In this document: positions 1 through 20,340 of the stretch, in pieces
Layout: every line of letters starts with the position of its first letter
How positions within the stretch are numbered: position 1 is the stretch's first letter
Source: a virus
DNA length: 20,340 bases
Reading direction: 5' to 3' (one strand)
Virus record (IMG/VR): IMGVR_UViG_3300045988_068454
Coordinates: 1 to 20,340 of that record
Made by a program: the position numbers and the translations under genes
Notes under the pieces: generated by a model
What the model was told of the DNA's origin: nothing
What the model saw: the letters and a program-made list of their open reading frames with translations, nothing else
Databases searched by the model: none

Positions 1-30
1 GTTAGGAATAAGAACAACGGGGGCGTGTAC
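1..30. repeat. Left inverted terminal repeat (30 bp)
   Basis: 1-30 GTTAGGAATAAGAACAACGGGGGCGTGTAC is the exact reverse complement of 20311-20340. Identity ends at position 31 (TGATG on the left versus CCCCC on the right). ITRs together with a protein-primed polymerase mark true genome ends. Confidence 0.97.
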
Positions 31-135
31 TGATGAACCTTGACACTACAAAGATCAATGGCTGCAGCATAGAAGTTCGACCGCTCGCTCACTTCGTTCG
101 CTCGCTAGGCTGTACTAGCTTATAAGTTTTCTGCT

Positions 136-168
136 AAAATAAAAAGAGGACTGATTTCTCAGCCCTCT
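136..168 (-). terminator. Rho-independent terminator ending the late operon
   Basis: Minus-strand RNA reads AGAGGGCUGA-GAAA-UCAGUCCUCU followed by UUUUUAUUUU. This is a 10-bp stem with a GNRA loop. The G-U pair in the stem exists only in the minus-strand reading. The element lies about 50 nt after the stop of the last late gene. Confidence 0.8.
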
Positions 169-219
169 ATTATTTATTTGCTAGTAGTCTAAGTATTTGT
201 CTGTCATTAGTTCTAATCC

Positions 220-2103
220 TTAGTCGTTAATAGGAATGACAGTGATTGTGCCCTGATAGTTGCCGCTTGTGAACGTGATAGGCCCGAAGCTGCCAGTGAC
301 AGTAGCGGGAGCTGCAAACTTATCAGAATACTCGACACCAGTAAAAGTGAATGTGTATTCAACTCCGGGAGTTAAATACATATTCGGTTCATAAGTGGTA
401 GTGCCAGCAGTGTCGTGGTCGTTTCCGATAAAATTTCCGTTCTCGCTAGTGAGGGTGTTATGGATATTGGTGTTATTGCTGTTAATAGTATAACTATGCA
501 GAATGCACGGTGAAGAAACAGTAAATTTTGCCTTTGCTTCATATAACTGTTCGCCGTTCCACACTGTATCAGCATTGTTAACATTGTAACTTGTCATTTC
601 ACCTACATTTACGGGGAAATATGCAATTTTTCCCTGAAAATTACCACTTGTGAAATTGAAAGCTCCATAGTTACCAGTAGCAGCTGACGCCTTTTTCATA
701 TTGGCAGATAATGCAAAAAGGTCATTAAAAGATACGCTTGCGCTTCCAGCGGGGATGTATCGGTTAAAGTTAAGGACTTTAGGACTACTTATGCCTGGTG
801 AAGGAATTAACTGGGATGAATTACCGTTAACTGATGGGATTCTAGCATCATAAAATTCGAATTCACCAGAGCCTGCCAGGCTGAATGTAGTTGTAATGTC
901 TTTAATGACGACACCAGTATTAACGTTAAAGTCCGCACTAAACGTTGTAACGTTTGGGCCATTCCATGCATTCAGTGCCTGTGCCTGATTAGGCACATTG
1001 ATGGTCAGCGTTTCGATTAACTTCTCCAGCGTAGTCAGATAGCTTGCAGCTTCCTGTGCGCCAGTATACACGTTGTTGCCCTTGCTATACAGCGTGATAG
1101 CATAGATAACGGTCTTAACCTGACCGCTGGTGACACTTGCATCACTCCACGCAAATGCCTTAGTGAAACTCACCGGGCCGCTCACAACCAGATTCACCGT
1201 AGCGTTGGTATTGTCGCTGTCGTACTCGACCGCCACAAAGACGTTTCTGGTATCTCCCAGACTGTAGCTCACCGGCACATTGACCGTTTCGCCACCAGCT
1301 TTAACGCCCCAGATAGCCACCTGATTGCCCTTGTTGTTGAACAGCAGAGTGCCGCTTGCATCAACGCTTGCAACGTTGAACTTCTTTGCGTACTTGCCGT
1401 TCTGCAGGAGCACAGAACCCTCTTCCTGATTGTCAGTGACATTCCAGAAAGAACCCTGGCCATCGCCCTGTTCCAGCGCACCAGTTGTCATAAGGATATT
1501 ACCAGCGCTGATACCAACATCAGCAACCATATCCTGCTGAGTGTTGTACACCCGCGTGGTGCTGTCCTTGTACCCTTCAACTTCCTGCTGGAACTGGCTG
1601 TAGTCATACGGCTGGAACTCAAACGGTTCCGCGAACAGGCCATTGTCCAGTGCCACCGCCGTAGAACTCGTCTGGCTGACCACCTGATAGAAGCTGCCGC
1701 CGCCATCACCGATTTTCTTATTGCCGCATGTCAGCAGCGTTTCGCCCAGTGCCAGCGTTCTGTCTGCCTGCATATCCGCCTTGGTATCAAAGCTGTGCAG
1801 AGTGTCAGCGTAGAACCCGTTTACCGCCGCAGAGTAGTCCTGCACATTCTTGTTGTACCGCTCAACGTTGGTATTGTATCCTTCAACCTTGAGATTGTAC
1901 TCAGCGACCTGTGCATTCCAGTCGGAACTCTGAATCCAAAATTCAGTGTTCGTGATAGGCGTGCCAGCCGGAACAGTTTTCCGGCTAACGTAACTGCGGT
2001 TATCCGCATACACCACGCTCAGAGCAGCATACTGTTTGGAATTGCTCCAAGCACCAGCGAACTCCGGTGCATACCTTGCGCCAATGAATTTCTTCAAAGC
2101 CAT
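220..2103 (-). CDS. Tail appendage / receptor-binding protein (fibre or spike)
   Basis: Start moved to ATG 2103 because AAAGGAG lies 8 nt upstream, whereas the GTG at 2133 lies upstream of that RBS. It is the last gene of the structural operon. The N-terminus has an aromatic-rich carbohydrate-binding-like segment (GAWSNSKQY...YVSRKTVPAGTPITNTEFW). This is followed by a short YN-repeat coil and two tandem ~55-aa modules, each ending in GDG.GSF(Y/W). The C-terminus is rich in Ser/Thr/Asn/Gly and looks beta-rich. Confidence 0.7.
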   Translation of the reverse strand: MALKKFIGARYAPEFAGAWSNSKQYAALSVVYADNRSYVSRKTVPAGTPITNTEFWIQSSDWNAQVAEYNLKVEGYNTNVERYNKNVQDYSAAVNGFYADTLHSFDTKADMQADRTLALGETLLTCGNKKIGDGGGSFYQVVSQTSSTAVALDNGLFAEPFEFQPYDYSQFQQEVEGYKDSTTRVYNTQQDMVADVGISAGNILMTTGALEQGDGQGSFWNVTDNQEEGSVLLQNGKYAKKFNVASVDASGTLLFNNKGNQVAIWGVKAGGETVNVPVSYSLGDTRNVFVAVEYDSDNTNATVNLVVSGPVSFTKAFAWSDASVTSGQVKTVIYAITLYSKGNNVYTGAQEAASYLTTLEKLIETLTINVPNQAQALNAWNGPNVTTFSADFNVNTGVVIKDITTTFSLAGSGEFEFYDARIPSVNGNSSQLIPSPGISSPKVLNFNRYIPAGSASVSFNDLFALSANMKKASAATGNYGAFNFTSGNFQGKIAYFPVNVGEMTSYNVNNADTVWNGEQLYEAKAKFTVSSPCILHSYTINSNNTNIHNTLTSENGNFIGNDHDTAGTTTYEPNMYLTPGVEYTFTFTGVEYSDKFAAPATVTGSFGPITFTSGNYQGTITVIPIND

Positions 2104-2171
2104 AGTATTATCTCCTTTGTTTTTATTTCCCACAAACCCACCTCGGCATGTTACAGCCTACTCCAAGTACA

Positions 2172-2786
2172 TTACTGTACGACTGCGCTCTCCCACTCGA
2201 GAACCAACTTACCGTAGTCCTCGTTATCAGGGTCAAGTTCAGTGCCAAAGTTCACGAAATCCCACGTATCAGGAATGTATGCGACAAAGTAACCGCTCTC
2301 GTCAATTTCAAACCATACGTACTTAACAATCTTCGCTACCATCTGTTGCAGATTGTTGTCAATCCACGTTGCCAGAGCTTTCACATAGTTGTCGATGTAC
2401 TCACCGTTGAGAAGGTCATCAACATCATTCTGCAGCTTGCGAACAGTTGCAGCGAGTTCAGCAATCTTATTGTCCTGTGCACCAATTTTAGTGTCCTGTG
2501 CCTGCACTTTAGTATTAACTTCCTGCTCAAAAGCAGAAATGTGCTGGTCAGTCTCGTCTTTGTACGCGTCTAGCTGTTTTTGGTATTCCTTTGTCAGTTC
2601 TTCAATGGTTTTGTCAATGTCGCTGTACTGACTGATAATCTGATTGAACAGTTCAACAGCCTTGTTGTACGTTTCGACAACGCGCGCCATGATTTCATAA
2701 TCGGAAGAACCCGGGATAAAGGTGTTCAGGTCAAACCTGCCGATAATGGGAAGAAACGGCAGAGGTGTAAGCGGCTCATATGCCAT
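2172..2786 (-). CDS. Coiled-coil late protein of unknown function (possibly appendage/neck associated)
   Basis: Start moved to ATG 2786, where GTGAGGTG lies 6 nt upstream. The central ~100 aa are heptad-like and charged (KTIEELTKEYQKQLDAYKDETDQHISAFEQEVNTKVQAQDTKIGAQDNKIAELAATVRKLQNDV). The gene sits in the structural module directly upstream of the fibre gene. Confidence 0.5.
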   Translation of the reverse strand: MAYEPLTPLPFLPIIGRFDLNTFIPGSSDYEIMARVVETYNKAVELFNQIISQYSDIDKTIEELTKEYQKQLDAYKDETDQHISAFEQEVNTKVQAQDTKIGAQDNKIAELAATVRKLQNDVDDLLNGEYIDNYVKALATWIDNNLQQMVAKIVKYVWFEIDESGYFVAYIPDTWDFVNFGTELDPDNEDYGKLVLEWESAVVQ

Positions 2787-2796
2787 GGTGTTCACC

Positions 2797-2874
2797 TCAC
2801 TTCCAGTAGTTCACCAAATACTGGAACAGGTCAGAAATGAACTGCATCCAGTACAGGATAACGTTGAAGTTCAT
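2797..2874 (-). CDS. 25-aa hydrophobic/aromatic mini-protein (MNFNVILYWMQFISDLFQYLVNYWK)
   Basis: Not in the ORF track because it is too short. GCGAGGTGA lies 6 nt upstream of ATG 2874. Its TGA stop is embedded in the RBS of the next gene, so it exactly fills the gap between two late genes. Confidence 0.4.
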   Translation of the reverse strand: MNFNVILYWMQFISDLFQYLVNYWK

Positions 2875-2889
2875 GGATATCACCTCGCT

Positions 2890-3225
2890 TTACGGCAGGT
2901 TAATCCAGCCGTCAGTGTGGTATTCCTGACCAGCTGCGGTTGCCGTGCCAAGACTAATGGTAATCTTGTGCATGCCGTCCTTGCTGGACGTAGTGTTCTT
3001 CACGCTTGCACCAGCGGTAGCGGCGTGGTCGCTGGCGGGATTGAACCAACCCAGTTCTGCGTGCTTACCAACATTCGGAAGGTTTACCAGCAGTACGGGG
3101 TCATTTGCATTCACAACGCCGGTAGCAGTGAACACTGCAAACACGCGCAGAGCGCCGTTCAGCAGGTAACTGTTGTCCTCGACCATCTTAATCTTGCTGT
3201 CAGCAGACTGAATGAATTTAGTCAT
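2890..3225 (-). CDS. Hypothetical late (structural-module) protein, 111 aa
   Basis: AGAAGGGAG RBS lies 8 nt upstream of ATG 3225. The gene is tightly packed between the lower collar gene and the fibre module. I recognise no motif. Confidence 0.6.
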   Translation of the reverse strand: MTKFIQSADSKIKMVEDNSYLLNGALRVFAVFTATGVVNANDPVLLVNLPNVGKHAELGWFNPASDHAATAGASVKNTTSSKDGMHKITISLGTATAAGQEYHTDGWINLP

Positions 3226-3241
3226 GTTACAATCTCCCTTC

Positions 3242-3946
3242 TTAGAAGATGCCCATGAAGCAGCTGCTCAAAGCATCGATGATTTCAACATCAATATTGC
3301 GCAGTGCTTCGGAATACTCTTTGAACAGCTCTGCATAGCTCTTGCCGTACAAGCCGCTAACAGTTCTGTTCCGGTTGCCGTTGTACTGATTCTTCTCTGT
3401 GTCCTTGCTTCCGTAAGTTGTTGTGTCGTTGCTGTTTGCAATGGTGTTAGCGCTGCCATTGCTCTTGTCCTTTGTTGCTCTGCTTGCGTAAGTGTTGTTT
3501 GTGATATCACTTTCAATGTTCAACATCTGACCGGGAGTATCAGAGCCTACATTCAATGTGTAGTTGTTGGCATTGGTAGTGCTGTTGGAAATGCTGCTGG
3601 TTGAATCAGCGCCACTTTTGTTTAGCGTTCTGTCAGCAGTGTGGCCATCATTGATAATTTCAGTGATGTTACCACCGGTGTAGAACTTCCACTCTTCGTT
3701 TAGAGCTTCAAACAGCTTGTTTTTTACCGGCATAATTTCAGCCATAGTCATATTCAGGAAGTGCTTGAATCTGTCAGGGGGCAGACAGCCTATTTCCATG
3801 AACATGTAGTGGTTGATAATTTTCTGGTTCAGCTGTTTACGCCAAGCAGCAGGGTCAGTAACAAATGAGGGAACAGGGTAAGTATCCATGCCGATATCGT
3901 AACCGGTATCGATAAGCCTGCCCAGTTCGATAGTGTATACAGCCAT
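3242..3946 (-). CDS. Lower collar protein (phi29 gp11-like)
   Basis: GCGAGGTG RBS. The gene lies immediately downstream of the connector gene, as in phi29. The N-terminal pattern YP.P.F...WRK.L..KII.HY...EIG....RF...L resembles lower-collar proteins of small podophages. The central region is Ser/Asn/Thr-rich and of low complexity. Confidence 0.7.
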   Translation of the reverse strand: MAVYTIELGRLIDTGYDIGMDTYPVPSFVTDPAAWRKQLNQKIINHYMFMEIGCLPPDRFKHFLNMTMAEIMPVKNKLFEALNEEWKFYTGGNITEIINDGHTADRTLNKSGADSTSSISNSTTNANNYTLNVGSDTPGQMLNIESDITNNTYASRATKDKSNGSANTIANSNDTTTYGSKDTEKNQYNGNRNRTVSGLYGKSYAELFKEYSEALRNIDVEIIDALSSCFMGIF

Positions 3947-3949
3947 TGG

Positions 3950-4855
3950 TTACACCTCGCCTTCATCGGTCTTTTCATCATCAGTATAGTTCTTAGTGTA
4001 AGTTGCGTTGTAGCTGTTCTTACTGTACTTAGCGCCCTCAGTAGTGTATGCTTTGGATGCCAGATGAACACTGACGTTAAGGCCGAACAGGTCGTTGATT
4101 TTACGACATGCTTCCTCGCGCTGACTGAGACCGATGTTAGCCAGCGCATTGGCCTGCCGGTCAAACTGCTCTACTTCATCAGTGACGCGGCGCTCTGTTT
4201 TGTAGTCAGCCATGCCGATACCAAGGAAACCAAGATACTCGTTGTACTTGGTGATTTTGATATCCTGCAACTGACCAGCAACAAATGGGGCGTCTGTGCG
4301 CAGAACTTTGAAAGCGTTCGGGTCAAACACATCTTTAACGCCGAAGATAACAGGAGTATTACCCTTGTACTTTTCATAAACAGCCATTGCAGTTTGTTTC
4401 TGTTTCTGGTCTGTAAGGATAAGCACAGGCGTTTTCTGCGCAGAAATGTTGATATCAATTGCAGCATCGATATCATACAGAGCTTTTGCATATCTGCGGG
4501 TGGTGAGGAAGGTAGGGTACATATCAGGAGTGTTTCTGATAAGGACGCAGTTATCTGCATCAATGGCGGAGAAAGACGTTACAGGAGTGATGGGACGGAT
4601 TCTTTTTGGTTCGTCATAGAGGTTGATGCCCTCAAGGCTGCAATTCAAGCCAAGGAAACCACGGGTTTCACTGTTGAAGAATACTGCACGACCCTGCAAA
4701 TACAGGCAACGTTCAAGGAAACGTTCATTCACACTGTCGGGAAGTCCTTCCCACTTGAACATGGTACAGGCAAGGTTCTTTAGTCTGGTGTAGTAGTCAC
4801 AGTAGGCTGAAACAGCAACTTCTTTTTCGGCAAGTTCATTGTCATATTTGTACAT
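3950..4855 (-). CDS. Upper collar / head-tail connector (portal) protein (phi29 gp10-like)
   Basis: AGAAGGTGG RBS. The length of 301 aa is close to that of phi29 gp10. The N-terminal pattern MFKWEGLPDSVNERFLERCLYLQGRAVFF....G.L.L......NLYDEP is characteristic of phi29-family connectors. Confidence 0.85.
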   Translation of the reverse strand: MYKYDNELAEKEVAVSAYCDYYTRLKNLACTMFKWEGLPDSVNERFLERCLYLQGRAVFFNSETRGFLGLNCSLEGINLYDEPKRIRPITPVTSFSAIDADNCVLIRNTPDMYPTFLTTRRYAKALYDIDAAIDINISAQKTPVLILTDQKQKQTAMAVYEKYKGNTPVIFGVKDVFDPNAFKVLRTDAPFVAGQLQDIKITKYNEYLGFLGIGMADYKTERRVTDEVEQFDRQANALANIGLSQREEACRKINDLFGLNVSVHLASKAYTTEGAKYSKNSYNATYTKNYTDDEKTDEGEV

Positions 4856-4867
4856 TTTACCACCTTC

Positions 4868-6670
4868 TTACTGGGTAAACCAGCCGATAAGTTTTTGCAA
4901 AAGGAAGTTAAACAGCTGGGAAAGAATAAGGGAAATTAAAAAGCCAAGTAGTGCGCCAAGGGGGCCAGCCGCAGAACCTAGTGTTATGCCTAATGCTGCT
5001 AGACCTTCTGTAATTATTGCCATAGCTCCTTGTGTCAACCATGGAACAAGAACAGGTTCAATCAATTGGCTGAATGCTACCTGAGTAACAGTGACAACAG
5101 TTGAACATAGAATGTTCTTTGCGGCTTGCTCAAGAGATATCTGACCTTTTATAACACTGCCGATGGATTGAATAGTGACGTTTATAACGCCTGTAGAAAT
5201 GCTTACCACTGCGTTTGCTACATTAGTGTCGCCAATGATTGTAGGCACATAAGACTTGATTGCAGATGTTGCACCATGCACCATGATGTTTGCAACGTAG
5301 TCTATTGTTGTATTCTTTGTTTGGTCAATGAATACTTGTGCCGCCTGTCTTACGTCACCGGTTGAAATTGCAGTACGAACAGCAGACCAGCCGTTATTTA
5401 CAATGCTATCAACATAGCCGTCAAGATAAATTCCTAGCGATTGACCAAGTTCGCTGTTAGGGTCTGTATCAGTTGCGTTGAAAATCCATTGTTTGAGGTT
5501 TGTTTTTGTACTTGCTACAAATTCTTGTGATGCCTTTGTGAGGACTTCGCCAACCTTGTTTTCAATATACCAAATGGAGTTGTCAACAACGCTTTGGCAA
5601 AAGTTTTGTAACGTTACAAAGAAGTTGCCGCCATTCAGTAGATTATAAACAGATTCAAGTCCGTTTTTCTTGATACCATCGAATTGCGCTTGTAGGAAGT
5701 CTGTTAGGTATTTGCCTAAGTCAGAGCTTTTGTCAACGTTGATGCCAGCCAAGTAACGAGTGATAAGGCCGTTTGTGAAACTAGTCCATTCACTTTCCGT
5801 CATTGGGTTTTCTGCTTCTGTGCCAGCAATAGCACGTTTGAACTCTTTAATGTCGTTTTCTGTTACTAAGTCGCATTTTTGATATTCAACAGTGGTAGTT
5901 GTGTGCTCTACAAAAGGTTTTCCCGGAAAGTTAGCTATACTATTGGGATTAACAGAGAAATTAGCTGTTGCATTAAAAGCTGTATAGTCAGTGCGTGTGG
6001 CAGATGTAAAATAAATTTGAAAGTGAAGATGATAACCAGTAGATTTACCAGTGTTTCCAACTGCACCAATTTTGTCAGCTTGACTAACTTTGTCATTTAC
6101 TTTTTGTGTAGGCAAGCTAATCAAGTGAGCATAACGTGTGTAGTAGCAGTTTCCGCTTTCATCTATAGTGTCGTCATGACGGATTAAGATTGTGTTGCCC
6201 CAACTATCCGACTTATAGCATTGAACAACAGTGCCAGCTTTTGCGGCATATACAGGATAGCCAGCAATTTGACCGGGAATACCAGTTGTAAAGTCAAGCG
6301 CTTTATGCGATTCCTTGTATCCAGTAGAAACAAACCACGTTCCAACGCCAAGCGGCATTGTCCACTCATTGGTTACATAGTAGCCATCTGAGATACCATT
6401 CATGCCGTGCGAACCGCCCTGACCAGTTGAAGATGCGACCTTGAGTTGAAGTACAGCATAATCATGGTCATTTGCAACAAAGTTATTTGAAGTTAGCCAC
6501 GGATTGAGCTTTATGATATCAGCGGGGGACATGCCAACTAATTTACCAATGGCAACTAAGTCGTCATTCCAACTGCCCGGGTATTGTGCTTTAATGGTGG
6601 TATACACTGCGCCATTGCCTGAAATTGAATTTTTCAGGCCGTTGGCATTATCTTCTTGAGTGCTTGCCAC
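4868..6670 (-). CDS. Tail-associated peptidoglycan hydrolase: LysM-like domain, M23 metallopeptidase, long helical region, C-terminal transmembrane segments
   Basis: GTG start with AAGGTGGTGA RBS. M23 signature residues are HKALDF ... YAHL ... GNTGKSTGYHLHFQIY (H.xxD and HxH). The N-terminus has a LysM-like stretch (YTTIKAQYPGSWNDDLVAIGKLVGMSPADIIKLNPWL). The last ~70 aa form glycine-zipper hydrophobic helices (AMAIITEGLAALGITLGSAAGPLGALLGFLISLILSQLFNFLL). The position is analogous to phi29 gp13. Confidence 0.85.
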   Translation of the reverse strand: MASTQEDNANGLKNSISGNGAVYTTIKAQYPGSWNDDLVAIGKLVGMSPADIIKLNPWLTSNNFVANDHDYAVLQLKVASSTGQGGSHGMNGISDGYYVTNEWTMPLGVGTWFVSTGYKESHKALDFTTGIPGQIAGYPVYAAKAGTVVQCYKSDSWGNTILIRHDDTIDESGNCYYTRYAHLISLPTQKVNDKVSQADKIGAVGNTGKSTGYHLHFQIYFTSATRTDYTAFNATANFSVNPNSIANFPGKPFVEHTTTTVEYQKCDLVTENDIKEFKRAIAGTEAENPMTESEWTSFTNGLITRYLAGINVDKSSDLGKYLTDFLQAQFDGIKKNGLESVYNLLNGGNFFVTLQNFCQSVVDNSIWYIENKVGEVLTKASQEFVASTKTNLKQWIFNATDTDPNSELGQSLGIYLDGYVDSIVNNGWSAVRTAISTGDVRQAAQVFIDQTKNTTIDYVANIMVHGATSAIKSYVPTIIGDTNVANAVVSISTGVINVTIQSIGSVIKGQISLEQAAKNILCSTVVTVTQVAFSQLIEPVLVPWLTQGAMAIITEGLAALGITLGSAAGPLGALLGFLISLILSQLFNFLLQKLIGWFTQ

Positions 6671-6682
6671 TATATCACCACC

Positions 6683-8323
6683 TTACACAATAGGATTGAG
6701 CTGGTCGAAGTTTCCGAATGTTGCGGTGTAAGACCAGAAGAAAATGCCATTGTTAAACGCACTCTTGATAATTTTCATATCTTCGTCAGGAAAATTACCA
6801 GCAGCGTTTAAGCCCAAAGTTTTAATAAAAGTCCAGTTTAGTCTAGCGTGCAGGTTAATGTTTCTGTAAATGCTTTGTTTATATCCATACACCGTTAAGT
6901 ATTTATCGCACCGTTTCACGATATCAAGCGGCGGCACTTTATATCCATAGGAAAGAGCCGTTTCATTTCCAGCGAGATAAACGTTAGAGGTAGCAACACC
7001 ACCAACAGCAGGAGCTTGATAGCATTCATTGATATACTTCAAATCTTCACTGATAGCGTCATTACCAGTATTATAGATTTGAAGATTTTTGTATGCGTCA
7101 TAAGCGCCAACGCCTGATTGGAAAATGCTGTTTGCCTGACTAACAAGACTACCACCAGATGATGCTATTGCTCTTAATGCAGAGCCTGCACTAAATGCAT
7201 TTAATGTGCCGCTAACCGCGTCAGCAGCATTGCTAACAACAGCAGCAGCAGCTTGGTCTTTTTGGATAGAGCGTGTCATAGAGCTGCGCCTGTTATATAT
7301 AGCGTTAGAACCTGAGTGCAAATTGAAATCGTTTTTGTATTGGTTATATGCCCATGTGGATTCTGGAATTGTGGTAGTAACAAGCAGGCCTGAAATTCTT
7401 GCATTAGAGTAGTTGGATACCATGCAGCCCAGTGAGCCGCTTGTTCCATCGTCCAGAATTTTAAGTTGAACGTTTGCGCCGTTGATGTATTCTGGGTTAA
7501 ACTCTAGCTCTTGCCCATACATCTGGAAATAGCACGTAATAAACGCGCCAGAAAGCAATTTTTTGTTTGTGGGGTAGTATGCTTGCTGTGATGTACCAGA
7601 CATGCACGCTAAATAACTAGGCCTTTTTGCAAAGCTAATGATTGCTCCATTCTGGCTAGTTGTTTGTTGAATTCGTGATACAGCAGAAGCAGTACCTTGC
7701 TTAACGTAGTTGCTAAGCTGTTCGTTCATAGGTTCGGGGTTTACGGTTGTAGCGCCAATCACTTTAGCAGAGCCGGTGTACATTCCATTAAGAACTTGAC
7801 CGCTCATAGGCGTTCCGGTAGGCGTGCAAGTAGCGTAAAGAAAAATTTCTCTAGGTGTCAAATCATGCGTGCCTACTTGATGATAACCGCCATGGCTGAT
7901 ATCGGTGAAATCTTCTGGAACGATATTATCGCCCGGGATATCAGTATCAGAATGGCATCTATCGACATAACTCTGATAGTAGTTGATATCAAAGAACCAC
8001 GTCTGAATAACATCAGTGCTGACATACAGCCTAGTGCTACCATTACTGGCCCACTCCATGCGGTTGATGAAAGCGTAGAACCAGCGCGTTCCGAAGTTGG
8101 AATTCTGGTACATGATGTAGTTACAGTTATAGAGATTATCAACTTCTTCAGGAACGACAATCGTGTTGTCCTTCTTGATGTAGTTGAAGTTTGCATACGT
8201 CTTTACCGTTTTGCTGGTAAAGTATGCAGTTTGAGCTGCGACATTCGGAAACCACAATGTGTTTCTGTAGTCACTTTCAAGCGGCGTACTCAACAGCCGT
8301 AAATTCGTAGTAGGTGAAAACAT
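6683..8323 (-). CDS. Tail knob / distal tube protein (phi29 gp9-like)
   Basis: AAGGAG RBS. The N-terminus (L..PLESDYRNTLWF.....Q..YF.........NFNYIKKD..I.V......L...NYIMYQNSNFGTRWFYAFI...W......RLYVSTDVIQTW) matches the recognisable N-terminal pattern of phi29-family tail knob proteins. The gene lies between the capsid and connector genes. Confidence 0.75.
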   Translation of the reverse strand: MFSPTTNLRLLSTPLESDYRNTLWFPNVAAQTAYFTSKTVKTYANFNYIKKDNTIVVPEEVDNLYNCNYIMYQNSNFGTRWFYAFINRMEWASNGSTRLYVSTDVIQTWFFDINYYQSYVDRCHSDTDIPGDNIVPEDFTDISHGGYHQVGTHDLTPREIFLYATCTPTGTPMSGQVLNGMYTGSAKVIGATTVNPEPMNEQLSNYVKQGTASAVSRIQQTTSQNGAIISFAKRPSYLACMSGTSQQAYYPTNKKLLSGAFITCYFQMYGQELEFNPEYINGANVQLKILDDGTSGSLGCMVSNYSNARISGLLVTTTIPESTWAYNQYKNDFNLHSGSNAIYNRRSSMTRSIQKDQAAAAVVSNAADAVSGTLNAFSAGSALRAIASSGGSLVSQANSIFQSGVGAYDAYKNLQIYNTGNDAISEDLKYINECYQAPAVGGVATSNVYLAGNETALSYGYKVPPLDIVKRCDKYLTVYGYKQSIYRNINLHARLNWTFIKTLGLNAAGNFPDEDMKIIKSAFNNGIFFWSYTATFGNFDQLNPIV

Positions 8324-8421
8324 CTTATTCTCCTTGCCCCTGACCCGCCCTCGGCAGCTGTGAGGATGGACTGCCTACCGTAAGGAGTGAAACAGAATGT
8401 TAAAGTTGCGGAGGGTTTACA

Positions 8422-9459
8422 TTAACCCTCGATGAAAGCCCATGCGTTTGCAAACGGACTGACCGCCATGGTCTCCCAGTGATGCAGGAAGTAGGTACGG
8501 CTCAGGGTGCTTGCATTGTACGGGGTCTCGGCCATCTGGTAACGGTTGTCATGAGAACGAACCATAGTGTTATCAGCGATAACAGCCAGCGTCTTAGCGG
8601 CGTTGCCAGTATCACCGAAACTGTCCACAATGACCTGCCGGCCCATAAACTCAGCCTTGTTCATGTTGAATGCCTTTGCCAGAACTTCCACGTCAGTGTA
8701 AGCGGCAACATCGGCACGAACCAGAATGCTGATACGGTCGGGGGTAGTCCACGTGGTCAGGGCGGTCGCGTTTGCCACGCCAGCGGCATCTGCCATCTTC
8801 TTGTAGCAGTTGTAGTTGATGCTCGGGAACTGGAACTGCAGGAACTTTGCCCGGGCATCAGTGATAAGCTTCTTTGCGAACGCTTCATGGTCTGTGCCCA
8901 CGGCGATAGTGGTGGAGTTGATGTTTTCATCGTTGATAGCCTGACCGATAAGGCCCTTCATGAGCTTGAACTCGTCAATGTTATCACCGCTGGTAAGCGT
9001 GTTGATAATCATGTTCACGAAGTTGTTGAAGGTGTCAGCATTGACGAACGCGCCAGCCAGCTGTGCGTCATAGACAGTAACCTTGTACTTGTCCTGACGA
9101 TTGCGCCGGTAGTAGACGGTCTTGACGTCCGGGTTGCCGGGAGACAGAACATCGGACATAGCCGAAGAGTCATAAGGAGTGGCAATGGCAGGGTTCGCAA
9201 TGGAGTCCTGCACATCAGTGCCGTAGGGAATCTCAGCCCCCTTGAAAATCTTCAGCGGGTTGTCGTAGACAGCGTTGTGCGCTTCCTGAAAGATGATGCG
9301 GTTCACCAGACCGTTGATAAACTCGTTCATGAACGGGGTGTACGACATGATAGCGCCGCCGGTGCTCTGCAGCGTAGCATTGGTAGCCAGGGGAACACCC
9401 TCTCGCAGAACAGTGCTGGTATTGATAACGGCGTTAACAACGTCAACAGCAGTTGCCAT
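8422..9459 (-). CDS. Major capsid protein
   Basis: The gene follows the scaffold gene. The N-terminal pattern FMNEFINGLVNRIIFQEAHNAVYDNPLKIFKG.EIPYGTDVQD is typical of major head proteins of phi29-like podophages. It has the highest GC and strongest codon bias in the window, and a structured spacer follows it. Confidence 0.85.
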   Translation of the reverse strand: MATAVDVVNAVINTSTVLREGVPLATNATLQSTGGAIMSYTPFMNEFINGLVNRIIFQEAHNAVYDNPLKIFKGAEIPYGTDVQDSIANPAIATPYDSSAMSDVLSPGNPDVKTVYYRRNRQDKYKVTVYDAQLAGAFVNADTFNNFVNMIINTLTSGDNIDEFKLMKGLIGQAINDENINSTTIAVGTDHEAFAKKLITDARAKFLQFQFPSINYNCYKKMADAAGVANATALTTWTTPDRISILVRADVAAYTDVEVLAKAFNMNKAEFMGRQVIVDSFGDTGNAAKTLAVIADNTMVRSHDNRYQMAETPYNASTLSRTYFLHHWETMAVSPFANAWAFIEG

Positions 9460-9490
9460 AGATAATCACTATCCTTTCTTAGTGTTTGTG

Positions 9491-9814
9491 TTAGCCTTTA
9501 AGGTTGAGTCTGCCACCGGTAAACAGGCGGTTCACGGGGTTCGGGTCAGTTTCAGGGCGCTGAGGGTCATTCAGTTTGCTGTTATCGTCCGGCACAGTCA
9601 CACGCAGAAAGAGGTTCATGTTATCCTCTTTCAGTTTAGTGTTCTTAGCGGTCAGCTCCTCAACACTCTTAGTTGCTGCTACCTTTGCCGCAACCTCTTC
9701 ACTGAAACCAGTGGTCAGTTCAGCCAGAAGGTTGGAAATCTTTCCTTGGTCAGCATCTTCGCCGATACTGGACAGAATTTCCTGTGTTTTTGCATTGTAC
9801 TCTGACAGTTCCAT
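9491..9814 (-). CDS. Scaffolding protein (candidate)
   Basis: Start moved to ATG 9814 (AAAGGAG 8 nt upstream). The product is small (107 aa), acidic and helical/coiled. The gene lies directly upstream of the capsid gene, as phi29 gp7 does. Confidence 0.6.
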   Translation of the reverse strand: MELSEYNAKTQEILSSIGEDADQGKISNLLAELTTGFSEEVAAKVAATKSVEELTAKNTKLKEDNMNLFLRVTVPDDNSKLNDPQRPETDPNPVNRLFTGGRLNLKG

Positions 9815-9832
9815 TCTGTTCACTCCTTTATA

Positions 9833-10249
9833 TTACTTCTTAGAACGATAATCCCATCTGCCCTTACCGTCTCTTACATCCACATGGACAAAGGTGTCAT
9901 ACAAACCAAGCCCAAGAGAATTGCGGTAGAAAGAGTTGACGAAATTGTACAAAGCAAGTGGCGTAATACCCGGAATACGAATATCCGCTGCATTGCCGTG
10001 AGTGTGCTGTGATTTAGGTGACGAGTTTTTGAGCTGTGAATTGTAAGCTACAGTACGGTAGCCACTGTTGATGATTACAGGTTTGTTGAAATGCTTACGG
10101 ATTGTTTCAAGTACATCAATAAGTGCTTTATTCAGCACAACGACACGAGAATTGTCAGTGCACTTAAACTCGCTGATAGTGAAATGCTCACTGACTTTCT
10201 CATTAACGTGTTCAGTCACGTCAACAACATAATACTCAGCTGTTTTCAT
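9833..10249 (-). CDS. Endolysin, zinc peptidase of the M15 (Peptidase_M15_3 / VanY-like) type
   Basis: Motifs are F.ISEF.C ... INSGYRT..YN......S.H..GNAADI ... FVHVDVR, which are the H/D/H zinc ligands of M15 cell-wall peptidases. The gene overlaps the 3' end of the holin gene. Confidence 0.85.
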   Translation of the reverse strand: MKTAEYYVVDVTEHVNEKVSEHFTISEFKCTDNSRVVVLNKALIDVLETIRKHFNKPVIINSGYRTVAYNSQLKNSSPKSQHTHGNAADIRIPGITPLALYNFVNSFYRNSLGLGLYDTFVHVDVRDGKGRWDYRSKK

Positions 10250-10613
10250 TGTATTCACTATCCTTCTTGGTATTCAGTGCAGACAGGAATGGCGCTACCA
10301 TTTTCACAAGGTCAGGGTTAATGCTGCCCAGATTTTCCAGAACAGAAATAGCTTCGGTAAGGATAATCAGTGTGCTAATGGTAACAGCCGCAGGGAACTT
10401 GAATCCCATGTCTACGTAGTCCATTGCAAAGTCGGCAAGATAACCAAAACCAACGAACAGAATGAACGATGCCTTTTTATACATGCCTTCCCTTGCTTTG
10501 GTGCTGGACAGCTCTTTGTTCTTGAGCGCTTTCAGCACTCCGGTCAGAACGTCCACCATCATAAACACGACTACGAGAACTAACTCGGTCGGTACGGATG
10601 AAGCAAACTTCAC
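10236..10613 (-). CDS. Holin (phi-LC3 / Phage_holin_4_1-like)
   Basis: GTG start with GGGGGTGA RBS. Three hydrophobic helices are present. Recognisable patterns are D.LTGVLKA.K...LSS and the C-proximal TEAISVLENLG..NP. The endolysin gene follows immediately. Confidence 0.8.
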   Translation of the reverse strand: MKFASSVPTELVLVVVFMMVDVLTGVLKALKNKELSSTKAREGMYKKASFILFVGFGYLADFAMDYVDMGFKFPAAVTISTLIILTEAISVLENLGSINPDLVKMVAPFLSALNTKKDSEYNENS

Positions 10614-10647
10614 TTTTTCTTCACCCCCTTCCCCTCCCGTTTATTCT

Positions 10648-10656
10648 ATTATACCA
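10648..10656 (-). promoter_or_regulatory. TG-extended -10 promoter (TGGTATAAT) for the late operon
   Basis: The minus strand reads CATTTATGGTATAATAGAATAAACGGGAGG about 35 nt upstream of the holin start. The same ATGGTAYAATA core recurs at three early-promoter sites. No good -35 element is present. Confidence 0.55.
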
Positions 10657-10663
10657 TAAATGG

Positions 10664-10692
10664 TTGACTTTGAACAGGGGTTGCGGTATAAT
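10664..10692 (+). promoter_or_regulatory. Consensus sigma-A/sigma-70 type promoter for the packaging ATPase gene
   Basis: TTGACT (10664-10669), a 17-nt spacer, then TATAAT (10687-10692). It faces away from the late promoter, with the two -10 elements about 35 bp apart. Confidence 0.7.
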
Positions 10693-10758
10693 ATTTATAG
10701 AAGGAACGTCCATTTCCGGAATGTTCCACATGGATCAAATTTTACGGGGTGTTATATT

Positions 10759-11793
10759 TTGGGAGATTTTTATGACGGCGCAAAGCTGCTTTCCCTGACG
10801 GATATCAACGGCAGCAAGCCAGAAATCTATATGTGCACTACCAACCGTAGTGGCGGCAAGACTACATGGTTTAACCGGTATTGTCTTAAACGCTTCATCA
10901 ACTACGGCGAAAAATTCATGCTACTGTATAGGTATAACTATGAACTGGATGACTGCGCTAACAAGTTCTTCAAGGACATTAGCGGACTGTTCTTTCCGGG
11001 TCATGAAATGACAGACCAGCGCAGAGCTAAAGGCATCTTCTATGAGCTGTTTCTGGATGGAGTTAACTGCGGATATGCAGTGAGCATCAACAGCGCAGAC
11101 CAGATTAAAAAATATTCACACTTCTTTTCTGACACTGTAAGAATGTTAATGGACGAGTTTCAGAGCGAGACAAACCACTACTGTGCAGACGAAGTTAAAA
11201 AGTTCAGGTCTGTGCACACATCTGTCGCGCGTGGTCAAGGCACTCAAAGTAGATACGTCCCTGTTTATATGCTGTCTAACCCTGTAACTTTACTGAACCC
11301 ATATTATGTTGCCATGAATATCAGCAGCAGACTTACAGACAATGTAAAGTTTCTGCGTGGTGAAGGCTGGGTTCTTGAGCAGGGCTATGTTGATGCTGCA
11401 TCTAAGGCACAGGCCAGTTCTGCTTTTAACAGAGCTTTTTCAGGTGACACCTATGACACGTATTTAACACAAGCTGTGTATCTGAACGACAGTTCTGCTT
11501 TTATCGAAAAGCCGGAAGGTAATTCAAGGTATCTGGGCACTCTTAGATACATGGGTAAAGAGTACGGACTGAGAGAGTTCGCGGACTCAGGTGTTATCTA
11601 CTGTGACGATAGACCTGATACTAGCTACAAGTTCAAACTGGCTGTAACTACTGACGACCATCGTGTGAACTATGTTATGCTGAAAAGCTATTCCATGTTC
11701 TTGGACAATATGCGGTATTACTTTGACCGTGGTGCGTTTAGGTTCAAGAACCTTATGTGCAAAGAGGTAATTCTCAAAGCACTGTCTTATTAA
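10759..11793 (+). CDS. DNA encapsidation (packaging) ATPase (phi29 gp16-like)
   Basis: Walker A is TNRSGGKTT and Walker B is RMLMDEF. Start proposed at TTG 10759, where GGGGTG lies 7 nt upstream. This gives 344 aa with the P-loop near residue 30, as in phi29 gp16. The ATG at 10660 in the ORF track has no RBS and lies upstream of the predicted -10 element. This is the only convincing plus-strand gene. Confidence 0.85.
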   Translation: MGDFYDGAKLLSLTDINGSKPEIYMCTTNRSGGKTTWFNRYCLKRFINYGEKFMLLYRYNYELDDCANKFFKDISGLFFPGHEMTDQRRAKGIFYELFLDGVNCGYAVSINSADQIKKYSHFFSDTVRMLMDEFQSETNHYCADEVKKFRSVHTSVARGQGTQSRYVPVYMLSNPVTLLNPYYVAMNISSRLTDNVKFLRGEGWVLEQGYVDAASKAQASSAFNRAFSGDTYDTYLTQAVYLNDSSAFIEKPEGNSRYLGTLRYMGKEYGLREFADSGVIYCDDRPDTSYKFKLAVTTDDHRVNYVMLKSYSMFLDNMRYYFDRGAFRFKNLMCKEVILKALSY

Positions 11794-11796
11794 ACT

Positions 11797-11905
11797 TATC
11801 CCATCGAGCAACTAACATTGATGCAACTGGGTAGCAGCGGCGAAGAGCCGTCCGGGATGCAGGTTCGTGTAGGCTGCACGCTCTGTTGGAACTCGATTCA
11901 GGATA
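11797..11905 (+). ncRNA. Candidate structured RNA (pRNA-like?) or structured 3' UTR of the ATPase mRNA
   Basis: The stretch is non-coding and GC-rich. It is closed by a long interrupted helix: UAUCC/GGAUA (11797-11801 with 11901-11905), AUCGAG/CUCGAU (11803-11808 with 11892-11897) and CAAC/GUUG (11809-11812 with 11885-11888). Internal hairpins are GCGGC-GAAGA-GCCGU and UGCAG-11 nt-CUGCA. The terminator follows directly. Confidence 0.3.
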
Positions 11906-11910
11906 TAGAA

Positions 11911-11956
11911 AACCCCCAGAGGATACATCGTAAGATGCCCTTTGGGGGTTTGTTTT
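11911..11956. terminator. Convergent (bidirectional) rho-independent terminator shared by the ATPase transcript and the early operon
   Basis: Plus-strand RNA reads AACCCCCAGAGG...CCUUUGGGGGUU. This is a 12-bp stem including one G-U pair, with an inner CAUC-GUAA-GAUG hairpin, followed by UGUUUUAUCUU. The minus-strand reading keeps the stem with one A-C mismatch and is followed by UUUUCUAU. The last early gene stops at 11960. Confidence 0.85.
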
Positions 11957-11959
11957 ATC

Positions 11960-12184
11960 TTATAATACGTGAACTTCGCACGGCACAATACGGCACGGAG
12001 TATTTTGAACAAAACCGTGCCCATAGCCGGTCTTCAAGGATACACATATCACAGATACATCCTTATCATCTTTAAAATCAGTAAGGTCGGTTACAATGTG
12101 CAGGTCTTCGATGCCCTGAATTTCTACCACATTACCAACCTCGCACTCACACAGCCGGTAGTTACAATAATTTCTAATAATCAT
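11960..12184 (-). CDS. Hypothetical early protein, 74 aa, Cys-rich
   Basis: AAAGGAG RBS lies 7 nt upstream of ATG 12184. It is the last gene before the terminator. Confidence 0.7.
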   Translation of the reverse strand: MIIRNYCNYRLCECEVGNVVEIQGIEDLHIVTDLTDFKDDKDVSVICVSLKTGYGHGFVQNTPCRIVPCEVHVL

Positions 12185-12196
12185 AAATAACTCCTT

Positions 12197-12373
12197 TCAT
12201 TCTAGCATGAAGAACGCTGCTACCATTAAGTCAACACCAAGCATAATGACTATTGCAAAAATCACTTCCCACAAGGCCGCGCCATTAGTTATCATAACAC
12301 CAATACCAATGCATTCAGCGCCTACAATAACAATAAGTGAGCCTGCAGCAAACAGTGCATCACACAGTTTCAT
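12197..12373 (-). CDS. Small membrane protein (two hydrophobic helices)
   Basis: Start chosen at ATG 12373, which forms an ATGA overlap with the upstream stop. This coupling pattern occurs repeatedly in this operon. The alternative start is ATG 12388. The sequence is almost entirely hydrophobic. Confidence 0.6.
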   Translation of the reverse strand: MKLCDALFAAGSLIVIVGAECIGIGVMITNGAALWEVIFAIVIMLGVDLMVAAFFMLE

Positions 12374-12534
12374 TTCATCACCGCCCATGCTGCTTCACAC
12401 CACACCAACAAAGCTACGATAGCAGTGGCTACTGCAATAAGTATAGCCCCATCGGTGTATCCATGTACAAGAGAATAAACAAACGTGTACCCAATGTACG
12501 CAATTACAAGAGCCGCAACAATAATAACAGCCAT
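12370..12534 (-). CDS. Small membrane protein (two hydrophobic helices), 54 aa
   Basis: Start moved to ATG 12534, where GTGAGGT lies 5 nt upstream and contains the stop of the preceding gene. Sequence: MAVIIVAALVIAYIGYTFVYSLVHGYTDGAILIAVATAIVALLVW. Confidence 0.6.
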   Translation of the reverse strand: MAVIIVAALVIAYIGYTFVYSLVHGYTDGAILIAVATAIVALLVWCEAAWAVMK

Positions 12535-12541
12535 GATAACC

Positions 12542-12859
12542 TCACTTTTCATAATTCCAGATACTGAACCCAGAGCCAGCAATGATAGCGGTGAACGTGC
12601 TAGGTGTGTCTACCTTATACATTAGTACCTTAGAACGCAGTATATCGTCTGGCAAAGAACCAATACGTAAGCACTGGTCATTGAACCCGGGAAGGTGCAC
12701 AAAATCTTTTTCAAGCAGTGCTGCAACGTACAACAAAGAGTCTTTGTTAATAGCTCTACGTTTGAACGTCTCGTGCGGCAACTTGATTAAGATGTATTTC
12801 CGTCCAACTGCGTCCTCTACGCTATCTTCCATATGAGGAAGTGCACCATTACTCACCAC
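12542..12859 (-). CDS. Hypothetical early protein, 105 aa
   Basis: GTG start with AAGGGTGA 6 nt upstream. It overlaps the upstream gene by 11 nt. No motif recognised. Confidence 0.6.
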   Translation of the reverse strand: MVSNGALPHMEDSVEDAVGRKYILIKLPHETFKRRAINKDSLLYVAALLEKDFVHLPGFNDQCLRIGSLPDDILRSKVLMYKVDTPSTFTAIIAGSGFSIWNYEK

Positions 12860-13040
12860 TGTTCACCCTTTCTTGCAAATTTTGCATGCAACCACCTGAG
12901 TTAATTGCGTTTACCTTGTGCATCATAATCCAGTCTACAGGCTGCGGATTGTAGTGCTCAAGATGATACGGGCAATCTGTAATATCACACGACTTATAAT
13001 TGCCGTATGATTTATCGCAAATGAGATAGTGCTCCATCAT
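12849..13040 (-). CDS. Hypothetical early protein, 63 aa, Cys/His-rich
   Basis: AAGGAG RBS and an ATGA start/stop overlap with the upstream gene. It contains C..........C....C..H and further Cys residues. Confidence 0.65.
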   Translation of the reverse strand: MMEHYLICDKSYGNYKSCDITDCPYHLEHYNPQPVDWIMMHKVNAINSGGCMQNLQERVNSGE

Positions 13041-13222
13041 TTAATCTCCTTGTAATCGCCATAGCGTTTAAAGTAACCAGCGATAGAAGGGCGCTGTTCA
13101 AACTTCACCCACTGCAGCAGCCTGCCACACTTCTTGCAGTAAATACCGGAGAAATAGCCCTGTGCGACCATTTCAAACTGGTCTGAACCGCAGTTCTTGC
13201 ATTTGTTGTTCTTGAATCTCAT
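13037..13222 (-). CDS. Small zinc-ribbon protein, 61 aa
   Basis: CGAGGTG RBS. There are two CxxC pairs (CKNC ... CKKC) spaced like a zinc ribbon. Confidence 0.65.
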   Translation of the reverse strand: MRFKNNKCKNCGSDQFEMVAQGYFSGIYCKKCGRLLQWVKFEQRPSIAGYFKRYGDYKEIK

Positions 13223-13224
13223 AA

Positions 13225-13422
13225 TTACACCTCGATTTCAATTGTAATAGTATCGCCTAACCTATCTACAGAAAAAGCCGATACAGTGTTCTTGCCACAG
13301 AATTTGAGGCAATCCTCAACTGATTTAAAAGTTTTTAAATGGTCTCCACCATCAGAGTTGATAACCATAGTTGTAGCGGGAAACCAATCAACACAGGTGT
13401 TCCATAATTCGACGACATTCAT
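13225..13422 (-). CDS. Hypothetical early protein, 65 aa
   Basis: TGAGGTGA RBS overlaps the polymerase stop codon, indicating tight translational coupling. Confidence 0.65.
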   Translation of the reverse strand: MNVVELWNTCVDWFPATTMVINSDGGDHLKTFKSVEDCLKFCGKNTVSAFSVDRLGDTITIEIEV

Positions 13423-13426
13423 TGTA

Positions 13427-15496
13427 TCACCTCATTGTAAAATCAGTATCTACCAGTAACACACCACCCGGGATTCTCCTTGGCAGCAGTTTACCGGGAA
13501 TAGTTAAACCAACTTTAAAATCTGACAACGTTCTGGTTGTGGATAAGAACTGTATTTCTTCTGGTGTAAGACCTGAATCTTTTAGTTCTCGTTCCTCATT
13601 TCTCGGGTCTTTACCCTCTTCAATGTCTTTTGCAATAGTAGGGTCAAATGATTCTGCAAATAAATTTTTGCATCTTGCTGGCATACCGGCACATTTAATA
13701 TTGTAGTACGGCTTTTCAATAGGCTCTAAGTCCTCTTTTGTTACGTGCTCAATATACGTTTTTTGTCGTACAAACCAACCAACATCCCAGCTGGATTCAA
13801 GTTTCCAGCAGCAGAAATTAGTTGGATGCACCGTGATTCCTTTCAACTGCTCAGGTGACAGGTCACAATGTATGCTGTCTGTATCTGCGTAAATGAATCC
13901 GGGTTTATCTTGGCCGTAATAGTTTTTCTGTGCTGCTCGAATGGTAAAGTTCCGGGCGTAACTAGTGATAGCACTACCAACTGGGATGTATCCGGGTTTC
14001 TTTTCGTACTCTTCAACTTCATAATATCCAACACTTCCATCGTCTTTAAGATAAGCTACTTTGAATGATGATTCCATTGAACTTGCCATTTTACCATACA
14101 AGTTATTCAGGAATAGTTTTGCTAATGTACGCTTTGCTCCTTTACTGGTTTTCTTGATTGCTGCATACTTGTTAATGTACTCGTCAAAGATTCCAATTGC
14201 AGACGCGAACTCGCAATAGTCAAGCAGTTCATAATCTACTAAGTCGTAATGCTCACGTAATAGAATAAAATCTGTCTGTGTCAGTGTAAGTTCAACGCGC
14301 GTGTCGTGCAAGTTACCATCAACATCATAGTAATACTCACGAGCAACACCGTCTTTTCCAATAACGTCTGAACTTTCAAGGGCTTCTGTACCCTTGTACA
14401 TCCATGTACCCTTAATCTGAATAAAAGGAAGTTTCCCGGGCTTGAGATAGAATCTAGTTTTGATACGGAAAAAGTAGAAATGACCGTACTCATGTGGACG
14501 CGTAGGTTTTGGCTCTGGCTGAAACCAGAATGGATCATACTTAACAGGACATGTGCAATCACCGAAAATAGTTCCTTCATCTGCTTCAACATGAACGAAC
14601 TTTGGCATTCCGACAGGGTAATCAGAACCAGATTCAGAATGCATGACACTTGGATATAAGCTGTTCACATCTGCAGTAACACCGTTGTGAAACTCTTTAC
14701 ACTCCTTTTGCTTTACGATGTAGCACCATCCGCCTTTGTATGACTTGTGTATCCATTCGCCAGCATTCTTGCTGCCGAACTGCTCTTCGTCTAGCGGAAC
14801 TTTGTACAAGTCTGGGAAATAGTCATTGTATTCATCTTGCATTATGTTCCGATATTCACTAAGGCAACAGCTACCAATGGTCAACTTACGATGCCCCTCA
14901 GAGAACATAATCTCAAGCGCTTCTTTAATGACTAGAACATCGTTAGCGATGTACTTCATCTCTTCTTCTGTGATAGGACAACCGGCATAGCGTTCACCTT
15001 TGTATTCCATTTCAAGTTTCTGGTGCTTTGTTTGGAATGACTTGCCAATAGCTTTCAGGGAAAAAGGTAAAAGTTTTAAGCTGTCTCTGAGTTCTATGTA
15101 ATGGCCGTTCTGCTTGATAGTCATACTGTACCACTGTCCCATATCTGAGATTGCGTACTTGAATGACTTATCCGGCATATCCCAGTTCTTACGGAACTTA
15201 ATGTGCTTTTCATCAACTATGTCATAGGCTTGTTTGTACTTCAAGTCGTGCAAGAGGTAGTACATCCAGAAATTGCCATCAAATTTGAGGTTGTGAAAAT
15301 ACACTACAATGTTTTCGTCTAAGCTAATGTAGTAGTTGAACAAATCATCGATACTATGAAAAACCATAACGTCCTCTGTCCAAAGTTCCACACTAGCTGC
15401 AGACCAAACCTCAGTGCTTTTCTGTTCTCTTGTATTCTGTTCTACTGTTGTTTCAAAGTCTGCACTAAACGTGCGCCACTTTTCAGAACGTGCCAC
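13427..15496 (-). CDS. Protein-primed family-B DNA polymerase (phi29 gp2-like)
   Basis: GTG start with GAGGAA RBS. Exonuclease motifs: ExoI FSADFETT, ExoII HNLKFDGNF, ExoIII YIANDVLVIKEAL. Polymerase motifs: A DVNSLYPS, B KLFLNNLYGKMA, C YADTDS, and KxY RQKTYIEHV. All are close to the phi29 polymerase motifs. Confidence 0.97.
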   Translation of the reverse strand: MARSEKWRTFSADFETTVEQNTREQKSTEVWSAASVELWTEDVMVFHSIDDLFNYYISLDENIVVYFHNLKFDGNFWMYYLLHDLKYKQAYDIVDEKHIKFRKNWDMPDKSFKYAISDMGQWYSMTIKQNGHYIELRDSLKLLPFSLKAIGKSFQTKHQKLEMEYKGERYAGCPITEEEMKYIANDVLVIKEALEIMFSEGHRKLTIGSCCLSEYRNIMQDEYNDYFPDLYKVPLDEEQFGSKNAGEWIHKSYKGGWCYIVKQKECKEFHNGVTADVNSLYPSVMHSESGSDYPVGMPKFVHVEADEGTIFGDCTCPVKYDPFWFQPEPKPTRPHEYGHFYFFRIKTRFYLKPGKLPFIQIKGTWMYKGTEALESSDVIGKDGVAREYYYDVDGNLHDTRVELTLTQTDFILLREHYDLVDYELLDYCEFASAIGIFDEYINKYAAIKKTSKGAKRTLAKLFLNNLYGKMASSMESSFKVAYLKDDGSVGYYEVEEYEKKPGYIPVGSAITSYARNFTIRAAQKNYYGQDKPGFIYADTDSIHCDLSPEQLKGITVHPTNFCCWKLESSWDVGWFVRQKTYIEHVTKEDLEPIEKPYYNIKCAGMPARCKNLFAESFDPTIAKDIEEGKDPRNEERELKDSGLTPEEIQFLSTTRTLSDFKVGLTIPGKLLPRRIPGGVLLVDTDFTMR

Positions 15497-15502
15497 AATG
15501 TA

Positions 15503-16306
15503 TCATTCCTCAAATTCTTCTGCAAAATCTCCTGCCTGCTCCATGGCATCAACAGCGTCACCTATTGTCATGGGGTCGTTAGAACCAGTCAAGATTTCAA
15601 CAATGCCAGATGCTGCGCCATAAGCAATGTCTTTATCATTAGTTCCTTTAGAATGACCACCTGAGATAACTGCCGCTAACTGGTCAAACAATTCCGGGTG
15701 TGCATTTACTCTTCTAGCAAACTCATTAAGCCCAACAGTATTTACGCTACGCTGCACAGCATTATGAACCATTGCAATAATAGGAGAGCTATCACGCAAA
15801 GCCCACTGCCTATCATGCTCTGTAATAAATTTTGGACCCCACTCATTATCATCAATTACAGACGTATCACCTACCAATGCATGATTAACAGCTGTAAGAA
15901 ATGCTTCGGCTTGCGCTGTGTCAACAAACGCTTTTTGCACAGTATATTCAAAGTTTTCTCTAATTACTTCTGCTTGCTTTGCTGGTTTTGCAATCTTGCT
16001 GGTTGCATAACGATTGTAACGAGCAATAGCTGCTTCACCAGAAACGACCTCACCGGTTTCAGCATCAGATGCTAAAATGTACTCTTTTAACTTTTCTGGG
16101 TTATTAGCTAATCTGTTCATCTGCTGAACGTCTCGCTGCCTGAACTGCTCAAGGTTTAACAGGCGTAGCACCTGTGGCGTCACCTCTGCTTCATACCCTT
16201 TAGCTCTAGCTGACTGCAATTGGCGATTCACGGCTTGCATTAAACTCTCCTTTGCTGCACGTAACGCACGTGCATGCATTTGAGCTTTCTTCTGCCTTGC
16301 GTTCAT
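15503..16306 (-). CDS. Terminal protein candidate (phi29 gp3 analogue)
   Basis: Start moved to ATG 16306 (AGAGGTGA 7 nt upstream). The gene lies immediately upstream of the polymerase and is coupled to it. It is 267 aa, against 266 aa for phi29 TP. The N-terminus is basic and helical and the C-terminal tail is acidic (DFAEEFEE). No sequence-level homology could be checked. Confidence 0.6.
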   Translation of the reverse strand: MNARQKKAQMHARALRAAKESLMQAVNRQLQSARAKGYEAEVTPQVLRLLNLEQFRQRDVQQMNRLANNPEKLKEYILASDAETGEVVSGEAAIARYNRYATSKIAKPAKQAEVIRENFEYTVQKAFVDTAQAEAFLTAVNHALVGDTSVIDDNEWGPKFITEHDRQWALRDSSPIIAMVHNAVQRSVNTVGLNEFARRVNAHPELFDQLAAVISGGHSKGTNDKDIAYGAASGIVEILTGSNDPMTIGDAVDAMEQAGDFAEEFEE

Positions 16307-16328
16307 AATTTGTTCACCTCTTCCTATC

Positions 16329-16363
16329 AAAAACCCCCCTCACCGTGTTTCAGATAAGGGGGA
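16329..16363 (-). terminator. Intra-operon rho-independent terminator / attenuator upstream of the terminal protein and polymerase genes
   Basis: Minus-strand RNA reads UCCCCCUUAUC-UGAAACAC-GGUGAGGGGGG followed by UUUUU. This is an 11-bp stem using G-U pairs that exist only on the minus strand. Confidence 0.75.
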
Positions 16364-16405
16364 TTTTAAATCACTGTGTTATGCTGCCGAAACAGCTAAG
16401 TCGTT

Positions 16406-16753
16406 TTACTCAACGACCTTGCAGGAGATGTACTCGCGGCCATTCTTAGAAGTGCCGGTGACAACCTGAATCTTGGTGAACTCCTCACCGAACTGCTTGT
16501 ACATCTCGACGGCGTTGCCGAAGTCCTTGCAGAACGTGGTGCTGTTGGTGCAATACGACTTGCCATCATCGGTGGTCATAGCCATAAGGGTAACTTCATC
16601 ACCCTTGCTATTGACGTCAGTGTAGAGAACCCAGCTTGCCAGAGTCAGGGTCGCGCCCTTCACGGTGGTAAGCTTTTCGCGGTCAGGTGCCTGAGTCAGA
16701 ACATACAGGTCATGTGCGGAAGCAACGGAAGCGGACTTTGCAATGATATTCAT
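16406..16753 (-). CDS. Abundant early protein, 115 aa; candidate single-stranded DNA-binding protein
   Basis: TAAGGAG RBS. The size and position (upstream of TP and polymerase, followed by a terminator) parallel phi29 gp5. The sequence looks beta-rich and OB-like, with the C-terminal motif GTSKNGREY. The functional call is an inference. Confidence 0.4.
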   Translation of the reverse strand: MNIIAKSASVASAHDLYVLTQAPDREKLTTVKGATLTLASWVLYTDVNSKGDEVTLMAMTTDDGKSYCTNSTTFCKDFGNAVEMYKQFGEEFTKIQVVTGTSKNGREYISCKVVE

Positions 16754-16781
16754 AGTGTTATCTCCTTATCTGTTCTTGTGA

Positions 16782-17114
16782 TTACTGTTCTTCTGCGGTC
16801 TTTTTGGTGCGCTTGCCAAAGCTGGCTGCTTCCTCTTCGGTGATTTCTTCCTCAGAGATAACGTCCGCATTGGCGAACCAGTTCTGCATGGTCATGCCAC
16901 GGGTCTGCACCTTGCAGGTCATGTCGGTGACGGCAATGGGATTCATCTCAGGGTTCTCCCAGCTCTTAGTGATTGCCTTGAGTGCTTCTGGTTTGCTGGG
17001 AAATGCACCATCAATCGAAACAGTCATATCCACGACTTCAAAAGTAGTGGTATTGACTGCCTTGACAGTACAGGTGGTGACGGCGCTCTTACGGGTGATG
17101 TAATACTTACGCAT
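16782..17114 (-). CDS. Early protein, 110 aa, with an acidic C-terminal tail (possible DNA-binding/replication accessory protein)
   Basis: AAAGGAA RBS. It is the first gene downstream of the internal promoter at 17180-17208. The tail is SEEEITEEEAASFGKRTKKTAEEQ. The function is not supported beyond synteny. Confidence 0.35.
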   Translation of the reverse strand: MRKYYITRKSAVTTCTVKAVNTTTFEVVDMTVSIDGAFPSKPEALKAITKSWENPEMNPIAVTDMTCKVQTRGMTMQNWFANADVISEEEITEEEAASFGKRTKKTAEEQ

Positions 17115-17179
17115 AATAGATTTTTCCTTTCTGTTTTGTTATTGAAAGTGTGTTGTGAACTGGGCTTTTGCCCACCTCT

Positions 17180-17208
17180 ATTGTACCATAGAAATGGTAT
17201 AGGGTACA
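17180..17208 (-). promoter_or_regulatory. Internal early promoter (TG-extended TACAAT, weak -35 TGTACC)
   Basis: The minus strand reads TGTACC, a 17-nt spacer, then TACAAT with TGG immediately upstream (CTATGGTACAATAGAGG). The palindrome TACCAT-AGAA-ATGGTA overlaps the spacer. Confidence 0.55.
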
Positions 17209-17332
17209 TGCAGAATTGTTACAGTTGGGATAGACGATTGTCTCATTCGTGAAAAATTTAACAATCGGTATGCCCTCTGCAATTCTGTTCTAGGGTGGAA
17301 CTTTTAACAGATTCAGCATAGTTTTCAACTCC

Positions 17333-17399
17333 TTCTCGTGAGTAGTTCTCACGTTACGGCCCTGAACAGTGATGTTCAGAACCGTTGCCTGAGAATTAC
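17333..17399 (-). ncRNA. Unassigned structured RNA motif, copy 1 (R2 family)
   Basis: Sequence: GUAAUUCUCAGGCA-[ACGGUUCUGAAC-AUCACU-GUUCAGGGCCGU]-AA-[CGUGAG-AACUA-CUCACG]-AGAAGGAG. It begins at the stop codon of the upstream gene and ends at an RBS. Family-level covariation is described in the findings. Confidence 0.6.
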
Positions 17400-17686
17400 A
17401 GGTCAAATAACACCTCTAATTTGTGGTAGGTAAAGACGTCAAGCGGGTAATTGCTGCCATCCTTGACCACCCACACCGGAAGTCCTTCCTCAAGGGCGTA
17501 TTCCATTGCACGGATACATGATGGAAAAGTGTTTTCAGTGTCCGGATAAAATGAAATTTCCGGTTCATCGAACAGACGTTTGTCCATGCACCAGCGTGCG
17601 GACTGCACAACGGATACAGGGTATTGCTGACAAAGATAGTCAAACATCTTTGTTGCCAGTTCTCCGGCGTTCAAACGTGCGGACAT
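17396..17686 (-). CDS. Hypothetical early protein, 96 aa
   Basis: The ORF has a GGCGGTG-type RBS region and overlaps the upstream gene by 16 nt. No motif recognised. Confidence 0.6.
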   Translation of the reverse strand: MSARLNAGELATKMFDYLCQQYPVSVVQSARWCMDKRLFDEPEISFYPDTENTFPSCIRAMEYALEEGLPVWVVKDGSNYPLDVFTYHKLEVLFDL

Positions 17687-17871
17687 TGCTTCACACCGCC
17701 TTTCTTTTTATCTTCACGGCAGTCCATGTAGCCGGTGAGATAATCAAGGGCAGAATCCAAGTCTTTACGCGGTTCTGTGCCCTGAACAATGTCATTAGAA
17801 ACAATAGACAACGCATTGTACAAAGCAACGCATTCGGCATCTGAATAGTTTTTCAGAAACAAACGAATCAT
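17671..17871 (-). CDS. Hypothetical early protein, 66 aa
   Basis: GTGAGGTGA RBS and an ATGA overlap with the upstream stop. Confidence 0.65.
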   Translation of the reverse strand: MIRLFLKNYSDAECVALYNALSIVSNDIVQGTEPRKDLDSALDYLTGYMDCREDKKKGGVKQCPHV

Positions 17872-18038
17872 TCAATCACCTCACAATCAACATCAGGGTC
17901 ACAGATACCCAAAACGATATCTGCTACCAACCGTGTACCAGCAATAATGCCAAACATAGTCGCGGTATTGATTGCTGTACCTGCAATCCATGGTGAAAAA
18001 GCAACCCACCATAAGAAAGCTGTGACACTTGCAAACAT
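17868..18038 (-). CDS. Small membrane protein, 56 aa
   Basis: Start moved to ATG 18038 (AAAGGAG 7 nt upstream, directly after R2 copy 2). The sequence has two hydrophobic helices (MFASVTAFLWWVAFSPWIAGTAINTATMFGIIAGTRLVADIVLGI). Confidence 0.6.
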   Translation of the reverse strand: MFASVTAFLWWVAFSPWIAGTAINTATMFGIIAGTRLVADIVLGICDPDVDCEVIE

Positions 18039-18051
18039 ATAAACACTCCTT

Positions 18052-18116
18052 TTCTCGCGGGTAGTTCCCACGTTACGGCCCTGAACCGGGTTCAGAGTCG
18101 TTGCCTGAGAATTACT
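18052..18116 (-). ncRNA. Unassigned structured RNA motif, copy 2 (R2 family)
   Basis: Sequence: GUAAUUCUCAGGCA-[ACGACUCUGAAC-CCG-GUUCAGGGCCGU]-AA-[CGUGGG-AACUA-CCCGCG]-AGAAAAGGAG. The A-to-G change in the 3' hairpin relative to copy 1 is compensated by a U-to-C change. Confidence 0.6.
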
Positions 18117-18207
18117 ACAAAACTGTTAATGTGTAACCAATGCAATCAGGGCGGTGGTCAAGCATTTTATCGGCTGCTGCAATGGCTATTCTATGAGTCG
18201 TATATTG

Positions 18208-18282
18208 TCACTCAACAACAGCAACACTATCTTCAACACTGCCAATATGCACTTTGAAAAATTCAATACGATACCAACGCAT
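18208..18282 (-). CDS. 24-aa mini-ORF (MRWYRIEFFKVHIGSVEDSVAVVE)
   Basis: Too short for the ORF track. AAAGGAG lies 7 nt upstream of ATG 18282, and this RBS overlaps the stop codon of the upstream gene. Confidence 0.35.
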   Translation of the reverse strand: MRWYRIEFFKVHIGSVEDSVAVVE

Positions 18283-18295
18283 TGTAACGCTCCTT

Positions 18296-18598
18296 TCATT
18301 CGTTCTTCAAGAACTCCCAAACCGTTTTACAACCAGCTGCCCTACGGTAACAAGCATAAGCTAATTCATACCTATTAAACCGCAAGTAAACTTCATCACC
18401 ATTATAAAATCCGGGTTCATACAGGTGAACTGTATAAACTTCACCCTCTGGATATTGCTCATTTACAAGCACACCACCAGTAGGAAGAAATTTTAAAACA
18501 GGCTCACCAGTGAGTTCACCCAAAAGACTGGTATGATTGAACTCTAAGTAATGGTTAATGCCGTCAATCGTTAAGGGCTTAATCTTTATAACCTTCAT
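18296..18598 (-). CDS. Hypothetical early protein, 100 aa
   Basis: Start moved to ATG 18598 (AAAGAGG 7 nt upstream). The MMGNQHSNAK... extension in the ORF track is read-through of hammerhead copy A and its leader. Confidence 0.7.
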   Translation of the reverse strand: MKVIKIKPLTIDGINHYLEFNHTSLLGELTGEPVLKFLPTGGVLVNEQYPEGEVYTVHLYEPGFYNGDEVYLRFNRYELAYACYRRAAGCKTVWEFLKNE

Positions 18599-18639
18599 GA
18601 TTATACCTCTTTTCTGTGTTCTGTCTTTGGCGTTACTGT

Positions 18640-18712
18640 GTTGGTTTCCCATCATCAGCGCACAAGTAACCAGCTTGTGCGGACAGGCATTGCTGCCTGT
18701 TTCGGGTTAACG
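18640..18712 (-). ncRNA. Type II hammerhead self-cleaving ribozyme, copy A
   Basis: GAAA is the complement of 18700-18703. Stem III is ACAGGCA-GCAA-UGCCUGU. The cleavage triplet is GUC, with C17 opposite 18682. Stem I is CGCACAAG-CUGGUUA-CUUGUGCG. CUGAUGA is the complement of 18652-18658. Stem II is CCC/GGG. Loop I UGGUU is complementary to the 3' tail AACCA. Confidence 0.85.
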
Positions 18713-18713
18713 A

Positions 18714-18968
18714 TTATAACCTCTTTTCTACCATATTCCAGCACCAATGCTGCACGGTGGTCAAGCCGTATGTATAATCAGCGGCAACTTTGTGCATTTC
18801 ATACTGAAAACTTTGAGAAGCGGTATTGGTAAACGTTGCCACAAGAGCATTGTTCATCTCGAGCTTATAGAAACTATAATCACTCCGCTGAACAAGCTGC
18901 AGTGAATCACCGTATACACTGTTAACATAGCGCCCATTCAGGCACTGGTCAATCTTAACCAATAGCAT
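18714..18968 (-). CDS. Hypothetical early protein, 84 aa
   Basis: ATG 18968 is preceded by the conserved leader and an AGAGG RBS. The stop lies 1 nt before hammerhead copy A. Confidence 0.7.
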   Translation of the reverse strand: MLLVKIDQCLNGRYVNSVYGDSLQLVQRSDYSFYKLEMNNALVATFTNTASQSFQYEMHKVAADYTYGLTTVQHWCWNMVEKRL

Positions 18969-19008
18969 ATTATACCTCTTTTCTGTGTTCTGTCTTTGGC
19001 GTTACTGT

Positions 19009-19081
19009 GTTGGTTTCCCATCATCAGCGCACAAGTAACCAGCTTGTACGGACAGGCATTGCTGCCTGTTTCGGGTTAACG
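19009..19081 (-). ncRNA. Type II hammerhead self-cleaving ribozyme, copy B
   Basis: Identical to copy A except for one stem I change (CGUACAAG), which turns a C-G pair into a U-G wobble. CUGAUGA is the complement of 19021-19027, GAAA of 19069-19072, and C17 lies opposite 19051. Its 5' edge overlaps the stop codon of the upstream gene. Confidence 0.85.
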
Positions 19082-19438
19082 AATTGCTTTGCCAACATTG
19101 ACATAATGCTCAAACATTTCGACCGCATTCAACATCAAGCCGTCAATCCAAATGTGCCCACCTACATCAGTATCACGGCACTGGAAATACAGGTTAGAGC
19201 CGATCAACTCTTGAGTGAAACGATTTACATGCCGGGCCGTTGTTTTGCTGCACCCAACATAATGTTCAATCAAAATATCAATTGCATCAGTTTCATCAGG
19301 CCCGACAGATACATTAAGAATGCAAGTGCTGTACGACCAAAGACGAATGTTGCGCAAGATACTAAAATCATCAACAATAAACTCAACGTGGCAGTTTGCA
19401 GCGGGCATAGAAATCATGTGATAGTTGTAGCTTTTCAT
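19076..19438 (-). CDS. Hypothetical early protein, 120 aa
   Basis: Start moved to ATG 19438 (GAGAGG 8 nt upstream). The MMGNHTDVPK... extension in the ORF track is hammerhead copy C plus its leader. Confidence 0.7.
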   Translation of the reverse strand: MKSYNYHMISMPAANCHVEFIVDDFSILRNIRLWSYSTCILNVSVGPDETDAIDILIEHYVGCSKTTARHVNRFTQELIGSNLYFQCRDTDVGGHIWIDGLMLNAVEMFEHYVNVGKAIR

Positions 19439-19477
19439 AATATTTACCTCTCTTGTTCTGTGTTTTGGCACGTCTGT

Positions 19478-19550
19478 GTGGTTTCCCATCATCAGCGCAC
19501 AAGTAACCAGCTTGTGCGGACAGGCATTGCTGCCTGTTTCGGGATTAAAT
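19478..19550 (-). ncRNA. Type II hammerhead self-cleaving ribozyme, copy C
   Basis: The core and stems I and III are the same as in copy A. CUGAUGA is the complement of 19489-19495, GAAA of 19537-19540, and C17 lies opposite 19519. The 5' flank differs (AAUCCC), which allows a fourth stem II pair (U-A). The downstream leader has diverged. Confidence 0.85.
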
Positions 19551-19778
19551 GAGGTGCAGTGTGTAGTTCATATTTACACAGCCGGAATGCTTGCAGGACG
19601 CGTGCAAATTGCGAACGTCACCGACCGAAACCACATTATAACCGGAATACAAAAGCCAGCGCGGTGTGTCAAACTTGTCGTCAATAACCAATTTGTCGCC
19701 CCAAAGTTGGCAGATGTAGGATTCTGTCTTACCAATAATGGAATCATGGATAGCGGTAACAACAATGTTGTAAGTCAT
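19545..19778 (-). CDS. Hypothetical early protein, 77 aa (first gene of the early operon)
   Basis: Start moved to ATG 19778 (AAAGAGGAA 7 nt upstream). The stop codon abuts hammerhead copy C. Confidence 0.65.
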   Translation of the reverse strand: MTYNIVVTAIHDSIIGKTESYICQLWGDKLVIDDKFDTPRWLLYSGYNVVSVGDVRNLHASCKHSGCVNMNYTLHLI

Positions 19779-19808
19779 AATAGTTCCTCTTTTCTTTGTT
19801 ATGTACAT

Positions 19809-19893
19809 TCGTGGTATTCCCACGTTGCAATGCACGACATTCAGCACCAATTTACCGGCTGCCTATTGTCATGCACTGCTGCCTAAGAATACG
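19809..19893 (-). ncRNA. Unassigned structured RNA motif, copy 3 (R2 family, divergent helix)
   Basis: Sequence: GUAUUCUUAGGCA-[GCAGUGCAUGAC-29 nt loop-GUCGUGCAUUGC]-AA-[CGUGG-GAAUA-CCACG]. The junction nucleotides match copies 1 and 2, but the 12-bp helix has an entirely different sequence. Confidence 0.55.
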
Positions 19894-20039
19894 CAACAGA
19901 ATAGAAGTGTTTTCAATATTCAGTTGTCAAGGTACGTTGATTGCTTGTTGGATTGAAAGCCGGTGAACGTCTCGACCATGCTACCACGTGCCATGCCCAT
20001 CGACCTTGCTACCGGGCTTTTGGCTTTAGCTCCCCATTT

Positions 20040-20068
20040 ATTGTACCACACTCTGTGTGGTTTGTCAA
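20040..20068 (-). promoter_or_regulatory. Strong early promoter (TTGACA, 17-nt spacer, TACAAT, TG-extended)
   Basis: The minus strand reads CTCTTGACA-AACCACACAGAGTGTGG-TACAAT-AAATGG. The spacer contains the perfect inverted repeat CCACAC-AGA-GTGTGG. Confidence 0.75.
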
Positions 20069-20152
20069 GAGGTTTTTTCTTGAGCTTTGCGGTGTGGACT
20101 TACCAGCTGCCTTACCACGTTCACTCTTGAACGTCCCTATTTTGACACCCTT

Positions 20153-20163
20153 ATTATACCATA
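20153..20163 (-). promoter_or_regulatory. Upstream early promoter candidate (TG-extended TATAAT)
   Basis: The minus strand reads GACATATGGTATAATAAGGG. It has a perfect extended -10 element but no properly spaced -35. It lies about 110 bp upstream of the consensus early promoter. Confidence 0.5.
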
Positions 20164-20310
20164 TGTCAAGCCCCATTGCAACCCCCTACAGCAAATATAC
20201 TTGCATGTGTGCATCGATCTGTACTAGCATGCGTGGCACGTTGTATACTACAGGCGCCCCTGTGACAGTGCAAGCTTGGATACAACGCTACCACTGTACG
20301 TTGTGGGGGG

Positions 20311-20340
20311 GTACACGCCCCCGTTGTTCTTATTCCTAAC
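20311..20340. repeat. Right inverted terminal repeat (30 bp)
   Basis: Exact reverse complement of 1-30. Confidence 0.97.

Follow-up and report, generated by a model that had tools for sequence, protein, structure and literature searches.

The early region of a small gut phage (IMG/VR record IMGVR_UViG_3300045988_068454; "the window" denotes the whole stretch analysed, 20,340 nucleotides) carries three intergenic elements on its minus strand. The original prediction read them as structured RNA and as a candidate self-cleaving ribozyme or else a site for host-RNase processing or translational control. Judged from fold, conservation and comparison with known systems, an RNase-type site now appears likelier than a ribozyme.

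Three elements in the early region

All three elements are present when parsed base by base, and a covariance model built from 10 copies of the family, here called M, scores copies 1, 2 and 3 at 81, 92 and 54 bits (E 7e-17 to 2e-8), far above chance. The pattern TTCTYAGGCA alone, with one mismatch allowed, is not significant (3 seen vs. 2.6 expected), so that significance rests on the whole element. Copy 1 (17399-17337, minus strand, 80.7 bits) lies between a 96-aa ORF (17396-17686) and a mini-ORF at 17319, and reads GUAAUUCUCA GGCA ACGGUUCUGAAC AUCACU GUUCAGGGCCGU AA CG UGAGAACUAC UCACG. The 5' strand of its lower stem (17399-17390) contains the upstream stop codon UAA (17398-17396), and the 3' strand, together with CG, spans 17353-17342. 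Between lower stem and upper helix (17385-17374/17367-17356, loop 17373-17368) lie the internal-loop strands GGCA (17389-17386) and AA (17355-17354); a short hairpin, P3, is formed by 17353-17348 and 17342-17337. The region following copy 1 was considered as a non-coding RNA, and its alignment shows conserved promoter-like blocks instead.

Copy 2 (18115-18056, minus strand, 92.1 bits), between an interrupted small ORF (18282-18118) and a 56-aa membrane-like ORF starting at 18038, follows the same plan base by base: lower stem 18115-18106/18070-18061, loop strands GGCA (18105-18102) and AA (18074-18073), upper helix 18101-18090/18086-18075 closed by the loop CCG, and P3 (CGUGGG/CCCGCG) at 18072-18067/18061-18056. 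Copy 3 (19892-19810, minus strand, 53.7 bits) is of the leader type, with the promoter/leader region on one side and the first early ORF (ATG at 19778) on the other, and the same check gives the order GUAUUCUUA GGCA GCAGUGCAUGAC (29 nt) GUCGUGCAUUGC AA CG UGGGAAUAC CACG. Its lower stem (19892-19884/19822-19814) has 9 bp, the A and C of an A.C mismatch being both deleted, and is followed by GGCA (19883-19880), the upper arm (19879-19827), AA (19826-19825) and P3 (19824-19820/19814-19810). The 29 nt that had been taken for a plain loop in this copy have the length proposed but form a structured extension of the arm, which comprises 13 bp, an internal loop and then 7 more bp. Downstream of P3 the window copies continue with AGAAGGAG, AGAAAAGG or AAUGUACA. 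The expectation that the ribosome-binding site (RBS) directly follows the element does not hold for copy 3, where it lies some 25 nt further on.

Three type II hammerheads on the same strand (19477-19544, 36.0 bits; 19009-19076, 37.1 bits; 18640-18707, 39 bits and above the gathering score) occupy equivalent intercistronic slots. Two consensus sigma-70-type promoters (20181-20153 and 20068-20040, minus strand), which are conserved in relatives, are predicted from their sequence to give rise to an early transcript containing all six cassettes, i.e., three M copies and three hammerheads. As originally argued, the elements are not intrinsic terminators: there is no U tract, and no terminator-like site was found at any of the three.

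Distribution of the family

Homologues with covariation exist: the covariance-model search retrieved 111 copies on the sense strand, spread over 41 contigs of related phi29-like gut phages, and one distant AT-rich relative (L092), very different in G+C content from the window clade, also carries M. Every true match in the IMG/VR pattern scans falls within one clade of 18-21 kb contigs; about 30 chance matches from the first of these scans were discarded by folding. A metagenome scan with an L092-type copy returned one contig only, nearly identical in length and probably the same phage as L092. Two pattern scans of 185,579 bacterial and archaeal genomes, with patterns covering the common lower-stem types only, gave 0 matches, and blastn against GenBank phages returned nothing matching the window or M. 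The known distribution is narrow, comprising one phage clade and one singleton in IMG/VR.

The earlier failure to match the element by eye to known ribozyme cores was borne out by cmscan against the Rfam ribozyme and cis-regulatory models. At E values up to 10, over positions 17200-20340 and over positions 1-2200 of the related contig L072, no family matching M was found, and the only matches were three hammerheads plus chance miRNA-like hairpins. The models for self-cleaving ribozymes (hammerhead, twister, twister-sister, pistol, hatchet, HDV-like and hairpin) left M unmatched, as did those for other ribozyme-associated or phage RNA motifs in Rfam 15, presumably including Drum and skipping-rope. 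Judged by eye, M also does not appear to match a K-turn, loop E or tetraloop receptor. The ends of public contigs carrying these genes say nothing about transcript cuts, the contigs being DNA assemblies, and a contig break inside P3 is best explained by a repeat-induced assembly break.

A long irregular hairpin as the dominant fold

The predominant fold of M is a single long, irregular hairpin with the equivalent of about 26 bp, consisting of a lower stem of 9-11 bp, a small internal loop (3-4 x 4) and an upper helix of 12 bp. This hairpin had been proposed as an alternative pairing; it does form, but as the thermodynamically dominant and covarying structure. Over 77 distinct sequences, pairing is kept in 96.3% of the cells, with both sides changing in 18 of the 23 pairs, a value reached by none of 500 shuffled controls, whereas slid controls are only 32-47% paired. 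G.U pairs are numerous and reverse-strand scores much lower, which indicates that the structure acts as RNA on the sense strand. Compensatory changes in both the 12 bp helix and the short hairpin uphold the claim that the transcribed strand carries a functional fold.

The internal loop contains a G11.G71 apposition, one R12-Y70 Watson-Crick pair, and C13 (N14) opposite A68 and A69. The AGGCA of the window copies, described as invariant, is A-G-G-Y-N in the family, with GGCC the commonest form and GGCA, GGUC, GGCU, GGUU and GGAC occurring too, while AACG on the 3' side is nearly invariant. The conserved core is tiny (G11, the pair 12-70, C13, A68, A69 and G71). Upper-helix loops vary freely, from 3 to 29 nt, and no conserved tertiary contact or pseudoknot was found. 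The upper helix of L092 is also 12 bp long, though unrelated in sequence; longer helices are allowed, as in copy 3, and shorter ones are rare, the three seen by inspection being extended-arm leader copies with about 10 bp. This suggests a minimum length of double-stranded RNA and not a tertiary contact. A three-way junction, pairing the 5' UUCUC with GAGAA after P3, was rejected: nothing after P3 is complementary in copies with a GAUAUCC... lower stem, and P3 itself already uses the G in copies 1 and 2.

Two mutually exclusive folds

P3 covaries as well, occurring as CGUGG/CCACG, CGUGAG/CUCACG, CGUGU/ACACG (in two contexts), CGUAG/CUACG and, in L092, UGUGA/UCACA. Position 74 (G/A/U) tracks both position 8 (C/U/A) and its P3 partner (C/U/A); in L092, where C70 has become U, both partners have followed, with A replacing G12 and also the G at the end of P3. 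P3 and the lower stem share nucleotides and are mutually exclusive, and two exclusive folds are under selection, the long hairpin on the one hand and the upper helix plus P3 on the other; this replaces the original picture of helices joined by invariant single-stranded junctions. The long hairpin is the more stable fold in 74 of 74 distinct sequences, by a mean of 5.2 kcal/mol (range 0.9-10.5), and is complete before P3 in the order of transcription, so that P3 can form only once the 5' strand is gone. Even where a leader copy has no ORF ahead of it, P3 is kept with a compensatory change (L091:313), which favours cleavage over unwinding by a ribosome. A pseudoknot combining lower stem and P3 appears to be precluded by topology, as the 7-nt P3 loop would be entirely paired, with zero-length connectors and a shallow groove to cross. 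The resemblance of P3 (CGUGG...CCACG) to P1 of a pistol ribozyme is treated as a coincidence, given that the Rfam Pistol model was unmatched and the strand order is mirrored.

A slot shared with hammerheads and tRNA-like modules

The upstream ORF stops at a UAA at element positions 2-4 in 65 of the 111 copies, and other stops lie within 15 nt. The RBS follows internal copies after 2-7 nt and leader copies after about 20 nt, and is unpaired in both folds. M and Hammerhead_II are intermixed in early operons, and the proposal that they use the same slots extends to relatives that exchange the two: after one orthologous gene, L072 has M and the contigs L076, L079 and L049 have a hammerhead at the same junction. 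Sister clades carry tRNA-like modules in this slot, with a small hairpin 3 nt downstream. Since the hammerhead product likewise starts with a hairpin, its stem I, both cassettes fit the logic suggested for P3, namely that the downstream RNA starts with a hairpin.

Searches of the early ORFs against Pfam and PHROGs found nothing but a phi29-type SSB, no RNA-binding family was recognized among ten early proteins scanned, and homologues of seven tested early proteins of the window were undetected in L092. The presence of M in L092 without any of these seven proteins points to a conserved host factor, and a phage-encoded factor was rejected on the combined evidence of the SSB as sole hit and the lack of a shared early protein.

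A putative processing cassette for early mRNA

We give about even chances to M being a cassette at which an endonuclease processes the early polycistronic mRNA, both between cistrons and in the 5' leader, as at the RNase III sites of T7 and SP82, with the cut falling in the 3' strand of the internal loop. The nascent element would fold into the long irregular hairpin (~26 bp equivalent) and be recognized by a double-strand-specific endonuclease, most likely host RNase III, which would cut only once, at or beside the invariant AA of the 3' strand. The upstream mRNA would be left with the 12 bp hairpin at its terminus as a 3' protector. The freed 3' strand of the lower stem could then pair with the next 4-6 nt as P3, which begins directly after AA and would cap the 5' end of the downstream mRNA just before the RBS. 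The long early mRNA is most likely cut at M into gene-sized, hairpin-capped pieces; the cutting itself, the enzyme, the cut position and the protective roles of both hairpins are what we infer.

The proposed likeness to T7 is substantiated by folding: the early sites R0.3, R0.5, R1, R1.1 and R1.3 all form a lower stem, an internal loop and an upper stem of 9-13 bp, with loop and 3'-strand sequence common to the paralogous copies. Like M, these paralogous hairpins are found both in the leader and between early genes, with tandem host-type promoters lying upstream of them, and comprise about two helical turns broken by a small internal loop, with an upper stem of about one turn. In T7, E. coli RNase III cuts just once, on the 3' strand, and the upstream mRNA keeps a hairpin at its 3' end. 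M differs from the T7 sites in that it shares no sequence similarity with them, has a Firmicute (Clostridia-like) host instead of E. coli, carries the additional selected refolding hairpin P3 overlapping the lower stem, and is exchanged with ribozymes, its cleavage being putative. Also comparable are the internal-loop hairpins in the early mRNA of the Gram-positive phage SP82, a large myovirus, which resemble M by published description; according to PMC1935012, B. subtilis RNase III cuts them once, in the downstream strand (sites of Panganiban and Whiteley 1983, as referred to in PMC1935012 and PMC4838370). Clustered hammerheads flank genes in phage and prophage transcripts (Perreault et al. 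2011, PMC3088659) and share with M the order stop codon, element, RBS, whereas M lacks the hammerhead core, its three-way junction and any Rfam match.

Alternative explanations

Shared slots and exchange with hammerheads, invariant loop nucleotides amid covarying helices, the lack of a matching known family, and occurrence in two phages of very different G+C content without shared early proteins, as for a self-contained element, would all suit a new, very small self-cleaving ribozyme with one internal loop between two plain helices. In such a ribozyme the loop would splay A68/A69 for in-line attack, P3 would strip off the 3' product and render cleavage irreversible, and the phages would swap M, hammerheads and tRNA-like modules as early-mRNA punctuation. 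We consider this quite unlikely: in M, the conserved nucleotides that are unpaired or mismatched number only about six, all within one internal loop, and to our knowledge all natural self-cleaving classes need a more elaborate core. The spread is narrow, with no bacterial genome matched, and the constraint on helix length resembles a protein ruler. The tiny core, free terminal loops and lack of a conserved tertiary contact make a protein endonuclease site likelier than a ribozyme. Another protein or a catalytic core could account just as well for the very strong conservation of G11, A68, A69 and G71, and it is not obvious why a phage that already has hammerheads would need a host nuclease. The protein might also be one other than RNase III, from host or phage and with or without cleavage, such as a translational repressor, a stabiliser or another endonuclease like RNase Y. 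Protein operators typically have such a conserved asymmetric loop between helices that keep to a fixed minimum length, and the nearby RBS fits as well. This reading is nonetheless unlikely, as the RBS is free in both folds and offers no obvious occlusion logic, the ten early proteins scanned included no RNA-binding family and the seven compared with L092 none that it shares, and the selected P3 alternative and hammerhead exchange would go unexplained unless cleavage is involved.

The frequent UAA within the lower stem raises the prospect of a ribosome-driven switch, in which termination would melt the stem, allow P3 to form and tie the expression of each downstream gene to translation of the gene before it. 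This is very unlikely, considering that leader copies lacking an upstream ORF retain a compensated P3, that neither fold sequesters the RBS, and that replacement by a hammerhead would have no explanation. Finally, the 12 bp could correspond to the 7 + 5 bp of a tRNA acceptor/T-arm minihelix cut by RNase P and/or RNase Z, with the A after the helix resembling a discriminator and the tRNA-like modules of sister clades, followed by their small hairpin, as counterparts in the same slot. tRNA punctuation, as in mitochondria, is indeed comparable to M in placing between ORFs a structured cassette that a host RNase can cut, with a small hairpin near the start of the downstream RNA. M lacks T-arm and acceptor features, however: instead of a T-loop it has either 3-6 nt of arbitrary sequence or a long extension, there is no CCA or U-rich trailer, and leader and trailer pair with each other in a covarying stem of 10 bp that should block both enzymes. 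ARAGORN found no tRNA in the window and the Rfam tRNA model no match at the M copies, and we regard such mimicry as highly improbable.

Implications

Were M to self-cleave, it would represent a new minimal ribozyme class. If it is of the RNase III type, these phages would use three mechanistically unrelated RNA-cutting cassettes as interchangeable early-gene punctuation (the self-cleaving hammerhead, a nuclease-dependent hairpin and the tRNA-like modules of the sister clades), an arrangement for which we found no published account in the literature searched. Each cassette would leave a hairpin at the end of both products, and gene shuffling appears to use the cassettes as recombination joints too. 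An RNase III-type M would also supply a defined substrate family of more than 70 natural variants with which to work out how RNase III in gut Clostridia selects its targets. In Firmicutes it would be a small natural part for insulating and processing operons, useful because refolding turns the processing hairpin into a 5' cap.

The early region of the phage

The window covers most, if not all, of the genome of a small phi29-like phage that has a protein-primed DNA polymerase (689 aa; 13427-15496, minus strand), which shows its best identity, 59%, to uncultured human-gut phages and 56% to Clostridium symbiosum phages. GenBank phages gave no nucleotide match to the window. A phi29-type SSB lies at 16409-16753, and the right end is occupied by the early region (20340 down to ~17300, minus strand), headed by two consensus sigma-70-type promoters (20181-20153 and 20068-20040), downstream of which lie small ORFs of unknown family. 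Six non-coding cassettes separate these early ORFs: three type II hammerheads and three copies of a structured RNA element that we call M (copies 1, 2, and 3 at 17399-17337, 18115-18056, and 19892-19810, minus strand).

Several further features of the early region were recorded. Each of the two promoters is followed by a leader of ~100 nt (19895-20150, minus strand) that is strongly conserved in close relatives and appears structured, e.g., AAAGCCCGGU...ACCGGCUUU; Rfam gave no pRNA match in this region. M copy 3 lies between the promoter leader and the first ORF, so a small leader RNA could be set free by processing at this site. Directly 3' of copy 1, in the window (17290-17319, minus strand) as in relatives, is a conserved 9-codon mini-ORF with a good RBS, MLN/KLLKVPP-stop; a longer form likewise ends VPP-stop, and the downstream frame is stop-rich in most relatives. 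In the related contig L072 the mini-ORF is followed by a terminator-like hairpin with a U run (2018-2037) and then by a conserved promoter-like block, TATGGTACAAT. The mini-ORF may be a Pro-Pro-stop leader peptide governing read-through into the replication genes. The small ORF 5' of copy 2 (18118-18282, minus strand) contains an in-frame TGA (MRWYRIEFF...VVE*QYTTHR...), either a nonsense mutation or a site of read-through in the window genome; its homologue in the related contig L076 is intact (58 aa) and has Arg at this position (VVERQYSTHR).

M is a structured RNA family absent from Rfam

The three elements claimed in the original prediction are present and parse exactly as described there. 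They score 92, 81, and 54 bits against a covariance model made from ten copies. The same model detects 111 copies on the sense strand, and each of the 41 related IMG/VR contigs containing the early region (polymerase at least 79% identical) has 1-4 of them. A second-generation model added one copy (44.8 bits, E 4e-8) in L092, a distant AT-rich phage with a 62% identical polymerase, and found zero copies in ~90 sister-clade contigs. Pattern scans covering the common lower-stem types gave IMG/VR matches confined to the M clade and no match in 185,579 bacterial and archaeal genomes; as the scans of these large collections reach common lower stems only, the distribution of M may be wider. No family in Rfam 15 matches M, including at E values as high as 10. 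Because the family is phylogenetically shallow, with one clade and one outlier, sequence counts overstate the number of independent events; several compensatory changes, drawn from paralogous types and from L092, are nonetheless clearly independent. M is a true family of structured RNAs, and its two-state design is unusual.

Two mutually exclusive folds

The consensus reads G-U-A-A-U-U-C-C-U-A / G-G-Y-N / 12 bp helix with free loop / A-A-C-G / U-G-G-G-A-A-Y-U-A-C / C-A-C-G. In the first fold, a long irregular hairpin, nucleotides 1-10 pair with 72-81 as a lower stem, above which an internal loop (G11.G71, a G12-C70 pair, and Y13 N14 facing A68 A69) leads into the 12 bp upper helix. In an alignment of 77 distinct sequences, paired cells make up 96.3% and both sides have changed in 18 of 23 pairs, counts that are biased toward the structure since the alignment was fitted to the model, although the effect is nonetheless large: none of 500 shuffles reached the observed values, and slid partners gave 32-47% pairing. 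Divergent lower stems occur (GUAAUUCCUA/UGGGAACUAC, GAUAUCCACA/UGGGGAUAUC, CUAACUCAUA/UGUGAGUUAC, AUUAAUUUCA/UGAAAUUAAU), and in L092 the G-C loop pair is replaced by A-U and the upper helix keeps a length of 12 bp despite its unrelated sequence. Many G.U pairs and far lower reverse-strand scores reveal constraint at the RNA level on the transcribed strand.

The second fold keeps the upper helix and pairs C70-G74 with the 4-6 nt following the lower stem. This short hairpin, P3, had also been predicted; practically all copies form it, and its pairs covary (CGUGG/CCACG, CGUGAG/CUCACG, CGUGGG/CCCGCG, CGUGU/ACACG, CGUGUG/CACACG, CGUAG/CUACG, UGUGA/UCACA). Position 74 (G/A/U) is matched both by position 8 (C/U/A) and by the P3 3' arm (C/U/A), and U70 of L092 both by A12 and by the last A of P3. 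As the shared nucleotides covary with both partners, both folds are under selection, though they exclude each other.

The long hairpin is the more stable in 74 of 74 distinct sequences (mean difference 5.2 kcal/mol, range 0.9-10.5) and its strands are transcribed earlier than the P3 3' arm; therefore, P3 can matter only after removal of the 5' strand. A ribosome that terminates at a UAA within the lower stem could accomplish this removal and let P3 form; in 65 of 111 copies this UAA serves as the stop codon of the upstream ORF. However, leader-type copies without an upstream ORF retain P3, with a compensatory change in one relative (L091:313). Cleavage separating the two strands would be the simplest common explanation.

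Which activity would cut M

A likeness to the RNase III sites of T7 early mRNA, proposed earlier, was borne out when the T7 sites were folded alike: all five fold to a lower stem, a small internal loop, and an upper stem of 9-13 bp, with loop and 3'-strand sequence common to paralogous copies. We take the positions of these sites to be those of Dunn and Studier 1983. The architecture of M thus matches that of classic phage RNase III sites. The internal-loop hairpins of SP82 receive a single cut from B. subtilis RNase III, in the downstream strand (PMC1935012; PMC4838370). In nearly all copies of M the upper helix has at least 12 bp (three leader copies with an extended arm have ~10 bp), its terminal loop varies freely, and no long-range contact is conserved. 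These properties are more in keeping with a dsRNA-binding ruler than with a core of catalytic RNA, which in M would have to consist of about six nucleotides within one internal loop. No counterpart was detected in L092 for any of seven early proteins from the window, so the factor acting on M is probably a conserved host enzyme, or else M is self-sufficient.

Taken together, M is probably an element for RNA processing or punctuation, of whatever kind. We put an RNase III-type processing site at about an even chance, and a new self-cleaving ribozyme appears improbable; the remainder falls to other protein-binding, ribosome-switch, and RNase P/Z-mimic readings. M is best placed among the phage RNase III-type processing hairpins; the chance that it is a new ribozyme is modest.

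Cassettes that share one slot

In the early operons of relatives, M and hammerheads are intermixed in every possible order. Downstream of an orthologous gene (...NFWNEYQQYGK.F.Y*), the slot holds M in L072 and a hammerhead in the related contigs L076, L079, and L049, and the same RBS block follows in each. In another relative (L050:985-1075), a hammerhead 5' remnant (GUCGAAACACCGG) runs straight into an M copy; the cassettes thus apparently double as recombination joints through which early gene modules are shuffled. Hammerhead stem III in relatives (CACCGGGUAUCCGGUG) has microhomology to the 5' half of M (GGCCGGUAUCC). A short public contig (L228:1-20; Logan ERR14115744) begins within the P3 3' arm of a copy 2 homologue; this start most likely reflects a break in the assembly caused by a repeat, not the end of an RNA. 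A type II hammerhead cuts after GUC, so that the upstream RNA ends in stem III and the downstream RNA begins with the stem I hairpin; a cut in M at the AA separating P3 from the 12 bp helix would leave its products arranged in the same way.

Sister clades have early operons without M and with 1-7 tRNA-like modules. In each module a short linker (~11 nt) joins an acceptor-like stem to a T-arm whose loop is of the GGUUCAANUCC type; ARAGORN did not call these modules as tRNAs. They follow the order stop codon, module, UUU/UUA, small 5 bp hairpin (~3 nt downstream of the module), RBS, and occur in L099 (895-990, 1285-1375, 1585-1675), in L093 (seven copies between 250 and 3290), and in L160, L116, and L186. 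The T-arm pattern is found 0 times in 51 M-clade loci and at least once in most sister loci. The modules look like tRNA-style punctuation of phage mRNAs. All three cassettes (hammerhead, M, and tRNA-like module, the last at 2417-2500) occur together in the early region of L092. That one slot can hold any of three unrelated cassettes, with a small hairpin after each, strongly suggests a common function in cutting transcripts and capping the new ends, and M is most likely a phage RNA-processing cassette, the functional equivalent of the adjoining hammerheads.

What the first reader, a model, noticed from the sequence alone, without database searches (positions are those of the whole stretch)
18640..19550. 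Three type II hammerhead ribozymes between consecutive early genes
On the transcribed (minus) strand the same ~73-nt element occurs three times: 18640-18712, 19009-19081 and 19478-19550. It reads CCC-GAAA-CAGGCA-GCAA-UGCCUG-UC|CGCACAAG-CUGGUUA-CUUGUGCG-CUGAUGA-U-GGGAAACCA.

Every invariant hammerhead core position is present, in the order expected for a stem-II-open (type II) ribozyme:
- G12 A13 A14.
- An A15.1:U16.1 pair closing a 7-bp stem III with a GNRA loop.
- C17 in a GUC triplet.
- An 8-bp stem I hairpin.
- C3 U4 G5 A6 U7 G8 A9.

The two ends form a short CCC/GGG stem II. Loop I UGGUU is complementary to AACCA just 3' of stem II, which is the kind of loop/tail pseudoknot described for type II hammerheads.

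The only helix substitution among copies (stem I of copy B) turns C-G into U-G, so pairing is kept. Each copy begins within a few nt of, or overlapping, the stop codon of the upstream gene.

Clusters of hammerheads in phage-like contexts are known from comparative genomics (Perreault et al. 2011). Here they sit in a complete, very small protein-primed phage genome, where their role in chopping a polycistronic early mRNA can be tested directly.

One deviation from the consensus: an extra U lies between A9 and the first G of stem II.
Basis: partly seen in the sequence, partly recalled or inferred. Interest (0 to 1): 0.9.

Follow-up and report, generated by a model that had tools for sequence, protein, structure and literature searches.

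The report
Three hammerhead ribozymes punctuating phage early genes
A small phi29-like phage from gut-type metagenomes carries three genuine type II hammerhead self-cleaving RNAs, one after each of three consecutive small early genes; this arrangement is already known from other phages, but here a second, undescribed RNA motif takes the hammerhead's place in sister genomes.

Summary
Three near-identical type II hammerheads lie on the minus strand: 18706-18642, 19075-19011 and 19543-19479. Rfam Hammerhead_II scores them 39.0, 37.1 and 36.0 bits against a gathering score of 37.

A family model found 51 copies in related phage contigs. All three stems and the loop I/tail pseudoknot covary, and the catalytic core is essentially invariant. 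The extra U after A9 is conserved across the family. It is a tolerated, previously allowed variation.

The window is a complete phi29-like genome with 30-nt inverted terminal repeats and a protein-primed polymerase. The ribozymes sit in the promoter-proximal operon. Each starts 0-7 nt after a stop codon and lies about 40 nt before the next ribosome-binding site.

The most likely function is co-transcriptional self-cleavage into single-gene mRNAs. The upstream piece would end in the stem III hairpin and the downstream piece would begin with the stem I hairpin.

Clustered hammerheads flanking small phage ORFs were described and shown to cleave by Perreault et al. 2011, so this is a new member of a known kind.

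What is new:
- The phi29-like context.
- The strict abutment to stop codons.
- A second pseudoknotted RNA, "element X", which replaces the hammerhead at the same gene junction in sister genomes and has no Rfam match.

No cleavage was tested.

The parts
18642..18706 (-). Hammerhead A (type II). Stem II 5' strand 18706-18704; GAAA 18703-18700; stem III hairpin 18700-18683; C17 at 18682 with the predicted cut between 18682 and 18681; stem I hairpin 18681-18659; CUGAUGA 18658-18652; extra U 18651; stem II 3' strand 18650-18648; pseudoknot tail AACCA 18646-18642.
   Evidence: Rfam RF02276 39.0 bits; family model R1 91.9 bits; sequence.
19011..19075 (-). Hammerhead B (type II). C17 at 19051, predicted cut between 19051 and 19050. 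The stop codon TAA of gene 2 (19078-19076) abuts stem II directly.
   Evidence: Rfam 37.1 bits; R1 90.9 bits; sequence.
19479..19543 (-). Hammerhead C (type II). C17 at 19519, predicted cut between 19519 and 19518. The stop codon TAA of gene 1 (19547-19545) lies 1 nt before stem II.
   Evidence: Rfam 36.0 bits, 1 bit below the gathering score; R1 86.6 bits; sequence.
18599..18641 (-). Leader after hammerhead A: A-rich, predicted unpaired, with Shine-Dalgarno AAGAGGU before ATG 18598. The equivalent leaders are 18969-19010 (after B) and 19439-19478 (after C). Hammerhead plus leader forms the 114-nt repeat.
   Evidence: Repeat family D1; folds of the 3' products show the SD region open.
19545..19778 (-). 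Gene 1, about 77 aa from the ATG, no family match. It lies upstream of hammerhead C.
   Evidence: ORF list; Pfam and PHROGs empty; ORF cluster g8.
19076..19438 (-). Gene 2, 120 aa, flanked by hammerheads C and B. This is the gene family most tightly linked to the ribozymes in relatives. The ORF list extends it to 19492 because an in-frame AUG lies inside CUGAUGAUG.
   Evidence: 85 homologues, many of them on contigs of about 17-21 kb. AlphaFold pLDDT 94 with no PDB fold match.
18714..18968 (-). Gene 3, 84 aa, between hammerheads B and A, no family match.
18296..18598 (-). Gene 4, 100 aa, downstream of hammerhead A. It has no homologue among the ORFs compared in the related loci, and none was found in IMG/VR.
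20040..20181 (-). Two sigma-70-like promoter matches: TTGCAA-17-TATAAT at 20181-20153 and TTGACA-17-TACAAT at 20068-20040, both with an extended TG. They could drive leftward transcription through the hammerhead region.
   Evidence: Consensus scan only; not evidence of function.
19802..19903 (-). Element X', a divergent copy in the 5' untranslated region of gene 1.
   Evidence: R2 26 bits, E 3e-5 with filters off. The pseudoknot GUAUUCU/GGAAUAC is kept through a matched 1-nt shortening of both strands.
18040..18125 (-). Element X1, a pseudoknotted RNA motif directly before the SD and ATG of the next gene.
17323..17409 (-). Element X2. Its 5' strand contains the stop codon of ORF 17396-17686. 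It is followed by an SD and a 9-codon ORF (17319-17290).
1..30 (.). Left inverted terminal repeat. Its partner is 20311-20340. This marks a complete linear genome.
   Evidence: 100% complementary 30-nt arms at the two ends.

Best explanation
The three elements are active type II hammerhead ribozymes in the promoter-proximal (early) operon of a phi29-like phage.

Proposed mechanism:
1. As RNA polymerase moves leftward from promoters near the right end, each hammerhead folds. It forms a 3-bp stem II, closed stems I and III, and a loop I/tail pseudoknot that holds stems I and II parallel.
2. It cleaves itself after C17. This gives a 2',3'-cyclic phosphate on the upstream piece and a 5'-OH on the downstream piece.
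3. Each hammerhead starts at the stop codon of the upstream gene, so that gene keeps its stop codon and ends 25 nt later in the 7-bp stem III hairpin.
4. The downstream piece begins with the 8-bp stem I hairpin, still locked to its tail by the pseudoknot. An open, A-rich leader of about 40 nt with a strong ribosome-binding site follows.

Only the type II topology leaves a hairpin on both sides of the cut. The result is a set of single-gene mRNAs whose ends are shielded from 3' and 5' exonucleases, so their lifetimes and translation are uncoupled from one another.

Shown here: the hammerhead identity, the structure, its conservation and its position. Inferred: cleavage in vivo, the fate of the ends and the benefit to the phage.
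For: Identity:
- Rfam Hammerhead_II full-length matches at 39.0, 37.1 and 36.0 bits.
- All invariant core positions are present.

Structure:
- 51 copies in 38 loci.
- 95.2% of cells pair, against 29-40% for slid controls.
- 19 of 23 pairs change on both sides.
- Stem II occurs as CCC/GGG, GCC/GGC and GUC/GAC.
- The pseudoknot occurs as UGGUU/AACCA, ACGAC/GUCGU and UGGC/GCCA.

Selection on catalysis: core positions hold in 47-50 of 50 distinct copies while the helices turn over.

Placement:
- In 38 of the 42 phi29-type copies with a recognisable upstream ORF the stop codon ends 0-1 nt before stem II, and in the other four 2-7 nt before it. The start codon follows the model end by 21-42 nt in most of them.
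- All flanking genes are on the same strand, downstream of two promoter-like sites, with no convincing terminator in between.

Products: folds of the 3' pieces put stem I at the very 5' end and leave the SD unpaired.

Precedent:
- Clustered hammerheads flanking genes in prophages cleave in vitro, and the A. tumefaciens triple (flanking ardA) also cleaves in E. coli. The authors proposed processing into single-gene mRNAs (PMC3088659).
- Disrupting the type II pseudoknot lowers the cleavage rate 20- to >100-fold.

Interchange: at the junction before gene 2, sister genomes carry either a hammerhead or element X. This argues for a job done at that junction rather than for a sequence relic.
Against: - No cleavage assay or transcript data exist for this phage.
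- The phage is uncultured and its host is unknown. The nearest cultured relatives infect Clostridium symbiosum.
- Hammerhead number ranges from 0 to 3 per genome within one clade. The cultured relatives have none. The elements are therefore dispensable.
- The extra U after A9 departs from the textbook core. An extra A at this site lowers the rate moderately in a viroid hammerhead (PMC1636495).
- In Bacillus, a 5'-OH end can attract RNase J1 (glmS precedent, from memory), so protection by stem I is an assumption.
- Perreault et al. could not establish the purpose of such clusters either.
Confidence: 0.75

Rival explanations
1. Translation-coupled switch rather than constitutive scissors. The stop codon abuts stem II, so a terminating ribosome would cover stem II and half of stem III. 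Cleavage, or refolding of the downstream leader, would then be gated by how heavily the upstream gene is translated.
For: The stop codon ends 0-2 nt before stem II in almost all phi29-type copies. In element X the stop codon (UAA or UGA) lies inside the pseudoknot strand. The same positional rule therefore holds for two unrelated structures.
Against: Tight packing in a 20-kb genome explains the abutment equally well. Placing the cut after the stop codon is also simply what avoids stop-less mRNAs. Hammerhead cleavage is fast and irreversible, so occlusion by ribosomes would delay rather than prevent it. Nothing here was tested.
Confidence: 0.12
2. Recombination and cassette boundaries. On this view the conserved hammerhead-plus-leader repeats matter mainly as DNA, serving as homology patches where small early genes are swapped or added. 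The RNA activity would be incidental.
For: Copies A and B share a 114-nt unit at 99% identity. Homology between the window and its closest relatives breaks and resumes at hammerhead and X modules. The cassette 'hammerhead A plus gene 4' is present only in the window. Public short contigs break inside X and just after a hammerhead.
Against: DNA homology alone does not explain the compensatory base changes in four helices, or an invariant catalytic core across copies whose stems have diverged. Shuffling is most simply a by-product of having repeats.
Confidence: 0.06
3. Circular or spliced RNA. An RNA excised between two hammerheads carries a 5'-OH and a cyclic phosphate. Its two ends could rebuild a hybrid hammerhead and ligate, giving a circular mRNA of gene 2 or gene 3.
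For: Stem II strands of neighbouring copies are identical in the window. They remain compatible (G-C or G-U) in the five relatives with two different hammerheads (rows). Hammerheads catalyse ligation in viroid-like RNAs (PMC7761336, listed).
Against: Perreault et al. looked for spliced or circular products from such clusters and found none. Stem II is only 3 bp and the observed diversity is too low to test compatibility. Many genomes have a single hammerhead.
Confidence: 0.04
4. Decayed or inactive hammerhead-like relics that no longer cleave.
For: The extra U after A9. Copy C falls 1 bit under the Rfam gathering score. Some relatives carry clearly damaged copies: an internal deletion in L044, a truncated copy in L034, C3U in L068 and U4C in L069.
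Against: The three window copies have intact cores. The extra U is present in 49 of 50 family members, so it is a conserved feature and not damage. An 8-nt CUGANGA+N strand was part of the 2011 type II search descriptor. Damaged copies are the exception.
Confidence: 0.03

Closest known systems
Rfam RF02276 Hammerhead_II, the type II hammerheads with a loop I/3'-tail pseudoknot (Perreault et al. 2011, PMC3088659)
   Same: Same core, same permutation (stem II open, stems I and III capped), short stem II, and a pseudoknot of 4-5 bp between loop I and the nucleotides just 3' of stem II.
   Different: One extra U between A9 and G10.1, conserved in the whole subfamily. The Rfam model scores it as an insertion, which puts the scores at the gathering threshold. 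The 2011 RNAMotif descriptor already allowed it.
Clustered hammerheads flanking genes in prophages (Clostridium scindens, Azorhizobium caulinodans, Agrobacterium tumefaciens ardA cluster; PMC3088659; reviewed in PMC6155905)
   Same: Two or three hammerheads within about 1 kb bracket single small genes of unknown or anti-host function on one transcript. The proposed role is cutting a polycistronic phage RNA.
   Different: Here the host is a complete 20.3-kb protein-primed phi29-like virion genome, not a prophage. All three copies are type II and near-identical. Each starts at the stop codon. No cleavage data exist here, whereas those clusters were shown to cleave.
HHphage in haloviruses HF1/HF2 (PMC3088659)
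   Same: A hammerhead in the early region of a linear dsDNA virus, just upstream of an early gene. There a mapped 5' end lies within 3 nt of the cleavage site.
   Different: A single copy, a variant core with insertions near C3, an archaeal host and dependence on high salt.
RNase III processing sites between the early genes of phage T7 (from general knowledge, not checked here)
   Same: Intercistronic structured RNAs in an early operon whose cleavage yields single-gene mRNAs that end in a stabilising hairpin.
   Different: T7 uses a host protein enzyme; the hammerheads need none. Element X, an interrupted hairpin of 8 + 12 bp with a conserved internal loop, looks more like a T7-type site than the hammerheads do.
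CChMVd (+) hammerhead with an extra A10 between A9 and G10.1 (De la Pena and Flores 2001, as cited in PMC1636495)
   Same: A natural, active hammerhead with one inserted nucleotide at exactly this position.
   Different: A type III viroid ribozyme, and the inserted base is A. That a U at this site raises the rate is my recollection of the 2001 abstract. The paper was not available.

Membership tests
Hammerhead ribozyme, type II (RF02276) | Conserved strand C3 U4 G5 A6 N7 G8 A9 | tested here: met
   CUGAUGA in all three copies. Holds in 48-50 of 50 distinct relatives.
Hammerhead ribozyme, type II (RF02276) | G12 A13 A14, followed by the A15.1-U16.1 pair that opens stem III | tested here: met
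   GAAA...U in all three copies; invariant in 50 of 50.
Hammerhead ribozyme, type II (RF02276) | Cleavage-site nucleotide 17 is not G (NUH triplet) | tested here: met
   GUC in all three copies. Relatives have C in 47 and A in 3.
Hammerhead ribozyme, type II (RF02276) | Three helices around the core, in type II order: open stem II, capped stems III and I | tested here: met
   Stem II 100% paired with 2 of 3 pairs covarying. Stem III 99.4% paired with 6 of 7 covarying. Stem I 96.3% paired with 8 of 8 covarying. The alignment was fitted to this structure, so the percentages lean towards it; slid controls give 29-40%.
Hammerhead ribozyme, type II (RF02276) | [quoted passage not shown] | tested here: met
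   UGGUU/AACCA in the window. Three of 5 pairs change on both sides in relatives, although the pseudoknot was not in the search model.
Hammerhead ribozyme, type II (RF02276) | G10.1-C11.1 directly follows A9 (canonical core spacing) | tested here: not met
   An extra U separates A9 from G10.1 in all three copies and in 49 of 50 relatives. Stem II covariation fits only the bulged-U register. This is a known tolerated variation, so I do not treat it as excluding membership.
Hammerhead ribozyme, type II (RF02276) | Score at or above Rfam's curated gathering threshold (37 bits) | tested here: inconclusive
   39.0 and 37.1 bits pass; 36.0 bits (copy C) falls 1 bit short. Only copy A was listed in gathering mode.
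Hammerhead ribozyme, type II (RF02276) | Site-specific self-cleavage giving a 2',3'-cyclic phosphate and a 5'-OH | not testable with these tools
   Needs in vitro transcription or end-specific RNA sequencing.
Clustered phage hammerheads that process polycistronic mRNA (Perreault 2011) | Two or more hammerheads on one strand within about 2 kb, bracketing genes of a phage | tested here: met
   Three copies spaced 369 and 468 nt apart, bracketing genes of 84 and 120 aa in a phi29-like genome.
Clustered phage hammerheads that process polycistronic mRNA (Perreault 2011) | All copies lie on one primary transcript | tested here: inconclusive
   Promoter-like sites lie only upstream (20181-20040) and no good terminator lies between them and 18296. 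These are consensus scans, not transcript data.
Pistol, hatchet, twister, twister-sister and HDV-like ribozymes (considered for element X) | Match to the family covariance model | tested here: not met
   No ribozyme family matches X at E up to 10 in permissive scans of 2.3 kb and 1.5 kb. By inspection X has no internal loop in its long hairpin, and the order of its parts differs from pistol.

The most novel reading that the evidence does not exclude
Element X may be a previously undescribed self-cleaving ribozyme that does the same job as the hammerhead.

Window copies lie at 19903-19802, 18125-18040 and 17409-17323 on the minus strand. There are 2-4 copies in most relatives whose early region was captured, across the clade with 79-98% polymerase identity.

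Its parts, in order:
- a 5' strand holding the stop codon
- invariant AGG
- a 12-bp hairpin
- invariant AA
- a CGUG/CACG hairpin whose loop pairs back to the 5' strand

A cut in the AA linker would, like a type II hammerhead, leave a hairpin on each new end.

The main evidence is that X and the hammerhead alternate at the same junction between homologous genes in sister phages. That kind of association is how pistol, hatchet and twister-sister were found.

A host RNase III site of the T7 type, or an exonuclease-blocking 5' cap, would fit the data at least as well.
Probability: 0.2. Interest if true: 0.85.

Novelty: new member of a known kind. Interest (0 to 1): 0.45.

Why it matters
What bacterial and phage hammerheads are for is still called an open question (PMC6155905, PMC6765202).

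This phage family offers a compact natural comparison. The genomes are about 20 kb and closely related. The same early-gene junction carries a hammerhead, element X, or neither, and hammerhead number runs from 0 to 3.

The type II topology also suggests a concrete reason to prefer it in mRNAs: both cleavage products end in a hairpin. That idea can be tested with reporter constructs and by measuring the half-lives of the pieces.

The practical limit is that the phage is known only from metagenomes, and its nearest cultured relatives lack the ribozymes. The hammerheads themselves add a new host lineage (phi29-like, protein-primed) but no new principle.

Tried and rejected
- **Known phage records:** megablast of the whole window against 50,697 records gave no match. 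A protein search with the polymerase found the nearest records at 54-59% identity (human faecal phages; Clostridium phages CS229P1-P3). I scanned two of the faecal-phage genomes and CS229P1 with R1 and Rfam and found no hammerhead.
- **Function of the flanked genes:** Pfam and PHROGs are empty for genes 1-4. Gene 2 has 85 homologues, none with an informative name. A precomputed PF26096 label on some of them could not be reproduced with the Pfam copy at hand. Its AlphaFold model is confident (pLDDT 94), but the best PDB fold match has E = 0.56. Gene 4 has no relative in IMG/VR.
- **Other ribozymes:** a permissive Rfam scan of the whole window found none.
- **In vivo cleavage from public assemblies:** two contigs of about 535 nt from different samples start and end at the same places. 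They are metagenome contigs that break inside X and just after a hammerhead, so these are assembly breaks at repeats, not RNA ends.
- **Alternative register for the extra U:** reading it as a U10.1·C11.1 mismatch fails in relatives with GCC/GGC and GUC/GAC stems.
- **Leader promoter matches:** AAGACA-16-TATAAT inside the leaders after hammerheads A and B scores as promoter-like. It overlaps the ribosome-binding site and would start transcription at or beyond the start codon, so I read it as chance.
- **Literature:** the De la Pena and Flores 2001 paper on the extra core nucleotide is not held. A search for hammerheads natural to phi29-like phages returned only pRNA nanotechnology papers.
Full report
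**What is there**

On the minus strand the window carries three copies of one element.
- Copy A spans 18706-18642.
- Copy B spans 19075-19011.
- Copy C spans 19543-19479.

Each copy reads: CCC, GAAA, a 7-bp stem III closed by GCAA, GUC, an 8-bp stem I with loop CUGGUUA, CUGAUGA, one extra U, GGG, AA, ACCA. The predicted cuts after C17 fall at 18682|18681, 19051|19050 and 19519|19518.

The repeat finder shows that the repeated unit is 114 nt. It is the ribozyme plus a leader of about 40 nt and the ribosome-binding site. Copies A and B are 99% identical, and copy C is 75% identical.

**Is it a hammerhead?**

Rfam's Hammerhead_II model (RF02276) aligns end to end with all three copies. Scores are 39.0, 37.1 and 36.0 bits against a gathering score of 37. 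E-values are 6.5e-5 to 4.1e-4 for the whole window against all 4227 families. The scores sit at the threshold because the model treats the 'ug' after CUGAUGA as an insertion.

Stronger evidence comes from relatives. A DNA pattern scan and a polymerase-based scan of IMG/VR returned about 100 loci. A motif scan found type II hammerheads in 33 sources (32 fetched loci plus the window), with different stems. I built a covariance model from 20 of them (R1). It found 51 strong copies in 38 loci.

Counts on that alignment:
- 95.2% of cells form standard pairs, against 29-40% when the partners are slid by 1-3 columns.
- 19 of 23 pairs change on both sides.
- Stem II occurs as CCC/GGG, GCC/GGC and GUC/GAC.
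- The loop I/tail pseudoknot occurs as UGGUU/AACCA, ACGAC/GUCGU and UGGC/GCCA. It was not part of the model, yet it covaries at 3 of 5 pairs.

One caveat applies. The alignment was fitted to the nested helices, so the percentages lean that way.

The catalytic positions barely vary. G12, A13, A14, A15.1, U16.1, G5 and A9 are the same in 50 of 50 distinct copies. C3, U4, A6 and G8 hold in 48-49. Position 17 is C in 47 and A in 3.

**The extra U**

It is present in 49 of 50 copies. The exception is a truncated copy. Only the bulged-U register lets stem II pair in the GCC/GGC and GUC/GAC variants.

There are two precedents. A natural active hammerhead with an inserted nucleotide at this very site is known: A10 of the CChMVd (+) hammerhead, described in PMC1636495. 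The type II RNAMotif descriptor of Perreault et al. allowed a 7- or 8-nt strand beginning CUGANGA.

The deviation is therefore real and conserved in this subfamily, but it is not new in kind.

**Context**

The window is a complete linear genome with perfect 30-nt inverted terminal repeats. It encodes:
- a protein-primed family B polymerase, a phi29-type major capsid protein, connector, tail knob, an M23 peptidase tail protein and the gp16 packaging ATPase;
- a phi29-type SSB.

The nearest records are human faecal phages and Clostridium symbiosum phages, at 54-59% polymerase identity. A gut Clostridia host is therefore likely but unproven.

Almost all genes are on the minus strand. Two good sigma-70-like matches sit near the right end, at 20181-20153 and 20068-20040, and no convincing terminator follows before 18296. 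The order along the transcript is:

promoters, X', gene 1, hammerhead C, gene 2, hammerhead B, gene 3, hammerhead A, gene 4, a 180-nt gap, X1, three small genes, X2, a mini-ORF, a 110-aa gene, SSB, the gene in the terminal-protein position, polymerase.

'Early' is an inference from this layout.

**Placement rule**

In 38 of the 42 phi29-type copies with a recognisable upstream ORF, that ORF's stop codon ends 0-1 nt before the first base of stem II. In the other four it ends 2-7 nt before it. The next start codon lies 21-42 nt after the end of the model in most of them. In the window the gaps are 1, 0 and 7 nt.

Two of the three downstream ORFs are over-extended by ORF callers, because an AUG inside CUGAUGAUG happens to be in frame.

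**How it most likely works**

The sequence supports a three-helix hammerhead that folds on the nascent transcript and cuts after C17. What follows is inference.

The ribozyme begins at the stop codon, so the upstream message keeps its stop and ends in the stem III hairpin with one extra nucleotide. The downstream message starts with the first base of the stem I hairpin. Folding of the 3' products puts stem I at the extreme 5' end and leaves the A-rich leader and the Shine-Dalgarno sequence unpaired.

Of the three hammerhead permutations, only type II has closed hairpins on both sides of the scissile bond. It therefore gives both products a structured terminus. Terminal hairpins are known stabilisers against 3' exonucleases and against RNase J1 in Firmicutes (general knowledge, not tested here).

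The outcome would be single-gene early mRNAs with independent lifetimes. This is the self-contained counterpart of the RNase III cuts between the early genes of T7.

**Variation among relatives**

Hammerhead number per genome runs from 0 to 3, and the window has the most seen. Gene 2's family is the one most often bracketed: it lies downstream of a hammerhead in 12 cases and upstream of one in 26.

The closest relatives (94-98% polymerase identity) have two hammerheads. The window's third copy comes with gene 4, which has no homologue in the loci compared or in IMG/VR, and with a leader 99% identical to that of copy B. This points to a recent duplication or cassette gain.

Homology between genomes breaks and resumes at these modules.

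A few relatives carry damaged copies:
- an internal deletion in L044
- a truncated copy at L034:5-74
- C3U in L068
- U4C in L069

The elements are thus maintained by selection but are not indispensable.

**The second motif, element X**

A second repeat, first seen as families D2 and D4, proved to be a conserved RNA. In order, it has:
- a 5' strand GUAAUUCY that contains the upstream stop codon;
- YAGGC;
- a 12-bp hairpin with a conserved CCUG/CAGGG segment;
- AA;
- a CGUG/CRCG hairpin whose 7-8-nt loop pairs back to the 5' strand;
- GAGAA and the Shine-Dalgarno sequence.

A model built from nine copies (R2) found 2-4 copies in most genomes of the 79-98% clade whose early region was captured. 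In that alignment 98.1% of cells pair, and 13 of 20 pairs change on both sides.

The long-range pairing covaries through at least five forms:
- GUAAUUUC/GAAAUUAC
- GUAAUUCC/GGAAUUAC
- GAUAUCC/GGAUAUC
- UAAUUCA/UGAAUUA
- GUAUUCU/GGAAUAC

The unpaired AGG and AA are invariant in 85 of 85 distinct copies. The CGUG/CACG helix never varies on both sides, so it is unsupported by covariation.

No Rfam family matches X, even in permissive scans of short stretches. A pattern scan of IMG/VR found it only in this phage clade: 42 contigs, all but one of 18-21 kb.

**Why X matters for the hammerheads**

At the junction between the gene 1 family and the gene 2 family, 13 of the related genomes compared carry a hammerhead, as does the window, and about 24 carry X. 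The junction after gene 2 shows the same alternation in a few genomes. The flanking genes are homologous, but only about 55-60% identical in DNA. These are therefore old alternatives, not a recent swap.

Two unrelated structured RNAs in the same slot, both starting at the stop codon and both followed by a ribosome-binding site, argue that the slot has a function at the RNA level.

X could be a self-cleaving ribozyme, a T7-style RNase III site (two helices around a conserved internal loop), or a block to 5' exonucleases. I cannot tell which.

**Comparison with what is known**

Perreault et al. 2011 reported that multiple hammerheads often flank single genes or short blocks in prophages. They showed cleavage of three such clusters in vitro, and of the A. 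tumefaciens cluster also in E. coli. They proposed processing into single-gene mRNAs and found no spliced or circular products.

A 2017 review repeats that hammerheads flank small, non-conserved ORFs and are persistently linked to phages, and that their role is open. A 2019 review says the same about processing of polycistronic transcripts.

The present case fits this picture and adds a host lineage. I found no report of natural hammerheads in phi29-like phages.

**Verdict**

- Novelty: a new member of a known kind.
- Interest: moderate (0.45). It comes mainly from the natural hammerhead/X/none series and from the undescribed motif X, not from the hammerheads alone.

Noticed in passing
window 19903-19802, 18125-18040, 17409-17323 (minus strand); e.g. 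L055:533-615, 996-1079, 1258-1343, 1901-1985: Element X is an undescribed pseudoknotted intercistronic RNA of about 85 nt. It has invariant unpaired AGG and AA, a covarying 12-bp hairpin and a covarying long-range helix that contains the upstream stop codon. There are 2-4 copies in most genomes of this phage clade whose early region was captured, it has no Rfam match, and it alternates with the hammerhead at the same gene junction.
   Followed up: partly
window 18296-18713 compared with L024:1243-1360 and L025:1158-1560: The cassette 'hammerhead A + leader + gene 4' is present only in the window. Its hammerhead and leader are 99% identical to copy B. Homology with the closest relatives breaks and resumes at hammerhead and X modules, so early-gene shuffling appears to happen at these repeats.
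   Followed up: partly
L001:2291-2371, L002:118-200, L005:947-1030, L010:8707-8789, L011:14055-14135, L023:4094-4174; also L014 and L018: The same hammerhead subtype (CUGAUGA-U-GGGAAACCA, stem III of 10-12 bp) occurs in contigs of 165-219 kb (jumbo-phage size; L006, a 40-kb contig, carries the same copy as L005) and in contigs of 38-71 kb. In the contigs where a downstream ORF could be read (L001, L005, L010, L011) it lies 33-34 nt before a 45-46-aa hydrophobic ORF. These hits are biased by the search pattern used.
   Followed up: no
L044:999-1083; L034:5-74; L068:895-966; L069:1004-1075: Damaged hammerheads in relatives. L044 has an internal deletion between two ACAAG repeats that removes stem I 3' and CUGAUGA. 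L034 has a copy lacking the CUGAUGA strand. L068 carries C3U and L069 carries U4C.
   Followed up: no
window 19076-19438 (minus strand): Gene 2, the gene most tightly bracketed by hammerheads, belongs to a family many of whose members lie on contigs of about 17-21 kb. Its invariant residues include the motif S-x-T-T-A-R-H-V-N-R-F-T-x-E. The predicted fold is confident (pLDDT 94) with no significant PDB match.
   Followed up: partly
window 18655 and 19492 (minus strand): The AUGs inside CUGAUGAUG are in frame with the downstream genes after copies A and C. Mechanical ORF calls (119 and 138 aa) therefore swallow half of the ribozyme, whereas the likely starts with a ribosome-binding site are 18598 and 19438.
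   Followed up: yes
window 10660-11793 (+ strand) and the whole window: The gp16-type packaging ATPase is the only sizeable gene on the plus strand, as in Clostridium phage CS229P1. No prohead RNA (pRNA) match was found by Rfam anywhere in the window, so a pRNA, if there is one, is too diverged to detect.
   Followed up: no
window 17319-17290 (minus strand): Element X2 is followed by a good Shine-Dalgarno sequence and an ORF of only 9 codons (MLNLLKVPP) before the next real gene. This may be a leader peptide or a remnant.
   Followed up: no
L144 (ERZ15185572) and L145 (ERZ28615619): Two metagenome contigs of 540 and 531 nt from different samples have identical boundaries. They start inside X and end just after a hammerhead, with a gene 2 homologue between. 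This shows that these repeats fragment short-read assemblies of this phage clade.
   Followed up: yes
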